A stretch of 64,000 bases of DNA, taken from the IMG/VR virus record IMGVR_UViG_3300037258_001185, positions 20,252 through 84,251 of that record. One strand, given 5' to 3'. This DNA is from a virus. A program made the position numbers and the translations under genes. The notes under the pieces were generated by a model that saw nothing but the letters and a program-made list of their open reading frames with translations, did not search any database and was not told the origin of the DNA. Numbering within the stretch: the stretch's first letter is position 1; each line of letters opens with the position of its first letter. Shown here piece by piece: positions 1 through 64,000 of this stretch.

Positions 1-14
1 CTTACGAGCCGATC

Positions 15-1415
15 GTGCTCGCCTACAAGCCGGGCGGCACGCGGACGATGCAGGTCGATGAATGTCGAGTCGAGGGTGTGGTGCCCTCGACCACGCAGGG
101 ACAAGCTATTTCGGCGGGCGTCATCTACGGCAATGATCAACGCACGCTCCGACAATTAAATGGGCATAACGCCGGCCGCTGGCCCTCCAATGTCGCCACG
201 GACGGCAGCGACGAAGTGCTCGCGGCGTTCCCGCAGAGCGCCGGGCAGCAGGGCGACGTGCGCGGCAGCGAGCCGAGCGCCACGGGCGATAACGGCATCT
301 ACGGCCATTTTGACCGCGTGCCATTCAACAAGCGTGTCGGCGAGGCGTCTGCAGAGCGGCGTTACACCGATGCCGGTTCCTCTGACTCCGCGATGCTGCC
401 CGGCGCGCGGCGCGGTGACGCTGGCTCCGCCGCTCGATTCTTCTTTTCGGCACAGCCAGCCCCGGCCCCATGCGATCTTTGCGGGTGGCCGCGTGACGGA
501 TTTACAGGGACAATGGCCGAATGCAATGCACCTGTATCCAGCGCGGCCAGCACTTCATCGCAACCGGCCATAAATCCGAAGCCGCCCGCTTCTGTTCCAG
601 GCGATGTTCCGGGCTATTTACTGCTCGGCGACGGGGACACGAGCCGAGCGTCGAGCGCCCCTGCGAGCAATGCGGGAAGCCATTCATCGCCCCACCATCC
701 GACCACGCCAAGTTCTGCTCCGTTGCCTGCCGAGGTTTGGCCGCTGTCAAAGATCGTCCAAAATGTGGAGTCTGCGGCGCATCTGTGCGGCTCATGCGCA
801 ACCGCTATTGCTCAAAGTCTTGCAGCGTCAAGGCTCGGCCTCGCCCCGGAGTTACCACCCTTTCCGGCGTCTATATCCGAAACATCAAGGCAAATCCTGA
901 CCCGCAGCCTTGTGCTATATGTGGCGGGCCGGGAAAGCACAGACACCATCCTGACTACGCCGAGCTTGAGCGAATTGTTTGGCTCTGTGTTCCATGCCAT
1001 CGCCGAGAACATCAACTCGGAAAGAAACGTGGGAAAGGTGAATATCGGGTCCGGCCAGAAACGATTCCATTTCTCAAGTAAGGCCCAAAAATCTGATCGT
1101 TGGGGCAGCCGCCACCCGACAATTAAACCGGTCGAGTTGATGAAGTGGCTGGTGAAATTGGTTTGCCCCGAAAATGGGACGCTGCTTGATCCGTTTGCCG
1201 GCAGCGGCACGACGGGCGTGGCCGCCCTTGCCACCGGCCGCAATGCGATCCTGATCGAACAGCAGGCCGCTTACGTCGCCGACATTCACGCGCGCCTCGA
1301 CCACTACCGCGGCGAGGGGCGCCATTCCCTCGCCGTCAAGAACAGGTCGCGCGGCGCCCAGCCGGCGGAAGACGGCGACCTGTTCTCATGCGCAACCAAA
1401 GAGGATGCCGCATGA
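15..1415 (+). CDS. DNA N4/N6 methyltransferase, C-terminal part (5' end outside window), with a ~200-aa insertion
   Basis: HPTIKPVELMKWLV and LLDPFAGSGTTGVAA motifs; SAARFFFSA...RFHFSSKAQKSDR split by a Ser/Pro/Ala-rich insert. Confidence 0.85.
   Translation: MLAYKPGGTRTMQVDECRVEGVVPSTTQGQAISAGVIYGNDQRTLRQLNGHNAGRWPSNVATDGSDEVLAAFPQSAGQQGDVRGSEPSATGDNGIYGHFDRVPFNKRVGEASAERRYTDAGSSDSAMLPGARRGDAGSAARFFFSAQPAPAPCDLCGWPRDGFTGTMAECNAPVSSAASTSSQPAINPKPPASVPGDVPGYLLLGDGDTSRASSAPASNAGSHSSPHHPTTPSSAPLPAEVWPLSKIVQNVESAAHLCGSCATAIAQSLAASRLGLAPELPPFPASISETSRQILTRSLVLYVAGRESTDTILTTPSLSELFGSVFHAIAENINSERNVGKVNIGSGQKRFHFSSKAQKSDRWGSRHPTIKPVELMKWLVKLVCPENGTLLDPFAGSGTTGVAALATGRNAILIEQQAAYVADIHARLDHYRGEGRHSLAVKNRSRGAQPAEDGDLFSCATKEDAA
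521..1081 (+). CDS. Zinc-finger HNH endonuclease nested in another frame of the methyltransferase
   Basis: Repeated CxxC...FCSxxC fingers, then CAICG...HRHHPDY...WLCVPCHRREH; AGGGA ~10 nt before the ATG. Confidence 0.75.
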   Translation: MQCTCIQRGQHFIATGHKSEAARFCSRRCSGLFTARRRGHEPSVERPCEQCGKPFIAPPSDHAKFCSVACRGLAAVKDRPKCGVCGASVRLMRNRYCSKSCSVKARPRPGVTTLSGVYIRNIKANPDPQPCAICGGPGKHRHHPDYAELERIVWLCVPCHRREHQLGKKRGKGEYRVRPETIPFLK

Positions 1416-1880
1416 GCGCCGTCGCATTGCCCACCTACCTGCGGCAACGGCTCGCCATCGAATTGCCGCCATATCTACAAGGCCCTCTCGACAGGTTCCT
1501 TTTGGATTTGGCGCAGCAGGCCTTTGAAAACGGGAGGAAAGCGGGGGAGAAAGAAGCCTTCGAGCGTCTGACGGGGCACCGCGACCTGAAGCCGACGATC
1601 GGTGCCATCCAGCGCATCGTGGCTGAGGATTTCGCGCTGCCGCTAATCGACATGACGTCGGACCGACAGTCGCGGAACGTCGCGCGCCCGAGGCAAGTTG
1701 CCATCTTCCTGTGCCGCCAATACACTGATTTCAGCCTGAAGGTCATCGGCAAACACTTCGGCGGAAGAGACCATACGACTGTCAGTCACGCCATTTCCAC
1801 CGTTAACAGACTGGCGAAATCCGATCTGCAATTTGCCGATAGGATCGCGCGGATACGGTCCGCCGTGGAGTCTGCCTTTA

Positions 1881-1888
<8 letters not shown>
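1412..1888 (+). CDS. DnaA C-terminal (domain IV) HTH protein
   Basis: ARPRQVAIFLCRQYTDFSLKVIGKHFGGRDHTTVSHA is the DnaA domain IV signature; ATGA overlap with upstream stop. Confidence 0.85.
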
Positions 1889-2876
<988 letters not shown>

Positions 2877-3315
2877 GGGCTGGGAAATCCAGGTCGGGCT
2901 GTATCACCGCCTGCTGAACGATATTCCGCGCGACCTTCTCGCCGAAGGCATGTACCTGGCGCTGCGCGACGGCAAGTGGTTTCCCAAGCCGGCGGAAATT
3001 CGCGAGCCGATCAGAAGCGTCCTCGCGCGCCGGCAACTCACCGCGAAACGCCTTGATCTGGCGCTCAGCCGCGCTCGCCGGGAGAGCAGGAGTCAACCCA
3101 CGCGGCGGCCGAGCGAGGAGGAGAAGCGCGAGGTGGAAGCGATCATCGCGACGCTGTGCGCCAGATCGCCGCGCCACGAACGGCCGCGCGAATCCGAGCG
3201 GATGACAGGCGCCGAGCGCGAGCGTGTTGCCGCGGAGACCAAGAGTTTTCGTTTGCCGGGAGCGGATGATCCCGGCGTCAAAAAATGGCTGCGGGCCATG
3301 GGAGAGGAGTGAGCA

Positions 3316-3813
3316 ATGGCGGGTTCGATCAACAAGGTTATCCTGCTCGGCAACGTCGGTAAGGATCCGGAAATCAGGTCGACACAGGACGGACGCCGTA
3401 TCGCGAACTTCTCGATCGCGACATCGGAGACGTGGAAAGACCGCGCCTCCGGCGAGCGCAAGGAGCGCACGACCTGGCACAACATCGTGGTGTTCAACGA
3501 ACATCTCGTGCCGATCGTCGAGCAGTACGTCAAGAAGGGGTCGAAGCTCTACGTCGAGGGCGCGATGCAGACCCGCAAGTGGACCGACAACCAGGGCCAG
3601 GACCGCTACACGACCGAGGTCGTTCTGGCGCAATACCGCGGCGAGATCGCGCTGCTCGGCGACAGCCACAGCAACCGCCCGCCCGCCGCCGGCAGCGCGG
3701 ACGACTATGGTCAGGAATCCGCTCGTCCGGGTTACAGCGCCAGGCACGGCCTCGGCGCCGGCGTTCCACAGAGCGGGTCCGGAAGCGATCTCGACGACGA
3801 CATCCCATTTTGA
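3316..3813 (+). CDS. ssb: Single-stranded DNA-binding protein
   Basis: MAGSINKVILLGNVGKDPEIR N-terminus and DLDDDIPF C-terminus. Confidence 0.97.
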   Translation: MAGSINKVILLGNVGKDPEIRSTQDGRRIANFSIATSETWKDRASGERKERTTWHNIVVFNEHLVPIVEQYVKKGSKLYVEGAMQTRKWTDNQGQDRYTTEVVLAQYRGEIALLGDSHSNRPPAAGSADDYGQESARPGYSARHGLGAGVPQSGSGSDLDDDIPF

Positions 3814-3992
3814 AGCTGATCATCTGCAACGGGCGCGAACTCGAGGTGCGAGACCTGGGTCCACCGCTTTTGCGGCTTCGCGCCGGAGCCGTGCCCATCA
3901 AGATCAACGGTCACTTGGTTGTCGAAGACGACGAGGCGCGCCGCCAGATAGCGGCGCTGCTGGCGACGGGCCTGTATCAGCGCGAGTGACCG

Positions 3993-4241
3993 ATGCTGGC
4001 CGATGACACGATGATCGACGCGGCGCTTTGCCGGGCGGCGCGCGGGCTGCTCGACTGGTCACAGGATCAGCTCGCCGAGGCGGCGCAGGTCTCCCGCGGC
4101 ACGATCCTCAGCTTCGAGCGCGGCCTGTCGTTGCCGTGGCGGGTCAATAGGCTGGCGATCGAAGCTGCATTCGCCGCGGCGGGGATACGATTCGTTAAAT
4201 CCGCAGACGGAGCAGGGTGCATCCTGGCCGGCCGTCCTTAA
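3993..4241 (+). CDS. XRE-family HTH regulator
   Basis: RAARGLLDWSQDQLAEAAQVSRGTILSFERG. Confidence 0.85.
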   Translation: MLADDTMIDAALCRAARGLLDWSQDQLAEAAQVSRGTILSFERGLSLPWRVNRLAIEAAFAAAGIRFVKSADGAGCILAGRP

Positions 4242-4399
4242 AAGAAGCGCAAAATGCGCACCTTGTACCTTGGATTTGGCAAAAGGTGCGCCGCCGATGA
4301 AGTTAAGGCGATTTTTGTTTCATAGTATTCCCAAGCAATAAACAATGTGCCAGCGGTCCGCCGGGGGGCGGAACGCCTTGACATGCGGCGCGGGGGCGC

Positions 4400-5377
4400 A
4401 TGAGGAAGAAACGCGGGAGACCGGCGGCGATCGACCGTCCGCATTATTCCAGCGGACGCGTCGAGAACCCGGCACATCAGGATATCGCCTCGCCATTTGC
4501 CGCAGCGCGCCGCGTCGCGCTCGCCGACCCGCGAGCCGCCGGCACCGCGGTAAACAAAGCGGAGGCCGCCGCCGGCGCCGCCGGCAAGGCATTCGGTCCG
4601 GAAGACGCAGCTCGCGCCATCGCGGGTATCGCGGTCGATGCCGACCGCGCGAGCACCGCCATCGGCCGCTACTTCCTGTGGTCGTTGCATCACGGCACCA
4701 AACACCGCCTGACCGAAGCGCAATACCTGGCCGGCTGCCGATACGCCAGCCAGCACGGCATGGCCTGGGCGGGCTTGCATGATGACCTCAAACGGGTCAG
4801 CGGCGACGTCCTGAGGGACATCGTGGTGCCGCGGCGACACCCGCCTGCGGCTCTCGGCAACCACGTCGCGACCACGCCGGCGACAGACCTTAACCCCCGG
4901 CCGAAACCCAGCCCGGACGAGCTGATCGAGTATCGGCAGCGGCAGTGGCATCGGTACATCGCGGCCAGGGAAACGCTGCTCCAGATCGGCTTGGCCGTGA
5001 CCCTGGCCGTCGAGGATCTCGTCATCGAGGGACACGATCCATGGTGGCTCAGTCCGTCGTCCTGCCGTCTTGGGGAGACCGAGGCGCGGCACCGCGCGGC
5101 CGAGGTGTTTCATCAGCGCTCGATGCTGGTCGACGGCCTGACGGCGCTGGCCCAACTCTTCGGCACCGATAAAGAGGTCGCCAGCAGAGAGGGCGGCGAT
5201 CCATCGGGCGCATCCGACACGCCGCGCGCTCCGCCCCCTCAGGCGACGCGACGAGCGCAGGCCAGGCTGCCGATCATTCTCACCAGGGACGACGCAAACC
5301 TTAGCGCCGGCGCCATCGTGGCATCGGTGAACCGCCTGAAGCAGCAGCGCAATAGCGTGGGGGGTTGCGATGGATAA
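4400..5377 (+). CDS. Hypothetical protein (possible late-gene regulator)
   Basis: Long ORF after an AT-rich intergenic region; function guessed from position only. Confidence 0.5.
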   Translation: MRKKRGRPAAIDRPHYSSGRVENPAHQDIASPFAAARRVALADPRAAGTAVNKAEAAAGAAGKAFGPEDAARAIAGIAVDADRASTAIGRYFLWSLHHGTKHRLTEAQYLAGCRYASQHGMAWAGLHDDLKRVSGDVLRDIVVPRRHPPAALGNHVATTPATDLNPRPKPSPDELIEYRQRQWHRYIAARETLLQIGLAVTLAVEDLVIEGHDPWWLSPSSCRLGETEARHRAAEVFHQRSMLVDGLTALAQLFGTDKEVASREGGDPSGASDTPRAPPPQATRRAQARLPIILTRDDANLSAGAIVASVNRLKQQRNSVGGCDG

Positions 5378-5579
5378 CTTGAACAGGGCCGGGGCTACCG
5401 AGTTGGCCGGTCGCATTTGCGATTACTGGATCAGCAACGGCTTTGCCGGCATCAGCGCCATTGTCGTGCCGATCGGAAACGTCGGCGGCGAACAAGTGTA
5501 TGGCGTCCGCAGCAACATCGGCGGCAGCGGCTTCCCGCCGCGCCGGACGACCGCGACCAGCACGCGGGAGGCGGCATGA
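5370..5579 (+). CDS. Hypothetical protein
   Basis: Overlapping start/stop with neighbours. Confidence 0.55.
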   Translation: MDNLNRAGATELAGRICDYWISNGFAGISAIVVPIGNVGGEQVYGVRSNIGGSGFPPRRTTATSTREAA

Positions 5580-5854
5580 GAAACTTCATCGAGCTGGACG
5601 GCGTGAGCGCCATCGAGCGGGATATTCTGATTGCCTCGCGATGGGCGGCAGCGATGGCCATGAAGGCGATCTCCGCCTCGGCGGTCTGGGGCGCCGATTT
5701 TAACGCGGACACCCACCGGGGGCGCCCCTCGCCGGCAATCGTGCGCATCAACGCTCCGGGTTACCCCAAGGTTGTCCGCGACCGCCTCGGGCGCGAGTTC
5801 GTGGTTCACCGCGGCGTCGACCGCGCCACGTTCCGGGGGATGCAGTCCAGATGA
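5576..5854 (+). CDS. Hypothetical protein
   Basis: GGAGG RBS and ATGA overlap. Confidence 0.5.
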   Translation: MRNFIELDGVSAIERDILIASRWAAAMAMKAISASAVWGADFNADTHRGRPSPAIVRINAPGYPKVVRDRLGREFVVHRGVDRATFRGMQSR

Positions 5855-6444
5855 TACTGGCAGCAGATCATCCAGCCGCCAGCACGGCCCGCATCCATGG
5901 CAACGGCTTCCTGCAGATCGACCTGCTGGACGGATCGCGGCTGCATCTTTGGGATGACCGGCTGCCGAGGCAGGCGGTCAACTCGGCGATCCACAACCAC
6001 CGCTTCGGCTTCATCAGCGAGGTGCTGCGCGGCACGATCATCAATACCGAGCTCGCGTGGGTGCCGGCCGCTTCCAACGGCGATGGTCGCGCGACGCACG
6101 CGCTCTACCGGACCGAGCGCCGTGCCGGCACCGAGGACACGCACCTCGTCGACACCGGCCACCGCGGCACCTTCGTCGCGACCAAATCCCATATCGTGCA
6201 CGCCGGCAATCGCTACCGGTTCCCGGCGGCTCGTTTCCACACGACGCACCACCTCGGCCTGACGGTAACGCGGCTGCACAAGCGCCACATCGACGAGACA
6301 GTGGCGGTGATCGCGGCCCTGCGTCTCGGCGAGCAGCCCGACAACGAGTTCAATCGCGACACAGCCCCGATCCCCGGATGGGTGTGGAGCGTCGTGGCGC
6401 CCTACCTGACTGCCGCGCCAGCCGAACTGCCGGTGGCTGCCTGA
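5851..6444 (+). CDS. Cupin-like (double-stranded beta-helix) protein
   Basis: HGNGFLQ...IHNHRFGFISEVLRG...FH metal-binding pattern. Confidence 0.55.
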   Translation: MILAADHPAASTARIHGNGFLQIDLLDGSRLHLWDDRLPRQAVNSAIHNHRFGFISEVLRGTIINTELAWVPAASNGDGRATHALYRTERRAGTEDTHLVDTGHRGTFVATKSHIVHAGNRYRFPAARFHTTHHLGLTVTRLHKRHIDETVAVIAALRLGEQPDNEFNRDTAPIPGWVWSVVAPYLTAAPAELPVAA

Positions 6445-6482
6445 TGGACGCGCACGTCCGGCCCAACTGACGGAGAACGTAG

Positions 6483-6683
6483 ATGCCGACAATCGGATTC
6501 CTACCGCTGCTTGGTCTGCTGTTCATCGGCCTCAAGCTCGGGGGCGTGATCGCCTGGTCGTGGTTCTGGGTAACGCTGCCGCTCTGGGCCGGCCTCTTCG
6601 TCGCGCTTGCGATATTTGGCGTCATCGCGGTCATCACCACACTCGCCGGCATATCGATCAAGGCCACGACACACCGCCGATAA
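6483..6683 (+). CDS. Small membrane protein
   Basis: LFIGLKLGGVIAWSWFWVTLPLW hydrophobic pattern; GGAG RBS. Confidence 0.65.
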   Translation: MPTIGFLPLLGLLFIGLKLGGVIAWSWFWVTLPLWAGLFVALAIFGVIAVITTLAGISIKATTHRR

Positions 6684-6789
6684 TAGCGGCCCGGCGCCCT
6701 CCCTTCGGGGCACTGAAAGAGGTCTGAGAATGGTAGTTATCGTCGCTCACGCAGGCGTTTCCTGGGGCCGGTTCTGACCGGCGATAACC

Positions 6790-7761
6790 ATGGAAACCCG
6801 ATCCCACGAAATGCCCGAAAACGCCAACCTTCCTGCGCGCCTCGGCGACCTGCCGGCCATCGGCCAAAGGGCGGCCGATTTTGCGCGCTCGGCGAGGTCG
6901 CCGGCGACGCTGCGCGCATACGAGTGGGATTGGGCCGATTTCGTCGCGTGGTGCGATGCGCTTGACCTCGCTTCCCTGCCGGCCGAACCGACGACAGTCG
7001 GGGCCTACCTCTCTGACCGTGCAGGGAAATTGAAGGTCGCGACGCTCGAACGGCGGCGCGCCGCGATCGCGTTTTATCATCGGCGCGCCGGGCATGGGTT
7101 CGATAATGAGCATTTGGCCATCGCCAGCGTCATGTCCGGCATCCGCCGAACGCTCGGATCTCGCCAGGACGGCAAGGCGGCGATTCTGACCGAGGATCTG
7201 CGCGCAATGGTGCGAACCCTGCCGGACACGCTGCGCGGCGTGCGCGACCGCGCCGTCCTGCTGATCGGCTTCGGCGGCGCCTTCCGACGCTCCGAACTGG
7301 TCGCCCTCGATCGCGAGGATTGCCAGATCAGCTCCGGTGGCATCGTCATCACCGTACGGAAATCGAAAACCGACCAGGAGGGCCGCGGCCGCGAGGTTGG
7401 CATTCCGCGCTCGAAGCGCACTTGCCCGGTCGCCGCGCTTGAGCACTGGCTGCGGATGGCTGGGATCGAGGACGGCCCGGTGTTCTGCGCTGTCGTGCAC
7501 AACACCAAGCCCGGCGCCAGGCTGGCTGGCAAAGCCGTCGCCGACATCGTAAAGGCCGCCGCCAAGGCCGCCGGATACGACCCGGCGAAATACGGCGCCC
7601 ATTCACTGCGCAGCGGCTTTGCCACATCGGCGGCCCGGGCCGGCGCCGATATCGCGCACATCATGCAGCAGACCGGCCACAAGAGCGTCGACGTCGCGCG
7701 CCGCTATGTCCGTCGCGGCAACCTGTTTGAAAACCCGGCGTCCAAGGCGGTGCGACTGTGA
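6790..7761 (+). CDS. Tyrosine recombinase (Cre-like)
   Basis: RDRA..FRRSEL, SKTDQ, HSLRSGF, TGH..RRY catalytic residues; N-terminal core-binding domain. Confidence 0.92.
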   Translation: METRSHEMPENANLPARLGDLPAIGQRAADFARSARSPATLRAYEWDWADFVAWCDALDLASLPAEPTTVGAYLSDRAGKLKVATLERRRAAIAFYHRRAGHGFDNEHLAIASVMSGIRRTLGSRQDGKAAILTEDLRAMVRTLPDTLRGVRDRAVLLIGFGGAFRRSELVALDREDCQISSGGIVITVRKSKTDQEGRGREVGIPRSKRTCPVAALEHWLRMAGIEDGPVFCAVVHNTKPGARLAGKAVADIVKAAAKAAGYDPAKYGAHSLRSGFATSAARAGADIAHIMQQTGHKSVDVARRYVRRGNLFENPASKAVRL

Positions 7762-7955
7762 GTTTGGTTATCGCCGAGCTGCTGCAGATCGCACTTCAGG
7801 GCGCGATCATCCTGCTCATGGCGCAGGGTTATTGGCTGTTCCTGGCAGCCCATCTGCCGCTCGCCGCGCTTGCCGGCTACTGCGGAACCACCGCGACGCT
7901 GATTGCCGCCAATCTCCACGTAGCGCTGACACGGGGGAAGGGACATGCCAACTAA
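7758..7955 (+). CDS. Small membrane protein
   Basis: Hydrophobic ORF coupled to both neighbours. Confidence 0.45.
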   Translation: MSLVIAELLQIALQGAIILLMAQGYWLFLAAHLPLAALAGYCGTTATLIAANLHVALTRGKGHAN

Positions 7956-9327
7956 GCCGCGATCGCCGGACAGAATTGCCGCCATCACCGCCGCGGTCGA
8001 GGATTGCCTGCGGGAGGGCTTCACGCCGCCCGGCCAATTCGGCGGGCGCGGCTCAGCCATTCGGGAGGCCGCACGTCGCCTGGACGTCAACCCGACGACG
8101 CTTCTCGGCACGGTTCGGGGCGAGGAAGAAAAATTCCGCTGCAACAAGCCGGCCCGCGTGCCGGACTGGAGCCTGTACGCGCCGCCGGACGAGAGCTCGC
8201 GGGTAGTCGGCGCCAGCGGTCACACGCTGAAGGGCGTCTCGATCCTGACCGACGCCAAGGGCGTCGAGATGGGGCGCTGGACAAAAACCGCGCGGGCCGG
8301 CCGCGATGATGCGGACGTCCAGCACCTCCCTGACCCCAAGACGATCAGCAAGATCAGCACGCTCAAGGACCAGGACGGCAAGGTCACCCAGCAATGGGTA
8401 ACGGAGAAGCCGGCAGATGCCGAGCGGGAGGCGCTGTGGTTTGCTGCGGCTGCGGCGCTGGCCGCGGCGTTGCCGCCGGCGCCTCCGATAGCCGGGCCCG
8501 CGAACCAGCCGAGCGCTGACCTGCTCGCGCTCTATCCGGTCGGTGACCACCACAATGGCCTCTATGCCTGGTGGCGAGAAACTGGCGCATCCTACGACCT
8601 CGATATCGCCGAGAAGCTGCTGGCGCGGGCGACCGACGAATTGATCGCGTTGCTGCCACCCTGCGAGACATCGCTGATCGCGCTGCTGGGCGATTATTTC
8701 CACTACGACAGCCTGGAGCCGGTGACGCCGACGAGCCGCAACATGCTCGACAGCGACGGCCGCTACGCCAAGATGATCGACGTCGGCATGCGCAGCGTGC
8801 GCCGGATGATCGAGCGCGCTGCCGAGCGCCACAGCCGCGTCCATGTCATCGTCGAAACCGGCAATCACGACCTGTCGAGTTCGATCTTTCTCGCGCTGGC
8901 GCTCCACCAGATTTACCGCGACAACCCGCGGATCACCATCGACACGTCGCCGGCGCATTTCCACTACTTCGAGTGGGGCAAGGTGCTGATCGCCACGCAT
9001 CACGGCCACGGCGTCAAGATGCAAAACCTGCCGCTGATCATGGCCGCCGATCGACGTGAGGCGTGGGGCCGAACCAAATACGGCTACTGGCTGACCGGCC
9101 ACGTCCACCATGCCGAGACGCAATCGGCAGTCGTCAACAAGGATTTTGCCAACGTTTCGGTCGAGAGCTTCCGTGTCCTCGCCCCGGTCGACGCCTGGGC
9201 AGCCCAGAAAGGCTACCGCTCGATCCGGGACATGAAAGCCATCGTGATGCACCGTGAGTTCGGCGAGGTCGCGAGATTTTCGGTGAAACCAGAAATGTTT
9301 GATACGGGGATGGAGTTGGCCGCATGA
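7945..9327 (+). CDS. HTH plus calcineurin-like metallophosphoesterase
   Basis: GDHH, GDYFH, GNHD, HHGH and GHVHH motifs. Confidence 0.8.
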   Translation: MPTKPRSPDRIAAITAAVEDCLREGFTPPGQFGGRGSAIREAARRLDVNPTTLLGTVRGEEEKFRCNKPARVPDWSLYAPPDESSRVVGASGHTLKGVSILTDAKGVEMGRWTKTARAGRDDADVQHLPDPKTISKISTLKDQDGKVTQQWVTEKPADAEREALWFAAAAALAAALPPAPPIAGPANQPSADLLALYPVGDHHNGLYAWWRETGASYDLDIAEKLLARATDELIALLPPCETSLIALLGDYFHYDSLEPVTPTSRNMLDSDGRYAKMIDVGMRSVRRMIERAAERHSRVHVIVETGNHDLSSSIFLALALHQIYRDNPRITIDTSPAHFHYFEWGKVLIATHHGHGVKMQNLPLIMAADRREAWGRTKYGYWLTGHVHHAETQSAVVNKDFANVSVESFRVLAPVDAWAAQKGYRSIRDMKAIVMHREFGEVARFSVKPEMFDTGMELAA

Positions 9328-9695
9328 GCTATTGGTACATCGGTTCTCCATACGCCAAATACCCCGGCGGCCCCGACGCGGCCTTCGATGAAATCTGCCG
9401 CGTCATGGGCGAGTTCGCGAAAGCCGGAGTGCCGGCATTTTCGCCAATCGCGCATTGCCATCCGATCGCCAAGGCGGCCGGCCTCGATCCGCTCGACTAC
9501 AGAATCTGGCTGCCGTTTATGGAGCCGATTATGACCGGCGCCAAAGGCCTCGTCGTCGTCAAGATGGCGACCTGGGAAGACAGCTACGGCCTGAAGCAGG
9601 AGATCATCAGCTTCGACTCGGCCCGCAAGCAGATCCGCTATCTCGACCCGGACATGCTGTTCCTCGACAATGTGCCCCTGCGGAGGGTGGCGTGA
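9324..9695 (+). CDS. DUF1937 / nucleoside deoxyribosyltransferase-like protein
   Basis: YIGSPY, FSPIAHCH, WEDSYGLKQEI. Confidence 0.7.
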   Translation: MSYWYIGSPYAKYPGGPDAAFDEICRVMGEFAKAGVPAFSPIAHCHPIAKAAGLDPLDYRIWLPFMEPIMTGAKGLVVVKMATWEDSYGLKQEIISFDSARKQIRYLDPDMLFLDNVPLRRVA

Positions 9696-10408
9696 TGGCG
9701 GATTCACGGACATGGGCCGCTGCTGGCGAAGAGGTATGCGCGACGGCCGCGGCGCCCGGCGAGCCGCAGATGAACCCCAAGGATCGCGTCGCCAAGGGCA
9801 AGGTGCCGCTGAGCCTGATCCCGCCGTCGGCGCTGGTCTACTGCGCGATGGCGCTCCGCTCCGGGGCCTACGAGTCGCCGCGGGCTGATGGCGGCATTGG
9901 GTACGATCCGTATAACTGGCGCGCCATCGCGATCCAGTACATGACCTATCTCGATGCCGACCTGCGGCACAGCGCTCGGCTGATCGATCGCGAGGATTTT
10001 GATCCGGTCAGCGCCGTGCACGCGCTCGGTCACAAGATGGCCTGCTGCGCCATTCTGATCGATGCCATCGAGGGCGGATGGCTGATCGACGACCGGCCGC
10101 TACGCGGTCCGGCGCCGGCATTGCTCGACCGGATGAAGACGTTCATCGCGGAACGGACGGCGGCGGCCGAGCAAACGGCCACGCCACCGGCCGATCTCTC
10201 GATGGTCGAGCCGGAAGCGCGCCGGCTCAGGCCGACCGACAGCGCAGGTGATCGCCGCGGGCTCGACGAACAGGGCGAACCGATCGGCAATGTGCGGGAG
10301 CCGCGCGACAGCATGATCCAGGATTTGCTCAGCAAAAGCGCGGCCGCCTTCACTGCCATGCCGCCGGAGCAACGCCGCACGCGCCGGATATGGCACCACC
10401 AGGTCTGA
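9695..10408 (+). CDS. dATP/dGTP diphosphohydrolase-domain (DUF5664-like) protein
   Basis: NPKD...KVPLSLIP...YDPYNWR...RH...HALGH. Confidence 0.7.
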   Translation: MADSRTWAAAGEEVCATAAAPGEPQMNPKDRVAKGKVPLSLIPPSALVYCAMALRSGAYESPRADGGIGYDPYNWRAIAIQYMTYLDADLRHSARLIDREDFDPVSAVHALGHKMACCAILIDAIEGGWLIDDRPLRGPAPALLDRMKTFIAERTAAAEQTATPPADLSMVEPEARRLRPTDSAGDRRGLDEQGEPIGNVREPRDSMIQDLLSKSAAAFTAMPPEQRRTRRIWHHQV

Positions 10409-10412
10409 TGCC

Positions 10413-10604
10413 ATGACCGATCCGACCGTCATCCTGGATCCTCATGCCGTCTGGATGCTGATCGTCTGCAGCGGCCTGGCTCTGTTTTTCTCGATCGTGC
10501 AGCTCGCAATCGATGTCCGCCGGCCGCCGCCGCCACCGTTGCCGCCGCGCGACAAGCGTGACGATCCGGACCCGGCCAACTACCCGATCTTCCCGATTTT
10601 CTGA
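10413..10604 (+). CDS. Small membrane protein
   Basis: One TM segment and a Pro-rich tail. Confidence 0.45.
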   Translation: MTDPTVILDPHAVWMLIVCSGLALFFSIVQLAIDVRRPPPPPLPPRDKRDDPDPANYPIFPIF

Positions 10605-10610
10605 GGGCAT

Positions 10611-10811
10611 ATGACCGAGGACGATCTCGCTGAAGCAACAGGCCTCGTGAGCCGCTTCTATCGGGCGAAGAAACACGGAGCGCCGCACGAGACGCTGTTT
10701 GCGATCCAGCGCCGGCTATTGGTGCTGAACGTGACGCTGAACACGCCCGTCGAGGCGCCCGATCCGCACGCGCCGCCTGGCGGATCAGTCCTCGCCCAGA
10801 AAGCAGCCTAA
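10611..10811 (+). CDS. Hypothetical protein
   Basis: RBS; in operon. Confidence 0.45.
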   Translation: MTEDDLAEATGLVSRFYRAKKHGAPHETLFAIQRRLLVLNVTLNTPVEAPDPHAPPGGSVLAQKAA

Positions 10812-10826
10812 GAGGAGAACTGGCTC

Positions 10827-11111
10827 ATGGCAGACAACAGGCACGACGCCGCGACCGAGTATGCCGAGACGCAATCTGCGATCGCCGCGGCGCTGACGGA
10901 AGACGCGGTCTCCCGGCTGCGCGCCAGCAACCTCGACGCCCCGACGGAATGGCCGCTCCGGTTGGCGTGGTGGGGCGCCCCCATCGGCTTGATGATCGAA
11001 ACCGAACAAGGGACGTACTGCCTTTCGCCCGACGACCCGATCAAGCCAGCGGACGCCCTGCGCCGGCTGTTCCATCCGGGATTTGCCTCGCCGCATGGCG
11101 GCTGGTGCTGA
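10827..11111 (+). CDS. Hypothetical protein
   Basis: GAGGAG RBS. Confidence 0.5.
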   Translation: MADNRHDAATEYAETQSAIAAALTEDAVSRLRASNLDAPTEWPLRLAWWGAPIGLMIETEQGTYCLSPDDPIKPADALRRLFHPGFASPHGGWC

Positions 11112-11123
11112 AGGAGGACCACG

Positions 11124-11588
11124 ATGGCATCCAAGTTCAACATCTTCAACAAGGGCGACATCGTGGTGGTGTCATACGCGGAACGGCAGCCGCATCTGTT
11201 TCGGTACGTCAAAGGCTTTGTCGCCGATGACGGCGAGATACTGCATCGGGTCGACTCGATCGAGACGGATTTTGGCGCGCACCAGGCCATCGTCCCGGAT
11301 GAGCATATCGAACTCGCTGGCGAACTCCGGTTCTTTGCCGTCGATCATTGGGTCTACGAGCTGGAGAACGACACCATTCGCCAAGCCGCCAATTTCGATA
11401 CGAGCGAGGCCGCCGGTCGTTGCGCGCAGTTGATGCAGGCCGGTCTCGATGCGGCGCAATCCGAGCTACGGCCGAGCGCGGGAAAGCTGTTCTTGGCGCT
11501 CGAACACGGGAACGCCGAGCATCGCGCATGGCTGCGCACCGCGATCAACGCCATTTTCGCCGGCGAGCCCGTCCCGCTGCCGGCTTAA
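11124..11588 (+). CDS. Hypothetical protein
   Basis: AGGAGG RBS; phage-like codon use. Confidence 0.6.
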   Translation: MASKFNIFNKGDIVVVSYAERQPHLFRYVKGFVADDGEILHRVDSIETDFGAHQAIVPDEHIELAGELRFFAVDHWVYELENDTIRQAANFDTSEAAGRCAQLMQAGLDAAQSELRPSAGKLFLALEHGNAEHRAWLRTAINAIFAGEPVPLPA

Positions 11589-11720
11589 GCAGCCGCCAGC
11601 AGGTCTGCCTGGACGGCCGACGAGCGCAGCGCCTGCTCCATCTGCGCGAGGTGCTTCTGGATCAGCGCCAGCTTGTCGGCGTAGGTTATGGCGCGGCTCG
11701 GATCAATGCGCGCCTTTTAT

Positions 11721-11942
11721 TTATGGAACCACGCGGGTAACCCTAGCGTCCATCGGGACGATCTTGTCTGAGCGGACGCTTCGCATCGCGAGGTCGATCG
11801 CCCGAGCCCAATCGCCGGCCATGACCTTGATGACGGAGATTTGCCGCTTTTCGCCGTCGGTCCAGTGGATCTTGACGTCGAACGGCCGCGCCGGCGGCAA
11901 CGCGATGGGCGTCTCGATGGTCTCCGGGCGGCGCGCGCTCAT
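11721..11942 (-). CDS. Hypothetical protein
   Basis: Coupled leftward ORF chain. Confidence 0.45.
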   Translation of the reverse strand: MSARRPETIETPIALPPARPFDVKIHWTDGEKRQISVIKVMAGDWARAIDLAMRSVRSDKIVPMDARVTRVVP

Positions 11943-12175
11943 AAGGTCGCCCCCGCCCAATCGATCTGGGATTCGGTGTGAGGCGGTATCTCCAGATCAG
12001 CCTCGTCGATCAGCTCGCCCTCGATCTCTTCTTCGCCGGTGGCGCGGCAGATCGGGCACGGCTCCCAATAGCCGAGCGGCGAGCCATCGTGCCGATCATA
12101 GCCTCCGGTCAGCACGCCCCAGCCGCGCTCCCCGTCACAGGTGCGGCATTCGATGATGAGCGGGCGGCACATCAC
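11939..12175 (-). CDS. Small CxxC zinc-ribbon protein
   Basis: CRTCDG...CPICRATG. Confidence 0.55.
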   Translation of the reverse strand: MMCRPLIIECRTCDGERGWGVLTGGYDRHDGSPLGYWEPCPICRATGEEEIEGELIDEADLEIPPHTESQIDWAGATL

Positions 12176-12384
12176 CGGGGCGCCGCGATGCGAACGATGC
12201 GGCAGGTGATCGGTCGGCCGAGCTTCGCGGCACCGTCACAAAGATGGCGCTTGGCTGTCTCGGCCTCTTCGCGCGACAGCGGCTTGCAATACGCCACCGT
12301 GTCATGCACGCGAAGGTCCATGCCGATATACTGGAACGGCCCGGATTTACCTTTCTCGCGCACCGCTACCGTGTAATCCATCAC
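12172..12384 (-). CDS. Hypothetical protein
   Basis: Coupled leftward ORF chain. Confidence 0.45.
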   Translation of the reverse strand: MMDYTVAVREKGKSGPFQYIGMDLRVHDTVAYCKPLSREEAETAKRHLCDGAAKLGRPITCRIVRIAAPR

Positions 12385-12599
12385 TCGCCCTCCAGTTCGG
12401 CGCTGCTGTCGAAGATTTCGAAGCCGTGATCCAACGGTGGGACGCCAGGGTCGATCAGTTCCCGCAGGGCGCGCTCGACGGTCGTGATGCCATCGCCCAT
12501 CCCGGGATCCTGCTCATTGGCGTATCGCTGTGCCGCAGCAATCACTTTCTTCGGGTCATGCACCTCGACGACGACCGTCACGACGTAACGGGACATCAT
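12381..12599 (-). CDS. Hypothetical protein
   Basis: Coupled leftward ORF chain. Confidence 0.5.
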   Translation of the reverse strand: MMSRYVVTVVVEVHDPKKVIAAAQRYANEQDPGMGDGITTVERALRELIDPGVPPLDHGFEIFDSSAELEGE

Positions 12600-13045
12600 T
12601 CGCCCTCCACGATGTAGCGCTGGGCACGGCCAGCGTCGGTGATCTCGAAACAATCGGCGTTCGGCTGATCGCAGCGGCGCAGCAGGCCCAAGCCTGCCAG
12701 GTTGGCGCAGTCGGCGTCCGTGGCGTCGCCGGGCGGCAGCCAACCGCCGGGGCCGCCGCGCCCGTAGTAGCCGACGATCAGGTGATCGCGGTAGGTGATC
12801 TCTGGACCCTCCGGATGGAGGGCCCGGTAAGCCTCAGCGGTGGCGCGGGCATCTTCCCACCGTCCCCGGGACCGCTCATCGAGCTGTTCGTTATTCCAGG
12901 ACTTCCCGCACCCATCGCAGGTACAGGAAATGAATGGGCCGAGCGTCGGATGGAGGGTGTCGCATTGCAATCGTCCGCAGCCGGGGCACTGCCACTCTTC
13001 GACGGAAAATTCCGTCCCGTCCTTCGTGGTGATCTGTTCAGCCAC
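12596..13045 (-). CDS. Hypothetical zinc-binding protein
   Basis: CPGC...CDGC; GTG start with RBS. Confidence 0.5.
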   Translation of the reverse strand: MAEQITTKDGTEFSVEEWQCPGCGRLQCDTLHPTLGPFISCTCDGCGKSWNNEQLDERSRGRWEDARATAEAYRALHPEGPEITYRDHLIVGYYGRGGPGGWLPPGDATDADCANLAGLGLLRRCDQPNADCFEITDAGRAQRYIVEGE

Positions 13046-13056
13046 CTCGCCCTCCC

Positions 13057-13587
13057 TTATGCGGCCGCGATGATTTCGGCGAGGCGCCGGCCGTCCGAGA
13101 CACCATCCCAATGCGGGAGGGCGCCCTCGTTCCACAGCACACAATGCTGTTCGGGCGTCAGCGCCTTCCAGGCGCGCTCGGCCTTCGCCTCGAAAACGGG
13201 CGAGATTTCGCGGCTGAGGCTCGGCATCGAGCCGTGGAAATGCACCAGCTTGGCGTCCGGGTCCGGCCGGTCGACCTTATGCGCCGGGACCGACCCCATC
13301 GAGCCTACGGTGCCGCTGGTTCCGGCATAGACGACCGAGCCGTCCGGCAGCAGCCAGGAATTTGTCGAGTAGCGCATGTCGATCATGCCGTCGAAGCTGT
13401 CGCCGCTATAGGGGTCCACGAGATCGCGAACCGCCCTCTTCGGCGGCCCGTCGGTCCATTTGACCTCCAGGTGCGAGCCCATGCTGTAGGACTCGGTGCG
13501 CACCGAGAACTTGACGCCGGGGAAGGCGCGCTTCAGCGCGGCGCGCACCATCTTGGCGGCATCCTTAGTCTGGATGTATTCGAACAT
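13057..13587 (-). CDS. LPD29-like (large polyvalent protein-associated) domain protein
   Basis: AAKMVRAALKRAFPGVKFSVRT..YSMGS..EVKWTDGP...FDGMID. Confidence 0.7.
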   Translation of the reverse strand: MFEYIQTKDAAKMVRAALKRAFPGVKFSVRTESYSMGSHLEVKWTDGPPKRAVRDLVDPYSGDSFDGMIDMRYSTNSWLLPDGSVVYAGTSGTVGSMGSVPAHKVDRPDPDAKLVHFHGSMPSLSREISPVFEAKAERAWKALTPEQHCVLWNEGALPHWDGVSDGRRLAEIIAAA

Positions 13588-13615
13588 CGGAAACTCCGTG
13601 GAAGGATCAAGCAGT

Positions 13616-13684
13616 CTCAACGGCTTGATAATACCACAACCACGGTATCGGTCAACATAAAAGCGCGTAATGTGCGCTTTATTT
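13616..13684 (-). promoter_or_regulatory. Repeated leftward promoter plus palindrome, copy 1
   Basis: Minus strand: AAAGCGC-N6-GCGCTTT, then TTGAC...TATTAT...GTTGAG. Confidence 0.75.
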
Positions 13685-14059
13685 CTTGTCTGCCGGCAGT
13701 ATCCTTGGCGTGCGAGGCGGCGCAGGCCGATAGGTGGGGACGGCGCCGGCGGCGTCTTCGAGCGAGACGACGATACGACTATAGGCGGCCCGCAATTCCT
13801 GATCCGACAGGCGGGTCGCTCCCATTTCCACGTCGAGCCCTTTGACCGCGAGCTCGAGTTGGCGCGGGACTGTGATCAGGACGTTGCTGCCACGGGTCTT
13901 GCCGCGCTCGGCGTATTGGTAAGTGCGGCGCGCGACGCCCAAGAGGGCGGCGGCAGCGCGCTGAATCAAGCCGCGCGACCGGCGCCACGCCCGCAGCTCG
14001 GCCGGCGTCATCTTGCCCTGGATCGGGTCAATCTCAAGGAGCGAGCGGTTTTCCATCAA
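13679..14059 (-). CDS. XRE-family HTH protein
   Basis: MTPAELRAWRRSRGLIQRAAAALLGVARRTYQYAERG. Confidence 0.8.
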   Translation of the reverse strand: MMENRSLLEIDPIQGKMTPAELRAWRRSRGLIQRAAAALLGVARRTYQYAERGKTRGSNVLITVPRQLELAVKGLDVEMGATRLSDQELRAAYSRIVVSLEDAAGAVPTYRPAPPRTPRILPADKK

Positions 14060-14502
14060 CCATCGGGCACCGCGGCGCGCAATGCGCGCTCCGCCATCCG
14101 AAATTTCACGAGGCGCAACTCCGCGTCAAGCCCCTTCGTCGCGAGCTCGATCAGACGCGGCACCTTTGGCACCCTCATGCGGCAGCGGGTATTGCCGTTC
14201 TCGGCGTGAACCAGGGTTCGCTTCGATATGCCGAGCAACTTGCTGGCGGCGTCTTGGGTAAAGCCATGGCTCTTACGCCAGAGGACCAGGTCGTCCGGCT
14301 TCATGCTGCTCGGGACGGCATGAACCACCTGCGGCGGCCGGCCCCTGACCTGGATGCCGGCTCTCTTCGCCAGCGCGCTCGCGGTGGAGGGGTGGATGCC
14401 AAGATCGGAGGCGATGGCGGTGAGGGTGCGCCTGGCGTCGACGCCGGTCCGGATGGCTTCGATCTTCGCGTCCCGTATTGCGTCAGTTTCCTTGGGCATC
14501 AT
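14056..14502 (-). CDS. Double-HTH (XRE) protein
   Basis: TLTAIASDLGIHPST and WRKSHGFTQDAASKLLGISKRTLVHAENG. Confidence 0.75.
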   Translation of the reverse strand: MMPKETDAIRDAKIEAIRTGVDARRTLTAIASDLGIHPSTASALAKRAGIQVRGRPPQVVHAVPSSMKPDDLVLWRKSHGFTQDAASKLLGISKRTLVHAENGNTRCRMRVPKVPRLIELATKGLDAELRLVKFRMAERALRAAVPDG

Positions 14503-15275
14503 GCCTTCGCCACCTCCCAGAGACCCGGTCCGCGACGGCAGAATGCGGCACTCAATTGCAGGGTCTGCCGGATCTTCGCCTTGTAGTGGCGATTGCGGGC
14601 CGCCTTCGGGTGCGTGGCGACGGCGCGATACAGGTCCGCAAGCGGCACTGGACCATCGCTCCCCTCGAGCAGTTTCTCGACGATCTCGCGCCACGACGGC
14701 AACTCGATCACGGCGCCGAGGAAGGATCTCGGGATGCGGAGCGGCACGAATTGACCGGCGAGCAGGCAGCACGCCAGGATGTCAGCATCGGACTTGCCAT
14801 AGGCGATCAACACCGAGGGGGCGCCGCTATTGTGCGGCGCCCGACTGCCGTCCGGAAAATGGAAGTTGATCCGGCCTCGCAGGAATAGCATGGCGGCGGC
14901 GCGCTCCCAGGCATGGGAAAAGAACGCCTCCGTCTCGGTGCGCGCGAAGATGAACGCGGTCCCCTGGTTATGCTGCCCCATGCGGCCGAGCCATCGGCCG
15001 ATTTCGGCCGCGCTGTATGGCGGGTTCAGCCAGACACGGCCGAACCACGGCAGCATCAGGCCATTGTCGCGTCTCGTGTAGTGCCGCTGCGCGGTCGACC
15101 ACGGCCGGCTCTCCGGGCTGCACGGGTCCAGGTCGAACGACTCGGCGCCACCCAGCGCGCCAATGATCTCGGGGGGCGTCAGCCACTCCACCGTGCCGGC
15201 TGCGGGGCTGTGATGAGAGCCCATGCCGTGAGCGATCGACGCCGCGTTGCCCGCGAACAGGTTTCCTTGGCCCAT
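14499..15275 (-). CDS. Phage Dam-like DNA N6-adenine methyltransferase
   Basis: EWLTPPEII, FDLDPC, VWLNPPY, ARTET, FLRGRINF. Confidence 0.88.
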   Translation of the reverse strand: MGQGNLFAGNAASIAHGMGSHHSPAAGTVEWLTPPEIIGALGGAESFDLDPCSPESRPWSTAQRHYTRRDNGLMLPWFGRVWLNPPYSAAEIGRWLGRMGQHNQGTAFIFARTETEAFFSHAWERAAAMLFLRGRINFHFPDGSRAPHNSGAPSVLIAYGKSDADILACCLLAGQFVPLRIPRSFLGAVIELPSWREIVEKLLEGSDGPVPLADLYRAVATHPKAARNRHYKAKIRQTLQLSAAFCRRGPGLWEVAKA

Positions 15276-15278
15276 CGC

Positions 15279-17573
15279 TCAATTCCCCATGATGGCGGTG
15301 ACGAGGGCGCAGGCCGTATTGACGGGCACCGCGTTGCCGATCTGCTTGGTGATCTCGGTCTTCGTCCCGACGAACTCGTATTCGATCTCTCCTTCGCTGA
15401 AGCCCATCGCCCTGGCCAACTCCTTCGGATCGAGCATGCGGAAGCGGATGTCATAGCGGCGCTCGCCGGCGGCGCCCTCGACCAGTTGCACGCGGCCGGC
15501 GGCGCAGATCGTCGGCGCCGGGTCGTCGATGCTGTGCACGCGCGGCGCCTGCCCTGGCCGCTCGCCAAAGGCGGCGGCGATGAAGGCCAGCTCGCCGCGC
15601 GGCGCGGCGGTGATCGTCGGCAGCGGATCATCTGGCGAGCGGACGCGGCCCTTGTCGCCGCCGTGCGTGACCGGCATGACCAGCGCGAACTCGCCGCCCT
15701 TGGCCGTCGTCATGGTCGGCAGCGGGTCGTCGATCGCGCGCGGGCCCGGGCCGCCGGTGCTGTTCGTGACCGGGACGACGAGGCCGAAGCGTGCCTTGGT
15801 CGTGACGGTCGGCAACGGCGTCTCGGTCGAGCCGCAGGTCTCGCCCGAGCCCGAGCCGTAATAAGGGGCGATGAGGGCGTGGGCGCCGCCGTGGCCGCCC
15901 GTAGTGATCGTTGGGACCGGCTGATCAACGCTGCGCGGCGCGCCGCAAGAGGCTTGCGAAAGCACGAACGGCTGGACCACGGCGATTTGCGATTTCGTGG
16001 TCAGCGCCGGGACTGGATCGCCGATCGCCGATGGCACATTGCCATCGCGCATTGCCGAGACGAACGGCTCGACGATGCCGAACTTCCCTCCTCCGGCGTG
16101 GATGGTCTGCAGCGGGTCGTCCAGGCTGCGGCACCGCCGGCTATCGGGATCGCGCTCATGCGCTGGGTTGCCATGCGCCAAGGTCGCGATAAACGGCTCG
16201 ACGACCAGCGGCTCGCAGAGAAACTGGCCGCCGCCGGTTGTCGTGGTGATCCCGCCGACCGGATCATCGACGCTCTTCGGCGTGTTGTTGGTCCGGTTGC
16301 CGCAGACGAACGGATCGAGGCGCCATTCCTCGCCGCAGCGCGGGCATTCTGGCGACGACAAGCCTCCTGGCTCACTTCCGGCGTACCTATCGGTGAACAT
16401 CTCGCCGCAGGCCTGACAACGCCATGCGGTCGTCGGCTCCACCATATAGCCGGCGCCGCGGCAGTCAGCCGTCGGCATCGGCTCGTCGAGCGGATGCGCA
16501 CGGGTCGCGCCGTTGTCGCCATGCCGGTTCAGGATGAACGGCTCGACGACGGCCGGCCGCGCGCACCCGGGGCGCCGCTCATTCGAGGCTCCCCCCGTGG
16601 TAATCGTCATCAACGGGTCTTCGACCGAGCGCGCCGCACCGCTGCTGCTGTTCGACAGCGTGAACGGCATGGGCACAGCCAGCGCGATATGCGTGCCGCC
16701 GGCGCAGATCGCCGGGACCGGCTCGTCGATGCTTTGCGCGTCCATGTGGTTACGCAGGATGACGAGGAACGGATCAGGCCACTTGAATTTGACGGCGCCG
16801 GCGTAGATCCGCGCCAGCGTCTTCGGGCTGAGCGGCCGCTTGCGGTCGAAGATCGACTTGCCGGAGAGCGACCAGTCGATGATTTCTCGGGCCGCACGCC
16901 ATTTCTCGGTCGCATGGCCGAGCAGGTCGCCGACGGCGCCCTTGCGGCTGTGGGTCGGCGTCGGCCAGACGATGCGTTTGCCGTCCGACCGCGCCATCAG
17001 GAAGAAACGCTCGCGGGTCGTCGCGTCGCCAAAGTCGGCAGCGTTCAGGACGCGCCACTCAACCTTGAACCCGGCGCCGCGCAGCGCGTTGACCCAGGCG
17101 AGGAAATACTCGCCCTCATGGCGCTTTGACGGCCGGCCAGTGCGCAGGTTGACCCTCCCCCAGCGCACAAATTCCGGGACGTTCTCGACGATCAGTCGCT
17201 TGATCCTGAGCTCGGTGCACCAGTGGATGATCGCCCACGGGTCCATGCGCTGCTGGTCGTTGATCGGCTTGCCGCCGCGGGCGCGCGAGTGATAGGTGCA
17301 GCTCGGGCTCGCCATCAGCAGGTCGAGCTTGCCCTCGGGGACCAGTTCGATCGGCTTGGCGACATTGACGTCCTGGCAATAGTGACGCGCCTCCGGGTGA
17401 TTGCGGCTGTGGGATTCAATGGCGAGCGGCCAATGGTTGACGGCACAAAGGTCCATCCGGTAGCCAAGGCCGAGCAGAGCCCGGCGCGCGCCGGTCGAAC
17501 TGCCGCCAGCTCCGCAAAACAGATCGGCGACTAGCGCGGTGCGGGTCGGGGCCGGGAGCGTGTCATGCGGCAT
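15279..17573 (-). CDS. DNA (cytosine-5) methyltransferase with a repeat-expanded variable region
   Basis: DLFCGAGG, ASPSC, IVENV, RERFF, QIGNAVP. Confidence 0.92.
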   Translation of the reverse strand: MPHDTLPAPTRTALVADLFCGAGGSSTGARRALLGLGYRMDLCAVNHWPLAIESHSRNHPEARHYCQDVNVAKPIELVPEGKLDLLMASPSCTYHSRARGGKPINDQQRMDPWAIIHWCTELRIKRLIVENVPEFVRWGRVNLRTGRPSKRHEGEYFLAWVNALRGAGFKVEWRVLNAADFGDATTRERFFLMARSDGKRIVWPTPTHSRKGAVGDLLGHATEKWRAAREIIDWSLSGKSIFDRKRPLSPKTLARIYAGAVKFKWPDPFLVILRNHMDAQSIDEPVPAICAGGTHIALAVPMPFTLSNSSSGAARSVEDPLMTITTGGASNERRPGCARPAVVEPFILNRHGDNGATRAHPLDEPMPTADCRGAGYMVEPTTAWRCQACGEMFTDRYAGSEPGGLSSPECPRCGEEWRLDPFVCGNRTNNTPKSVDDPVGGITTTTGGGQFLCEPLVVEPFIATLAHGNPAHERDPDSRRCRSLDDPLQTIHAGGGKFGIVEPFVSAMRDGNVPSAIGDPVPALTTKSQIAVVQPFVLSQASCGAPRSVDQPVPTITTGGHGGAHALIAPYYGSGSGETCGSTETPLPTVTTKARFGLVVPVTNSTGGPGPRAIDDPLPTMTTAKGGEFALVMPVTHGGDKGRVRSPDDPLPTITAAPRGELAFIAAAFGERPGQAPRVHSIDDPAPTICAAGRVQLVEGAAGERRYDIRFRMLDPKELARAMGFSEGEIEYEFVGTKTEITKQIGNAVPVNTACALVTAIMGN

Positions 17574-18153
17574 GATCGGCTCCCGTCTCCGGAGCGGCCA
17601 GCGGCCGGTTTAGCCGCTCACAGAGGGCTTCGGTCTCGCTGCTCGTCAGCGGCTCAAGCTGCTCTCCGCTTGTCGCGATGTTGCCGATATCGGCCATCGT
17701 TGGACCGGCAGGGGGAATCGTCACGACGCAGACCGGCCAGTCTACCGAGCCGCCGAAATCGCTCGCGATGGACTGAAACAGCCGCAGCCCCGCCAGGACT
17801 GCAGCCAACTCGCGATCATGCAGGACTGCAGCCCACTCGCGATCATGCAGCGCCAGCTCGTCACCGGCAAACTCGGCTGGGATTGGCAGCTTCGGCAGAC
17901 CAGCGCTATAGAGCGCGTGCGCCGCCGGACTGCCGACGGCCGCAAACTTGTTATAGTCGGGCTGGTAATCTTCGGGGATCTCGACCGCCTCGGTGATCGC
18001 GGTCGCCCGGGCGTTGTCGTAATCGTTTTCGGCGAAATCCCAATTGTCGTTGTCGATCACGCCGCGGCACGCCGTCGCCAAATCCGGCGCCTCGACGACC
18101 TCGTGCTTGTAGACGGGCAGCAGGTATTGCGCCTCGATGACGAATTTGGGCAT
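17563..18153 (-). CDS. Hypothetical protein
   Basis: GGAG RBS; contains a 9-aa duplication. Confidence 0.6.
   Translation of the reverse strand: MPKFVIEAQYLLPVYKHEVVEAPDLATACRGVIDNDNWDFAENDYDNARATAITEAVEIPEDYQPDYNKFAAVGSPAAHALYSAGLPKLPIPAEFAGDELALHDREWAAVLHDRELAAVLAGLRLFQSIASDFGGSVDWPVCVVTIPPAGPTMADIGNIATSGEQLEPLTSSETEALCERLNRPLAAPETGADHAA
17794..17850. repeat. 27-bp tandem duplication (LHDRExAAV x2)
   Basis: caggactgcagcc(a/c)actcgcgatcatg twice. Confidence 0.9.
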
Positions 18154-18176
18154 GGCAGATTCTCCAAGGGAAAGGA

Positions 18177-18395
18177 TCAGGCGGCCGGCTTCAGCGCTCG
18201 CTCAATGATGTGCATTGCGTCGCCGTAGCGCCGCCACTCGGCGGCGGTCAGGACGACGTGATATTCGGCGGCATCGGGCACATCAAAATCGGCCTTTGCC
18301 TGCTCGGGATAGATTTGCCTATCGAGAGCGGCCTCGACATCGCCAAGCGCCTCAAAGGCCTCGGCCAGCGGGTTCGTCGGTGTAGTTTTGGGCAT
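18177..18395 (-). CDS. Hypothetical protein
   Basis: First gene after promoter copy 2; GAGG RBS. Confidence 0.55.
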   Translation of the reverse strand: MPKTTPTNPLAEAFEALGDVEAALDRQIYPEQAKADFDVPDAAEYHVVLTAAEWRRYGDAMHIIERALKPAA

Positions 18396-18422
18396 CTTGG
18401 CCTCGGGAAGGGAAAAGCAAAA

Positions 18423-18492
18423 CTCAACAGCGCAACAATAACATATTGCGGGTTCCCGTCAACAAAAAGCGCACTATACGCGCTTTTTGTTG
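18423..18492 (-). promoter_or_regulatory. Repeated leftward promoter plus palindrome, copy 2
   Basis: caacaaaaagcgc-actatac-gcgctttttgttg inverted repeat abutting TTGAC; -10-like TATTGT. Confidence 0.75.
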
Positions 18493-19011
18493 CTGGCTCT
18501 GCGGCCTTGCCAGGGCGCTCGGCCCGTGGCATAAGGAGCGACTCCTTGGAAGGGAGTCGGCGCCTTAAGCAAGCGCCATCGGGCTCCCCGGCTCGGCTCA
18601 ACACGGGACCGGGGCCTCGGCGGGCCGAGGATTGGCAGAGACGGGCGCGTTCGCGCGACGCCCCAAGCCTTCCTCGGCCCCGCCCGATCATCTCCGAATA
18701 AAGTTGAGGCGATTTCTCTTCGCGTTCCGGGAATCATCCCGGACACTGTGAAAATTCTCAATCGAGAACTCCGAGTGGGCAGGGGAGGACGCCATGCGCG
18801 CGATCTGATTCCTGAGCCGGCGGCAACCGATGAATCCGGGCGCTCTCTGGATCGCCAAGGTGCGGTCCAAGATGTCAGGTGGAGGGCGCCGCCGGGGCAA
18901 GCGCTTGGTGCCTAATGCCAGCGCCTCGAACGCCGGATGGATTCCAGGCGTGACGGCCGCCAGAGGCGGCGCTCCATGCTACGTCGACTTCACGCCAGCG
19001 GAGTAAACGCG

Positions 19012-19341
19012 ATGGACAACCTGTTCGAAGGTGAGCCGGACGCCCGGCAGACTGACGCGCCGGTGACGGCGCCGCAGCATTCGCTGTTCCGCAAGCGCTA
19101 CCGCAAGTTGACGGAACCCGAGGTCGCGCTGCAGGACGCCATCAAGGACAAGGCCGATGAGCTCGCGGTGCTGATCGGCCTCCTCAATCCGGCCACCGCC
19201 AATCGGCTCGGCGTCCATTCCGTGACGACCGGATGCTCGCTTGCGATTGAGCTGGGCGACCGCGATCCCGCGAACGTGACGCTGGCCATTCGCCACCTTG
19301 AGGACGCCGTCTATCGCGCCGTCAAAGCACTGACTGCATAG
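19012..19341 (+). CDS. Acb2/Tad1-like putative cyclic-nucleotide sponge (anti-defence)
   Basis: YRKLTEPEVALQDAIKDKADEL...LAIRHLEDAVYRAVKALT resembles the Acb2 helical hairpin pattern. Confidence 0.6.
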   Translation: MDNLFEGEPDARQTDAPVTAPQHSLFRKRYRKLTEPEVALQDAIKDKADELAVLIGLLNPATANRLGVHSVTTGCSLAIELGDRDPANVTLAIRHLEDAVYRAVKALTA

Positions 19342-19350
19342 GCGACGCCA

Positions 19351-19830
19351 ATGTCGGGGGCGCGAGCGTTCGCAGATGCCGAGCTGATCGAGCACCTGCC
19401 GCGCTTGCGCCGCTACGCGCTGGCGCTGACGAGAGACGGCGATCGAGCCGACGACCTGGTGCAGGACACGATCATGCGCGCGCTCGACAAGCATGAGCTA
19501 TGGCGGCCCGGCAGCAGCCTGCGCGCATGGCTTTTCACGCTCTTACACAACACCTACGTCAACCAGATCAGGGCCATCAAAAGGCGCCCCGAGACGGTCG
19601 AGTTGACCGAGACGAACGGCGGTTCCCGGCCGGCGGCGGCCGAAGGGCTGCTATTCGCGAACGATCTCGCCTCGATCATTTCGGGCCTCGATATCAGCAC
19701 GCGCCGGCTGCTGGCGCTGATCTCCGACGGTCACTCCTACGAGGCGGTAGCCGGCATGCTCGACGTTCCGACCGGAACTGTCCGATCGCGCCTCTCTCGC
19801 GTCCGCGCCATGCTTTCGGGGGCCGCATGA
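19351..19830 (+). CDS. ECF sigma-70 factor
   Basis: LPRLRRYALALTRDGDRADDLVQDT...LRAWLFTLLHN; SYEAVAGMLDVPTGTVRSRLSR. Confidence 0.92.
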   Translation: MSGARAFADAELIEHLPRLRRYALALTRDGDRADDLVQDTIMRALDKHELWRPGSSLRAWLFTLLHNTYVNQIRAIKRRPETVELTETNGGSRPAAAEGLLFANDLASIISGLDISTRRLLALISDGHSYEAVAGMLDVPTGTVRSRLSRVRAMLSGAA

Positions 19831-20606
19831 ATCTTGGTGACAAGCCTGAGTTGCGGTGGCTCCCCGTCGACTGCCTGTCGGTCGACAACCGCTATCAGCG
19901 AACGCTCAACACCCGCGCCGGCAGGAAGCTCGTCGCCGAGATCGTCGCGAATTTCGCATGGTCCGCCTTCCAGGCGATCCTCGCGACGCCAGCCGGAGCC
20001 GGTTGGCTGATCGTTGATGGACAGCATCGCGTTGAGGCGGCTCGCCAGTTGGGTATCGCGGAGGTGCCGGCCGTTGTCGTCACCTCGGTCAGCGTCGTCG
20101 AGCAGGCCCTGGCCTTCGTGACCGCAAACAAACAGCGCGTCGCCGTCAACAACTACGCGCTGCATCACGCGGCCGTGGTCGGCGGCGATCCGCTTGCGAC
20201 CGAGGTCGACCGGGTGTGCCGCGAGGCCGGCGTCTCGGTGCCCCGCTATCCCATACCGGAGATCAACCTTGTGCCGGGCCAGACGCTCGCGCTCAGCACA
20301 ATCACCAGCCTCGTCAAAAATGACGCGGCGCTTGCGACTCTAACGCTGCGCTGTCTCGCCGAAGCCTACCGCCGCACTAAGGGAGCGCTCCGCGCGCCGA
20401 CGATCGCCGCCGCGGCTCTGGTGCTGGAAAGGCGCCCAAAGCCAGACCGGCCGGCCTCGGCCGGCATCATCACCAGTTTTCTCAGCCAGCGCACCTCAGC
20501 CGATCTGGCTATCGAGGCCCTGAAGCATCGCGGTAAGTACGGGGGCACGATGAAGGAAGCCATCGCCGGCATGCTGCGCCGCCGCGTCGAGGCGCCGCGC
20601 CGGTGA
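19827..20606 (+). CDS. ParB/Srx-like domain protein
   Basis: VDNRYQR...IVDGQHRVEAA. Confidence 0.75.
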   Translation: MNLGDKPELRWLPVDCLSVDNRYQRTLNTRAGRKLVAEIVANFAWSAFQAILATPAGAGWLIVDGQHRVEAARQLGIAEVPAVVVTSVSVVEQALAFVTANKQRVAVNNYALHHAAVVGGDPLATEVDRVCREAGVSVPRYPIPEINLVPGQTLALSTITSLVKNDAALATLTLRCLAEAYRRTKGALRAPTIAAAALVLERRPKPDRPASAGIITSFLSQRTSADLAIEALKHRGKYGGTMKEAIAGMLRRRVEAPRR

Positions 20607-20887
20607 GCGCCTTCATCGTCGCCACCGCGGCCGACAAGCTGCGCGCCTTCGACGACCTCGATCCCGCACTGCGCGAACTGATCGATTACGGACCCTTCAA
20701 TCCGGACAGCGTCTTCATCATGCGCCAGATGCAGAGCGACCTTGGCGTGGCCGAAACGGCGCGTCGGATGCGCGCGCAGATCGCCGAGACGCCGGAGACC
20801 TGGGCCGCGAACACCGCGCACGCCTGGAAACCCGAGCGAGGCAGTCCGCTCGCCGGCAGGGCGCCCAATCGGAGGAACGCCGCATGA
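20603..20887 (+). CDS. Hypothetical protein
   Basis: Coupled ORF. Confidence 0.5.
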   Translation: MSAFIVATAADKLRAFDDLDPALRELIDYGPFNPDSVFIMRQMQSDLGVAETARRMRAQIAETPETWAANTAHAWKPERGSPLAGRAPNRRNAA

Positions 20888-21375
20888 GCACGGGCCTTTG
20901 GGGATTCCCGGCCAGCGGTCAGAAGGGTCGCTGGACCGCTCTCGTCGAGCCGATGGTGTCGCGCGCGACACGCTTCCACACCCTGAAACGCTCCCACGCG
21001 AGCGACGGAACGGCTGTCATGCGCCGCGTCGGCGAGGGACCGACCGCGCAAAACGTCATAGAGGCGGTGCGCGAATACGAGATCCGCTTCGAGCTCGTCC
21101 AAATCGAGGAAGGGGGGCCCTTAAGCGAGCCGACGATCGTCGGGAGGTCGCACGATGGCCTCAGCCTCAACGGCACCGACGACGTACGCGATTTCCTCCA
21201 GGCGATCGTCGACTGCGCCGCTCAGATGGGGATCGAGGCAACCGAGGCGGCCAAGCTCGACCTGACCGGCGAACTCGACGCCACCCTCAACCACCTCGAC
21301 GACATGCGCCGCCTCGCCATGGGCGATAAATACGCCGGCCAGGTGCGGAAAACGCCTAAGGAACGCCGAGGATGA
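20884..21375 (+). CDS. Hypothetical protein
   Basis: GGAGG RBS; coupled ORF. Confidence 0.55.
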   Translation: MSTGLWGFPASGQKGRWTALVEPMVSRATRFHTLKRSHASDGTAVMRRVGEGPTAQNVIEAVREYEIRFELVQIEEGGPLSEPTIVGRSHDGLSLNGTDDVRDFLQAIVDCAAQMGIEATEAAKLDLTGELDATLNHLDDMRRLAMGDKYAGQVRKTPKERRG

Positions 21376-21575
21376 CGGCAAAAGGTCTCCCTGCGCAGCT
21401 CGCCGACATCGACGGCGAGGCGGAACCCGATCCTGACATCGGGGGCGCGACGGTGACCCACGACCCCATGCAGAGCCGCCAGACCGGAATGAGCGACCTG
21501 CTCGACGCCACCCTCAACTGCTCTCAGATCGTCATACTCGACGGCGAGACCGACAGGGGGGCGCACAAGGAATGA
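21372..21575 (+). CDS. Hypothetical protein
   Basis: Coupled ORF. Confidence 0.4.
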   Translation: MTAKGLPAQLADIDGEAEPDPDIGGATVTHDPMQSRQTGMSDLLDATLNCSQIVILDGETDRGAHKE

Positions 21576-21754
21576 TCGCGGAATTGCTGCACTACGCCGT
21601 CGGCTTTGTCCTGATGATGGCAGCCGCAAAGTGCACCGCGATCGCCTGGTGGCTGACGACACCAATCGGCCGCGCTCGCTGGGACAAGGTGTATCAGGCC
21701 GAAGTGGAGAGACGGCGCGTCAACAAGCTGATCCGCGAAAGCCTCAGGCGATGA
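21572..21754 (+). CDS. Small membrane protein
   Basis: AAGGA RBS; N-terminal hydrophobic helix. Confidence 0.45.
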   Translation: MIAELLHYAVGFVLMMAAAKCTAIAWWLTTPIGRARWDKVYQAEVERRRVNKLIRESLRR

Positions 21755-21872
21755 CGGCCGCGCGGCGGCGACGTTGCGTCCATAAAACACGCGCGTGAGT
21801 TTGGTTCAGGAGTTGGCGCGGGCTGGCCGCGTCTTGATGCCGATCGGGGGATTGGCGAAGGGGAGAGGCGTT

Positions 21873-22145
21873 ATGGGATTGCGTGACATGGTGGCGGCGG
21901 CGTCGGGCTGGCTGCATGCGCGGCGCGACACGGCCGTCCACAACAAGCTCGGCTTCATGGCGAGTTTGTTCGACCCGATGAAGGAAATGCTGGCCGAGCA
22001 CATGGCGGCGGCCGAGGCTCGGAAGCGCGAACACGAGGCGGCGGCGGCGGTGCACACGGCGCAGGCGCAGGCGCACCAGACGGCGATCGACCAGTCGGCG
22101 ATGCTGGCCGCGAACGTCGAGAAGCTGTTCACCCAGCCGCTCTGA
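21873..22145 (+). CDS. Hypothetical coiled-coil protein
   Basis: GGAGAGG RBS. Confidence 0.5.
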   Translation: MGLRDMVAAASGWLHARRDTAVHNKLGFMASLFDPMKEMLAEHMAAAEARKREHEAAAAVHTAQAQAHQTAIDQSAMLAANVEKLFTQPL

Positions 22146-22319
22146 GAGGGCAACGCCGATGGCCTGGTTTCTCCTGGCGATTTTGGTCCTCCGTGGCTTC
22201 GGGCTGCTGGTCGAAGGCGTCGGGAAAAACCTGGTCGCCGAGCGCGCCGCGGCTTTGATTGGCGCGGCATGCTTCGGCGCCTGCGCCGGATGGCTCTACT
22301 TCGCAAGCGGGCTGTTCGC

Positions 22320-22925
22320 ATGAGGGGCGCCGACCTGATCGTGCCGCGCTCAACCACCGCGCTGATCCCCTACGTCGGGAACAGCCGGACGCACAGCCCG
22401 GAGCAGGTGCAGCAGATCGCGGGCTCGATCCGCGAATTCGGCTTCACCAATCCGGTGCTGATCGACCAGGACAACGGCATCATCGCCGGGCACGGCCGCG
22501 TCCTGGCCGCTCAGTTGCTTGGCCTGTCTGAAGTGCCCTGCATCGTGCTCAGCCACCTCTCGCCGGCGCAGCGGCGCGCCTACGTCATCGCCGACAACAA
22601 GCTGGCGCTCAACGCCGGCTGGGACGAGAAAATGCTCGCCCTCGAGCTCGACGAGCTGAAGGCGGGCGGCTTCGACCTCGACCTCACCGGGTTCGGCGAG
22701 GTCGAGCGCGCCGATCTGGAGTTGCGGCTGAATGATCCTGCGCCGTCGGGCGGCAATGACGCGCCGCCCGACGCGGAGCCGATGGAGTTGCGCTGGGGCA
22801 ATACCCGGCTGCCGATCACGGCGACCGAGAAACTGGCGCTGACCGGCCGGCTCGATCAGCACTTGAAGGATTTCGGCGCGCCCTACGGCTTCGTTCGGGA
22901 AGGGCTGGGGCTCGGCGCCGAATAG
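22320..22925 (+). CDS. ParB/Srx N-terminal domain protein, paralog 1
   Basis: LIPYVGNSRTHS...SIREFGFTNPVLID...IIAGHGRVLAA...IADNKL. Confidence 0.88.
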   Translation: MRGADLIVPRSTTALIPYVGNSRTHSPEQVQQIAGSIREFGFTNPVLIDQDNGIIAGHGRVLAAQLLGLSEVPCIVLSHLSPAQRRAYVIADNKLALNAGWDEKMLALELDELKAGGFDLDLTGFGEVERADLELRLNDPAPSGGNDAPPDAEPMELRWGNTRLPITATEKLALTGRLDQHLKDFGAPYGFVREGLGLGAE

Positions 22926-22928
22926 CGA

Positions 22929-23213
22929 TCAGGCCGGGCGCGGCCGGTGAGCCGCACGAACACGCTGCGCCATGGCGGCGGCGGCGTGGCACATCGGAGC
23001 GAACGCCGGCTCGCTGGCACGGGAGGCGGCCCAGCGTGCCATATCGGCGGCCAACGCGACTTCCCTGGCCGGCGTCATGTTGTCGTTCATCTGCTCCACG
23101 TCACGCCGCTGGCTCCAAACGCCAGACGCCTCAGTGCCCCTACCGAAGAACACTTGGGGCCAAGCCTGCCTAAAACCTTGGCGACGCGGACGGTCGAACA
23201 CGGCCTTTGCCAT
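22929..23213 (-). CDS. Hypothetical protein
   Basis: Single gene behind promoter copy 3; GGGGAG RBS. Confidence 0.45.
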   Translation of the reverse strand: MAKAVFDRPRRQGFRQAWPQVFFGRGTEASGVWSQRRDVEQMNDNMTPAREVALAADMARWAASRASEPAFAPMCHAAAAMAQRVRAAHRPRPA

Positions 23214-23242
23214 CACCAATCTCCCCTCGAACCGCAAGCAAT

Positions 23243-23315
23243 CTCAACGCTGTGGATAATAACACAACCCGCTAATCGATCAACATAAAAGCGCGTTATA
23301 CGCGCTTTTATGTTG
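23243..23315 (-). promoter_or_regulatory. Repeated leftward promoter plus palindrome, copy 3
   Basis: Perfect 16-bp inverted repeat caacataaaagcgcgt-tat-acgcgcttttatgttg; TTGATC...TATTAT. Confidence 0.8.
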
Positions 23316-23484
23316 GCAGCTCCTTCAATCGACGGACGATCGCTTGCGCTGCGTAAAGGCCGCAGCCATAGGCTTCGAGGTAGGAGATGATCGGGCCGGC
23401 TGCATAGCCGGCGGCGAACATGCGCGCGGCCGTGGCGCGGCACCAATCGTCGGCCGGCGCGGTCCAGGGGATTGTTCGGCTCAT
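23308..23484 (-). CDS. Hypothetical protein
   Basis: Coupled ORF; stop codon lies inside the palindrome. Confidence 0.45.
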   Translation of the reverse strand: MSRTIPWTAPADDWCRATAARMFAAGYAAGPIISYLEAYGCGLYAAQAIVRRLKELPT

Positions 23485-23708
23485 CGATCCGCCCTCATCG
23501 CTACGCGGGTGACGTCGCCGCGGACACCGTCGTCGCGGCCATTGAGATAGGCATCGAGCCAATCTGCGCTGGCCGCCGGGTAGAGATCGCAAGCTTCGCG
23601 AGGGCTGACGAATTGCCGCGAAACATGACCGTCGAGCCAACCGCGCAGGCCAGGTTCGTCGCGGTGCGCGCGGCAGAACTTGGCCGCCGCCGAGATGGCG
23701 CCCTTCAT
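23481..23708 (-). CDS. Hypothetical protein
   Basis: Coupled ORF. Confidence 0.45.
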   Translation of the reverse strand: MKGAISAAAKFCRAHRDEPGLRGWLDGHVSRQFVSPREACDLYPAASADWLDAYLNGRDDGVRGDVTRVAMRADR

Positions 23709-23968
23709 TGCTCGCTGTCCTCGATCAGCGTGAGCAGGTCGGCGATCGCCTCCTCCTCGGTCGCACCGTAGCCGACCTGGCCGCGATTGCAGGAGTCCGG
23801 CGCGCCGTCATATCGGTCGTCATCGATCGCGGCATAGTCGAACGCGCGGGTCGGCAGGCAGCCGGCCTCGGTGGCCGAGACGCGGACATTGACGATCCTG
23901 GTTGATGCGTCGGGAAGTGCGCCGGTCGGGCCGGCCTGGACAGCGTAGATGGTCATTTCGGACTCCAA
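23705..23968 (-). CDS. Hypothetical protein
   Basis: YDGAPDS...GYGATEEEAIADL. Confidence 0.55.
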   Translation of the reverse strand: MESEMTIYAVQAGPTGALPDASTRIVNVRVSATEAGCLPTRAFDYAAIDDDRYDGAPDSCNRGQVGYGATEEEAIADLLTLIEDSEQ

Positions 23969-24129
23969 TCAGACGGGAAGACCTCGGCGGCTGCAGCCCA
24001 CGGGCTGACGCCCTCTAGCCGCAGCGCCTCGGCTGTCTTGCGGGTATTTGCGGTCATCCGCGCCGCCAGGGCCGCGCGGCAACGGTCGAGCGCCGCCCAC
24101 CATTCATCGTGTGCCATCGCCGTTGCTCC

Positions 24130-24552
24130 TCAGACCGCCATGAAGCGGATCTTGCGGCCCTGTGCGTCTTTCGCCGGCAGGTCGAGGTGCTTGGCGGCGA
24201 TTACCGTGATCCAGTAGAAGCCGCCGCGATCGGCGCGGACGATCCACTTCTGCTGCTCGGCGTAGCGGATGACGCCAGGGCTGACGAACTGCAGCAGGTC
24301 TTCGCGCTCGACGACGTGGGTGCGCAGCAGCGCGGTCCGCAGGTCGTCATTGGTCAACCGCTCGTGCGGCAGCGACCAGTCGCGGATCAGGTGGCCGTCG
24401 GCATCCTCGCTGTAGACCGGCTTGTCGGCGACGGCCCGCGCCATGGTCTTGGCGGCGCGGCTGGCCATCCCGCAGCGATCTTCGTAGGCGCGGCGCTTGT
24501 TCGCGACGGTCGGGAGCGACAGGGTCGAGCGAGTAGCGATTTTGCGGGGCAT
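24130..24552 (-). CDS. Hypothetical protein
   Basis: First gene after promoter copy 4; GGAG RBS. Confidence 0.55.
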   Translation of the reverse strand: MPRKIATRSTLSLPTVANKRRAYEDRCGMASRAAKTMARAVADKPVYSEDADGHLIRDWSLPHERLTNDDLRTALLRTHVVEREDLLQFVSPGVIRYAEQQKWIVRADRGGFYWITVIAAKHLDLPAKDAQGRKIRFMAV

Positions 24553-24579
24553 CGTCGTCTCCGTGGAAAAGCAAACAAT

Positions 24580-24650
24580 CTCAACGCCGTGGATAATAAC
24601 ATATCCGGCAAACTCGTCAACAAAAAGCGCGCTATGCGCGCCTTTTTATT
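24580..24650 (-). promoter_or_regulatory. Repeated leftward promoter plus palindrome, copy 4
   Basis: ctcaacgccgtggataataac...gtcaacaaaaagcgcgctatgcgcgccttttt. Confidence 0.75.
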
Positions 24651-24718
24651 AGGAAAAATGCGATGAATACGATGTCGCGGGCCGGTGACGGCCGCCTGAA
24701 ATCCGGGGAGAGACGCTG

Positions 24719-25165
24719 ATGGCCGCTAAGGGCACCTGCCCGGATTGCCGGGGCAGCGGGAGCCGCCCGCGGCCGCCTGGGCACGACGGCCGGTCGAATC
24801 CATTCCGGCAGCTATGCCAGCGCTGCCAGGGCGTTGGTATCGCGACCCTGACGGCGGATGAGCACGCTACCGATTTTCGCATGCGACAGACCGCCGGGAC
24901 GACGATGGCCTCGCGTCGCGCGACATCTTCCACCAGCAGCGGCGATCGCAGCTTCCGGTCCGGTATCGAGGTCGCGGGCGACATTCGTCGGCGGCGCGAT
25001 CAGATCAGAAATGAGGAAGGGCGCGGCGCTCCGTCTTGTGAACCAACGCCAGACCCGCCGGCGACAGGTTCTGTCACAGAGTCTGTCACAGCCCCAGCGA
25101 CAAGCCGCGGTGACCTCGGTTGTCCCTATGGCTGTGTCGACGACTGCGCCGGCCTGTGCATGTGA
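24719..25165 (+). CDS. CxxCxGxG zinc-finger protein
   Basis: CPDCRGSG...CQRCQGVG. Confidence 0.5.
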   Translation: MAAKGTCPDCRGSGSRPRPPGHDGRSNPFRQLCQRCQGVGIATLTADEHATDFRMRQTAGTTMASRRATSSTSSGDRSFRSGIEVAGDIRRRRDQIRNEEGRGAPSCEPTPDPPATGSVTESVTAPATSRGDLGCPYGCVDDCAGLCM

Positions 25166-25170
25166 GGAGA

Positions 25171-25344
25171 ATGCCAATGGCCATGACAAAGCGCCGGTGG
25201 CATCCCCGGCGCCCGACGGAGTTGCTCGAGATCGAGGACGCCGACGAGCTGCCGGACGGCTCTGGCGTCGACGATCGCTCGACCTTCAACCTTGGCGACG
25301 GCACCCGCTGGATCGAGCCGCATTACGAGGAGGACGTCCAATGA
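25171..25344 (+). CDS. Hypothetical acidic protein
   Basis: GAGGAG RBS. Confidence 0.45.
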   Translation: MPMAMTKRRWHPRRPTELLEIEDADELPDGSGVDDRSTFNLGDGTRWIEPHYEEDVQ

Positions 25345-25541
25345 AGGCGGCTCGAATTCGGGCGATCATCACGGTGAATGATCAGTGGGGGCGGCCGCAC
25401 ACCGCAGGCGGCGAGGTCGTCATCGAGCAGGACAAGTCGCCGACGTTCATCGGGCTGCTCGACGCCAGCGGCCAGCCGCTCTACCGCTTCCCCCAACAGA
25501 ACCGGATCGGCTTCGATCTGGGATGGGACGACGACGGATGA
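25341..25541 (+). CDS. Hypothetical protein
   Basis: GGAGG RBS; ATGA overlap. Confidence 0.5.
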   Translation: MKAARIRAIITVNDQWGRPHTAGGEVVIEQDKSPTFIGLLDASGQPLYRFPQQNRIGFDLGWDDDG

Positions 25542-25885
25542 CGCGCGCCGCCGCTCATCGCAGCTTTGCGACCGAAAACTTCCATCCAAGCATCCGCAGC
25601 TCGTGCCTTTTCTGTACGGCTTTGCGGCACCAATGGTCGTCTGGAATGACACAATGTTCCATCGCAAGATGGTAGATCAGAATCAGTCTTTCGACGTGCG
25701 TCGGGCGCACTGGATGCGCCACAACGGCCGCGATCACCAGCGCCAAAGCCAGGGTCGGTAGGATCATGCTGCGCCAGACGCCCGCCATCCCTTGCCGCCT
25801 TCGATCGTAAACGTCGCGCCATCATGCCTCCAGGCACAAGGCGCTGCAAGGTCGGGCGAGCAAACCCAGAAGTGGAAAGGGTAGA

Positions 25886-26485
25886 ATGAACATCCCAGAC
25901 AGGATCGTTCAGCGGCCGACGGCGGCGCTGATTCCCTACGCCCGCAACAGCCGGACCCACAGCGAGCGCCAGGTCGCGCAGATCGCCGCCAGCATCCGGG
26001 AGTTCGGCTTTACCAACCCCGTGCTGATCGACGCCGAGGACGGCATCATCGCCGGGCACGGCCGCGTCCTGGCGGCGCACACGCTCGGCGTGATCGAGGT
26101 GCCGTGCATCGTGCTGGCGCACCTGACTGAGCTGCAAAAGCGCGCCTATGTGATCGCCGACAACCGCCTCGCCGAGAGCGCCGGCTGGGATGACGCGGCG
26201 CTGTCGGCGGAACTGGCGCGACTTGAGGAAGACGGCTTCAACCTCGGCCTGACCGGCTTCGATCCGATCGAGCTACGCGGCCTGATGGGCAGCAAGGATC
26301 TGCTCGACCCAACCGACGGCCGGGCCGAACACGGCGCCACCTTGCCGCGGCTGTTCATCGACGACCGCGCCGTCCTGATAACCTCGGAGGAACGCGACAT
26401 GCTGCAGGATGCCTACGACCGGCACATGGAGACCTACGGCGTCACCGACGGCTTTGTCGCGACGCTGCTGAGCAGCGGCCGATGA
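25886..26485 (+). CDS. ParB/Srx N-terminal domain protein, paralog 2
   Basis: LIPYARNSRTHS...SIREFGFTNPVLID...IIAGHGRVLAA. Confidence 0.88.
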   Translation: MNIPDRIVQRPTAALIPYARNSRTHSERQVAQIAASIREFGFTNPVLIDAEDGIIAGHGRVLAAHTLGVIEVPCIVLAHLTELQKRAYVIADNRLAESAGWDDAALSAELARLEEDGFNLGLTGFDPIELRGLMGSKDLLDPTDGRAEHGATLPRLFIDDRAVLITSEERDMLQDAYDRHMETYGVTDGFVATLLSSGR

Positions 26486-26692
26486 CCGCCGACTATCGCG
26501 GCCTGTCATACGAGCAGGCGTCTCGCGAAGGGCTGAGGCTGGTCCGACAGGCGGCCGAGACTGGCGCTTGGCACAAGATCCTCGAACCGCTCACCGCGCT
26601 GCGCGAAATCATGGCGCTCATGGTGCGTCGGCCGCCGTCACAGGAAGACGACGGCGCTTGATGAGTTGCCCACATACCTGGCGAGGGTCGCG

Positions 26693-28105
26693 ATGATCTT
26701 CCACCTCAACTACCCGCTCGAAGGCCTGCGCGGCGCCGACTACAACCCGCGCCACATCGGCGAGACCGAGCTCGCCCGGCTGCGTCATTCGCTCGAACGC
26801 CTCAGCGTCTGCAAGCCGATCATCGTGCACGGCAAGACGATCGTCGCCGGCCACCAGCGCACGCGGTCGTTGCGGGCGCTCGGCCGGACGCACGCGCCGG
26901 CGATCGTCTTGGAGACGATCACGGCGACCGACGAAATCCGCTTCAACCAGCTCCACAACGGCACCGATTTTGACGCCGGTGACGAGAACTGCACGGTCGG
27001 GCCGGCTGGCTGCGAGCCGCTCCATTTCGAGGATGTGGCCTATCGCGCCATCCAGGGCAACCTGCGCGGCCGGCTCGCGCCGGTACGGGGCGAAATCTGC
27101 CGCCTCGTCGAGCGCTACGGCAATTGGGGTGCCGCGACCGCGACGATGTCCGGCAAGGTCATCCATGCCGCGCAGTTCGCGCTGGCCTGCCGCCTGACCG
27201 GGCGGCCGTGCCGGGTCTACCGGATCCCCGACGAGATGGAGGAGGAGGCGGCAGCGCTGCTCGGCGCGAGCTACGGCAAGTTCTCCTACGAGCACCTGCC
27301 GCGCGCGACCTACATCCAGACCCGCGCCCAGATGTTCCGGCTACGGGAGAACGGGTCGCCGAAGCTCAACCTGTCGGCGCTCTACGAGACGCGCGTCAAG
27401 CCGGAATTGGCGCCCTCTGAGCGCATTCTCGATTTCGGCTGCGGCGAGGGCGATTACGTGCAGGCGCTATGCGCACGCGGCCACCCGATATTCGGGATCG
27501 AGTTCTTTTTCCGCGATGGCCAGAGCATCGACGCGACAACGGTGCATCGGATGATCGACGCCGCGACGGCCGACATGGAACGCAACGGCCTGTTCGATGT
27601 CGTCCTGGCCGACAGCGTGATGAACAGCATCGACTCGAAGCTGGCCGAGGCGGATGTCCTGACCTGCCTCAACGCGTTCTGCCGGCCGGGCGGCCGCATC
27701 TACTTCTCGGGCCGGCCGATGTATCGCGTCGAGAAGTCGCTGCGGGCGACCTTGCGGGCCGATCAGCGGCGCGGCATCGAGTTCCTCGACGCCGACGGTT
27801 TCACCGGCCTCTACCGGGAAGGCAACTGGTTCTACCAGAAATTCCACTCCGACGAGGAGGCGCGCGCGCTTGGTGCCCGCTTCGTCGGCGAGCGGGCGAG
27901 CTTCAGCGGGGGCAAAAACTCCTGGCAGGTCGGCGGCGTCAAGACCATCGAGTTGCCGGCAGAGGAATGCCGCGCGTCGATCGCCCGCGAGTTCGACCTT
28001 ATCTGGCCGGCAGGACGCCGCGTTGGCCGAGCGGATCAAATGCTCGCCGCATGGGATCGAGCCCGTAATATGCCACTCCGAACCGCCAATTCCGACAGGT
28101 CGTGA
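26693..28105 (+). CDS. ParB/Srx domain fused to a class I SAM-dependent methyltransferase
   Basis: ADYNPRHI...IVAGHQR; ILDFGCGEG; DSVMNS. Confidence 0.75.
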   Translation: MIFHLNYPLEGLRGADYNPRHIGETELARLRHSLERLSVCKPIIVHGKTIVAGHQRTRSLRALGRTHAPAIVLETITATDEIRFNQLHNGTDFDAGDENCTVGPAGCEPLHFEDVAYRAIQGNLRGRLAPVRGEICRLVERYGNWGAATATMSGKVIHAAQFALACRLTGRPCRVYRIPDEMEEEAAALLGASYGKFSYEHLPRATYIQTRAQMFRLRENGSPKLNLSALYETRVKPELAPSERILDFGCGEGDYVQALCARGHPIFGIEFFFRDGQSIDATTVHRMIDAATADMERNGLFDVVLADSVMNSIDSKLAEADVLTCLNAFCRPGGRIYFSGRPMYRVEKSLRATLRADQRRGIEFLDADGFTGLYREGNWFYQKFHSDEEARALGARFVGERASFSGGKNSWQVGGVKTIELPAEECRASIAREFDLIWPAGRRVGRADQMLAAWDRARNMPLRTANSDRS

Positions 28106-28556
28106 ATTCCTTGCCGCGGCTGTCGTAGCCGAGCGGCAGGTCGGGGATCTCGACGCGCCGCGCACCGGCGATGCGAAACACGGTCCCGGTGGAGGCGCGG
28201 ACCTCGGCGACGCTGTGCGGGTCGGGGATCGCGACCAGGTGCAGGTTCTTCGACCAATCCCATGACTGATGCACGCCGCACAGGTAGATCGCGTCATAGG
28301 CGAGGCTGGATCGTCCCCACGGCCGGCTGGTGCCCGGGGCGCCGGGCGCAAGGCCCATCGGGGTGCCGGGAACGAGCTTTTTGGCGAGTGACGGCAGCGT
28401 CCAGCCGATGATGCAGGTCTGGCAATGACAGTGCGGATCGAAGCCATTTGCGAATTTGACCCATAGGGTTCGCCAGCCGGCGAGCGGGCCATCGGCGGTC
28501 AGGGTCGGGGTCGGGGTCGGTTCCGCGGGAGACGGAGCGGACGGCTCTTGCGACAT
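27999..28556 (-). CDS. Hypothetical protein
   Basis: Aromatic-rich leftward ORF with GAGG RBS; overlaps the 3' end of the MTase. Confidence 0.55.
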   Translation of the reverse strand: MSQEPSAPSPAEPTPTPTLTADGPLAGWRTLWVKFANGFDPHCHCQTCIIGWTLPSLAKKLVPGTPMGLAPGAPGTSRPWGRSSLAYDAIYLCGVHQSWDWSKNLHLVAIPDPHSVAEVRASTGTVFRIAGARRVEIPDLPLGYDSRGKEFTTCRNWRFGVAYYGLDPMRRAFDPLGQRGVLPAR

Positions 28557-28835
28557 GATCATCCTCAGAGGGGACATTAGCCGCACAACATATCACAGTC
28601 AGTGGCAAGATGCCACAATCATCGCGCTCGATTCGTGGAGCCCATCAAGTGACCCCCTCTCATAGAGGCGCGCAACACGCGCTTTTCTGCGGATCAGGTG
28701 ATTGGGCTGGCGTTTTTTGGTCAATTGGTTTACTGAGAAAATTCTCAATCGATCAGTCCGCCTAGAGATTGGGCTGCCGGGAGCCCGGACGGTCGAGCTC
28801 TGATTGATCCCGCCGGCGGCATGAGCCGCTGGCCT

Positions 28836-28861
28836 GCCGCCGGTCCCGGCCGGCGGTTTTT
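28836..28861 (+). terminator. Terminator-like hairpin just before the terminase genes
   Basis: gccgccggt...gccggcggt followed by a T run. Confidence 0.4.
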
Positions 28862-28873
28862 CTGTTCAGGCCG

Positions 28874-29341
28874 ATGACCAAGAGACACGTACCGAGCGAC
28901 CGGACGCGGGCGACGGTCGAGGCGCTTGCCGCCTACGGCATCCCCGAGGAACACATCGCGGCTGACATCGGCGTCTCGCCGCCGACGCTGCGCAAGCACT
29001 ACCGCGCCGAACTCGATACCGCCGCGACCCGCGCCAACGCCAAGGTCGGCGAGTTTCTGTTCTCGATGGCCACCGGCCGCAACGGGCCGCTTGCTCGCGA
29101 CAAGGATGGCTCGGTCATCCGCGACGCCAACGGCGTTCCAATCCGGGAGGCCGATTACCGCGCCTCGACGACAGCAGCGATCTTCTGGGCGAAGACTCGG
29201 ATGCTTTGGCGCGAGGTCTCCGGTGTAAATCTGAGTGTCGAAGATGATTCGTCCGGCGCGCGAGAACTGCTCACTCGCGCAATCGATCGCCTCGCTCCCG
29301 CCGGAGGAGAGGAGACGGCTACTACGGCGCCTGAAGCCTGA
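28874..29341 (+). CDS. terS: Terminase small subunit
   Basis: HTH (IAADIGVSPPTLRKHY), AAIFWAKTR; precedes TerL. Confidence 0.75.
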   Translation: MTKRHVPSDRTRATVEALAAYGIPEEHIAADIGVSPPTLRKHYRAELDTAATRANAKVGEFLFSMATGRNGPLARDKDGSVIRDANGVPIREADYRASTTAAIFWAKTRMLWREVSGVNLSVEDDSSGARELLTRAIDRLAPAGGEETATTAPEA

Positions 29342-30671
29342 AGCCGTCAAGGAACTGCTCTACGATTGGAAGTTCTGGGCGCGGCCCAACCAGCTCGCGC
29401 CGCCGGGCGACTGGAGAACCTGGCTGGTGCTCGCGGGGCGCGGCTTCGGCAAGACCCGCACAGGCGCCGAGTTGGTCCGCGATCGCGTGGCGGCCGGCTA
29501 TAAGCGCATCGCGCTCGTCGGCGCGACGGCGGCCGACACCCGCGACGTCATGGTCGAGGGCGAGAGCGGTATCCTGGCGATTTCTCCGGCCAACAACCGG
29601 CCGCGCTACGTTTCAACGGTACGGCGCCTGATGTGGCCCAACGGGGCAATCGCCACAACCTATTCGGCAGAAGAGCCGGAGCGCCTTCGCGGTCCGCAGC
29701 ACGATTTCGCCTGGTGCGACGAGATTGCCGCGTGGCGATATCCGGAAGCGTGGGACATGCTGATGTTCGGGCTGCGCCTCGGGCGCGACCCGCGGTCCGT
29801 CGTGACGACAACGCCGAAGCCGATCAAGCTGGTGCGGGATCTGCTGGCCGACCCGACGACAAAAATCACTCGCGGTTCGACCTACGACAACCGCGGCAAC
29901 CTGGCGCCGGCGTTCTTCACCCAGATCATCCGCAAATACGAAGGCACGCGCCTCGGGCGACAGGAAATCGAGGCCGAGTTGCTCGCCGACACGCCGGGCG
30001 CGCTGTGGACCATGAAGCGGATCGATGAGTTGCGCGTCAATCGTGGCGCCTATCCCGAGCTCACGCGGATCGTCGTCGCGATCGACCCGGCCGTTTCAAC
30101 CGGCGAGGATTCGGACGAAACGGGCATCGTGGTGGCCGGCAAGAGCGCCGCCGGCCACGGCTATGTGCTGCATGACGGCTCCGGTCGGATGATGCCGACC
30201 GAGTGGGCGCGCGCGGCAATCAAGGCCTATCGGGACCATCACGCCGACCGTGTTGTCGCGGAGGTCAATCAAGGCGGCGATATGGTCGAGACGACCGTGC
30301 GCATGGTCGACCCCAATGTTTCCTATACCGCCGTCCACGCCAGCCGGGGAAAGGTCGTCCGGGCCGAGCCGGTCGCGGCGCTCTACGAGCAGGGCAGAAT
30401 CCATCACGTCGGCGCGTTCCCGCAACTCGAAGATCAGATGTGCGCGTTCACCAGCGATTTCGACAGGAAATCGTCGGGGTCGCCGGATCGCGTTGACGCG
30501 CTGGTCTGGGCATTCACCGAATTGCTGGTCGACCAGGCGGCGGGCGCTGGCGTCGCTGGCTTTACCCGCCGCCTTGCCGACGAGACCCGGGCTGCCGCCC
30601 AGAAACCGCTAGCGACAAAGGTTATTCCGGCCCGCGGCTCGAAGGAATGGCAAGAGCTGTACGGGGAGTGA
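29235..30671 (+). CDS. terL: Terminase large subunit (start uncertain)
   Basis: LAGRGFGKTR Walker A, WCDE Walker B, VAIDP, DRVDA. Confidence 0.95.
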   Translation: MSKMIRPARENCSLAQSIASLPPEERRRLLRRLKPEAVKELLYDWKFWARPNQLAPPGDWRTWLVLAGRGFGKTRTGAELVRDRVAAGYKRIALVGATAADTRDVMVEGESGILAISPANNRPRYVSTVRRLMWPNGAIATTYSAEEPERLRGPQHDFAWCDEIAAWRYPEAWDMLMFGLRLGRDPRSVVTTTPKPIKLVRDLLADPTTKITRGSTYDNRGNLAPAFFTQIIRKYEGTRLGRQEIEAELLADTPGALWTMKRIDELRVNRGAYPELTRIVVAIDPAVSTGEDSDETGIVVAGKSAAGHGYVLHDGSGRMMPTEWARAAIKAYRDHHADRVVAEVNQGGDMVETTVRMVDPNVSYTAVHASRGKVVRAEPVAALYEQGRIHHVGAFPQLEDQMCAFTSDFDRKSSGSPDRVDALVWAFTELLVDQAAGAGVAGFTRRLADETRAAAQKPLATKVIPARGSKEWQELYGE

Positions 30672-30769
30672 TGTACCGCCGCTCTCGCCGGCATATCCGG
30701 CGATCGGCATATGGCAGGGCGGACGCGCCCCGCCACCCATGACCGGAAGCTGACAGGGAGCGGCCCACA

Positions 30770-32269
30770 ATGCCACCTGCCGGCGCTCCGCGGACAACGC
30801 TAACCGAACTGGTATCGACCGTCACGGGATACCAGCAGCGGGTCGTGTTCGGACAGAGCGGCGTCTTCTCGCCGGGCTCGCCGATCAGTCCCGTCGTCAA
30901 AGAGCCGGTCCGCGCGATCGACTTTCGGGTCGGCGAGAACACGTTCTGGACGCCTCGCTCCGGCGAGGCTTGGTCGTTCCAGCAATTGCGCAACCTGGTC
31001 GAGCCTGGCGGCTTTGACATTGCACGTCTCGCGATCGAGACCCGCAAGGACCAGCTTGAACGGCTCGACTACACAGTTCGGCCAATCGACACGAAGAAGC
31101 GCAAGGACAAAGACGCGCGCGCCATCGCGCTGACGAAGATGATCCGGCGCCCGGACGGCGTTCGGGATTTTGCCACCTGGACCCGCCTGCTGCTCGAAGA
31201 CCTGTTCGTCATCGACGCGCCGGCCGTCGAGGTGCGCCGCAACCGCGGCGGCAAGATCATCGGCTTTGACGTCGTCGACGGCGCGACCTTCAAGCTGCTG
31301 CTCGACGACACGGGCCGCACGCCCCAGCCGCCGGCGCCGGCCTACGAGCAGGTCATCAAGGGGCGCCCTTGGAACCTGCTGACGACCGACGACCTGATCT
31401 ACCGTCCGCGCAACCAGCGCCCGCACAAGATTTACGGCCTCAGCCCGGTCGAGCAGATCCTGACGACGATCCATATCGGACTGTCGCGCCAGCTCAGCCA
31501 GCTCAACTATTTCACCGACGGCACGACACCGCCCGGCTTCCTCAATGCGCCGGAGGGCTGGTCGCCCGATCAGGTGAAGGAATACTACGACAACCTGATG
31601 GCCGTGCTGTCCGGTAACCTCGATGCCCGCCGTCGCATCTGGATGGCGCCGCACGGTGCGACCTACCAGTCGATCAAGGATGCGCCGCTCAAGGACGAGT
31701 TCGACGAGTGGATCGCGCGCGTCGTCTGTTACGCCTTCTCGCTGCCGCCGACGGCCTTCATCAAGCAGCTCAACCGCTCGTCGTCGGAGACCTCCGACGA
31801 AACCTCGCAGGAAGAGGGGCTTGAGCCGCTGAAGGGCTGGGTCAAGCGCTGGTGGGACGAAGTCATCCAGTTGCGGATGGGCTATGACGACCTCGAATTC
31901 GCCTGGGTCGACGACAGGCCGATCGATCCGCAGGTACAGGCCACCATCGACAACCTGAACCTGCGCAACGGCCTGCTGTGCATTAACGACGTGCTGGATC
32001 ACCACGGCTTCGACCCCATCGCCAACGGCAACCGCCACCTGATCTACACCGCGAGCGGCGCGGTATTGCTCGACACGATCGTCGCCAGCGATGACCCGAG
32101 CAATCAATTGACGCCGCCGGCGCACCCCGGCGCGGTCGCCCATGATCCGGCGGCCGTCCTGCCCAATCCGACGGCCACGCCGCCGACCGACGGAGGCGCG
32201 AACGATGACTCCGAGGCGGCTGCACCTGATGGTAAGGGCCGAGGTACACCGGCCGCCGACCAACCTTGA
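30770..32269 (+). CDS. Portal protein
   Basis: YGLSPVEQ, YFTDG motifs; follows TerL. Confidence 0.9.
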   Translation: MPPAGAPRTTLTELVSTVTGYQQRVVFGQSGVFSPGSPISPVVKEPVRAIDFRVGENTFWTPRSGEAWSFQQLRNLVEPGGFDIARLAIETRKDQLERLDYTVRPIDTKKRKDKDARAIALTKMIRRPDGVRDFATWTRLLLEDLFVIDAPAVEVRRNRGGKIIGFDVVDGATFKLLLDDTGRTPQPPAPAYEQVIKGRPWNLLTTDDLIYRPRNQRPHKIYGLSPVEQILTTIHIGLSRQLSQLNYFTDGTTPPGFLNAPEGWSPDQVKEYYDNLMAVLSGNLDARRRIWMAPHGATYQSIKDAPLKDEFDEWIARVVCYAFSLPPTAFIKQLNRSSSETSDETSQEEGLEPLKGWVKRWWDEVIQLRMGYDDLEFAWVDDRPIDPQVQATIDNLNLRNGLLCINDVLDHHGFDPIANGNRHLIYTASGAVLLDTIVASDDPSNQLTPPAHPGAVAHDPAAVLPNPTATPPTDGGANDDSEAAAPDGKGRGTPAADQP

Positions 32270-32603
32270 TGCGGCTAAGGCCTGGCTGCTCCGGCTGATT
32301 GACGCAGTCGGCATGACGCTGGCGACGGGCCCGGAGGCCAATCCGATCGCCTACTACTGCGACACGCCGGGCAACCGCGGCCTGACGGCCTCGGCGATCA
32401 TCGAAACCAGCAACATCACGCTGCACACCTGGGATGAGGCGAGCCCCGGCGAATTGCAGCTCGACCTGTTCACCTGCGGCGATCTCGATACCGAGACGGC
32501 GCTTGGCTTTCTCGACGAGTTCGGCCCCGAGAGGGTCGACCACCTGCTCATCAATCGCCGCGATGGCCTCGGGGTCGCGCGGCTTTGGAGTGACCGCCGA
32601 TGA
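32205..32603 (+). CDS. S-adenosylmethionine decarboxylase-like proenzyme
   Basis: GLTASAIIETSNITLHTW...QLDLFTCG; GGAGG RBS. Confidence 0.75.
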   Translation: MTPRRLHLMVRAEVHRPPTNLDAAKAWLLRLIDAVGMTLATGPEANPIAYYCDTPGNRGLTASAIIETSNITLHTWDEASPGELQLDLFTCGDLDTETALGFLDEFGPERVDHLLINRRDGLGVARLWSDRR

Positions 32604-33265
32604 CCTTCACGATGATTGCCCCCGGCCCCTATCAGGTCTTCGAAACGCTCGGCGCGACCTACACGTCGGACACCCATGGGATCATCACCGGCGTCGCGCA
32701 GGCCGATGTCTCCGACATGATCAACATGGGCTGCCGGCAGCAGGTAGCGAGCACCCAGGCGGCGGGCGCCAACGGGCTGATGCCGGCGCCGCTCGCGCTG
32801 AGCCATTTCCGGAACGCGGACGGTTCGACCGTGGCCGCTGCCGCTGCCGCCGGCAAGTTCGGGTATTCGATCACGCTGGGCACCTCGTTCGGCCTGATCG
32901 GTGAGGCCGCGAACAACAACACCAAGACCGACGACGCGATCGTCGAGTTTGTGCTGCCGCCCTGGTATCTGGCCGGCCAGAACCTCACTGTCACGGTCAA
33001 CGCCAAGCTGACCGGCGCCGGCACGCCGGGCACCAAGACGGCGCAGATCAAGGCATACCGGACCGCCAGCGACGGCACGCAGGGCGCCGACATTGGCCCG
33101 GGCGCGGCCTCCGCGATCACCGCGGCCGGCGCCGACATCGCCTTTACGGTGACCGGCACGACGCTCAACCCAGGCGACCGCTTGGTGTTCGAACTGGAAG
33201 CGGTGCTTCAGGAGACCGCCTCCTCGAACCTCGACGTGGTGATCGACTCGGTGCGGGTCAGCTAA
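32600..33265 (+). CDS. Virion structural protein (possible head decoration)
   Basis: Gly/Ala/Thr-rich beta protein in the head module. Confidence 0.5.
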   Translation: MTFTMIAPGPYQVFETLGATYTSDTHGIITGVAQADVSDMINMGCRQQVASTQAAGANGLMPAPLALSHFRNADGSTVAAAAAAGKFGYSITLGTSFGLIGEAANNNTKTDDAIVEFVLPPWYLAGQNLTVTVNAKLTGAGTPGTKTAQIKAYRTASDGTQGADIGPGAASAITAAGADIAFTVTGTTLNPGDRLVFELEAVLQETASSNLDVVIDSVRVS

Positions 33266-33286
33266 GGCGCTAGGAGGGCCGCGCCC

Positions 33287-35368
33287 ATGCGCTTCTATGC
33301 CTCGATCGCCAAGGTTGATGCCGAGCAGCGCATGGTGTGGGGTTACGCCTCGACCGAAGCGGTTGACGGCGAGGGCGAGACGATCCTGCGCTCGGCCATC
33401 GAGGGCGCGCTCGACGACTACATGAAGTTCGCGAACATCCGCGAGATGCACCAGCTCTCCGCGGTCGGCGTCGCGAAAGAGGCGGCCATCGACGACAAGG
33501 GCCTCTATCTCGGCGCGAAGATCGTTGATGACGACGCCTGGCAGAAAGTCATCGAGGGCGTCTACAAGGGATTTTCGATCGGCGGCAAGGCGCTCGCGCG
33601 CGATCCCGCCAACCGCAAGACCATCACTCAGCTCCGCCTTTTCGAAATCAGCTTGGTCGACCGGCCCTGCAACCCAGAGGCCGTGTTCGACTGCTGGAAA
33701 GCGGCCGATGCCGCGGCATCCATCACAGGAGACACGCCCTTGACCACCGAAACTCCGGCGGATGCCGCCGCGGTCGTCGCCGCGTTCATCGCGGGCGAAG
33801 AGATCCCCGTCGTCAAGGTCGCACCGGTCGACGGCAAGACCGTTGCATTGTCGGAGGGCGAGGTGCCGAACGTGGCGTCCGGCGCTTCCGGCGAGACGAC
33901 CGTCGGCGCGCCGGTGGATGGCGCGGCAGTCGATCCGCCGACCGGCGAGGTTCCCGTTGTCACGCCCGTCGCGTCCGGCGAGGCCGTTGTCGAGACGCCG
34001 GTCGACGGCAGCCGGCCGGCCGCGATGATCCCGAGCGGCGACGGTTCGCCCGTCCAGGTGGTCAACCCTGAGGGCGAGGTTGTCGATATCGACGCCGCTC
34101 TCACCAAGCTCGACGAGGCCGGCGAGGACGACCCGATCGTCAAGCGCAAGTTCACCGCCGCGCAGCGCCGCGACGCCGCCAAGGCCGGGACGGCGATGAA
34201 GGACGGCTCGTTCCCGATCGAGAACAAGCAGGATCTCAAGGACTCGATCCAGGCGCTCGGCCGCGCCAAGGACCGCAACGCGACGATCGCGCATATCAAG
34301 CGCCGCGCCAAGGCGCTCAACCTTGAGGATGAGTTGCCGCCCTGGCTCGGCGGCCCGAAGCCCGATGCCAAGAAGACCGAGCGTCATGTGCCGGGCCAGG
34401 TCTGGACTTGCGGCGATCCCGCGCACCAGCACCTCGCCAAGGCCGAAGCCGTGGCCTGCCTCGACCAGCGCGACGCGATCGCCAAGGCGGCGGCGTCCGC
34501 GAAGCCGGCAGCCGATGCGGTGGCGCAGTTGCGCGATGTCGTCGGCGCGGCGTTGGCGGCCGCCGGCAAAGATCCGACCATCGCCACGGTCGCCGACACC
34601 ACCACCGTCCGCAAGGGCCTCTACACCCTGAGCGACCTCGCCTGCATGGTGCTGCAGCTCCGCTCGATGGTGTGCAACGTCGATTACGAAGAGACCAGCG
34701 AAAAGGACAGCGACTCCCGGCTGCCGCAGTTGATGCGCGACGCGCTGGCCTCGCTCGTCACCGCCTTCCGGGCGATGTCCGATGAGGAGACCGCGGAGCT
34801 GCTGGAATCGGTCGCGACCAACACGGCCGAGCCCGACAACGCGGCGACATTCCTCTACATGGCCGCCCATTCCGGCGATCTCTTCAAGGCCGGCGCGCGG
34901 CACAGCAAGGCCGACATGGCCACCATCCAGAAGTGCCACGACATGCTGTCCGACCTCGGCGCGCAGTGCGCGATGCCCGAGGATGACACCGACAAGGTCG
35001 CCAAGGTGCTCGGCGACAAGGACGCCGAGATCAACGAGTTGCGCAAGGTGCTCGACCAAGTCGAGCCGTTGACCAAGGCTGTCACCGAGCTGGGCACGAC
35101 GATCGCCGACCTGCGCAAGACGGCCGAGACGCAGGCTGCGGAGATCGCGATGCTGAAGGCGCAGCCGATGCCGGCCAAGACCGCAACGACCCAGCACGCG
35201 GTCGAAAAGGCATTCGACAACGGCGGCGGGCCGGCCACAACCGATGAAGACATGCTGAAGCGCCTCGGCGAGATGTCCGAGGAGGAACGCACCATGCTGC
35301 TCATCAAGGCGGCGAAGACCAATCCGGTCGCGCCGCGCTTTGCCGGCGCCCGACCGGACGCTGGCTAA
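33287..35368 (+). CDS. Prohead protease (XkdF-like) fused to scaffold
   Basis: REMH...YKGFSIGG...EISLVDRPCNP; coiled-coil C-terminus. Confidence 0.85.
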   Translation: MRFYASIAKVDAEQRMVWGYASTEAVDGEGETILRSAIEGALDDYMKFANIREMHQLSAVGVAKEAAIDDKGLYLGAKIVDDDAWQKVIEGVYKGFSIGGKALARDPANRKTITQLRLFEISLVDRPCNPEAVFDCWKAADAAASITGDTPLTTETPADAAAVVAAFIAGEEIPVVKVAPVDGKTVALSEGEVPNVASGASGETTVGAPVDGAAVDPPTGEVPVVTPVASGEAVVETPVDGSRPAAMIPSGDGSPVQVVNPEGEVVDIDAALTKLDEAGEDDPIVKRKFTAAQRRDAAKAGTAMKDGSFPIENKQDLKDSIQALGRAKDRNATIAHIKRRAKALNLEDELPPWLGGPKPDAKKTERHVPGQVWTCGDPAHQHLAKAEAVACLDQRDAIAKAAASAKPAADAVAQLRDVVGAALAAAGKDPTIATVADTTTVRKGLYTLSDLACMVLQLRSMVCNVDYEETSEKDSDSRLPQLMRDALASLVTAFRAMSDEETAELLESVATNTAEPDNAATFLYMAAHSGDLFKAGARHSKADMATIQKCHDMLSDLGAQCAMPEDDTDKVAKVLGDKDAEINELRKVLDQVEPLTKAVTELGTTIADLRKTAETQAAEIAMLKAQPMPAKTATTQHAVEKAFDNGGGPATTDEDMLKRLGEMSEEERTMLLIKAAKTNPVAPRFAGARPDAG

Positions 35369-35500
35369 ACCCTTTCGCCGGCGGTATCCCGCGACGCGGG
35401 AACGGCCGGCCAACGAACGGCCCCCGGGGGCCGCATCCGAATGCCCGGGACTCACGTCATGCCGCCGCGAGGCGCCGCATCCCTTCGATGGAGCATATCG

Positions 35501-36988
35501 ATGACGCCCCAGGAAACCCTCGACGAACTGAAGAAGTCGCTCGGCGCGCCGAGCGATACTGTCGCCAAGACCATCTCGACCGGCACCGGCATCGTCGCCT
35601 ACGACTTGCAGGCCCCGGCCAAGAACCTCTACCCGGTCGTGACCCCGATCCGCAACGCGCTGCCGCGCGTCGGCGGCGGCACCGGCCTGATGACCAACTG
35701 GCGTCAGGTCAACGCCATCATCGGCTCTGGCTTCGATAACATGGGCTGGGTCAAGGAAGGCCAGCGCTCCGGCCAGATGAACTACAGCACGTCCAACAAG
35801 TCGGCGTCGTACATGACGATCGGCGAGGAAGACGCGGCGACCTACGAGGCGATCAGCGCCGGCCGGGGTTTCGAAGACATCCAGGCCCGCATGACCATGC
35901 GCCTGCTGCAGAAGATGATGCTGAAGGAAGAGGTCGCCCTGCTCGGCGGCAATTCCAGCATCGCTCTCGGCACGCCCGGCACGATCGCGCACTCGGCTTC
36001 GGGTTCGGGCGGCACGCTGCCCGGCTCGCCGACCACCTATTACGCCCAGGTCGTCGCGCTGACGCTCGAGGGCTACCTGAATTCGAGCCTGACGGGCGGC
36101 GTCGCCATCGCCAAGACGATCACCGGCGCCGACAGCAACACCTACACGCTGAACGGCGGCTCGTCCGCGGCGGCGGATGAGGTCAGCCAGGCGGTCACCC
36201 TCGGGCAGACGCTGTTCCTGTCGGTCCCGGCGATCCAGGGCGCGGTGGCCTATGCCTGGTTCGTCGGCGCCACGTCCGGCGCAACCAAGCTGGAGGTGAT
36301 CACCACGATCAACAGCGCCGCGTTCTCGGCGCCGCTGCTCGGCACCGGGCAGGTGGTCACCGCGATCACCGGCGACCATTCGAACAACCCGGACCTGGCG
36401 TTCGACGGCCTGCTGACCGCCGCGCTCAATCCGGCGAATGCCGCCTACGTCAGCATCATGGCGACCGGCACCGCCGGCACCGGCACGGTGTTGACCTCCT
36501 CGGGGCGCGGCTCGGTCGTCGAGATCGACACGATGCTGGAGGCCATGTGGAACAACTTCGAGTTGTCCCCGACGGTTCTCTACATGAACGCGCAGGAGCT
36601 GCGGAACATCACCAGCAAGGTGCTGACCAACGACTCCGGTCCGCTGGTGCGGTACGAGGCGGGCCCCGACGGCGTGCGCGCCACGGCCGGCGGGTTCGTC
36701 GAGTTCTACTACAACCCGTTCGCGCTCGGCGGCGGCATCAAGATCCCACTGAAGATCCACCCGCGCGTCCCGCCGGGCACGATCATCGGCTGGACCGAGA
36801 ACCTGCCGATCCAGTACCAGTCGAACGAGGTGCCGAACGTCGCCGAGGTCAAGACCCGCGTCGACTATTACCAGGTCGACTGGCCGGTCGTGACCCGCCA
36901 GCGCGCCGTCGGCGTCTACGCCGAGGAAGTGCTGGCCGTCTACGCCCCGTTCGCGATGGGTGTCATCACCAACATCGCGAACGGCTAA
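35501..36988 (+). CDS. Major capsid protein
   Basis: Follows protease; strongly biased codons; TPIRNALPRV...FDGL. Confidence 0.85.
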   Translation: MTPQETLDELKKSLGAPSDTVAKTISTGTGIVAYDLQAPAKNLYPVVTPIRNALPRVGGGTGLMTNWRQVNAIIGSGFDNMGWVKEGQRSGQMNYSTSNKSASYMTIGEEDAATYEAISAGRGFEDIQARMTMRLLQKMMLKEEVALLGGNSSIALGTPGTIAHSASGSGGTLPGSPTTYYAQVVALTLEGYLNSSLTGGVAIAKTITGADSNTYTLNGGSSAAADEVSQAVTLGQTLFLSVPAIQGAVAYAWFVGATSGATKLEVITTINSAAFSAPLLGTGQVVTAITGDHSNNPDLAFDGLLTAALNPANAAYVSIMATGTAGTGTVLTSSGRGSVVEIDTMLEAMWNNFELSPTVLYMNAQELRNITSKVLTNDSGPLVRYEAGPDGVRATAGGFVEFYYNPFALGGGIKIPLKIHPRVPPGTIIGWTENLPIQYQSNEVPNVAEVKTRVDYYQVDWPVVTRQRAVGVYAEEVLAVYAPFAMGVITNIANG

Positions 36989-37038
36989 GGCACCCGCGCC
37001 GGAGCGTGCTCCGACGCCCGACGCCGGGAGGAACGCCA

Positions 37039-37614
37039 ATGGCCGACATGACCCTGGTCGTTCCTCCCGGCGCCCTCGGCTTCCCGATCAGCTACGGTAC
37101 GCAAGCCTACCAGCCCTATCGGGAAGACCACACCAACCCCAGCGGCCGCTGGCTGATCGACATGCCGCCCGACGTGGCGCGCCATTTCATCGGCGTAGGA
37201 GGTTTCATCGTGGCAGACAGGATCGCGCCGTCGGCGGCGCGCGCGAAGATTTCGATCATCCGCATGTTCCATCCCAAGGGCGGCAGCGCCGACGACTACC
37301 CGGTCGATCAGGACGGATTCTTGCTGGTGCCGAACGGCCCGGACGTGGCCGCCATGCGCTCGCACGGCTTCAAGATCGAGGGCGAGGAACCCGCGCCCGC
37401 GCCGCCGCCGCAGATGGTGCCGCTTGAAGATCACCAGCGCGCGGTCGACCATATCAATGCGCTTGGCGAAACGATCCGTGAACGCGATCGCGACGCGAAG
37501 ATGGCGCGCGACCAGCTCGACGCCAATCAGGGCGAGATCACTGAGTTGCGGGAGAAGCTCGCGGCGGCCGAAAAGGCCCTCGCCGAGGCAACGAAGCCTC
37601 CGCCGGCGGCGTAG
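37039..37614 (+). CDS. Hypothetical virion-associated protein
   Basis: GGAGG RBS; after capsid. Confidence 0.55.
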   Translation: MADMTLVVPPGALGFPISYGTQAYQPYREDHTNPSGRWLIDMPPDVARHFIGVGGFIVADRIAPSAARAKISIIRMFHPKGGSADDYPVDQDGFLLVPNGPDVAAMRSHGFKIEGEEPAPAPPPQMVPLEDHQRAVDHINALGETIRERDRDAKMARDQLDANQGEITELREKLAAAEKALAEATKPPPAA

Positions 37615-37617
37615 CGA

Positions 37618-38466
37618 ATGCCCCTCAACCTGACCACGCTGGCAAATGCCGAGGCGTGGATCGGGGATTTGACGCCCGGCGACAGCGCGGCCACGGACGC
37701 GCTGATCAATCGCCTGATCACCGCCGCATCCGGCCTGATCCTGTCATTCGTGAACCGGCCGACCCTGCTGCCGCAGACCTACACGGAGACGCGCGACGGC
37801 ACTGGCGGCCCGCGGCTGATGCTGCGGAACTGGCCGGTGACCGCGGTCGCGGCGGTGACGATCGGCGGCACGGCGATCCTGGCCGGTTCCTATTCCGGCC
37901 AGCCCACGACGAACGGCTGGGCCGGCTATTTCTTCTCGGGCTGGGACGGCATGCCGCCCGGCAGGCGCGTCAACCTCGAGCTCAACGGCCAGCGCTTCTG
38001 CCGCGGCATCCAGAACGTGTCGGTCACCTACACGGCCGGCTATCTGGTCGACAATGAAGCGGGCACGGTCGATGGCGCCGCGGATCCGGCCAATTCTGTA
38101 ACGGTGCAGGCGCCCTACGGTTCGTGGGGCTCCGACCAGGGCGTCACCTATGCCAACGGCACGCCGCTGGTCGCGGTGAAGGCGGCGCCCTCCGCCGGCC
38201 AGTACCAGCTCGACACGACGCCGGGCATCTACGTCTTCAACGCGGCCGACGCTGGCGCGGACGTCCTGATCAGTTACGGCTTCGTCCCCGCGGTGATCGA
38301 GGAAGCGTGCGTTCAGATGGTCGCCGAGCGCTACAGCTACCGCGCCCGGGTCGGATCGCGCTCCAAGACCCTCGGAGGCCTGGAAACCATGTCCTACGAC
38401 CGCAGCCCGATCCCGCCCGAGGTGACGGCGATGCTGCGGTCCTATTGCTCGGTCGCGCCGGTCTGA
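37618..38466 (+). CDS. Head-tail adaptor/connector
   Basis: LTTLANAEAWI...LINRLITAAS...VPAVIEEAC. Confidence 0.75.
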   Translation: MPLNLTTLANAEAWIGDLTPGDSAATDALINRLITAASGLILSFVNRPTLLPQTYTETRDGTGGPRLMLRNWPVTAVAAVTIGGTAILAGSYSGQPTTNGWAGYFFSGWDGMPPGRRVNLELNGQRFCRGIQNVSVTYTAGYLVDNEAGTVDGAADPANSVTVQAPYGSWGSDQGVTYANGTPLVAVKAAPSAGQYQLDTTPGIYVFNAADAGADVLISYGFVPAVIEEACVQMVAERYSYRARVGSRSKTLGGLETMSYDRSPIPPEVTAMLRSYCSVAPV

Positions 38467-38975
38467 TGGTGCACGTCGAGATCAGCGTCACTGGCGACAC
38501 CGAGGTCGCCGGCTATTTCGGCGCGCTCCCCGAAGAGTTGCGCCTGGCGATCGCGAAGAAGGTCGCCGACTTCACCGGCCAGCTTTGGGACAAGATCGTC
38601 AACCAGAACCTGAACGGCGTCATCTTGCAGCGCCGCAGCGGCAAGCTGGCGGACTCGATCAAGTCCAAGGTCGACGACAAGGGCGACGTTATCACCGGCA
38701 CGGTTTTTTCGGACGGCAGCGCGCCCTACGCCGCAATTCAGGAGTATGGCGGCAAGACATCGCCGCACGACATTGTTCCGGATAAGGCGAAGGCGCTGCA
38801 TTTCCTGATGGGCGGCAAAGACACCTTTGCGACCATCGTGCACCACCCAGGCTCGACAATCCCGGCGCACGCGTTCATGCGCTCAGCTCTCGCTGACATG
38901 GTGCCGGTCATCGAAGAGGGTTTCCGGGAGGCGGTGGCCAGAGCCGTCGCGGACCGGCCCGTGCCGACGGAGTAA
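38466..38975 (+). CDS. HK97 gp10-like neck protein
   Basis: RSGKLADSI...YAAIQEYG...HPG...FMRSAL. Confidence 0.75.
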   Translation: MVHVEISVTGDTEVAGYFGALPEELRLAIAKKVADFTGQLWDKIVNQNLNGVILQRRSGKLADSIKSKVDDKGDVITGTVFSDGSAPYAAIQEYGGKTSPHDIVPDKAKALHFLMGGKDTFATIVHHPGSTIPAHAFMRSALADMVPVIEEGFREAVARAVADRPVPTE

Positions 38976-38979
38976 ACGC

Positions 38980-39441
38980 ATGGCCACCCGCGAAGATGTC
39001 CTGAACGCCCTGGTGACAAAACTCCAGGGCATGACCTTTGCGGCGCCGATCAACGGCAAGACAACATGGGTCGGCACCGTAGGACGCCGCATCAAGCTGT
39101 GGGGCAACGTGCCGCCCGACCGCCGGCCGGCCGCCTTCCTGGTCGAGCGCGGCGAGCGCGACGAGCGCCGTCATCTGGGCACGCCGCCGCTGCGCACGCT
39201 GACGCCGCGACTGGTCGCCTACACCAGCGTCAAGGATCAAACGCAGATCGGCGGAACGCACCTCAACCTGATCCTCGAGTCGCTTGAAGCGGCGCTGACG
39301 CCGGACAATTGGGGCCGCGGCACGCTGACCCTGGCTGGCGAATCCTACTTCGTGCGGATCGAAGGCGAAATCTTCAAGGATGCTGGCGATCTCGACGGCG
39401 ACGCGATGCTCGTCGTGCCGATCGCCATCCAGATGCCGTAA
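38980..39441 (+). CDS. Tail terminator/completion protein
   Basis: Size and position. Confidence 0.6.
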   Translation: MATREDVLNALVTKLQGMTFAAPINGKTTWVGTVGRRIKLWGNVPPDRRPAAFLVERGERDERRHLGTPPLRTLTPRLVAYTSVKDQTQIGGTHLNLILESLEAALTPDNWGRGTLTLAGESYFVRIEGEIFKDAGDLDGDAMLVVPIAIQMP

Positions 39442-39457
39442 CCCGGAGAAGACCGAC

Positions 39458-39712
39458 ATGGATGATTTGCGGGCGCCCATCGAAGCAATTGCCGACGCAA
39501 CGAACGAGGCCGCGCTCGGCGCGCCTGAAGCGCCTGCCGCCGCGCCAGCGACGCCTCCCGCGGTGCCGGCCATCAATCTGGAGATGCTGGTCGAGGATTG
39601 GTGGCGCGAGCATTTCCCCGGCTCAGCCGTCGGCCGCTTCACCGATGGGTGGAACGTCGCTCTGAAGGCGAAGGACGAACTGAAGAAGCGGCTTGTGGCC
39701 GCCCTCAGCTAA
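39458..39712 (+). CDS. Hypothetical protein
   Basis: GGAG RBS. Confidence 0.5.
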   Translation: MDDLRAPIEAIADATNEAALGAPEAPAAAPATPPAVPAINLEMLVEDWWREHFPGSAVGRFTDGWNVALKAKDELKKRLVAALS

Positions 39713-39802
39713 CCGCAGACGCCCCTTCAAAACGCGCTTTGGGGCAAGCGCGCCCGCGACCGTCGGATGACAGGCCGCATTCCCTCTTGATGGAGCCCCA
39801 AC

Positions 39803-40552
39803 ATGCAAGTCGGGTTCAGTGCAGGCGCGGCCTTTGGCCAGCGCACCGATGTCTCGGCCGTCAGCCCCGACCAGTTCGCCCTGCTTCAGAGCGTGAGCGT
39901 CGATTTCGACTTCAGCCTGAAGGAGCTGTACGGCGAATATCAGTTCCCGCCGGTCATCGCTCGCGGGCAGGCCAAGGTCAGCGGCAAGATCAGCTTCGCG
40001 CGGATCTTCGGCGCGATCTATGCCGACCTGTTCTTCGGCGAGACCGCGGCGATTGGCGCCGGGCTCGTCGCGATCGAGAACGAATTCGGCACGATCCCGG
40101 GCAGCTCGACCTATATCGTCACGGTTGCCAATTCGGCGACCTGGACGGAAGACCTCGGCGTCTACTACGCGGCGACCGGGAAGCGACTGGCTCAGGTCGC
40201 CTCCGGGCCGACGGCCGGCCAATACAGCGTCGCCGCCGGCGTCTATACCTTCGCTGCCGCCGACGCCAGCCTCGGGGTGAATATCAGCTACCTCTACAAC
40301 GCGGCGTCGGGCCAGGTGAAATTCACGATCAACAATCACTTGATGGGCGTCACGCCGACCTGGAAGGGCGTCTTCTACAATCCGGGCGTGGTCATGGGCG
40401 CCGCCAACGGCCGGACCCTTGTTCTCAACCGCTGCGTGTCGAGCAAGCTGTCGATCCCCGACAAGATCGACGACTTCCAGATGAACGAGATGGATTTCTC
40501 GGCCTTCGCGGACGACAGCGGCGTCATCGGCACCTGGACCTCGGTGGAGTAG
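39803..40552 (+). CDS. Major tail tube protein
   Basis: Position before chaperones and tape measure; biased codons. Confidence 0.7.
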   Translation: MQVGFSAGAAFGQRTDVSAVSPDQFALLQSVSVDFDFSLKELYGEYQFPPVIARGQAKVSGKISFARIFGAIYADLFFGETAAIGAGLVAIENEFGTIPGSSTYIVTVANSATWTEDLGVYYAATGKRLAQVASGPTAGQYSVAAGVYTFAAADASLGVNISYLYNAASGQVKFTINNHLMGVTPTWKGVFYNPGVVMGAANGRTLVLNRCVSSKLSIPDKIDDFQMNEMDFSAFADDSGVIGTWTSVE

Positions 40553-40555
40553 AGC

Positions 40556-40837
40556 ATGGCAGACCTGATCACACTCGGCGACCGGACGTACGAATTCCGC
40601 AAGCTGAAGCTCGGCGAGTTGCGCGCGGTGCAGGCGGCGCTGCGCGCCGACGCCGAGGACTCGATCGGCTATGCGGCTGGGATCATCGCGGCCGCGTTGC
40701 CGGATCACAACCTCACCCCAGAGGCGCTCGACGGCCTGGAGGCGCTGCGGTACGAGATCGATGACGCGGCGACAAAGCTTCTCAAGCTGACCGGGTTTCA
40801 GCGGTCGGGGGAAGTGGAGCCGCAGCCGGCAGCCTAG
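40556..40837 (+). CDS. Tail assembly chaperone (G)
   Basis: Position; ends just after a GGGGGAA slippery site. Confidence 0.7.
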   Translation: MADLITLGDRTYEFRKLKLGELRAVQAALRADAEDSIGYAAGIIAAALPDHNLTPEALDGLEALRYEIDDAATKLLKLTGFQRSGEVEPQPAA

Positions 40838-41187
40838 CCGATATCTACTCGGCGCTGGCAACCGGCTGCGGCATGTCTCACCGTCAGATCGACGAGCTCT
40901 ATCTCGACGAGGCGCAAGAGACCTTCGCCTATTGGGAGCGCAACCCGCCGACCTACCAGATGGTCAGCATCATCGCTCAGATGCTCGGCTGGAAGCGCCC
41001 TGTCGGAGAAGCGCCGCCGCTGCCGACGTTGACAGCCGCCGAGGCGGCGGCGATCGGCAAAGCCGCCGGGCTGCCGGGCCCGGTTGCCACCAGCTTCGAG
41101 GACATGAAGGCCCGCAACCTGGCGCGCATGGTCGAGATCGCCAAGCGCAACGCGGCCAAGGGCCTCAGTACTGGATCCCCACCATGA
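40807..41187 (+). CDS. Tail assembly chaperone -1 frameshift extension (GT)
   Basis: G-GGG-GAA at 40807-40813; the -1 frame stays open to 41187. Confidence 0.7.
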   Translation, partial: GGSGAAAGSLADIYSALATGCGMSHRQIDELYLDEAQETFAYWERNPPTYQMVSIIAQMLGWKRPVGEAPPLPTLTAAEAAAIGKAAGLPGPVATSFEDMKARNLARMVEIAKRNAAKGLSTGSPP

Positions 41188-41596
41188 CGCCGTCGCGGAA
41201 ATAGACGTAGATCGCATCGGCGCCCCCGCCTCGGATCACGTAGGCGCAATCGCTGTCGCTGCTGGGATAGATCCACTGCTGGACCGCCTGGCCCGAAACG
41301 ACACTGATGTTGGTTTTGGCCGGACGCCCAAGCATCGAGTTCCGAACCTGATCTTCGGTCATCCCGTCGTGCGGGAGCTGCGACACGCATTGCTGGCGAG
41401 ATGGCAGCACGGGCGCCGTCGCCGGACGCGCATGGAACACACCGCGCGCGCGCTCCCGGAGTTCGGCGCCCATGCGCTTCTCCGCAGCGATTAGCGCGTC
41501 AATCGACTGCGGCTCAGCCGACATAGTTGGCCGGGCCGCCAATAGCGCCAGCGCCAGCGCGCCGATCGTGACTCGCGTTCCCTGCCTCATGGGCAT
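41165..41596 (-). CDS. Secreted SmpA/BamE-like domain protein (moron)
   Basis: Signal peptide; GMTEDQVRNSMLGRP...QQWIY...YVYFRDG. Confidence 0.55.
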   Translation of the reverse strand: MPMRQGTRVTIGALALALLAARPTMSAEPQSIDALIAAEKRMGAELRERARGVFHARPATAPVLPSRQQCVSQLPHDGMTEDQVRNSMLGRPAKTNISVVSGQAVQQWIYPSSDSDCAYVIRGGGADAIYVYFRDGVMVGIQY

Positions 41597-41616
41597 CAAT
41601 CGTATCAGGAGGTGCC

Positions 41617-44600
41617 ATGCCTGAGAACATCGGCGTCTCGATTGGTGCAGACAGTTCCAAGCTGCGCGCCGACCTGGCGATCGCCCAGGCGCAGGTGCGC
41701 GCGTTTGGCGCCGAGCTGCGCAAGGCGGCATCATCGTCGCTGTCCGGCGGCGATGTCAGCGGCCTGCAGAAGATGGCCGCGGCGACGCAGGCGGCCGAGC
41801 AGAACGTCAAGCGGCTCCGCTCCACGCTGAACAGCGGCGGTTCCTCGCCGTTCGGCAAGACGATCAAAGACATGAAGATGCTCGGCGAAGGGGTCGAGAA
41901 GGGCCTGACCGCGATCACCTCGATGCGCGGCGCCTTCCGCGAGCTGGGCGAGACGGTCGGTGTCGCCTTCGCGGCCGAAAAGATCATTGAATGGACCGCC
42001 GCGGCAGCCGAGGGCGCCGAGACGATCAAGAACCTTGCACTCGCCACCGGCATCTCGGCGCAGGAGTTTGCGCAGTTCTCGGCAGCGGAGAAGCTCGTCG
42101 GCGGCAATGCCGAGGCGGCGGCGCGGTCGATGATCACGCTGCGCCAGAAGATGCAACAGGCCGTCGAACAACCGGATTCGGGCGCAATGGACGCCTTCGG
42201 CCACCTCGGCCTATCGGTGACAGAGGTGAAGGCCGGGCTGACGGATCTCTTCCCTTTCATGCGGCGGTTGATCGCACTTTACGGAGAGTTCTCCGCAAGC
42301 CAGCAACACGCCGCGGATTTCGCTCAACTCTTCGGGTCGCGCGGCTTGGTCCAAATCGCCCGGCTGAGCGAGGGACTTGACGAGCTGATCAAGAAGGGCA
42401 CGGACCTCGGGATGGTCCCTTCCCCGGAGATGCTCGACAACCTCGACAAGACTGCTGGCAAAATCCACGAGCTCGGCGGCGCATGGGAGGGGTTCAAGAA
42501 CGAGGTCGCCAACAGCGGCGTATTCACGGCTCCGCTCGAAAACTTGACCGACCTTCTACAGAAGCTTCGCGGCGCAAGATCATGGCTGGCGGCCGCCCCT
42601 GGCCAGAAACAAATGTCGGTAGCCGACGTCGCCGCCTTCACTGGCCACGCTGCTGTTCCGGATATGGCCGTTGTGGGCGCCGGCAAGTCGGCGGCCTACG
42701 CGACGCTGCCGCCGCCAATCCCGGACTTGCCGTTCAGCATGCGCTCCGGTGTACGCACCGATGCCGGCCAGGAAACCGCCATCGCCGACATCATCGCCCA
42801 TGCTGCGGCGACCCTGCCGCAAGGCTACCGGGTTGAGATGACCTCGGGATATCGGCCGCAGGGGTCAAATTCGCCGGTCGGGAAAAACTCGCAGCACACG
42901 CTCGGGTTGGCCGGCGACTTCGCAATCATCGGCCCCAATGGCCAGATCCCGAACGAGGGTGCCGACACGACCGGCATGTACGGCAATCTATCCACCGCGG
43001 CGCAGGCCTACCAGAAGAGCACATACCCGCAGTTTTCACCCTATTGGCGATGGGGCGGCCAATTCGGCGCCAACGGGGGACCGGCCGGTCCCGGCTCGCC
43101 CGCTGACCTGATGCACTTTGACCTGCGCGGCTATTCGGCAAGCGCACCGGCGGCGCAGCCGATGCCGAGCGACTACACCACCGGGGCCGCGAAGAAGCGC
43201 TATGACGCCGACATGGAAAAGCGCCAGTCGGCGGCCGAGGAAATCCACGATCAACAGGCGTTGCTCGCGATCGCCAAGGAACGCGCCGATTTCGAGAAGA
43301 AGACGCCGGATCAACAACACACATTCTTGGCCCAGAAATACCCTTACGGCAGCGCCGAAAACACGGCGGGCGCCGCTGGCGCGAAGGCAGACACCGAGGT
43401 CCACAAGACCGAGGTCGCCGCGCAGCAATACGAGATCAGGACGCGGCTCGCTCAGCTCGACATGCAGCAGGACGAGGCGCGCCGCCGCAGCGACCTCGCT
43501 ACGGTCGCCCAGATCGAGCAGCAGAAAACCGCCATCATCCAGGCGAACAGCTCGGCGACCGCGGCCGAGAAGATCCAGGCCGAGAGCCGGGTCCGCGCGG
43601 CGCAGTTGGAGACGGCGCAACAGGCCTTCAACCTGGCCGAGCAGGGGACGGCGGCGCAGCAGCACGCCGACGCCGACATCGAGAAAGGCTTCGCGGCGCG
43701 CCAGAACGCGCTCGTCACGCGCGGCGCGATCACGCCGCAACAGGGCACCAGCGCGCAGATTGCCGAGGTGCAACAGATCGCCGCGGCAGAGCAGGCCGCC
43801 CTCGAAAGACTGATGGCGATGGCCGATGCCACCAGCAATCTGACCGAGCGCACCCGGGTCTATTGGCAGGAATGGGAACTCGGCACCCAGACCCAGGCCA
43901 AGGTGCTGGAACTGCAAAAGCAGATGACGGACGAGGCCAAGAAACTCGCCGAAGCCTACGCGCAGCCGTTCAAGCAGGCCATGAGTTCGGTCTCCGGCAG
44001 CATCGAGAGCGCCCTCACCGGCGTCATCACTAGAACGACGACCCTGCAGAAGGCCTGGCAGGACGTCGACAAGGCGATCATCTCGGCCGGCGTCCACCTG
44101 GCCGGCTCCGTCCTGTCGAAGGCGGCCGGCGGCATGCTGGGCGGCAAGCCCGGCGAGGGCATCGAGGACGTGCTCGGCAACATGGCGAGCAACTGGCTCG
44201 GCAAGCAGGTGAGCGGCCTGTTGCCGGGGCTGGCGACCAGCACGGCGGCAGACACCGCGGGCGCGACCGCCTCGGCGCCGATCCTGAGCGCCGGCATGGT
44301 TGCTGGCGCCACGGCGGCAGCCCCGATCCTGACGGCCGCCATGGCGGCAGGCGGCGCGAGCAGCGGCATCGGTTCGGCCGCTGGCGGGCTGCTGGGCGCT
44401 TCCGGCGGTATCGGCGCGATGGTCGACGCGATCCCGCTGGGGTTCAGCCAGGGCGGCATCGTGCCGTCGGCAGCCGGCGGCTGGGCATTGCCGTCCTTTG
44501 CCGGGGCGCAGCCGGCGCTGCTGCACTCGAAGGAGATGGTCCTGCCGCAGCATCTCAGCGAGGGCATCCAGAACATGATCGGCAGCGGCGGCGGCGGCGG

Positions 44601-44730
44601 CGGCCAGTTCAACGCGCACTTCCACGGCCCCGCCGACGCGCCGTCGATGGAGCGCTGGTTCCGCGACAACATGATGCGTAATTCGAGCGTCATGGAGCGC
44701 GCGGTCCGCTCGAACCGCGTGAGGATCTGA
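41617..44730 (+). CDS. Tape measure protein with an internal M15-like peptidase domain
   Basis: 1037-aa Ala/Gln-rich helical protein; SGYR...SQHTLGLAGD...WGG...DLMHFD. Confidence 0.88.
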   Translation: MPENIGVSIGADSSKLRADLAIAQAQVRAFGAELRKAASSSLSGGDVSGLQKMAAATQAAEQNVKRLRSTLNSGGSSPFGKTIKDMKMLGEGVEKGLTAITSMRGAFRELGETVGVAFAAEKIIEWTAAAAEGAETIKNLALATGISAQEFAQFSAAEKLVGGNAEAAARSMITLRQKMQQAVEQPDSGAMDAFGHLGLSVTEVKAGLTDLFPFMRRLIALYGEFSASQQHAADFAQLFGSRGLVQIARLSEGLDELIKKGTDLGMVPSPEMLDNLDKTAGKIHELGGAWEGFKNEVANSGVFTAPLENLTDLLQKLRGARSWLAAAPGQKQMSVADVAAFTGHAAVPDMAVVGAGKSAAYATLPPPIPDLPFSMRSGVRTDAGQETAIADIIAHAAATLPQGYRVEMTSGYRPQGSNSPVGKNSQHTLGLAGDFAIIGPNGQIPNEGADTTGMYGNLSTAAQAYQKSTYPQFSPYWRWGGQFGANGGPAGPGSPADLMHFDLRGYSASAPAAQPMPSDYTTGAAKKRYDADMEKRQSAAEEIHDQQALLAIAKERADFEKKTPDQQHTFLAQKYPYGSAENTAGAAGAKADTEVHKTEVAAQQYEIRTRLAQLDMQQDEARRRSDLATVAQIEQQKTAIIQANSSATAAEKIQAESRVRAAQLETAQQAFNLAEQGTAAQQHADADIEKGFAARQNALVTRGAITPQQGTSAQIAEVQQIAAAEQAALERLMAMADATSNLTERTRVYWQEWELGTQTQAKVLELQKQMTDEAKKLAEAYAQPFKQAMSSVSGSIESALTGVITRTTTLQKAWQDVDKAIISAGVHLAGSVLSKAAGGMLGGKPGEGIEDVLGNMASNWLGKQVSGLLPGLATSTAADTAGATASAPILSAGMVAGATAAAPILTAAMAAGGASSGIGSAAGGLLGASGGIGAMVDAIPLGFSQGGIVPSAAGGWALPSFAGAQPALLHSKEMVLPQHLSEGIQNMIGSGGGGGGQFNAHFHGPADAPSMERWFRDNMMRNSSVMERAVRSNRVRI

Positions 44731-45386
44731 TGTCGGATCCGATCTTTCCGGATCTGGCTGGCCTCGCCTGGACGGTGACGAAGACGCCGAATTTCTCGAC
44801 CCGCACGCAGCGCGGCACCTCCGGGCGCGAATTGCGCCTCATCGACCAGCCGCTCGCGATCTGGGATTTCAGCCTCAACTACGATTTCCTGCGCGATCAG
44901 AACGACACGCGGGCCGGCGCCGGCATTGGCCCGGGCGTGGGCCACAACGAGCTGCGCACGCTGATGGGTTTCTACCTGTCGCGGCAGGGCAGCTTCGCGA
45001 CGTTCCTGTTCGACGATCCAACCGACAATACCGTCGTGGGTCTCGGCGACGCGACCGGGGTCATGGGGCCGGGTGACGGCGTTTCCGTGAGCACGTCGCT
45101 GTTGCGCCAGTTGCTCCCGGGCGCCGGCCAGTACACCGAGCCGGTCGCCGCGACCAACACGGTGACCGCCGTCTATGTGAACGGCGTCGACCCCGGCGGC
45201 TGGACCGTCGACGCGGACACCGCGGTCGTCACTTTCGGATCGGCGCCTCCCGCGGGCGCGACGCTCAGTTGGGATGGGACGTTCTATTTCCGCTGCCGGT
45301 TCGCCCTCGATCAGGCCGAGTTCAGCAACTTTCTCTATCAGCTCTGGTCCCTGAAGCAGCTCAAGTTTTCGTCGGTCCTTTCCTAA
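44730..45386 (+). CDS. DUF2460-like distal tail protein
   Basis: TPNFST...SGRE...FLFDDPTD...FYFRCRF. Confidence 0.8.
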   Translation: MSDPIFPDLAGLAWTVTKTPNFSTRTQRGTSGRELRLIDQPLAIWDFSLNYDFLRDQNDTRAGAGIGPGVGHNELRTLMGFYLSRQGSFATFLFDDPTDNTVVGLGDATGVMGPGDGVSVSTSLLRQLLPGAGQYTEPVAATNTVTAVYVNGVDPGGWTVDADTAVVTFGSAPPAGATLSWDGTFYFRCRFALDQAEFSNFLYQLWSLKQLKFSSVLS

Positions 45387-45396
45387 GGAGAAATCC

Positions 45397-45705
45397 ATGC
45401 TCAGCCGTGAAATGACGATCGTTGCCATCCACGGCGAGGGTGACGCCGCTACCGCGCACAACCTGCTCCGCACGCCGAAGAACCCGACGCCGCCGATGCC
45501 GCGGCCCGATGTCGTTGCGGTCCTGCGCGATGACGCTGGCAATCTGCACGAAATCCGCATGGCGGATTGGGACGACGTCAAGGAGCTGCAGCAGCTTGCC
45601 GGCTACGACACCAGCCCCAACGACCAGAAGCAGCCGAAAAACCACTGGAAGTTCGGCGCCAAGGTCAAGGTGACAGTAGGCGCCATCGAGGCGCCAGCGG
45701 CATAG
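45397..45705 (+). CDS. Hypothetical protein
   Basis: AAGGAG RBS. Confidence 0.55.
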   Translation: MLSREMTIVAIHGEGDAATAHNLLRTPKNPTPPMPRPDVVAVLRDDAGNLHEIRMADWDDVKELQQLAGYDTSPNDQKQPKNHWKFGAKVKVTVGAIEAPAA

Positions 45706-45725
45706 CCTGCCGCCGGGTTTGCACC

Positions 45726-45750
45726 AGGGCGCCTTGCAGCGCCCTTTTTT
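45726..45750 (+). terminator. Intrinsic terminator
   Basis: agggcgc-cttgca-gcgccct plus T run. Confidence 0.65.
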
Positions 45751-45790
45751 GTGCCGCAAGGCGCCATCCCATCCCTGAGAGGAAAACCGC

Positions 45791-46261
45791 ATGTCGAGCG
45801 GCCGCACTTACAACGTCACCTTTCGCAGCGTGAGCGTCGCCGCGGCGCAAGACCTGATCGCGGTGTACGCCGGCGCCTCGATGGCCTTCGAGGTCATCGG
45901 CTTTGGCTTGTCGCCCGGCAACACGACGGTCGAAAACCTGCTGATCAACCTGAAGCACCTGCCGGCCACCGTCACGGCCGGCTCGGGCGGGTCGGCCGGT
46001 ACGATGCAAAAGGACAACCCGACGGATGCCGCCGCGACGGTTACCTCGCGCATCAACGACACGACCCCGGCGACCACCGGCGGCACGGCCGACTACCCGC
46101 ATTCGGACGGCTACAACGAGGTCAACGGCTTCGAGTGGATTTTCCCCGAGCGCTCGCGCCCGGTTGCCAAGCTCAGCGAGGCGATGGTGTTCGAGGTCGT
46201 AACGGCGCCCGGCGCCGGCCGCACGTTGAGCGGCTGGATGAAGATCCGCGAGCTGTTCTAG
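45791..46261 (+). CDS. Virion structural protein
   Basis: Beta-rich ORF with RBS in the tail module. Confidence 0.55.
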   Translation: MSSGRTYNVTFRSVSVAAAQDLIAVYAGASMAFEVIGFGLSPGNTTVENLLINLKHLPATVTAGSGGSAGTMQKDNPTDAAATVTSRINDTTPATTGGTADYPHSDGYNEVNGFEWIFPERSRPVAKLSEAMVFEVVTAPGAGRTLSGWMKIRELF

Positions 46262-46274
46262 GCCGGGAGGTCCG

Positions 46275-47846
46275 ATGGCCTATCACGCAAACCCGCTCGT
46301 CGAGGATTTCAAACTCTACAGCGCGATTGCGGATGCGGCCACCGGACCGGCGCCGATGTGGAACTCGTCACAGTATTGGTCCTTCGCGGCCGGCCGGTTT
46401 TCCGGCGAACAGGGCATGACCCCCAATGGCCTCGCCACGGGTGCCGCGACGATGCTCTACAAGGATCTGGGCGAGACTGACGCCTCGATCATCTGCGCGC
46501 TGTCCTTCATCCAGAACATCGCCCTCGGCGGCGCGACCGAAGGCTTGGGCATCCAGTTGCTCGACGGCGTCACCGCCCAAGTCACGGTCATGTTCCGTAC
46601 CGATGGCTCCGTCATCGTGCGGTCGGGCGGCACGAGCGGCACGATCGTGGCGACTTTCCCGGGCGTGTTCACGCAAGCGACCTGGCTTCCGCTCCAGATC
46701 GAGATCGTGGTCGGGACAAGCGGCTCGGTCAGCATCTGGAAAAACGGCCAGACGGGCGCGCTGACCAGCCCCGACCATAGCGCCACCGGCATCAACACGC
46801 AGGGCGGCACCGGAGCGGCCCAATACAGCCGCGTGTCCCTCGTCTCGTTCGGCTTTGTGCCTTTCGGGATGGGCGCCGGCAACCAGGTTGTCGATTCCTT
46901 CCGCTGCTGGAACGAAACCGACAGCGGCGTGGCAGCCGGCCCCTATCAGCTCGTCGGCGATTGCCGCCCGGAAATCCTGCTGCCCGACAACGATGCGGCG
47001 ATCCAGTTCTCCGACACCGCGCCCTTTGAGGACGCGAACACCTTTCCCTATGCCGCGAGCACCGACAGCCGCGGCGCCGGAACGGTGACCTACAGCGCCT
47101 ACACCCCGGCGCGGAATTTCGACATTTCCGAGGTCCAGATCTCCCTCAACGCGCCGATTACGGGGCATGTCTCCTTCGCCGTCTGGGATAGCGACGGCCT
47201 GCCGCGCGGGTCGACGGCGACGCCCGGCACCGTCCTCGGTTCGGGCACGATCACAAACCCGGTTGGCGGCAACAACGTCATCACCATGACGTCGCCGGTG
47301 CGGCTCGTCCGCGGCCATCTCTATTTCGTGGCGCTCGATCAGGACGTGACCACCGTCTACCAGTGCACCTTCGGTTTTCCACCGACGTATCCGACATACA
47401 CGGGCACGACGTCCTACGGCAGTTTCCCGGCGGCCAATCCGGCACCGCTCACCACCTTCACCAGCGGCAACATCGATGCGATGACCCTGATCTCGGTCGA
47501 GAATTACGCCTCGCTGGCCGAGCCAAAGCAAGACGGTTCCGCCACCTATGTTACGAGCCAGACGGCGGGCGACCGGGATCTCTATGGCCTCGACGACCTG
47601 ACCGACACCCCAACGAACATCGATACCGTCGTTGTTCGCCTCCTTGCCTGGAAAACCGATGCCGGTGCGCGCGAGGGCCAGATCGAGTGGCTCTCCGGCG
47701 CGACGACGGCTGACAGCACGGCAGAGGAATTGGCCTCGACCCCGGGCTACCTGAACGACGTGCGCGGCGCCGACCCCAACACCGGCGCCGCATGGACGGC
47801 GGGCGCGGTGAACGCGCTCGAGATCGGGCCCAAGGTCGCCGCCTAA
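46275..47846 (+). CDS. Tail fibre/adhesin-like protein
   Basis: Gly/Thr/Ser-rich beta protein; DPNTGAAWT C-terminus. Confidence 0.6.
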   Translation: MAYHANPLVEDFKLYSAIADAATGPAPMWNSSQYWSFAAGRFSGEQGMTPNGLATGAATMLYKDLGETDASIICALSFIQNIALGGATEGLGIQLLDGVTAQVTVMFRTDGSVIVRSGGTSGTIVATFPGVFTQATWLPLQIEIVVGTSGSVSIWKNGQTGALTSPDHSATGINTQGGTGAAQYSRVSLVSFGFVPFGMGAGNQVVDSFRCWNETDSGVAAGPYQLVGDCRPEILLPDNDAAIQFSDTAPFEDANTFPYAASTDSRGAGTVTYSAYTPARNFDISEVQISLNAPITGHVSFAVWDSDGLPRGSTATPGTVLGSGTITNPVGGNNVITMTSPVRLVRGHLYFVALDQDVTTVYQCTFGFPPTYPTYTGTTSYGSFPAANPAPLTTFTSGNIDAMTLISVENYASLAEPKQDGSATYVTSQTAGDRDLYGLDDLTDTPTNIDTVVVRLLAWKTDAGAREGQIEWLSGATTADSTAEELASTPGYLNDVRGADPNTGAAWTAGAVNALEIGPKVAA

Positions 47847-47870
47847 AACCCGCCCCAAAAGGAGGCCGGC

Positions 47871-49751
47871 ATGGCCAGCCCTTATGCCTCCAATCCAACG
47901 GCCGCGGACAGGGTCAAGGAAACCACGACCGCAACGCCGACGCTGTCTGTTGGGGCGACGATCAACCTCGCCGGCGCCGTCACTCAGTTCCAGTCCTTTG
48001 TCGCTGGGATCGGGAACGGGCATGCCTGCTTTTATTGCGTCCTGTCCGGGAACGGCACTGACTGGCAGGTCTCCCGCGGCACGGTCGTCAGCGGCTCACC
48101 GAACACGATCAGCGTCGACGCCTTCCTGGCATCGAGCACCGGGTCACCGATTACGCTCAGTGGCACCAGCTCCATCTTCCAGACCCATCCGGCTCACGGG
48201 ACGGACTTCTATACCGGCGGCGCTTGGGACGCGACGGGGGCGACCTCCTACCTGAAGGGCGCCATCGTCACCTTCGGGGGATTGTGGTGGCTGGCGCGCG
48301 AGAACGTGCCGGCGCCGAACTACAACGCGCCCCCCGCTATCGATGGGTCTGCCTCTGGTTCCGCCAGCGGCAGCAGCTTGACCGTGACCCTGACGACGAC
48401 CCAAGCCGATGACGTGGTCTATCTCGCGATCAACGGCAACGCCTCGGCTTCGGTGTCTGGCGTCTCAAGCACGAATACCACCGGGTGGGTTCGTCGCCAG
48501 CGCGTGACCCAAGGAACAGAGTGGGTCGAGATCTGGAGGGGATCGGCGGCTGCGGCCCTGACGTCGGAAGCGATCGGGATCACCCTGACCGGGTCGGACT
48601 ACCCCGCCGGCATTGCCATTGGCGTATCCGGGGCCAACTATTCGGCGCCGGGTGACACCAACGCCGCCCACCGCGTGAGCGCCAGCGGCACCTCGTCCAC
48701 AACCCCAGCGGTAACCGGGCTCTCCACCGACGAGGCCTATGACCTGCTGTTATGCTTCATCGGCGTCGGCGGCGCGAGCGGGGCGAACCCGAGCGCCTTC
48801 ACAGACATAACCCACACCACGTCCGTCAACCCGTCCAACATCCGGGCCGGCTACCTCAGCGTTACGACGACGGAGACCAACGCCGGATGGACGGCGGCTG
48901 GCGGCGCTGTTGCGAACTGGGGTATGGTCGTGGACGCGATTACCGCAGGCGCCGGCCCTCCGGGCGTCGACCCGCGGTGGGTCGCCACGGGCGGCCTGAC
49001 CAGTGCGGCCCTCGACGCGGTCATCGGCTCGACCCAGGGGATGCTCCTCTACCGCGACGCCTCGGCGTGGAAGGCGCTCTCCCCGGGCGCCGCCGGCTAC
49101 CTGCTCCAGACCGGCGGCACGGCCGCAAACCCATCCTGGATCTCCGGCGGCGGCGTCGCGAGCGGCCTCTACAGCCAGGTCATGTCGGGCGTGGCGCCGA
49201 CCCAGGCCTCGACGGGCTTCGGCACCTGGGTGAACCAGGGGAGCGCCACCGTAACCAACGGAACCACCGGCGTCAGCCTCTACGGACCGAGCGGAGGGAA
49301 CAGCGAGAACTGGCACGGACTCACCAAGACGGCCCCCACCCCGCCCTACACGGTGAAGGCGCTTCTCGCCGCCGGCCTGGACGTCCAGGGCACGACGTTC
49401 CCGAACGTGGGCATTGGCTGGACCGACGGCACCAAGCTGCACATCTTCTCCTTGAACTTCAGGAACTACTTACCCTTCTGCTGGGTAATGAAGTACAATA
49501 GCGTTACTTCGTACAATAACGCCGACTCCAGCATAAGCGTCCCCATAGCCAACCCAATTTGGATTTGGCTCACGAACAGCGGCACGAACATCACCTTTGC
49601 CTACGCCATCGACGGGGCCAACCCCACCACCTTGTTCACCGTCGCGATCGGCAGCGGGTTCCTCGGCAGCGGCGGATACGGAACGCTGTTCTTCGGGATT
49701 GACACCTTCAACACAGGCGTCCGGGGGACGCTCATGGCCTACTCGGATTAG
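47871..49751 (+). CDS. Tail fibre / receptor-binding protein
   Basis: ADRVKETTT N-terminus; modular beta domains. Confidence 0.65.
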   Translation: MASPYASNPTAADRVKETTTATPTLSVGATINLAGAVTQFQSFVAGIGNGHACFYCVLSGNGTDWQVSRGTVVSGSPNTISVDAFLASSTGSPITLSGTSSIFQTHPAHGTDFYTGGAWDATGATSYLKGAIVTFGGLWWLARENVPAPNYNAPPAIDGSASGSASGSSLTVTLTTTQADDVVYLAINGNASASVSGVSSTNTTGWVRRQRVTQGTEWVEIWRGSAAAALTSEAIGITLTGSDYPAGIAIGVSGANYSAPGDTNAAHRVSASGTSSTTPAVTGLSTDEAYDLLLCFIGVGGASGANPSAFTDITHTTSVNPSNIRAGYLSVTTTETNAGWTAAGGAVANWGMVVDAITAGAGPPGVDPRWVATGGLTSAALDAVIGSTQGMLLYRDASAWKALSPGAAGYLLQTGGTAANPSWISGGGVASGLYSQVMSGVAPTQASTGFGTWVNQGSATVTNGTTGVSLYGPSGGNSENWHGLTKTAPTPPYTVKALLAAGLDVQGTTFPNVGIGWTDGTKLHIFSLNFRNYLPFCWVMKYNSVTSYNNADSSISVPIANPIWIWLTNSGTNITFAYAIDGANPTTLFTVAIGSGFLGSGGYGTLFFGIDTFNTGVRGTLMAYSD

Positions 49752-49769
49752 CCGCGGCGAGAGCGCCCG

Positions 49770-50954
49770 ATGAGTATTTCCGAAGGCGCGATCTCCGAAC
49801 TTGCAATCTCGGAGTCTTCCTCCTCCGCCCCGCCAGCGGTTGTGGTGCCTTTTGTTCCGCGGCTGGCGATCGCCGTCGCCCTCCAGACGACCGAAGCCGA
49901 CGAGCTGATTGCGCCGCGGCGGCGGGCGCCGCTGCTGGCAGCGGCCCACTACCCGCGACGGCCTCGGGTTTTCAACGAGCCCTTCGACCCTGAGGACGAC
50001 GACGCGATCGTCCGGCTGCTGGCCGCGCGGCATGCTCTTGTTGTCCATAGCGGGCACATGGCGGCGGGACACGCCGCCGCCGCGGTCTACCGCACTGGCC
50101 ACGCTGGCGACGCGCCGCCGATGGCGGCCGGCCACGTCGCTGCCGCGGTCTACCGCACTGGCCACGCTGGCGACGCGCCGCCGATGGCGGCCGGCCACGT
50201 CGCTGCCGCGATTTGGCGCAGCGGCCAGGCGGGACTTCAGGCGGCGATGGCCGCCGGGCAGATCGCCGCCGTCATCTGGCGCAACGCGCCATATCAGACG
50301 GGGCCGGTTGGCGTGCCGCCGCCGCTGTTTCCGCCGCCGCTGCCGCCGCTGCTGTACGCCTGGCCGATCAAAAAGCGGATGCAGTTCCACACGCGCCTAC
50401 AGCGCTCGGTCAACGGTCGCGATTTTCGCCTGCTCGATCAGCCGTTGCCGATCTGGACCTGGACGCTGACCTTCCCGGTGCTGCGCGATCAAAACGACAG
50501 CCGCGCGGCATCGCCCTACTCCTATGCCGAGTTGCGCGACCTGATGGCGGCCTTCCTCGGCGGCTTTGGCCCCTACGGCCTGTACGGTTTTGACGACGTG
50601 ACCGATGACAAGGTCGCCGGGCAATACCTGACGACCGGCGACGGGCTGAACTCGACCTACCAGGCGCAGCGCACGATGGGCTCTGGCGCGGGCAGCTTCA
50701 CCGAGCCGATCACGCTCCTCAACGTCGTGTCGGCGCTCTACTACAACGGGATCGACGCCGGCGCCTTCCGCTACGACGTGTCGACGGGGCTGATTTATGC
50801 GGCGGCAGCGGCGCCGAGCGGCGCCCGCGTCACCGCCGACTTCACTTACTATTTCCGGGTCCGCTTCACCGATGATCTGCAGGATTTCGAGAACCTGATG
50901 CTCGACCTGTGGCAACTGAAGCAGTGCGCCATCCAGTCGGTCATCTACCCTTAA
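49770..50954 (+). CDS. Second DUF2460-like protein with N-terminal 21-aa repeats
   Basis: C-terminal half parallels 44730-45386 (LLDQPLPIW, LRDQND, YYFRVRF). Confidence 0.7.
   Translation: MSISEGAISELAISESSSSAPPAVVVPFVPRLAIAVALQTTEADELIAPRRRAPLLAAAHYPRRPRVFNEPFDPEDDDAIVRLLAARHALVVHSGHMAAGHAAAAVYRTGHAGDAPPMAAGHVAAAVYRTGHAGDAPPMAAGHVAAAIWRSGQAGLQAAMAAGQIAAVIWRNAPYQTGPVGVPPPLFPPPLPPLLYAWPIKKRMQFHTRLQRSVNGRDFRLLDQPLPIWTWTLTFPVLRDQNDSRAASPYSYAELRDLMAAFLGGFGPYGLYGFDDVTDDKVAGQYLTTGDGLNSTYQAQRTMGSGAGSFTEPITLLNVVSALYYNGIDAGAFRYDVSTGLIYAAAAAPSGARVTADFTYYFRVRFTDDLQDFENLMLDLWQLKQCAIQSVIYP
50058..50280 (+). repeat. 63-bp tandem repeat, about 3.5 copies
   Basis: Units start at 50058, 50121, 50184 and 50247 (MAAGHVAAAVYRTGHAGDAPP). 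Confidence 0.9.
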
Positions 50955-50988
50955 CAAGCCTCGTAGCCTTTCAAAGAGGGGTGACCCC

Positions 50989-51924
50989 ATGAGGCCTGCG
51001 CCGTCCGCGCTCGTTGCGTATCTGGCGGACCGTTCGAACAAATCGGCCGCCGTCATCGACCTCTACACCTTCGCTTTGCTCGACGGCTCGACGCTGCGCT
51101 ACGCCGAATGGACGACGGCAATCAGCACCATCGGCGCCAATTTCCCGGCCGGAAGCCTGAACGCTGGCGGCCCCGCCGTCTTTGCGATCGGGCCGCGGTT
51201 TCAGCGCTCGAAGGCGACCTTCAAGACCGGCGTCGACCCCACCGAACTCGACCTGACAATCGGCGTCGGCGTCAACGACCTGATCGGCACGGTGAACTTC
51301 GCCAATGCCTGCCGCCTCGGCATTTTCGACGGCGCCACGGTCGAGCATGACCGCCTATGGGCGACCGACTCCAGCCTCGCAACGATCCTCGGCGCGGTGA
51401 ATTGGTTCACCGGCCGAGTGGCCGAAATCGACTTCGGCCGCTCGCGCGTCGATATGAAGGTGAAGTCGCTCCTCAACCTGCTGTCGATCAACCAGTTTCC
51501 GCGCCGGCTCTACGGGTCGCCCTGCACGCACCTCTACGGCGGCGCGATGTGCGGCTATGACCGGGTCAACGGCAAGAACGCGCTCGGCGTGGCGACGGGT
51601 GTCGGCCAGTTTTCGATCACCGCGCAGACCGGCACGACGCAGGGCACGATCAATACCGGATCGACGCTGGCGAGCTGGGTGTCGCAAGGAACCGTGGTCG
51701 GCCTCACCGGAGCGAACGCCGGGATCACGCGGACGATCGCCAATACCGGCGACGGGACGCAGATCGGGATGTTCGTGCAATACCTCTACCCGGTCACGGT
51801 CGGCGACACCTTCAACGTGTTGCCGGGCTGCGACCATAGCCCCCCGACCTGCGATGGCGTCATGCAGAACCTCGGGCGGTTCGGCGGCTTCCCGCACATC
51901 CCGCCGCCAGAGTCGGCTGTATAG
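50989..51924 (+). CDS. DUF2163/BR0599-like baseplate hub protein
   Basis: CTHLYGGAMC...LPGCDHSPPTC...FGGFPHIP. Confidence 0.85.
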   Translation: MRPAPSALVAYLADRSNKSAAVIDLYTFALLDGSTLRYAEWTTAISTIGANFPAGSLNAGGPAVFAIGPRFQRSKATFKTGVDPTELDLTIGVGVNDLIGTVNFANACRLGIFDGATVEHDRLWATDSSLATILGAVNWFTGRVAEIDFGRSRVDMKVKSLLNLLSINQFPRRLYGSPCTHLYGGAMCGYDRVNGKNALGVATGVGQFSITAQTGTTQGTINTGSTLASWVSQGTVVGLTGANAGITRTIANTGDGTQIGMFVQYLYPVTVGDTFNVLPGCDHSPPTCDGVMQNLGRFGGFPHIPPPESAV

Positions 51925-51940
51925 CGCTCAGGGGGATCAC

Positions 51941-52396
51941 ATGACCGAAGCGGAAATGCGCGCGGCCGTCGTGACCGAGGCCGGAGCGTGGCTGCGCACG
52001 CCGTTTCACCATGAGGGGCGGCTGAAGGGCATCGGCGTCGATTGCCTGATGCTGCTCGCCGAGGTCTATGAACGCGCCGGCATCATTCCCCACCTGGCCG
52101 TGCCGCATTACACGCCCGATTGGTTTCTTCACCGCAACGAGGAACTCTACCTCGGCGGCATGGAAAACCACGCCGCCGAGGTAGCTGGGCCGCCCGACCG
52201 CGCGCCGCAGCCGGGCGACATCATCATCGCGAAGATCGGCCGGTGCTTCAGCCACGCCGGCATCGTCATTCAGTGGCCGCGGCTGGTGCACGCCTATTTC
52301 GCGCAGGGCTGCGTCTGCTGGGGCAACGGAACCCTTGAGCCGTTCGCGCACAAGGAGTTGAGGTTCTTCAACCCGTTCGCCGGCGCGGCCCCATGA
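51941..52396 (+). CDS. NlpC/P60 tail peptidase
   Basis: WLRTPFHH...GVDCLML...HAGI. Confidence 0.88.
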   Translation: MTEAEMRAAVVTEAGAWLRTPFHHEGRLKGIGVDCLMLLAEVYERAGIIPHLAVPHYTPDWFLHRNEELYLGGMENHAAEVAGPPDRAPQPGDIIIAKIGRCFSHAGIVIQWPRLVHAYFAQGCVCWGNGTLEPFAHKELRFFNPFAGAAP

Positions 52397-54576
52397 GCGG
52401 CTCGGCCCCGAAGCCGTTCTCGAACGCCTTTCGCGGCGCGAGCACCAATTCGCTGCGCTACAACACCAGCCAAAAGGGGTCGCCGGTCTACGTCGTTTAT
52501 GGGACCGAGCGCTGCAGCGTCAACATGATCGCCGGCAGCAACTTTCAGCAGCACGGCACCTCGAGCGGCAAGGGCGGCAAGGGCGGCTCGAAATCGTCGA
52601 AAAAGGGCGGCCCGCAATACAGCGTCGACGTTGATTTTGCGCTGTGCGAAGGGCCGGTCAGCTTTACCGGATCGTCGCGAGGCGACGATGCCACCGGCAG
52701 CAATCAGATTTGGTCGGATGGCGGCGTCGCCAACGTCTTGAGCGCTGGGCTGAACCTCTATACCGGCGAGGACGGCCAAGACCCCGATCCGGTGTTTGCC
52801 ACCCTCGGCGACTTGCCGATCCTCGGGTATTCCGGAACAGCGCACGTCACGGCGACGCCGATGAATCTCGGCTCGACGCCGATGGTGCCCAACATCCAGA
52901 TCGAGATCCGCGGCTTTGGCGCCGGCACGGCTGGCACGAGCTTCCCCGATGACGCGCGGCCCGACTACATCGTCGTCGACATGCTGACCGACAGCCGGCA
53001 CGGTGCCGGCTTCCCGCTGGCGAACCTCGACACCGGCGGCAGCTTCGGCGGCGGCGGCTCGGTCGCCGATTGGGGCAATTATTGCCAGGGCGCGCAATTC
53101 GCCATGTCGATCGTCATCGATCGGCAGCAGCCGGCGGCGCGCTGGCTCGACGAGATCGCCAACCTCACGGTATCCGCCGTCGTCTGGTCGCCGCCGCTGC
53201 TGAAAATCATCCCCTACGCCGACGGCGGCGTCAGCGCCAACGGCTCGACCTGGAACCCCGATCTGACTTGGCGCTATTCGCTCGGCGACGACGACTTCCT
53301 GCCCTGGCAGACCTCGCAAGGCAACGGCAGCCAGAACGAACAAGACCCGGTCATCATCACCAGATCCGACCCGACCGGCACGACCAACTGGATGACCGTC
53401 GAGTATGACGACCCAATCTACAACTACGACACCGAGTCGGTGCCGGTGTGGGACCAGGGCTCGATCGATCTTTACGGCCTGCATTCCGAGCCGGCCGTGC
53501 TCGGCGATTTCTTCGCCAACACAACGAGCGCGTCGCTTTCGGCGCAAACCCAGATCCAGCGCAAGCAATACATTCGCAACACCTACAAGTTCAAGTTGTC
53601 GCAGCGGTATTGCCTGCTGGAGCCGATGGATATCGTGCTCCTGACGGACACGAACACCGGCCTCGAAGGCGCTGCGGCGCGCATTCTTCAGATCGACGAG
53701 GACGACAACGGCGAGCTCACCATCAGCGCCGAGGAAATCCCCGGGATAGGCGGGCCGCCGTCGGGATCTACGATCAACCCCATCGGCGCCGGCGTGGCCA
53801 CCTTCATCTCGACCGGCGTTACTGCGGCGCCGCCGGTATACGATCCGGGGATCAGCCCGGGCTTCACCAATCCGCCGATCATCTTCGACCCACCTGCGGC
53901 ACTGACCGCCGGCACGAGCGAATTGTGGATTGTCGCGACGGGAGGGCCGGAGTGGGGCGGCTGCGCCATTTACGTGTCGACCGACAATGAAACGTACGCG
54001 CCCGCCGGGCAAATCTATCAGGGCGGTCGCCAGGGCGTGCTGATGGCGGCGCTGCCGACCGGCAGCGACCCCGATACCGTCAACACGCTCTCGGTCAACC
54101 TGGCGGAAAGCGACGGCACGATGACCTCCGGCTCGCAGAGCGACGCCGACAACCTCGTGACGCTTTGCTACTGCGACGGTGAGTTGATCTCCTACGAGAC
54201 GGCCGCGCTCGTCGGCGCCAACGAATACAACCTGACCTATCTGCGCCGCGGTGCCTACGGCACAACGATCGGATCTCACAATATCGGCACGCAGTTCGCC
54301 CCGCTCGGCCATGTCAATCCGGCGCTGTTCCAGTGGCAATACCCGTCCAGCTTTGCCGGCCAGACGATCTATTTCAAGTTTCCGGCGTTCAACCTGTTCT
54401 TCGGGAACCTGCAGGATCTCGCAGACGTGCCGTATTACACCTATTCACTTGGATCGAACGGTGGGGTTGGCATTGAAGGCCTGCCGCTACGGCCTGCCAT
54501 CACCCGGGCGCCGCTCAGGCTCGTCACAATCGAAACTGCCGCCGAAGAGCGGTTCCGGATCAGGGGGATGCGATGA
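52393..54576 (+). CDS. Tail tip / host-specificity protein (phage-tail_3-like)
   Basis: PVYVVYGT, LCEGP, LLEPMD, LRRGAYGT. Confidence 0.8.
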   Translation: MSGSAPKPFSNAFRGASTNSLRYNTSQKGSPVYVVYGTERCSVNMIAGSNFQQHGTSSGKGGKGGSKSSKKGGPQYSVDVDFALCEGPVSFTGSSRGDDATGSNQIWSDGGVANVLSAGLNLYTGEDGQDPDPVFATLGDLPILGYSGTAHVTATPMNLGSTPMVPNIQIEIRGFGAGTAGTSFPDDARPDYIVVDMLTDSRHGAGFPLANLDTGGSFGGGGSVADWGNYCQGAQFAMSIVIDRQQPAARWLDEIANLTVSAVVWSPPLLKIIPYADGGVSANGSTWNPDLTWRYSLGDDDFLPWQTSQGNGSQNEQDPVIITRSDPTGTTNWMTVEYDDPIYNYDTESVPVWDQGSIDLYGLHSEPAVLGDFFANTTSASLSAQTQIQRKQYIRNTYKFKLSQRYCLLEPMDIVLLTDTNTGLEGAAARILQIDEDDNGELTISAEEIPGIGGPPSGSTINPIGAGVATFISTGVTAAPPVYDPGISPGFTNPPIIFDPPAALTAGTSELWIVATGGPEWGGCAIYVSTDNETYAPAGQIYQGGRQGVLMAALPTGSDPDTVNTLSVNLAESDGTMTSGSQSDADNLVTLCYCDGELISYETAALVGANEYNLTYLRRGAYGTTIGSHNIGTQFAPLGHVNPALFQWQYPSSFAGQTIYFKFPAFNLFFGNLQDLADVPYYTYSLGSNGGVGIEGLPLRPAITRAPLRLVTIETAAEERFRIRGMR

Positions 54577-54815
54577 AAGAGAAGCCGGAGACTGATCGCG
54601 GCGTTGGATGGACGGACGACCGGAAGATCGAGTGGGACACGATCGATCCCGCCGAGCGGGCCTTTCTGGTCGCTTTCGCTCGGGATTACCTCGCCGGCCG
54701 CCGAATGCTGTGTCACCTCGCGCACATGATCGTCGGGCTCGGCATGTTGGCGGCGGCGCTCGCGGCGATCATCGCCCTCAGCGGCCAGTTCATCGGACTG
54801 CGGCCGCACCCGTAA
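54573..54815 (+). CDS. Putative holin
   Basis: Small TM protein before the endolysin. Confidence 0.45.
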   Translation: MKEKPETDRGVGWTDDRKIEWDTIDPAERAFLVAFARDYLAGRRMLCHLAHMIVGLGMLAAALAAIIALSGQFIGLRPHP

Positions 54816-54853
54816 AAATCGCCGGCCCGCGCCGGCACCACCAGAGGAAGACC

Positions 54854-55702
54854 ATGACCGTTTTGTGGAGCTTGCCCAGCAAGCCTCAGTGCATCGACCT
54901 GTTCCATGGCAGCAACAACGCGGACCGTGACGGCCCGATCGACTTCGCGGCGCTGCGCGCCGACGGCATCGATTTGGTCATCCACAAGGCCTCGCAGGGC
55001 GTCGACATGGTTGACCCGCTCTACGCCAGCCGCCGACAGGCGGCACTCGCGGCCGGCTTGAGGTGGGAAGCCTATCATTTCTGCACCAGCGATCCGGTCA
55101 ACGCGCAACTCGCGCACTTCCTCGCCGCCGCCACGCCGGACGCCACGATGCGGCTCGGGATCGATATCGAGCCGAACCGCGGCGCGACGATCTCGCCGGC
55201 GCAGGCGGACGCCTTTGCCGCGGCGCTCGACAGCAAGCGCGGCCTCCAGACCTGGCGCTACAGCGGCATGGGATTCATGACGCCGGGCCTGATCGCGGTG
55301 ACCACGAACCTGCGCAACGGGCCGTGGTGGTGGGCGAAATACGGCCCCGCACCGACGCCGGCCCAGCTCGCCTCGGTCGGCATCGATTTCGCCATGCTGC
55401 TGATGTGGCAGGAGACGGCAACCGGCGCACGCCCCGGCGTCACCGGCCAGATCGACGAGAGCTATTGGGTCGCAGGCGACCTCGCCAACTATCCGGCGCT
55501 GCCCGGCGCCACGGCTCCGATTGCGCCCGCCGCTCCCACCACCGTAGCGGCACCGACCGCCGCACCCGCCGACCCGGTCGAGTTGCAACGGCAGGTGCAG
55601 CGCCTGCTCGCGGCCGCCGGCAACTACAGAGGGCCAATCGACGGCGATCCCGGGCCGCAAACCGAGGCGGCAATGTCCGCCTACCGGCGCTCCCATGCCT
55701 GA
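54854..55702 (+). CDS. Endolysin: GH25 muramidase plus peptidoglycan-binding domain
   Basis: IDL..KASQG..YHF..DIE; YRGPIDGDPGPQTEAA. Confidence 0.88.
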   Translation: MTVLWSLPSKPQCIDLFHGSNNADRDGPIDFAALRADGIDLVIHKASQGVDMVDPLYASRRQAALAAGLRWEAYHFCTSDPVNAQLAHFLAAATPDATMRLGIDIEPNRGATISPAQADAFAAALDSKRGLQTWRYSGMGFMTPGLIAVTTNLRNGPWWWAKYGPAPTPAQLASVGIDFAMLLMWQETATGARPGVTGQIDESYWVAGDLANYPALPGATAPIAPAAPTTVAAPTAAPADPVELQRQVQRLLAAAGNYRGPIDGDPGPQTEAAMSAYRRSHA

Positions 55703-56297
55703 GATCAGGCTGCAATTCGTCGCCGCGCGCGACATCGGCTCGTCGCTGATCCGCTGGTTCTCGGCCGGTCCATTCTCCCACGTCGACGCGATCGTCGACG
55801 AGGCGGCGCTGCGCCTTTTGGAACCCGGAACCGGCGGCGCCATGCCGGCAGGCGCGGTATGCCTTGTGCGGCCCGGCTGGCTGTTTGGCTCCCGCTCTGA
55901 TCGCGTCGGCGGCCAGCCGCCTGGCGTGCAGATCAGGCCGCCCGGCTACGCCACATTCTCGCGGCGCGTCGTCGCGACGATCCCGGCCACCGAGGCGCAA
56001 CTCGCCGGCTTCTGGCGCTTCCAGCGGGCGCAGCTTGGCAAACCTTACGACAGCACCGCGATTTGGGGGTTCGCCGCCGGCCGGGATTGGCGCGAAACCG
56101 ATAGCTGGTACTGCTCAGAGGACCAGGCGCGCGCGCTCGAACCGCCCGAAACCGGCAGTTGGCTCGACCCGAACAAGGACGGCGCGGGCATCTTCCCGGA
56201 ACCGCTCTACCTCGCCGCCAACAAGGTGACGCCGGTCGCGCTCGCGCTGGCGATCAGCGCGACTCCCGCCGCGAGCTTCACCGAATTGGCCACCTGA
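55695..56297 (+). CDS. Permuted papain-like (YiiX/C92) peptidase
   Basis: FSHVD...QLGKPYD...WYCSE. Confidence 0.7.
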   Translation: MPEIRLQFVAARDIGSSLIRWFSAGPFSHVDAIVDEAALRLLEPGTGGAMPAGAVCLVRPGWLFGSRSDRVGGQPPGVQIRPPGYATFSRRVVATIPATEAQLAGFWRFQRAQLGKPYDSTAIWGFAAGRDWRETDSWYCSEDQARALEPPETGSWLDPNKDGAGIFPEPLYLAANKVTPVALALAISATPAASFTELAT

Positions 56298-56323
56298 CAC
56301 CTTTGTGACTGAGGAGGAACACC

Positions 56324-56575
56324 ATGGACCCGACCAACACGGTGGCGCTCGTATGCGCCCACCAAGACACCATCGTTAACGCCCTCGCCTGGATGGGCGG
56401 CGTCATGCCGGTTGCCTCGGCACTCGCCTGGGCAACGGCGCGGTGGAACAAGATGCCTGCCGGCTTGCAGACGATGCTTCAGGTCGCCGCCGGCAACCTG
56501 CTGCATGCCGCACTCGGCGAGCCGCAGGCGGCCCCGCACCTGGCGGAGCGTCACACGACCCCAGCCGCCAGTTAA
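56324..56575 (+). CDS. Small membrane protein (holin-like)
   Basis: GAGGAGG RBS; hydrophobic. Confidence 0.5.
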   Translation: MDPTNTVALVCAHQDTIVNALAWMGGVMPVASALAWATARWNKMPAGLQTMLQVAAGNLLHAALGEPQAAPHLAERHTTPAAS

Positions 56576-56595
56576 GGCGGTCCCCGACCACAACC

Positions 56596-56625
56596 GAAAG
56601 CCGCCATGTTGGCGGCTTTTTCTTT
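56596..56625 (+). terminator. Intrinsic terminator
   Basis: aaagccgcca-tgt-tggcggcttt plus T run. Confidence 0.7.
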
Positions 56626-56639
56626 GGGAGAAACCACCC

Positions 56640-57059
56640 ATGAAGATCCGCGCATTCATCACCGCAACGGCGCTCGTGGTGAGCCTTGCCGCCTGCGGGA
56701 GCGCACCGTCCGGCCTTGCGACGTCGCCGGTCGTCGATTCCGTCGGCGCCTCGCTGATCAACGCGCTGACGGACACCCTGGCGCCTGGCCTCAACGCCGC
56801 GATCGCCGAGGGCGCCCAGGCCAGTCAGGCCGACCTGAACACGATCGCCTATTGGCTCCCGTGGGCCCAGAAGGCGGTCGACTATTTCGGCCCGACGCTG
56901 AAGATGCCGGCGGCCGACATCGCCGCGATCGACGCTGGGGTCGCCCAGGTCACCGCCGACCTTGCCAACCCGCCATCGAACGTCGGCAGCGTCGTCGCCG
57001 AAGCGGCTGCGCTGGCGACCAAGGTCACGGCGGCCCTGCAGCCCGTGACGTCGCCGTGA
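56640..57059 (+). CDS. Lipoprotein
   Basis: LAAC lipobox. Confidence 0.7.
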   Translation: MKIRAFITATALVVSLAACGSAPSGLATSPVVDSVGASLINALTDTLAPGLNAAIAEGAQASQADLNTIAYWLPWAQKAVDYFGPTLKMPAADIAAIDAGVAQVTADLANPPSNVGSVVAEAAALATKVTAALQPVTSP

Positions 57060-57400
57060 AGCGGCTCGCTGGGGCGGCGGCAGCAATAGCGCTGTCGCTC
57101 GCCCTCGGCGGCTGCGCCGCGCCGGCCCTTCTCGCAGGGGTCAGCGCGGCCGCCTCCATAGCCTCGGCGGCGCACCAGTTTGCGCTGGTCGGCGGCGACA
57201 TCGTAGCCGCGACGGCGCTCGCCTGCCAGGAACTGCCGGCCGCCACGGCGGCCGAGCAGCAGCGAGCCGCCGCGCCCGGCACCGCCGCAGCGCCATGGTA
57301 CGCGGCGCTGTGCGGCAATCTGCGCCCCGACAACCCCAACCTCAACACCGGCAGTCCCGCATGGGTCGCGGCCGGCCTTGCCCGCATGGAGAAGCCGTGA
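57056..57400 (+). CDS. Lipoprotein
   Basis: LGGC lipobox; GTGA overlap. Confidence 0.6.
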   Translation: MKRLAGAAAAIALSLALGGCAAPALLAGVSAAASIASAAHQFALVGGDIVAATALACQELPAATAAEQQRAAAPGTAAAPWYAALCGNLRPDNPNLNTGSPAWVAAGLARMEKP

Positions 57401-57443
57401 CGGGTGGTTCGGACCCACTTCAGCGCAAAAATCGGAGAAGCGA

Positions 57444-58649
57444 ATGACCAGCACTCTCACGATCGCCGCCGGCCAGATCTTTGACCTGACGACGCTGACG
57501 GTCGACCCGACGGGCACCGTGAACAGCGACGGCTCGATCTCGTATGACGTGCTCAACAACAGCGGCACGCTGATGATCCTGGCGGGCGACGCCGACCGCT
57601 TCGGGACCATCGTCGGCAACGGGGTCATCAGCATGCACCCCGGTGGCCTTCTGGAGGCGAAAGGGCCCGTCGACACGCGGCACGCCCTCAACTTCGTCGT
57701 GGCCGGCGCGGAGCTCCTCGTCGACCGCCCGGACCTCAACCCGTACATCGTCGAGCAGATCGCGGGCTACAGGATGGGATCGACGGTCCTGCTGGGCTCC
57801 CCAGGCACGCCGACCGGCCACGCCCTCGCGATCAGCGGCGTGCTGCCGTCCGGCAGTTGGATGACAAGCCCCACCGGGACCTACGTCCTGTGGATGCACC
57901 CGAACGGCAACCTCGTCGCCTACCGCAACCCGGTGTTCGGCGGGTCCTTCGCCACAGCGGCCTGGTCGACAGGCACGAGCGGGCACGCGGGCGCCTACGC
58001 CAAGCTCGCGTCCAATGGCGCGCTCTGCGTCTACGACGCGTCCAACAACCTGCTGTGGGCCGCTGGCGCAGGCCTCGGCGGCACGACGGCCGGGATCGAG
58101 GATACGGGCAACGTCGTCCTCTACGACTCGACCGGGCTGCCCGTGTGGTGTGCCAGCGACGCCAAGTTCACCTGGAGCTACGCCGGCCAGACCGGCGACG
58201 CGACCGGCGTCATCCTCGGCCAGGCGTACGTCACTGACCCGGTGACAGTGCCGGCGGGGGCCTGCGTCGTGCGCAACGGCGGGACCAACATGCAGGGAAC
58301 GCTGCTGGCGGCGTCGATGGGCTACGCCCTCGTGATGGCCACGGGGGGCGCCGCGCAGCTCTACTACACCGGCTCGGCCTCCCTGCTCCCGGAGGTCGGC
58401 CAGGCAACGCCGCCCACCTGGAACCTGCTCTGGTCGACGGGGTCGGTCTGCACCCACGGCAAGCCCCACATGGACATGTGCGCCAACGGCACCCTGACCG
58501 TCTACGACGGGGATGGCTCCGTGAAGTGGTCGGTCGGCTCCGGCCTTGGCGCCACCAAGTTCGTCCTGACCGACAGCGGCGCCATGCAGTTGCAAAAGGC
58601 GGACGAAACGGTCGTCTGGGATAGCGGCACCGCCGGCCGCACGAGCTGA
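57444..58649 (+). CDS. Tandem bulb-type (B-/MMBL) lectin domain protein
   Basis: Six degenerate QxDGNLVxY...W units (NGNLVAY, NGALCVY, TGNVVLY, GGAAQLY, NGTLTVY, SGAMQLQ). Confidence 0.75.
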   Translation: MTSTLTIAAGQIFDLTTLTVDPTGTVNSDGSISYDVLNNSGTLMILAGDADRFGTIVGNGVISMHPGGLLEAKGPVDTRHALNFVVAGAELLVDRPDLNPYIVEQIAGYRMGSTVLLGSPGTPTGHALAISGVLPSGSWMTSPTGTYVLWMHPNGNLVAYRNPVFGGSFATAAWSTGTSGHAGAYAKLASNGALCVYDASNNLLWAAGAGLGGTTAGIEDTGNVVLYDSTGLPVWCASDAKFTWSYAGQTGDATGVILGQAYVTDPVTVPAGACVVRNGGTNMQGTLLAASMGYALVMATGGAAQLYYTGSASLLPEVGQATPPTWNLLWSTGSVCTHGKPHMDMCANGTLTVYDGDGSVKWSVGSGLGATKFVLTDSGAMQLQKADETVVWDSGTAGRTS

Positions 58650-58707
58650 TCCCACCATATCGCCCCGCTTCCCCGATCCGATCACCCTCACCTGAAGGAG
58701 CTTCGAC

Positions 58708-58914
58708 ATGAACTACATCATCCAGATCAACGCCGAGGCCGCGACGCTCGTGGCCCAGGCCGACGCCACCGCGACCGCCGTGAGCCTGATGGTCGACAGC
58801 AACCAGCAGGCGCATTGGGCGCCGTACAACACCTCCGGGATGTCGGCGCTCGCAACCAGCGACCATAGCTTCGGGCAACTCCTGGTCTGGGCGCTCAACA
58901 ACAAGTGGTCGTAG
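58708..58914 (+). CDS. Hypothetical protein
   Basis: AAGGAG RBS. Confidence 0.55.
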   Translation: MNYIIQINAEAATLVAQADATATAVSLMVDSNQQAHWAPYNTSGMSALATSDHSFGQLLVWALNNKWS

Positions 58915-58963
58915 GCGGCGTCACCGTCGCGCGGCTCGCGTCACACAAAAACAGGAGAAGCCC

Positions 58964-59635
58964 ATGACAGACATATCGATCGTCAACCGTTCGACTGTCG
59001 TGACGGACGCCGGTATTGCGACGCTGCTGCCGGCGCTACAGACCCAGATCAGCCGTGATTTCGCGCCGTTCTGGGGGACCGGCACCACCCTTCATTTCGT
59101 CGGAAGCGGCCAGCCTGACCCGGGGCATTGGCGATGCCTCGTGCTGGATCACAGCGACCAAGCCGGCGACCTCGGGTATCACATCGACAACAACGGCGTT
59201 CCCGAGGCTCGGATCTTCGCCGCCGAAGACATGAAAGACGGCAGCCTGCTCAGCGTCACGGTCAGCCACGAGCTGCTCGAGATGCTCGCGGACCCGACGG
59301 CCAATCGCGTCTTCCAGATCGGCACCACGACCTATATCGTCGAGGTCGCCGATCCGGTGGAGGCCGATGATGACGGCTACGACATCGACGGCGTGCGCGT
59401 GTCGAATTTCGCGACGCCGCGATATTTCGGGATGACGAACCCGGGCAATGACCCGCGGTTCGATTTCCGCTGGCTGCTGACGGCCGGCATCCCGACGCTG
59501 CGACCGGGCGGCTACGTCATGTTCGATTCCGGCGGCGTGTGGCACAGCACGATGGCGCGGCACGCCGACGGGTCGCTCGGCTGTCGCGCCTTGCGGTCGG
59601 GGCGCTCACACTATCGAGCGTCGCTGCCGCACTAA
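58964..59635 (+). CDS. Putative zinc-metallohydrolase-like protein
   Basis: LGYH...SHELLEMLADP...EVADPVE. Confidence 0.6.
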   Translation: MTDISIVNRSTVVTDAGIATLLPALQTQISRDFAPFWGTGTTLHFVGSGQPDPGHWRCLVLDHSDQAGDLGYHIDNNGVPEARIFAAEDMKDGSLLSVTVSHELLEMLADPTANRVFQIGTTTYIVEVADPVEADDDGYDIDGVRVSNFATPRYFGMTNPGNDPRFDFRWLLTAGIPTLRPGGYVMFDSGGVWHSTMARHADGSLGCRALRSGRSHYRASLPH

Positions 59636-59657
59636 CCGATCAATCCCCCAAGCGAAC

Positions 59658-59688
59658 CGCCCGGCCCTCCGGGGTCGGGCGTTTTTTT
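59658..59688 (+). terminator. Intrinsic terminator insulating the tRNA unit
   Basis: cgcccggccc-tccg-gggtcgggcg plus T7. Confidence 0.85.
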
Positions 59689-59769
59689 GATACCTGGGGC
59701 ATCACAGCGGAATACAAGTTGGGGTGATTTCGTTTGTGAAACTGCGCCGAATATGCCAGAAGTTCACCG

Positions 59770-59931
59770 ATGTTCACGAAAGACCCCATAGCCCGCATCG
59801 CCCCGCGGGCGGTCGCGACACAGACGCCCGCCAGCCCCGAACACGGGCGGCAAGGCGGCTCATATCGCGCGACCTTTTGGAATTCGTGCGATCCGCGCCA
59901 GCGGGCCGAGGACGGGGGAACGGTGATCTGA
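59770..59931 (+). CDS. Putative 53-aa leader peptide of the tRNA array
   Basis: MFTKDPIARIAPRAVATQTPASPEHGRQGGSYRATFWNSCDPRQRAEDGGTVI*; stop 26 nt before a terminator; no SD seen. Confidence 0.55.
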   Translation: MFTKDPIARIAPRAVATQTPASPEHGRQGGSYRATFWNSCDPRQRAEDGGTVI

Positions 59932-59971
59932 TCCGTTCCAATGATCGCAAGATCGCAAACCCGCCCGGTCC
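59903..59971 (+). promoter_or_regulatory. Predicted antiterminator
   Basis: GGGCCG-a-GG-a-CGGG (59903-59916) pairs with CCCG-CC-CGGTCC (59960-59971), enclosing two hairpins. Confidence 0.55.
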
Positions 59972-59989
59972 AGCCGAGGCGGGTTTTTT
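59957..59989 (+). terminator. Intrinsic terminator (attenuator) upstream of the tRNA array
   Basis: aaacccgcc-cgg-tccag-ccg-a-ggcggg plus T6. Confidence 0.85.
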
Positions 59990-60092
59990 GATGGGCGCGC
60001 AAGGCGCCACGACACGGCAGGTTCGGTGGAAGCCCCGAGCCCGAGACCGGAGAGATGCCGGCTGCAGCGACATTCGTTTGTCAATTTCACAT

Positions 60093-60169
60093 GGGCCTGT
60101 AGCTCAATCGGGAGAGCACCTGCTTTGCACGCAGGAGGTCGGGGGTTCGATTCCGCCCCAGGTCCACCA
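60093..60169 (+). tRNA. tRNA-Ala(TGC)
   Basis: Cloverleaf, G3:U70, CCA. Confidence 0.95.
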
Positions 60170-60171
60170 AC

Positions 60172-60195
60172 CATTTCGGTGACGTCACCGAAATG
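60172..60195. repeat. Perfect 24-bp palindrome
   Basis: CATTTCGGTGAC|GTCACCGAAATG. Confidence 0.9.
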
Positions 60196-60200
60196 ATCAT

Positions 60201-60275
60201 GCGGCAGTAGCTCAGAGGTAGAGCGTCACGTTGCCAACGTGGATGTCGGCGGTTCGATTCCGCTTTGCCGCTCCA
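60201..60275 (+). tRNA. tRNA-Gly(GCC)
   Basis: Cloverleaf, U73, CCA. Confidence 0.95.
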
Positions 60276-60281
60276 GTTTGA

Positions 60282-60356
60282 TGCCGTGTAGCTCAGTGGG
60301 AGAGCAGCGCCCTCATAAGGCGCTGGCCGGCGGTTCGATCCCGCCCACGGCTACCA
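60282..60356 (+). tRNA. tRNA-Met or Ile2 (CAT)
   Basis: gcgcc-CTCATAA-ggcgc; U1:U72 mismatch; CCA. Confidence 0.9.
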
Positions 60357-60362
60357 GTTTGA

Positions 60363-60436
60363 TGCGGGCAGGCCAAGCGGCCCTTCCGGTCTCATAAGCC
60401 GGAACCGTCCAGGGGCAGTACCTGGGCCCGCAACCA
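60363..60436 (+). tRNA. tRNA-Met(CAT), possibly initiator-like, atypical T loop
   Basis: tgcgggc/gcccgca acceptor; T loop GGCAGTA; CCA. Confidence 0.75.
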
Positions 60437-60438
60437 AT

Positions 60439-60510
60439 CGTGGCGTCGGCTTAGTGGCGCGAGCCTATGTCGAAGCCGCACGGCCCGGCGGCGAAATTCA
60501 CCGGGCACCA
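60439..60510 (+). ncRNA. Structured element ending in a minihelix plus ACCA
   Basis: cggctt/aagccg stem with a GCGA tetraloop hairpin; gcccgg/ccgggc-A-CCA. Confidence 0.45.
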
Positions 60511-60514
60511 ATTC

Positions 60515-60590
60515 GCCGGTCTAGCAAAGGTGGTCCTCGCGCGTCGTTGAAAGCGACGACATCTCCGTTCGATCCGGAGGGCCGGCACCA
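60515..60590 (+). tRNA. tRNA-Phe(GAA)
   Basis: cgtcg-TTGAAAG-cgacg; CCA. Confidence 0.9.
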
Positions 60591-60593
60591 ATC

Positions 60594-60668
60594 GCGGGCG
60601 TAGCTCAGTGGTAGAGCCGGAGTTTTCCAAACTTCGGGTCGTCGGTTCGATTCCGACCGTCCGCTCCA
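60594..60668 (+). tRNA. tRNA-Gly(TCC)
   Basis: Cloverleaf; CCA. Confidence 0.93.
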
Positions 60669-60676
60669 GTTCTTAT

Positions 60677-60753
60677 TCCCATCGGTCCCTGCTGGTAGGG
60701 GAGCGAGCCTGTTAAGCTCGTCGGTCGTGGTTCGAGTCCACGGATGGGAGCCA
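60677..60753 (+). tRNA. tRNA-Asn(GTT)
   Basis: cgagc-CTGTTAA-gctcg; G73; CCA. Confidence 0.9.
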
Positions 60754-60756
60754 TTT

Positions 60757-60829
60757 GCGGGCGAGCAGCGGCCTGCCGGCGGGACTCCAAACCCCGGCTG
60801 AGGGAGTTCGACACTCTCCGCCCGTGCCA
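60757..60829 (+). tRNA. tRNA-Trp(CCA)
   Basis: CTCCAAA loop; G73; CCA. Confidence 0.85.
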
Positions 60830-60833
60830 GTAC

Positions 60834-60908
60834 GCGTCGCATCCCAAACGGTGAGGGCCCGGCCTGCAAAACCGGAGATACGCGGTTCAATTCCGCGGCG
60901 ACGCTCCA
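60834..60908 (+). tRNA. tRNA-Cys(GCA)
   Basis: CTGCAAA loop; U73; CCA. Confidence 0.9.
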
Positions 60909-60910
60909 GT

Positions 60911-61022
60911 TCGCGCAGCGGCGTGGAGAACACGCATCATCGCATCGGGTGCCTGGGTCGGATGCACCGGCCTCTACGGAGACGGGCGGAAACAGGAAGC
61001 CGGCTTTGGCCGGCCTGCGCGA
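60911..61022 (+). ncRNA. Structured tRNA-like ncRNA (possibly skipping-rope-like)
   Basis: 8-bp closing stem tcgcgcag/ctgcgcga; gcgtg-gagaa-cacgc and gccgg...ccggc arms. Confidence 0.5.
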
Positions 61023-61030
61023 TACTCTAT

Positions 61031-61107
61031 GGTGACGTGAGGGAGCAGGCGAACCCGGCCGGCTGTGAACCGGCCTTCGAGCGGATCGATACCGCTACGT
61101 CACCCCA
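61031..61107 (+). tRNA. tRNA-His(GTG) with encoded G-1:C73
   Basis: g-gtgacgt/acgtcac-c-CCA; CTGTGAA loop. Confidence 0.88.
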
Positions 61108-61108
61108 T

Positions 61109-61184
61109 GCCGGCGTAGCTCAGCGGTAGAGCAATCGCCTTGTAAGCGATCGGTCGCGGGTTCGATCCCTCGCCGCCGGCTCCA
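61109..61184 (+). tRNA. tRNA-Thr(TGT)
   Basis: Cloverleaf; CCA. Confidence 0.93.
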
Positions 61185-61191
61185 GTTTTTT

Positions 61192-61267
61192 GGCGCGTTC
61201 GAGGACAGCTTCCTCCGCCCGGCTCTGACCCGGGTAGCACACCGGGCAGCATGGTGGCGCGCTTCCA
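61192..61267 (+). tRNA. tRNA-Gln(CTG), atypical T loop
   Basis: cccgg-CTCTGAC-ccggg; T loop GGCAGCA; CCA. Confidence 0.72.
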
Positions 61268-61270
61268 TTC

Positions 61271-61342
61271 GGCCCGTGGCCCAGGTGGGTAACGCGGCCC
61301 TTGAAGCCGCACGGCTTGGTTCGACACCGAGGCGGGCTCCCA
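61271..61342 (+). tRNA. tRNA-Gln(TTG), C33
   Basis: gcggc-CCTTGAA-gccgc; CCA. Confidence 0.78.
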
Positions 61343-61345
61343 TCT

Positions 61346-61421
61346 CGCCCGTTCGTCTAGCAGTTCTGGACACCCGCCCCTCAAGCGGGAGGTAAGGGGG
61401 CAGCACCCTTACGGGCGGCCA
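61346..61421 (+). tRNA. tRNA-Glu(CTC), C33, atypical T loop
   Basis: cccgc-CCCTCAA-gcggg; Glu-type TCGTCTAG D arm; T loop GGCAGCA. Confidence 0.75.
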
Positions 61422-61425
61422 ATCC

Positions 61426-61512
61426 GAGAGCGTGGCCTTGTAGGGAATCCTGGCACACCTTGCGCGTTCAGACCGCGTGGCTTTGCGAGTTCGAGTCTCG
61501 CCGCTCTCACCA
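61426..61512 (+). tRNA. tRNA-Leu(CAG), unusual architecture
   Basis: gcgcg-TTCAGAC-cgcgt; short variable region; insertion before the D arm; A73, CCA. Confidence 0.75.
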
Positions 61513-61516
61513 ATTC

Positions 61517-61605
61517 GGATGGTCAACCGGCCGCCCGGCCGGCCCCGGTTGGAAACCGGGCGGCACCCGCAAGGGCGTGCGGATCGAGACCGCGGCCATC
61601 CTCCA
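61517..61605 (+). tRNA. tRNA-Ser(GGA)
   Basis: Long variable arm with GCAA loop; CCA. Confidence 0.82.
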
Positions 61606-61610
61606 CAAAT

Positions 61611-61700
61611 GGGTGGTCAACCGGACAAGCGCGCCGGCTCGGCTTCGAAGCCCGGAGGCGCCCGCAAGGGCGTGGGGAGCATGCCCTCGGCCACCCGCCA
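61611..61700 (+). tRNA. tRNA-Ser(CGA), atypical T loop
   Basis: TTCGAAG loop; long variable arm; G73, CCA. Confidence 0.72.
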
Positions 61701-61706
61701 GACAAC

Positions 61707-61794
61707 GGAGAGCGAAGTGGACAAGCGCGCCACGGCCGGCCTGAACCCGGCGCGAGCCGCAAGGCTTGGAAGGCAGGATCTCCGCTCTCCGCCA
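61707..61794 (+). tRNA. tRNA-Ser(TGA), C33, atypical T arm
   Basis: gccgg-CCTGAAC-ccggc; long variable arm; G73, CCA. Confidence 0.72.
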
Positions 61795-61861
61795 GCTCGA
61801 GCATTGCGACGGCTCGGCCACCAGGTCGTGCCGAGCGGCAAGCGCTATTCGCGCAAGGGAA

Positions 61862-61952
61862 GGGTGGCACAAGCGGAAGGCGTACCGCGGCGGGTTGCTA
61901 ACCCGATCGTGCCTTTTGCAGGCATTCGGTTCAAATCCGAGGCCGCCCGCCA
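61862..61952 (+). tRNA. tRNA-Ser(GCT)
   Basis: TTGCTAA loop; long variable arm; CCA. Confidence 0.85.
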
Positions 61953-61953
61953 C

Positions 61954-62028
61954 GCTGGCGTAGCTCAGTGGCAGAGCACCTCATTGGTAATGAGGTGGCC
62001 GTCGGTTCGATCCCGACCGTCAGCACCA
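61954..62028 (+). tRNA. tRNA-Thr(GGT)
   Basis: Cloverleaf; CCA. Confidence 0.95.
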
Positions 62029-62033
62029 GTTTC

Positions 62034-62121
62034 GGGGAAGTGTCACCGGCGGGACGCCGGACGCGGGCTGTAAACCCGTCGCCCTTCGGGGCGCGCTGTT
62101 CGACTCAGCCTTTCCCCACCA
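62034..62121 (+). tRNA. tRNA-Tyr(GTA)
   Basis: CTGTAAA loop; variable arm with TTCG loop; CCA. Confidence 0.85.
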
Positions 62122-62122
62122 C

Positions 62123-62198
62123 GCTCCTGTAGCTCAATGGCAGAGCAGGCGGTCGATAACCGCCCGACGATGAGGTTCGATTCCTCCCGGGAGTACCA
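62123..62198 (+). tRNA. tRNA-Ile(GAT), C33
   Basis: ggcgg-TCGATAA-ccgcc; CCA. Confidence 0.88.
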
Positions 62199-62202
62199 GT
62201 TT

Positions 62203-62277
62203 GGGGGCGTAACTCAGCGGCAGAGTAGCGGCCTCTTAAGCCGTCACGCGTGGGTTCGAGTCCCACCGCCCCCACCA
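62203..62277 (+). tRNA. tRNA-Lys(CTT)
   Basis: Cloverleaf; CCA. Confidence 0.95.
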
Positions 62278-62338
62278 GTTCGCGCGCTCGACGGGGCGCG
62301 CGCCGCGGCATAGGTCCAATGGCGGCCGCGGCACCTTT

Positions 62339-62413
62339 GCGCACGTCGCACTCTGGGAGTGCCGCCGGCTGTCTACCGGCCGCAGGCGGGTTCGATTCCC
62401 GTCGTGCGCGCCA
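62339..62413 (+). tRNA. tRNA-Asp(GTC)
   Basis: gccgg-CTGTCTA-ccggc (U37); G73, CCA. Confidence 0.88.
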
Positions 62414-62417
62414 TTCG

Positions 62418-62492
62418 GCCGGCGTGGCGACAGGAGCGCCACCGAGAATCCTAGTCTCGGCTCTCCCGGTTCGAGTCCGGGCGTCGGCTCCA
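62418..62492 (+). tRNA. tRNA-Arg(CCT)
   Basis: cgaga-ATCCTAG-tctcg; CCA. Confidence 0.8.
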
Positions 62493-62493
62493 G

Positions 62494-62568
62494 CGGAGCG
62501 TAGCGCAGCGGTAGCGCGCCTGCTTTGGGAGCAGGACGTCGTCGGTTCGATCCCGACCGCTCCGACCA
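62494..62568 (+). tRNA. tRNA-Pro(TGG)
   Basis: C1:G72; cloverleaf; CCA. Confidence 0.95.
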
Positions 62569-62575
62569 GATTTAA

Positions 62576-62643
62576 CGGAGGGTAGCCCAGCGGCTAAGGC
62601 GCCTCGTTCGGGGCGAGGAGATCGAATCCCTTCCTTCCGCCCA
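62576..62643 (+). pseudogene. tRNA-Pro(CGG) missing the 5' strand of the T arm
   Basis: Intact acceptor, D and anticodon arms; about 8 nt missing at agatcga^atccctt. Confidence 0.75.
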
Positions 62644-62649
62644 TTTTGT

Positions 62650-62722
62650 GCCCGGCTCGCCAAGCGGCAAAGGCATCGCGTTTACACCGCGACATTCGGG
62701 GGTTCGAGTCCCTCGCCGGGTA
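62650..62722 (+). tRNA. tRNA-Val(TAC), CCA not fully encoded
   Basis: tcgcg-TTTACAC-cgcga; only A73+C before the next tRNA. Confidence 0.88.
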
Positions 62723-62723
62723 C

Positions 62724-62798
62724 GGGCGCGTAGCTCAGTGGCAGAGCGCCTGCTCGACATGCAGGAGGCGGCCGGTTCGATTCCAGCCGCGCCCACCA
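62724..62798 (+). tRNA. tRNA-Val(GAC), C33
   Basis: cctgc-TCGACAT-gcagg; CCA. Confidence 0.9.
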
Positions 62799-62801
62799 TT
62801 T

Positions 62802-62877
62802 CGCCCGGTCGTCTACAGGATAGGATTTCTGGCCTTTCAAGCCGGGGACACGGGTTCGAATCCCGTTCGGGCGCCCA
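62802..62877 (+). tRNA. tRNA-Glu(TTC)
   Basis: CTTTCAA loop; CCA. Confidence 0.88.
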
Positions 62878-62883
62878 AACACT

Positions 62884-62957
62884 GCCCTCGCCGGCGGAAA
62901 CCGGCGGCAGGCCTACGAAGCCAGCTCGCGGGGGTTCGACTCCTCCCGGGGGCGCCA
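62884..62957 (+). tRNA. tRNA-Arg(ACG)
   Basis: CTACGAA loop; reduced D arm; CCA. Confidence 0.8.
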
Positions 62958-62963
62958 ATCACC

Positions 62964-63036
62964 GGCCTCTGCGCTGGGACGCGGGCGGGCCTTCTAAGCC
63001 TGCCGCCGCTCGGTTCGATCCCGAGAGAGGTCGCCA
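62964..63036 (+). tRNA. tRNA-Arg(TCT)
   Basis: CTTCTAA loop; reduced D arm; CCA. Confidence 0.8.
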
Positions 63037-63040
63037 TCAT

Positions 63041-63113
63041 GCGCTCGCCGGCGGATCCGGCGCCGCGGCTCCGAACCGCGGACGCGAAGGTTCGACTCCT
63101 TTCGGGCGCGCCA
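63041..63113 (+). tRNA. tRNA-Arg(CCG)
   Basis: cgcgg-CTCCGAA-ccgcg; reduced D arm; CCA. Confidence 0.8.
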
Positions 63114-63117
63114 ACAC

Positions 63118-63201
63118 GCGGCGGTGGCTGGAATTGGTAGACACGTCGGTCCCAAAAACCGATCCGCAAGGGTGAGGGTTCGAGTCCCTCCCGCCGCACC
63201 A
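63118..63201 (+). tRNA. tRNA-Leu(CAA), C33
   Basis: tcggt-CCCAAAA-accga; Leu-type D loop; variable arm; CCA. Confidence 0.85.
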
Positions 63202-63206
63202 TCAAC

Positions 63207-63279
63207 GCCGCCGTGAACGGATTTCCGTGTCCGCCTTTTAAGCGGAAGCAAGCAGGTGAGAATCCTGTCGGCGGCACCA
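63207..63279 (+). tRNA. tRNA-Lys(TTT), atypical D and T loops
   Basis: tccgc-CTTTTAA-gcgga; T loop TGAGAAT; CCA. Confidence 0.78.
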
Positions 63280-63281
63280 AT

Positions 63282-63356
63282 GCTGGCGTAGCTCAGTCGC
63301 AGAGCAGCCGCCTCGTAAGCGGCAGGTCGTCGGTTCAAGTCCGACCGTCAGCTCCA
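63282..63356 (+). tRNA. tRNA-Thr(CGT)
   Basis: Cloverleaf; CCA. Confidence 0.95.
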
Positions 63357-63373
63357 CTTTCACCGAGGTCGAG

Positions 63374-64000
63374 ATGCTCGCTGTCGCTGCTGATCGGCCT
63401 CAGGCCGAGCGAAGGCCGCTGCGCGGCCTCAGAACCCTTGTGCTCAACGCCGACTTCCGGCCCCTCAGCGCCTGGCCGCTGAGCCTGATGCCGGCGCAAG
63501 AGGCGGTGCACGCGCTGCTGCGCGATCGCGTCGCCGCCGTCGAGAACTGGCCGGATGCCTTCTATCGCTCGCCGTCGATGTCGATCGCGGTCCCCAAGGT
63601 CGTCGCGCTGCGCGAATACGCGCCCGTTCGCGGCGAGCCCAAGTGCACCCGGATCAACATCTACCTGCGCGACCGCTTCCGTTGCCAGTATTGCGGCGAG
63701 CGGTTCGAGCGCAGCGAGTTGACCTACGATCACGTCATCCCGCGCGCCAAGGGCGGCAAGACCGTGTGGACGAACATCCTGACGGCATGCGTCGGCTGCA
63801 ACGGCCGCAAGCGCGACCAGTTGCCGAACTTCTCCGGCCGCAAGGGCGTCGCCGGCCGGGACGGCTCGCTGCGGCCGCTCAAGGAGCCGCGGCGCCCAAC
63901 CGGCGCCGAGCTGGCGCGCGCCGGGCTGGAACTGCTGCCGGATGACGTGATTGCGGATTATGGTTCTTGGCTATATTGGCATACCGAGTTGAAGCAGTGA
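63374..64000 (+). CDS. HNH endonuclease (McrA-like)
   Basis: TLVLNADFRPL...RDRFRCQYCG...TYDHVIPRAKGG...NILTACVGCNGRK. Confidence 0.92.
   Translation: MLAVAADRPQAERRPLRGLRTLVLNADFRPLSAWPLSLMPAQEAVHALLRDRVAAVENWPDAFYRSPSMSIAVPKVVALREYAPVRGEPKCTRINIYLRDRFRCQYCGERFERSELTYDHVIPRAKGGKTVWTNILTACVGCNGRKRDQLPNFSGRKGVAGRDGSLRPLKEPRRPTGAELARAGLELLPDDVIADYGSWLYWHTELKQ

Follow-up and report, generated by a model that had tools for sequence, protein, structure and literature searches.

A putative splice-free homing element: an HNH endonuclease gene nested out of frame within a phage DNA methyltransferase gene

The window analyzed in this study is a stretch of 64,000 nucleotides from a virus (IMG/VR record IMGVR_UViG_3300037258_001185, positions 20,252 to 84,251). 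Its first 1,415 bases lie within a DNA methyltransferase gene, which carries an in-phase insert that also encodes a putative HNH endonuclease in a second reading frame. The features of this region, all on the plus strand, are as follows.

1..1415, +: host gene, a beta-class N6/N4 DNA methyltransferase (PF01555, motifs, and the ORF traced in the genome)
435..452, +: RFFFSA, the left-hand copy of the split motif, within the native methyltransferase fold (aligns with GSAARFFFSA; residues 271-280, pLDDT 82)
453..1079, +: insert (627 bp; 209 codons) that keeps the host reading phase and has no stop in that frame (alignment)
453..520, +: 5' leader of the insert, QPAPAPCDLCGWPRDGFTGTMA, single-coding in the host frame (a TGA closes the HNH frame at 494-496)
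506..510, +: AGGGA resembling a Shine-Dalgarno (SD) sequence, 10 bases upstream of the HNH start codon (an SD-like motif also occurs in relatives)
521..1081, +: HNH endonuclease ORF of 186 aa, with three zinc-ribbon modules ahead of the HNH core (phrog_1271, homologues, and model)
786..797, +: CGSC, the second host-frame CxxC, which overlaps the HNH codons of VRLMR (Val codon GTG bias)
911..1012, +: HNH catalytic core, CAICGGPGKHRHHPDY...WLCVPCHRREH (invariant residues; structural alignment of residues 109-176)
1062..1079, +: RFHFSS, the right-hand copy of the split motif, closing the insert on its 3' side and overlapped by the HNH C-terminus IPFLK (pLDDT 48)
1079..1081, +: HNH stop TAA, formed by the last insert base and the first two bases of the invariant host Lys codon
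1080..1415, +: C-terminal part of the methyltransferase, the SAM-binding half, KAQKSDRWGSRHPTIKP...FAGSGTT (PF01555 stretch; model pLDDT 81-97)

The methyltransferase ORF runs in frame 3 from upstream of the window to position 1415 and comprises 601 unbroken codons, likely starting at an ATG 390 bases upstream of the window. The product scored 67.7 bits against PF01555 (Pfam cut-off 26.7), with one matching stretch at residues 362-427 of the window translation, and it carries DPPY at residues 21-24, ahead of the SAM motif FAGSGTT (FxGxG) at residues 529-535. Among 8000 candidates scored, 2918 homologues were found at E<=1e-10. In 90 aligned methyltransferases, 60 of them insert-bearing, DPPY and FxGxG were nearly invariant and K491, the Lys of the host KA(S) motif, was invariant, while the flanks of insert-bearing genes were as conserved as those of insert-free ones. 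The structure model had a methyltransferase core with pLDDT >90 and placed the insert outside this core. Judging from the alignment and the model, the host enzyme looks intact despite the insert.

The insert was delimited by alignment with the insert-free homologues P0005-P0013 (63-72% flank identity), which read GSAARFFFSA-KA without the 209 codons; the insert-bearing relatives in the same alignment were P0001-P0003 and the window. It occupies methyltransferase residues 282-490, splitting the conserved motif between RFFFSA and KA, so that the two parts now read ARFFFSAQ (432-455) and KRFHFSSKA (1059-1085). The hexamer cgattc occurs at 435-440 and again at 1062-1067, and the 18-base copies at the two insert ends agree at 10 of 18 bases. 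A copy of the form (R/S)(F/L)xY stood at the insert end among the alignment rows listed, though not in every row. The GC content of the insert was 0.589, compared with 0.648 for the flanks, and the dip was deepest at 750-1200. These results bear out a sequence-only reading of the locus, which had described a methyltransferase motif split by roughly 600 bp of less GC-rich DNA with cgattc at both ends, and whose bounds of 440-1085 were essentially right. The length of the insert was always a multiple of three and in phase with the host. In contigs from two soil DNA runs, one of which covers only 1-126 and 147-616, neither an insert-free form nor joints were found. Among the sequencing runs listed as containing the stretch, none was of RNA.

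The nested ORF lies in frame 2, one frame back from the host frame. It matched the profile phrog_1271, "HNH endonuclease" (E=5e-18), and 96 homologous loci were found. The start codon was ATG in 81 of 87 elements, and 42 of these 81 had an SD-like motif at -18..-3, several of them strong (AAGGAG, AGGAGG). The stop overlapped the host Lys codon in 54 of the 85 elements with a readable stop. Across 80 HNH sequences, which were 41-77% identical to that of the window, 18 columns were invariant, including the CxxC/HH/CxxCH/H core (C131, C134, H142, H143, W154, C156, C159, H160, and H164). We take the Cys and His residues of this core to be the catalytic His pair and the C-terminal metal-binding His, framed by two CxxC pairs; the canonical HNH Asn was not conserved in the family when the alignment was read by eye. 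The ORF spanning the match was kept in 82 distinct loci, and the frame was truly interrupted only in L012, L103/L105, and L106. The complete zinc-finger HNH protein reported earlier in the other frame, with its own AGGGA and stop, was thus recovered, and its frame proved intact and strongly conserved on comparison. This conservation indicates that the HNH gene is real and maintained. The window copy has an Arg at residue 8, the site of the second Cys of the first zinc ribbon, a position occupied by Cys in relatives and in a second soil sample, and the nuclease of this copy may be impaired. A fusion of the methylase N-terminal part to HNH by -1 frameshifting was also considered and set aside; no X XXY YYZ heptamer was seen by eye between the HNH-frame stop (494-496) and ATG 521, and such a fusion is unnecessary because the Met start is conserved with an SD.

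The assignment to the HNH nucleases, based on the PHROG profile, the motif, and weak fold matches, is not watertight. The structure model of the nested ORF was of high quality (pLDDT 89.4), and its top structural matches with VIA-align (wide) were HNH nucleases, namely 4h9d (Z 4.4), 5h0o (Z 4.2), and 6ghc (Z 3.6). Many further rows were also HNH nucleases, aligned over residues 109-176, a stretch that matched, at low Z, to the Gme HNH, GVE2 HNH, and McrA structures; a Z of 4.4 is below the tool's safe level. Foldseek gave no match of the model to the PDB at E<=0.001. The Pfam HNH family (PF01844) reached only E=5.8 and 7.6 bits on the nested ORF, below the cut-off of 21.4, and no family was significant; in a scan of 16 members, HNH was not among the 25 listed of 47 families matched. 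Similarly, a profile of 16 HNH sequences matched only eukaryotic zinc fingers among PDB sequences (E>=0.035).

The inserts of homologous loci were checked for stops in the methyltransferase frame, which the sequence-only reading had named as the sign of a chance opening. The sample consisted of 97 loci, the first 17 found by HNH similarity alone and 80 more from metagenomes. Across the HNH match, no host-frame stop was present in any of these 97 related, non-independent loci, which span a GC content of 0.33-0.65, and the third frame contained 1-22 stops in each of them. Among the first 17 loci, all 16 that showed both methyltransferase flanks had the N- and C-terminal flanks in one ORF. The window alone is only suggestive because the host frame stayed open in 7.9% of the trials in which the synonymous codons of its HNH ORF were shuffled. 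After identical HNH stretches had been collapsed, the 97 loci gave 87 elements, or 79 with an intact match. The 79 non-identical elements (11,126 codons) contained 0 host-frame stops, against 126.6 expected when the synonymous codons of each ORF were shuffled and 193.7 expected from the codon usage of the flanks (n=68). This test and the wobble analysis excluded loci whose tblastn HNH match contained a stop, denominators vary (77, 85, and 86) because some loci at contig ends lack one flank, and L100 was omitted from alignment A3. This comparative stop count is decisive, indicating that the open host frame is not due to chance.

The host-frame peptide of the insert begins with low-complexity Ser/Ala/Pro sequence. 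The earlier description of the whole open stretch as low-information held for this first part but not for the second half, which is conserved and partly helical; the insert had a pLDDT of 30-77 in the methyltransferase model. A CxxC within 25 residues after RFF was present in 58 of 77 non-identical elements (in the window, at 471-482 in the leader), and the inner CxxC in 63 of 87. At conserved four-fold HNH codons, the mean third-position entropy was 1.25 bits (35 columns), compared with 1.86 bits (24 columns) for the methyltransferase flank, which is single-coding, in these loci (Mann-Whitney p=1e-9). Three HNH Pro codons were CCT in 73/75, 68/72, and 65/78 sequences, giving Leu in the host frame. 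An HNH Val codon was GTG in 63 of 72 sequences, AT-rich ones included, giving a host-frame Cys that is lost with the other Val codons. Other HNH wobble columns were unconstrained. The lower entropy could come partly from more recent common ancestry of a cassette that moves horizontally, but the heterogeneity of the constraint from column to column argues against this explanation. Taken together, the codon pattern points to selection on the host-frame peptide itself, beyond the avoidance of stops. Site-specific constraint of this kind is predicted if the insert is translated in the host frame, and would not be predicted by ribosomal bypass or splicing. The suggestion that a selfish nuclease uses dual coding to spare its host gene is supported by the wobble constraint and by the absence of host-frame stops.

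The presence of the insert was patchy, with insert-bearing and insert-free alleles interleaved on the methyltransferase tree. In the tree of the flanks, whose insert-free rows were those chosen as the best matches of the window, at least 6 changes of insert state were required, 2 of them forced by strongly supported branches, and the clade of the window itself held 30 insert-free and 5 insert-bearing rows. The 87 distinct elements at the RFF site came from soil, aquatic, and other metagenome phages. Flank and insert identities were partly correlated (r=0.57), suggesting that much of the inheritance is vertical. Loci of a Lachnospiraceae type (L023-L054 and L062-L065), which have one zinc-ribbon module about 1 kb upstream of the methylase C-terminal part, were not counted as members. 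Searches of phage records with the window from 1 to 6000 by megablast gave no match. With tblastn, the HNH protein had one strong match (LR745208.1), and otherwise, among the best 60 of 305 records at E<=5, distant free-standing HNH genes and no ShiLan-type phage. Two further arrangements were observed. At L016, a free-standing relative that shares these zinc-ribbon modules adjoins an insert-free methylase. At L109 and L095, a second, unrelated HNH ORF lies elsewhere in the same methylase and interrupts the host frame.

We consider it probable that the locus is a splice-free homing element, with an HNH homing-endonuclease gene nested out of frame in the DNA methyltransferase gene of a phage. 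Comparison among the loci supports dual coding well, and the methyltransferase is apparently read straight through the insert without splicing. One mRNA would then give two proteins. Ribosomes starting at the methyltransferase ATG would read through to produce the 601-aa enzyme, in which the 209 extra residues would form a disordered tether and a small helical module projecting from the junction of the target-recognition region and the SAM-binding half; the two Cys pairs found in most relatives may bind zinc. Internal starts at ATG 521 would produce the 186-aa nuclease, which would cut insert-free alleles at or near the site coding for RFFxxAKA, and repair would copy the cassette in. The two frames may in addition be co-adapted, with the host-frame reading being a selected, folded "spacer" domain that lets about 200 residues sit inside the motif; we see the case for and against this as evenly balanced. 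The spacer would be a Leu-cored helical hairpin, pinned in most members by two Cys pairs, one in the single-coding leader and the other overlapping the HNH codons of VRLMR.

A nuclease paired with a methyltransferase is reminiscent of restriction-modification, and the nuclease might not, or might no longer, be a homing enzyme but a domesticated partner of the methyltransferase, such as a methylation-sensitive nuclease acting against competing phages or host DNA and inherited along with the methylase that protects against it. The age and diversity of the element (41-77% HNH identity), its mostly intact ORFs, and the largely vertical inheritance suggested by the flank and insert correlation are in line with this idea. 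It is nevertheless unlikely, as the element bears the hallmarks of a homing element, namely a scattered occurrence in closely related genes, an insertion point right inside a conserved coding motif, cassette-like ends flanked by a repeat, and a free-standing relative beside an insert-free methylase (L016).

Another explanation is that the insert disables the methyltransferase and that the frame is kept open for other reasons, for example to retain ribosomes on the mRNA and thereby shield HNH and the genes downstream from polarity, or because the fusion serves a new function. The insert does lie inside a conserved motif adjoining the SAM-binding half, and the orphan methylases of phages can be dispensable, as argued in PMC11855218. 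We regard loss of the enzyme as quite unlikely, given the nearly invariant catalytic motifs of the 60 insert-bearing sequences, flanks as conserved as in insert-free genes, and a core fold kept in the model. The conserved host-frame Leu and Cys residues also suggest a folded module rather than mere read-through.

An unrecognised self-splicing intron carrying the HNH ORF would join RFFFSA to KA in the mRNA, leaving the open frame incidental or a shield for unspliced transcripts. HNH genes are common passengers of phage group I introns (PMC11855218), and the quasi-repeat at the insert ends would suit an intron; a similar repeat was read as a possible guide-sequence feature by the authors of that report. 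Such an intron appears very unlikely at this locus. Rfam gave only three unrelated chance-level rows in the window from 1 to 2000 at E<=10, with no group I intron core, and no match at the gathering score in 20 loci. The HNH ORF takes up 521-1081 of an insert that spans 453-1079, so that a ribozyme core would have about 68 bases. Splicing would also leave unexplained the absence of stops in all 97 loci, the wobble constraint toward host-frame Leu and Cys, and the in-phase length of every insert. With respect to inteins, Pfam found no family on the host-frame insert (453-1079), hence no recognisable intein or Hint domain, and no intein domain on the whole methylase; the first residue of the host-frame insert is Q and its last two are S-S, and the C-terminal junction lacks His-Asn. 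The earlier statement that neither intein ends nor a group I core could be recognised therefore stands, and the cryptic intron and ribosomal bypass that had been offered as alternatives to dual coding lose ground.

Bypass of the T4 gene 60 type spans about 50 nt and requires a stop after the take-off codon. A hop from CGA-TTC at 435-440 to CGA-TTC at 1062-1067 would give AARF-HFSSKAQ, resembling the insert-free motif, but this is extremely improbable here, where there is no stop, the gap is 627 nt, and host-frame codon constraint and universal stop avoidance would be pointless in a skipped stretch.

The splice-free homing element favored here has a published counterpart. The "ShiLan domain" is an insertion in the DNA methylases of actinobacteriophages that hides an HNH gene out of frame (Gosselin et al., 2023, PMC9957025; Arsenault, Gosselin and Gogarten, 2025, PMC11855218). 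The layout appears to have been first published in 2025, and the cases described in that report come from a handful of mycobacteriophages and rest on structure prediction and database searches (PMC11855218). As described there, ShiLan-type elements share with the window an insert of about 200 codons in a phage methylase of the PF01555 type with a stop-free host frame, an entire zinc-finger HNH ORF that lies in a different frame and stops at the very end of the insert, and a quasi-repeat between the insert start and the downstream flank. They also share the lack of a detectable intron or intein, a patchy distribution, and the prediction of a helical "hairpin" that projects away from the enzyme. 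For ShiLan, a leaderless GTG start was proposed (PMC11855218), whereas the lineage of the window starts at ATG, preceded in about half of its elements by an SD-like motif. The hosts described also differ, being mycobacteriophages for ShiLan and metagenome phages with a GC content of 0.33-0.65 for the lineage of the window. Members of the RFF-site lineage may already be included in the survey of PMC11855218.

An annotated mycobacteriophage example is gp54/gp55 of Mycobacterium phage Applejack (PMC12613952, PP978873.1), and the direct comparison was made with this element, which may not be the ShiLan domain itself. The host methylase family is common to both, 362 Mycobacterium phage records matching the enzyme of the window. 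However, the Applejack insert follows GFPKS at methylase residues 119-327, whereas that of the window lies between RFFFSA and KA at residues 282-490, and the HNH frame is one base forward of the host frame in Applejack and one base back in the window. The Applejack protein matched Pfam HNH at 1e-8, far better than that of the window, in which the canonical Asn was absent from the by-eye alignment, and the two proteins matched each other only at E=0.037 in BLASTP. These sequence comparisons suggest that the window element is of the same kind as the ShiLan type but belongs to a separate, widespread lineage, because of the different site and frame offset, the weak BLASTP match to Applejack, and the lack of a ShiLan-type phage among the best 60 of 305 tblastn records. 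No descent from the Applejack element was apparent.

The HNH homing endonucleases of phages are either intron-encoded, such as I-HmuI, or free-standing, such as the seg and mob products of T4-like phages. Like the window element, they are small HNH proteins with DNA-binding modules in or beside a conserved gene, with a patchy distribution and presumed homing through double-strand breaks. Their genes, however, lie in a spliced ribozyme, between genes, or where they split a gene, whereas the host ORF of the window is co-encoded and is neither spliced nor split. The second HNH ORF at L109 and L095, with its interrupted host frame, provides a further contrast to dual coding within one gene. Inteins resemble the window insert in being in-phase, co-translated, and mobile insertions in conserved host motifs, but their nuclease lies in the host frame and they excise themselves, whereas here the nuclease lies in another frame and the peptide is presumably retained. 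Overprinted genes of phages and other viruses likewise encode two proteins in one stretch of DNA, with reduced synonymous variation in the overlap. In overprinting, a new ORF usually arises inside an old gene; in the window, a foreign gene would have arrived complete, with the host frame running through it, and the "new" frame is that of the host.

Homing endonuclease genes are thought to survive in essential or useful genes by means of self-splicing introns or inteins. The present element would be a third solution, in which the selfish gene occupies one frame and the host frame is kept translatable. If the two frames are co-adapted, splice-free dual-coded insertion would be a third general homing strategy, and a common one, with 87 elements at a single site. 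What the RFF-site lineage adds is a large and compositionally diverse sample, a clear statistical signal of selection removing host-frame stops, codon-level evidence of selection on the host-frame peptide, and nuclease starts of the ordinary ATG and SD kind. For annotation, gene callers would report one long "methyltransferase" at such loci and miss the nuclease. The element is also a compact natural system for exploring the limits of encoding two proteins in the same DNA.

The insert-bearing methylase lies in frame 3, which has no stop from base 1 of the window to base 1415; its likely ATG is 390 bases upstream of the window, as traced in the 84,251-base contig, and the product is 601 residues long. 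The enzyme is an N6/N4 DNA methyltransferase by its match to PF01555 in Pfam (67.7 bits against a cut-off of 26.7); it carries DPPY close to its N-terminus and FAGSGTT close to its C-terminus. In this gene, 209 extra codons separate ARFFFSA (432-452) from KAQKSDR (1080 onwards). A protein search returned 2918 relatives at E<=1e-10 among 8000 candidates scored; among the 120 matches listed, most were 340-450 aa long and a minority at least 520 aa. In the alignment, GSAARFFFSA-KA..DRWGSRHPT is the sequence of the short relatives, which share 63-72% identity with the window across the flanks, and the same 209-codon block is present in long relatives. The insert was therefore placed at 453-1079, and its final six codons (RFHFSS) are a repeat of the six just ahead of it (RFFFSA), with 10 of 18 bases in agreement. 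The TAA stop of the nested HNH gene straddles the insert boundary: its T is the final base of the insert, and its AA opens the invariant Lys codon of the host. Only about 68 bases of the insert are outside the HNH ORF.

Ahead of the HNH ORF (521-1081, frame 2, 186 aa), there is a stop 25 bases before the ATG, and AGGGA lies at 506-510. The ORF encodes three C..CG...(Y/F)CS..C zinc-ribbon modules and, after them, CAICGGPGKHRHHPDY...WLCVPCHRREH, and matches phrog_1271 'HNH endonuclease' at 5e-18; the Pfam HNH search gave no match to the ORF (E=5.8). An insert splitting the RFFFSA/KA motif and a complete Zn-finger HNH protein with an RBS-like AGGGA in another frame, both noted in the sequence-only reading, were borne out. 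The HNH protein was modeled with a pLDDT of 89.4, and Foldseek returned no significant match to the model. For residues 109-176, an exhaustive structural aligner ranked Gme 4h9d first (Z 4.4, rmsd 3.8, 60 aligned), then GVE2 5h0o (Z 4.2) and McrA 6ghc (Z 3.6), with IscB, Cascade-HNH, T5 SciA, Hpy99I, T4 endonuclease VII and others lower, a list that is consistent but has Z values too low to stand alone.

An HNH ORF that covers the whole match is kept in 82 distinct loci. Truly interrupted frames occurred only in the collected loci L012, L103/L105 (one element) and L106, all within the N-terminal zinc ribbon. The elements carry one to three such ribbons, and the host frame is open in each version. 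Among the 18 columns invariant across 80 HNH sequences are both CxxC pairs, HH, and the two final His. Of 87 elements, 81 start with ATG, and 42 of these 81 have an SD-like motif, some of them strong (AAGGAG, AGGAGG). Residue 8 of the window HNH is Arg, at the position of the second Cys of ribbon 1 in relatives. A contig covering 147-616 from a second soil metagenome has the same junction and a C>T at 542 that changes Arg8 to Cys, restoring the CxxC of ribbon 1 and remaining synonymous in the host frame (AGC>AGT, Ser). Across these loci, the nuclease gene is maintained.

In the window alone, the open host frame could be due to chance, as it stays open in 7.9% of synonymous-codon shuffles of the HNH ORF. 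Relatives were therefore gathered by HNH similarity only, without regard to the host frame. Initial searches yielded 15 viral and 2 genome loci; in all 17, the methyltransferase N-part precedes the HNH and the C-part follows it, with the HNH shifted one frame back relative to both, and the two flanks share a single ORF in 16 of the 16 loci showing both. A metagenome scan with the HNH alignment gave 597 pattern matches; relatives are encoded by 115 of these, from which the top 80 were retained. Across the HNH match, none of these 97 loci (GC 0.33-0.65) has a host-frame stop, and in the third sense frame every locus has 1-22 stops. After identical copies were collapsed and elements with a stop inside the match were dropped, 79 elements (11,126 codons) contained 0 host-frame stops against 126.6 expected when the synonymous codons of each ORF were permuted, and against 193.7 with the codon usage of same-locus methyltransferase flanks (68 elements with enough flank); these loci are related, hence not independent trials, and for most HNH sequences identity to that of the window is no more than 41-55%. 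The earlier reading had named stops in the methylase frame of homologous inserts as the sign of a chance opening; with none in 97 loci, the open frame goes beyond chance.

Wobble positions of conserved four-fold-degenerate HNH codons were compared with those of the single-coding C-terminal methyltransferase flank in the same loci. Mean third-position entropy was 1.25 bits in the overlap (35 columns) versus 1.86 bits in the flank (24 columns; Mann-Whitney p=1e-9). Three HNH Pro codons are CCT in 73/75, 68/72, and 65/78 sequences, one Ser codon is TCT in 34/34, and one Val codon is GTG in 63/72, AT-rich loci included; other four-fold columns are nearly free (1.6-1.85 bits). Read in the host frame, the favoured choices give Leu (CTN) and Cys (TGC), and stop codons are involved in none of them. 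In this tree-free comparison, the heterogeneity among columns would argue against a simple 'younger cassette' explanation. A CxxC is found in the single-coding leader just after RFF in 58 of 77 elements, and a second host-frame CxxC, written over the HNH motif VRLMR, in 63 of 87. At the codon level, the host frame appears to be constrained beyond stop avoidance.

The full 601-residue enzyme was modeled with AlphaFold, using an alignment of 90 sequences of which 60 carry the insert. The model agrees with the 'hairpin held away from enzyme' predicted for published relatives by Arsenault et al. (2025; PMC11855218). The two host-frame Cys pairs may come together in the fold.

Regions of the AlphaFold model of the insert-bearing methylase (residue numbers)
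Methyltransferase core: pLDDT above 90
271-280, first RFF copy: pLDDT 82
281-290, leader with the first CxxC: pLDDT 76
298-367, unstructured stretch: pLDDT about 30
379-389 and 394-408, helices around the second CxxC: pLDDT 63-77
481-490, second RFF copy: pLDDT 48

The CGATTC hexamers, identical at both insert ends, make a ribosomal hop that skips the insert tempting; the codon evidence speaks for translation of this stretch in the host frame. Known cases of bypassing do not resemble a gap of 627 bases that lacks a stop. Rfam matched no family in the first 2000 bases of the window beyond three chance-level rows at E<=10, nor any at gathering score in 20 loci, and Pfam none on the host-frame insert, so no intein was found, in keeping with the earlier failure to recognise intein ends or a group I intron core. 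A nuclease that spares its host gene by dual coding rather than splicing, as first suggested, is supported by the absence of stops in 97/97 loci together with the wobble constraint. It is quite likely that the methyltransferase is translated through a nested, separately translated HNH gene. The putative HNH nuclease would have homing activity, and the methylase would retain its activity despite the insert.

The contig is a temperate phage or prophage, with integrase, terminase, portal, tape-measure and tail genes, an endolysin, and several methylases. Immediately ahead of the window (locus L066:1383-2837, contig bases 18383-19837) lies another N6/N4-type methyltransferase (phrog_67, 9e-63), which ends some 20 bases short of where the insert-bearing methylase probably starts; therefore, this phage carries tandem methylases. 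The minus strand at 15279-17573 codes for a 764-aa C5 cytosine methyltransferase with a PF00145 match confined to residues 15-228, about eight DDP(L/V)PT(I/M)TT-like module repeats, and a CxxC...CxxC segment. It may be a multispecific enzyme in which target-recognition modules are repeated. The other strand has a 738-aa ORF (14913-17129) that looks like an artefact of GC-rich sequence. Three ParB-like nuclease-domain genes (22269-22922, 25886-26482, 26666-28102) are clustered ahead of the terminase (29235-30668), and a GGACAG hexamer run at 2348-2395 codes for (GQ)n within a DUF1376/replication-protein gene.

On a FastTree phylogeny of 90 methylases (297 flank columns), insert state requires at least 6 changes, and strongly supported branches force 2 of them. 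In the well-supported clade of the window, 30 rows are insert-free and 5 are insert-bearing, spread over at least 3 places; the insert-free rows were chosen as the best hits of the window, so the tree documents a patchy distribution around the window rather than rates. Flank and insert identity were correlated (r=0.57). In locus L016 (1386-3930), an insert-free methylase is followed directly downstream by a free-standing protein of 313 aa, which shares the zinc-ribbon modules, five in number, but has another C-terminal domain. The RFF site of that methylase has a 15-residue oddity (ARFF-QCCPFTEEDIPAFAY-YAKAS) resembling both insert ends, possibly a deletion scar. In two other loci, L109 (~1200-2120) and L095 (~1-800), the RFPANVIL site of the same methylase is occupied by a second, unrelated HNH ORF (C..CG...LE.HH...N..LC..CH type). 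In contrast to the RFF-site element, this ORF leaves the host frame with a stop, so the N-part and the rest are in different ORFs. Insert-bearing methylases at L007:1247-3718, L009:908-3748, and L011 contain a further insert of ~300 aa after WVYG, starting with CLSEDTE and ending in ...GN before SGFPKS. By its end motifs it is presumably intein-like, and Pfam detected no Hint domain in it at E<=0.001. The published ShiLan methylase likewise contains an intein (PMC11855218). In Lachnospiraceae prophage-like loci (L023-L054, L062-L065), one HNH-family zinc-ribbon module lies ~1 kb upstream of the methylase C-part, one frame back, which could be another nested arrangement.

A 202-aa 'ShiLan domain' with a disjunct distribution in actinobacteriophage methylases was named by Gosselin et al. 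(2023; PMC9957025), and Arsenault, Gosselin and Gogarten (2025; PMC11855218) showed that it hides an out-of-frame 195-aa HNH, that the host frame has no stops, and that no intron or intein is detectable. They described a second hidden HNH, Pacc40, and suggested that translation starts at leaderless GTG codons. In phage Applejack, a methylase/hidden-HNH pair is annotated in a genome announcement of 2025 (PMC12613952). The Applejack methylase belongs to the same family as that of the window. Its insert follows GFPKS (residues 119-327), whereas that of the window splits RFFFSA|KA, and its HNH is offset by one base forward, rather than one base back, relative to the host frame. The Applejack HNH matches Pfam HNH at 1e-8 and is barely similar to the window HNH (BLASTP E=0.037). 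Therefore, the window element is of the same kind and a separate lineage, a comparison made directly against the Applejack pair, whose element is not necessarily the ShiLan domain itself. The survey of 'other phages and prokaryotes' in PMC11855218 may include relatives of the window lineage; the sections consulted contain no stop-codon statistics, codon-level test of host-frame constraint, or host-frame Cys pairs. The layout is already in print, and the window adds a new member, from a separate lineage at a different site.

Follow-up and report, generated by a model that had tools for sequence, protein, structure and literature searches.

Why should a phage place a short open reading frame (ORF) and a transcription terminator directly ahead of a full set of tRNA genes? 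The question is raised by a 64,000-nucleotide stretch of viral DNA, hereafter the window, which makes up the final 64 kb of an IMG/VR record of 84,251 bases labeled as a provirus. A first-pass annotation had proposed that the short ORF encodes a leader peptide and that stalling of a ribosome on almost any of its codons allows transcription to enter the tRNA array. It had suggested as checks the folding of the leader with the ribosome footprint masked and a search, upstream of related arrays, for a conserved upstream ORF (uORF), a conserved stop position, and co-varying antiterminator pairs. On the evidence described below, we find it fairly probable that the element attenuates transcription by a ribosome-mediated (leader-peptide) mechanism and in this way gates the phage tRNA array; RNA data are lacking both for the translation of the leader and for the read-through response.

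The G+C content is 62-70%, and the window encodes a GTA-like tail protein (Phage-tail_3 + Rcc01698_C) and a GH25 endolysin. Taken together, these features point to a siphophage of soil Alphaproteobacteria. A single sequencing run is listed for this stretch, a soil metagenome DNA run that may be its source, and no RNA run is listed. One related record, of 120 kb, carries direct terminal repeats, and the label 'provirus' may therefore not mean an integrated element. There was no cultured relative on which to rest the analysis, since a blastn search of a phage collection with positions 59400-60400 gave tRNA-level matches only (in none of 340 records did the match extend over 80% of the query) and a tblastn search of the collection with the HNH protein encoded behind the array gave at most 43% identity. 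In the one such record that we examined, that of Rhizobium phage RHph_TM30, the HNH gene had no adjoining tRNAs. The 223-aa protein encoded upstream belonged to no Pfam or PHROG family and had no relative among viral contigs.

All the features that we describe lie on the + strand. The upstream structural/lysis transcription unit is closed by an intrinsic terminator (terminator 1, 59658-59688), composed of a 10-pair stem (59658-59681) followed by seven T. This was the sole site called by a consensus terminator scan of 58500-64000, and it stands where the first-pass annotation had placed it. The ORF comes next (59770-59931). It starts with ATG, comprises 53 codons, has no Shine-Dalgarno sequence and is probably leaderless. 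We could reproduce the statement that it contains 19 of the 20 amino-acid types within its first 40 codons, Leu being the single missing type. The second intrinsic terminator that the first-pass annotation placed ahead of the first tRNA (at 59957-59989) was seen in centroid folds at 59960-59989 (terminator 2); it was not called by the consensus scan of 58500-64000. Its stem spans 59960-59983 (segments 3 and 4, 59960-59969/59973-59983; 10 pairs with one bulged A) and is followed by six T (59984-59989). A 45-nt fold of this terminator, small hairpin included, had an energy of -22.1 kcal/mol.

Beyond a spacer (59990-60092) lies the tRNA array (60093-63356), identified with ARAGORN and Rfam, which contains the genes presumed to be regulated. 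The array was found to cover all 20 amino acids, in agreement with the first-pass annotation. The count of 36 tRNAs given there is plausible but could not be fully reproduced: with its default settings ARAGORN called 24 tRNAs, relaxing the thresholds brought the number on the + strand to 30, and Rfam added one further tRNA at 63207-63276. An HNH endonuclease gene (63374-64000; Pfam HNH_5 and HNH) starts 17 nt past the last tRNA and runs to the end of the record; the consensus scan found no terminator between the array and this gene. A search of 58900-64000 against Rfam 15, at E values up to 1, returned no cis-regulatory match (T-box included), save chance-level matches of Plastid-ycf2 on tRNAs. 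In seven related phages, all of the 138 gathering-level Rfam matches were tRNAs. A match to the small RNA RcsR1 (RF02552) at 59907-59989 was rejected, its score being 23.5 bits (E=0.14) for a gathering threshold of 60 bits.

Can the leader RNA of the window adopt the two structures that an attenuator needs? In the minimum-energy fold of 59880-59995, the strand 59903-59917 (the antiterminator 5' strand, or segment 2, which ends 12 nt before the stop codon) pairs with 59959-59971, on the 5' arm of terminator 2. This pairing encloses two hairpins. The first (59917-59939) has the arms GGAACGG (59917-59923) and CCGTTCC (59933-59939) and its loop contains the stop codon (59929-59931); the second is a small GATC-GCAA-GATC hairpin (59943-59954), and a similar one stands at the same place in one related locus (L029). 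The claimed pairing of the ORF end with the terminator 5' arm, exclusive of the terminator and enclosing two hairpins, is thus the minimum-energy fold. When the leader was searched without bias, this strand also came out as the best duplex partner of the terminator arm, at -17.0 kcal/mol. When the two states were enforced, the energies were -47.2 kcal/mol (antiterminator) and -46.5 kcal/mol (terminator) for 59880-59983, and -97.4 and -98.6 kcal/mol, respectively, for the whole leader. These nearly equal values indicate that the leader RNA of the window is bistable.

We also asked how probable the terminator stem is once the ribosome is masked, i.e. after removing the RNA up to 13 nt beyond the A-site codon. 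In the window, this probability was near 0 for many stalls in codons 5-40 and was 0.99 for codon 41 and those that follow, up to the stop codon. The position of this switch, codon 41, agrees with the presence of the 19 amino-acid types within the first 40 codons.

By itself, the window provides only weak, suggestive evidence. Its fold z-scores were -2.2 and -2.75, the antiterminator duplex was not exceptional when searched across the whole 212-nt leader (P=0.22), and the number of amino-acid types (19, vs 16.4±1.3 in 5000 dinucleotide shuffles) was only marginally significant (P=0.043). The case is made by the relatives.

No relatives were retrieved with the leader DNA or with the upstream protein, and relatives were found via the HNH protein encoded behind the array. 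Fifteen IMG/VR loci combined an HNH protein at 56-68% identity with a syntenic tRNA array, which begins with tRNA-Ala(tgc) and ends with tRNA-Thr(cgt) just before the HNH gene wherever the end tRNAs were called by ARAGORN. A metagenome scan gave 3 loci out of 80 at an identity of at least 61%; one (L181) contained the array start and the other two (L179 and L180) were too short. In a scan of genome contigs we found 80 chromosomal HNH homologues, with 42-48% identity. The group used for most of the comparisons (group A) consists of 16 loci with an array start, namely the window, 12 IMG/VR loci, L260, L261, and the metagenome contig L181, and it amounts to about 13 sequence clusters. L022 was left out of the count, as it begins inside its own array. 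The lengths of the group-A contigs range between 20 and 122 kb, with seven contigs of 94-122 kb.

A cassette made of a promoter, a short ATG-initiated ORF, and a terminator was present ahead of the first tRNA in all 16 syntenic arrays with a readable start, and the uORF and its stop position are thus conserved in the sense expected by the first-pass annotation. The group-A ORFs all start with ATG, comprise 26-53 codons, and are followed by a G+C-rich hairpin and a run of four to six T; such a hairpin and T-run were found in 17 of the 17 leaders examined. The cassette lies 63-369 nt before the first tRNA called by ARAGORN (in L260, the first tRNA, called with relaxed thresholds only, begins 230 nt past the T-run). 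The leaders can hardly be aligned between subgroups. Even in close relatives the peptide is barely preserved: L260 and L261 share 97.7% DNA identity, yet their peptides differ at 5 of 32 residues. Inside the ORF, close pairs differ by indels of 3 nt (L030/L031) and 6 nt (L024/L027); directly past the stop codon, indels of 1 nt are found.

The spacer is conserved within subgroups. Alignment and consensus folding of the window with L019 and L026 indicated a conserved hairpin at 60020-60041 (7-nt loop) and a second hairpin at 60047-60061; in the subgroup of the window, the former shows some co-variation, and its role is unknown.

No cassette was found at the start of the arrays of a second group (group B, HNH protein at 36-45% identity and HNH gene inside the array). 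The same was true of the distant arrays, except that of L095 and perhaps that of L017, another distant phage, which has three cassettes. The device is therefore not universal.

To what extent is the alternative pairing conserved? For each locus, we searched for partners of the terminator 5' arm over the whole stretch between the terminator and a point 30 nt upstream of the ATG. The best partner was at most 14 nt away from the stop codon in 15 of the 16 group-A loci, its 3' end ranging from 12 nt before to 14 nt after the first base of this codon; in the exception, L031, another site was better by 0.5 kcal/mol. The 16-nt interval concerned makes up 8-12% of the region searched. The terminator stems vary by locus (CCCGCC, CCTCCC, GCCCCC, CCCTCTCC, and others), and the strand at the end of the ORF varies with them. 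The alternative pairing is thus co-varying. When the duplex was compared with those of 1000 dinucleotide shuffles, 9 of 15 loci had one of greater strength (P<0.05); the duplex did not exceed the shuffles in the window, L021, L030, L031, and L181, and was borderline in L026. A frame opened at the ATG closed at the antiterminator spot in only 3.5-8.5% of the shuffles, depending on the locus. This last test is partly circular, since the partner strand had been sought in the vicinity of the stop codon alone. The partner strand of L095 lies 28 nt past the first base of the stop codon, outside the footprint of a terminating ribosome.

Masking of the ribosome produced the same switch as in the window in 8 of 14 loci. 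The equilibrium terminator won at any position of the ribosome in five others (L026, L027, L028, L030, and L095), and L021 switched partly. Equilibrium folding ignores the co-transcriptional order of folding, and masking is only a partial test.

Homology with the relatives also allowed us to assign a promoter-like site in the window (59734-59762), with a -35 hexamer TTGTGA (59734-59739), a 17-nt spacer, and a -10 position CAGAAG (59757-59762) that stands 7 nt upstream of the ATG. Both hexamers are poor matches. A scan for E. coli-type promoters found no site at all in 58500-64000 and is therefore uninformative for these promoters. Among 14 group-A loci, 11 have a -35-like hexamer 35-38 nt before the ATG that agrees with TTGACA at 4 or more of its 6 positions, and in 9 of these 11 the agreement extends to 5 or more. 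L260 and L261 have a TTGACA 39 nt before the ATG, and the assignment is ambiguous in L019. As judged by eye, the -10 position inferred in the relatives ends 6-10 nt before the ATG. No Shine-Dalgarno sequence was seen in most leaders; in L024, a GGAGG overlaps the presumed -10 hexamer. The distance between the promoter and the ATG fits a leaderless mRNA, which the first-pass annotation had considered, and the leader is probably translated without a 5' leader, the start site being inferred from sequence. Leaderless mRNAs are a class documented in Caulobacter (PMC4117421).

The mechanism that we infer from these features would be as follows. A host-type promoter (-35 at 59734) would start the RNA at, or next to, the ATG (59770), and the 53-codon leader would be translated from this putative start without a 5' leader. 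A ribosome that has reached the stop codon (59929-59931) would cover 59903-59917; the terminator (59960-59989) would then fold, and transcription would end before tRNA-Ala. If, on the contrary, a ribosome stalled earlier, at any codon for which charged tRNA is scarce, 59903-59917 would remain free and pair with the terminator 5' arm, and RNA polymerase would proceed into the tRNAs and the HNH gene. Translation of the leader, its coupling with transcription, and the direction of the switch are all inferred in this scheme. The physiological signal is inferred as well: with nearly all amino acids represented about once in the leader, the gate would open when almost any tRNA runs short, as may happen through starvation, host tRNA decay, or anticodon nucleases, and would close again once decoding is restored. 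The near-pangram leader would then monitor the tRNA pool as a whole, depletion of any one tRNA switching on a full replacement set and restored decoding shutting it off. We put forward this more specific reading tentatively, as one that falls somewhat short of being probable.

It depends on the amino-acid content of the leaders, which we compared with a null model in which the ATG was fixed and the rest of the ORF was dinucleotide-shuffled, only stop-free shuffles being retained. The number of amino-acid types was above the shuffle mean in 16 of 17 leaders and below it in one. Over 14 clusters, the excess in diversity corresponded to a Stouffer Z of 5.34 (4.50 without the window and L095). The leaders hold 16-20 types and are therefore not true pangrams, and they contain no codon run. 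Rare types are spread at about one per leader: Trp is present in 12 of 15 leaders (6.5 expected) and His in 14 of 15 (10.4 expected), with a total of 17 residues. Arg was below expectation (48 residues vs 73.6), and Asp was depleted, being present in 6 of 15 leaders (10.4 expected) and absent from the nine others, though the arrays carry tRNA-Asp. The 'all-codon' idea of the first-pass annotation thus receives statistical support at the level of the family, much more than from the window alone, with the reservation that Asp is so often missing. In L095, a distant phage of lower G+C content, a leadered ORF of 39 codons contains all 20 types.

The same attenuator could also serve as a general gauge of translation, responding to ribosome supply, ribosome-targeting antibiotics, or initiation rate, in which case the variety of codons would be incidental. 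We consider this unlikely. It is true that the excess in diversity is modest in any one locus (z about 1-3, with the one leader under the shuffle mean), that Asp is under-represented, and that the amino acids missing from a leader do not match those missing from its array, the arrays decoding nearly everything. Yet a general gauge would not account for the consistency of the excess over the 14 clusters, nor for rare amino acids being found at about one per leader. It is also at odds with L017, in which each of the three ORF + terminator cassettes contains every amino-acid type of its own tRNA block (4/4, 9/9, and 9/9). The fraction of leader residues matching their own block was 0.48, 0.77, and 0.68 in this phage, as compared with 0.12-0.44 for the other blocks. 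That the L017 leaders mirror their own tRNA blocks favors the sensing of tRNA over a plain gauge of translation.

Another possibility is that the ORF and its terminator, which would then be constitutive, form an independent small unit encoding either a small leaderless protein or a small RNA, and that the spacer (59990-60092) contains a separate promoter for the array. The conservation of the spacer within subgroups would be in line with this, and so would the TTGACA-like hexamers present in some spacers (a perfect TTGACA in L027 and L032, TTGACT in L026); a second promoter is not excluded in these relatives, as far as can be judged from such motifs. The weak resemblance to RcsR1, a small RNA with three hairpins, and the absence of a mapped start site also leave room for it. 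In the window, however, the spacer contains only one -35-like hexamer (60078-60083), situated 9 nt before tRNA-Ala, and a transcript started from it would therefore begin within tRNA-Ala. A protein gene is difficult to reconcile with a peptide as poorly conserved as that of L260 and L261, and complementarity to the terminator that is fixed at the stop codon would have no role in a plain terminator. An independent unit would furthermore not be expected directly upstream of the tRNA array in 16 cases out of 16. We therefore regard this explanation as quite unlikely.

It is very improbable that the leader is a non-coding RNA sensing a ligand or uncharged tRNA, as in a riboswitch or T-box-like element, with a fortuitous ORF: alternative terminator and antiterminator folds are typical of riboswitches too, and the Shine-Dalgarno sequence is absent, but the spacing between promoter and ATG is fixed, the reading frame ends at the antiterminator in 15 of 16 loci (about 5% expected), the indels inside the ORF keep the frame, and neither a conserved aptamer-like core in the alignments nor an Rfam family was found.

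To our knowledge, leader-peptide attenuation has been described only for amino-acid operons and a few other protein-coding operons. A full-text search of the literature, which did not cover supplementary files, retrieved no account of a leader-peptide attenuator ahead of tRNA genes, and attenuator control of tRNA genes is apparently not in print. Should the more specific reading, that of a sensor of the whole tRNA pool, be true, the element would be the first attenuator known to control tRNA genes and would represent a self-regulating form of counter-defence. If the attenuator that we propose is confirmed, it would allow phages, especially temperate ones, to carry 30-40 tRNA genes without a constant cost. 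It would also link phage tRNA arrays to the sensing of tRNA damage or shortage, and would thereby bear on the arms race between phages and the defence systems that cleave tRNAs. On the practical side, it would provide a compact and portable reporter of decoding stress that answers to nearly any amino acid.

How does the proposed attenuator compare with known systems? In the whiB7 leader and in leaders of the erm/cat type, stalling of a ribosome in a short uORF relieves a downstream block. What triggers these leaders is a drug or a particular stalling peptide, and the genes under their control confer resistance, whereas the peptide of the window is not conserved and the output consists of tRNAs. 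T-box riboswitches cause antitermination when charged tRNA is in short supply, as proposed for the window, but they bind uncharged tRNA directly and need no translation.

The nearest functional parallel to the array is the trn operon of Anabaena sp. PCC 7120, a long tRNA array. This operon encodes a complete extra set of tRNAs that stays silent unless impaired translation induces it (PMC8421152). Its control relies on direct repeats over the -10 box and the start site and on the repressor TrcR (PMC8421152; PMC10272220). In passage searches, neither paper mentioned attenuation or a terminator, a leader being absent from PMC8421152 and a leader peptide or uORF from PMC10272220.

In its layout, the element of the window is closest to the attenuators of amino-acid operons, of which the trpL, hisL, leuL, and pheL leaders, and the multivalent thrL and ilvL leaders of enterobacteria, are examples. 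They have the same arrangement of a promoter followed by a short ORF; as in the window, a strand close to the ORF pairs with the 5' arm of the terminator, and this strand is masked by a terminating ribosome. In Sinorhizobium, trpL is reported to be a leader-peptide attenuator of amino-acid biosynthesis (PMC6614838). The window differs from all these systems in that the regulated genes are tRNAs rather than enzymes, the device is phage-borne, and the start is probably leaderless. It also differs in that the leader, instead of a run of a single codon, contains about one or two codons for nearly every amino acid.

The make-up of the leader peptides was biased in several respects. Trp, Glu, Tyr, His, Lys, Gln and Asn were present above expectation in the set of 15 leaders, and Asp was found in just 6 of them (10.4 expected). 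The use of Arg was also low (48 vs. 73.6 expected). As far as can be judged from sequence, the leader peptide as such seems to be without constraint, because the leader ORFs of two related loci, L260 (402-500) and L261 (1163-1261), differed at 5 of 32 residues despite a DNA identity of 97.7% over 260 nt, and both kept 18 amino-acid types. Three cassettes comprising an ORF and a terminator were present in the contig of a distant phage, L017 (ORFs at 2837-2911, 4728-4826 and 9146-9226), each holding every amino-acid type of the tRNA block behind it (4/4, 9/9 and 9/9).

The spacer between the leader terminator and tRNA-Ala (window positions 59990-60092) was conserved in the related loci L019 and L026, and the comparison of these three sequences indicated co-variation at 4 of its 20 predicted pairs. 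Two hairpins lie within it, the first (60020-60041) with TGGAAGC as its 7-nt loop and the second at 60047-60061. The role of this element is unknown; it may serve as a signal for processing, bind a protein or be the relic of a tRNA arm. Other subgroups have different spacers, likewise conserved, which end with GTAGCAC. In L027, L032 and L026, TTGACA or TTGACT hexamers were observed downstream of the leader terminator and ahead of the first tRNA, and it is possible that some relatives have a second promoter within the spacer. A resemblance to RcsR1, a family of three-hairpin sRNAs, at 59907-59989 was probably due to chance (23.5 bits for a cut-off of 60, E = 0.14).

With default settings, ARAGORN found no tRNA in the array gaps at 60357-60514, 60909-61031 and 61343-61861, while relaxed settings added Trp, Tyr, two Ser, Arg(acg) and an odd tRNA of 87 nt in these gaps. 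Several tRNAs of the window array were divergent. The record G001 (L259/L261) has direct terminal repeats; its leader is located about 1.3 kb short of the contig's right end, and the array resumes at the left end, indicating that in this phage the array spans the ends of the assembly. Seven related contigs measured 94-122 kb, a size range that calls into question whether the record containing the window is rightly labelled 'provirus'.

In the second, more distant group of arrays (L033-L041, L049 and L050), the HNH gene is located inside the array, 3' of Thr(cgt) and further tRNAs. Homologues of the window HNH protein, whose gene follows the array (63374-64000), are about 45% identical to it and are encoded on many alphaproteobacterial chromosomes, and homologues are also carried by large tRNA-rich phages.
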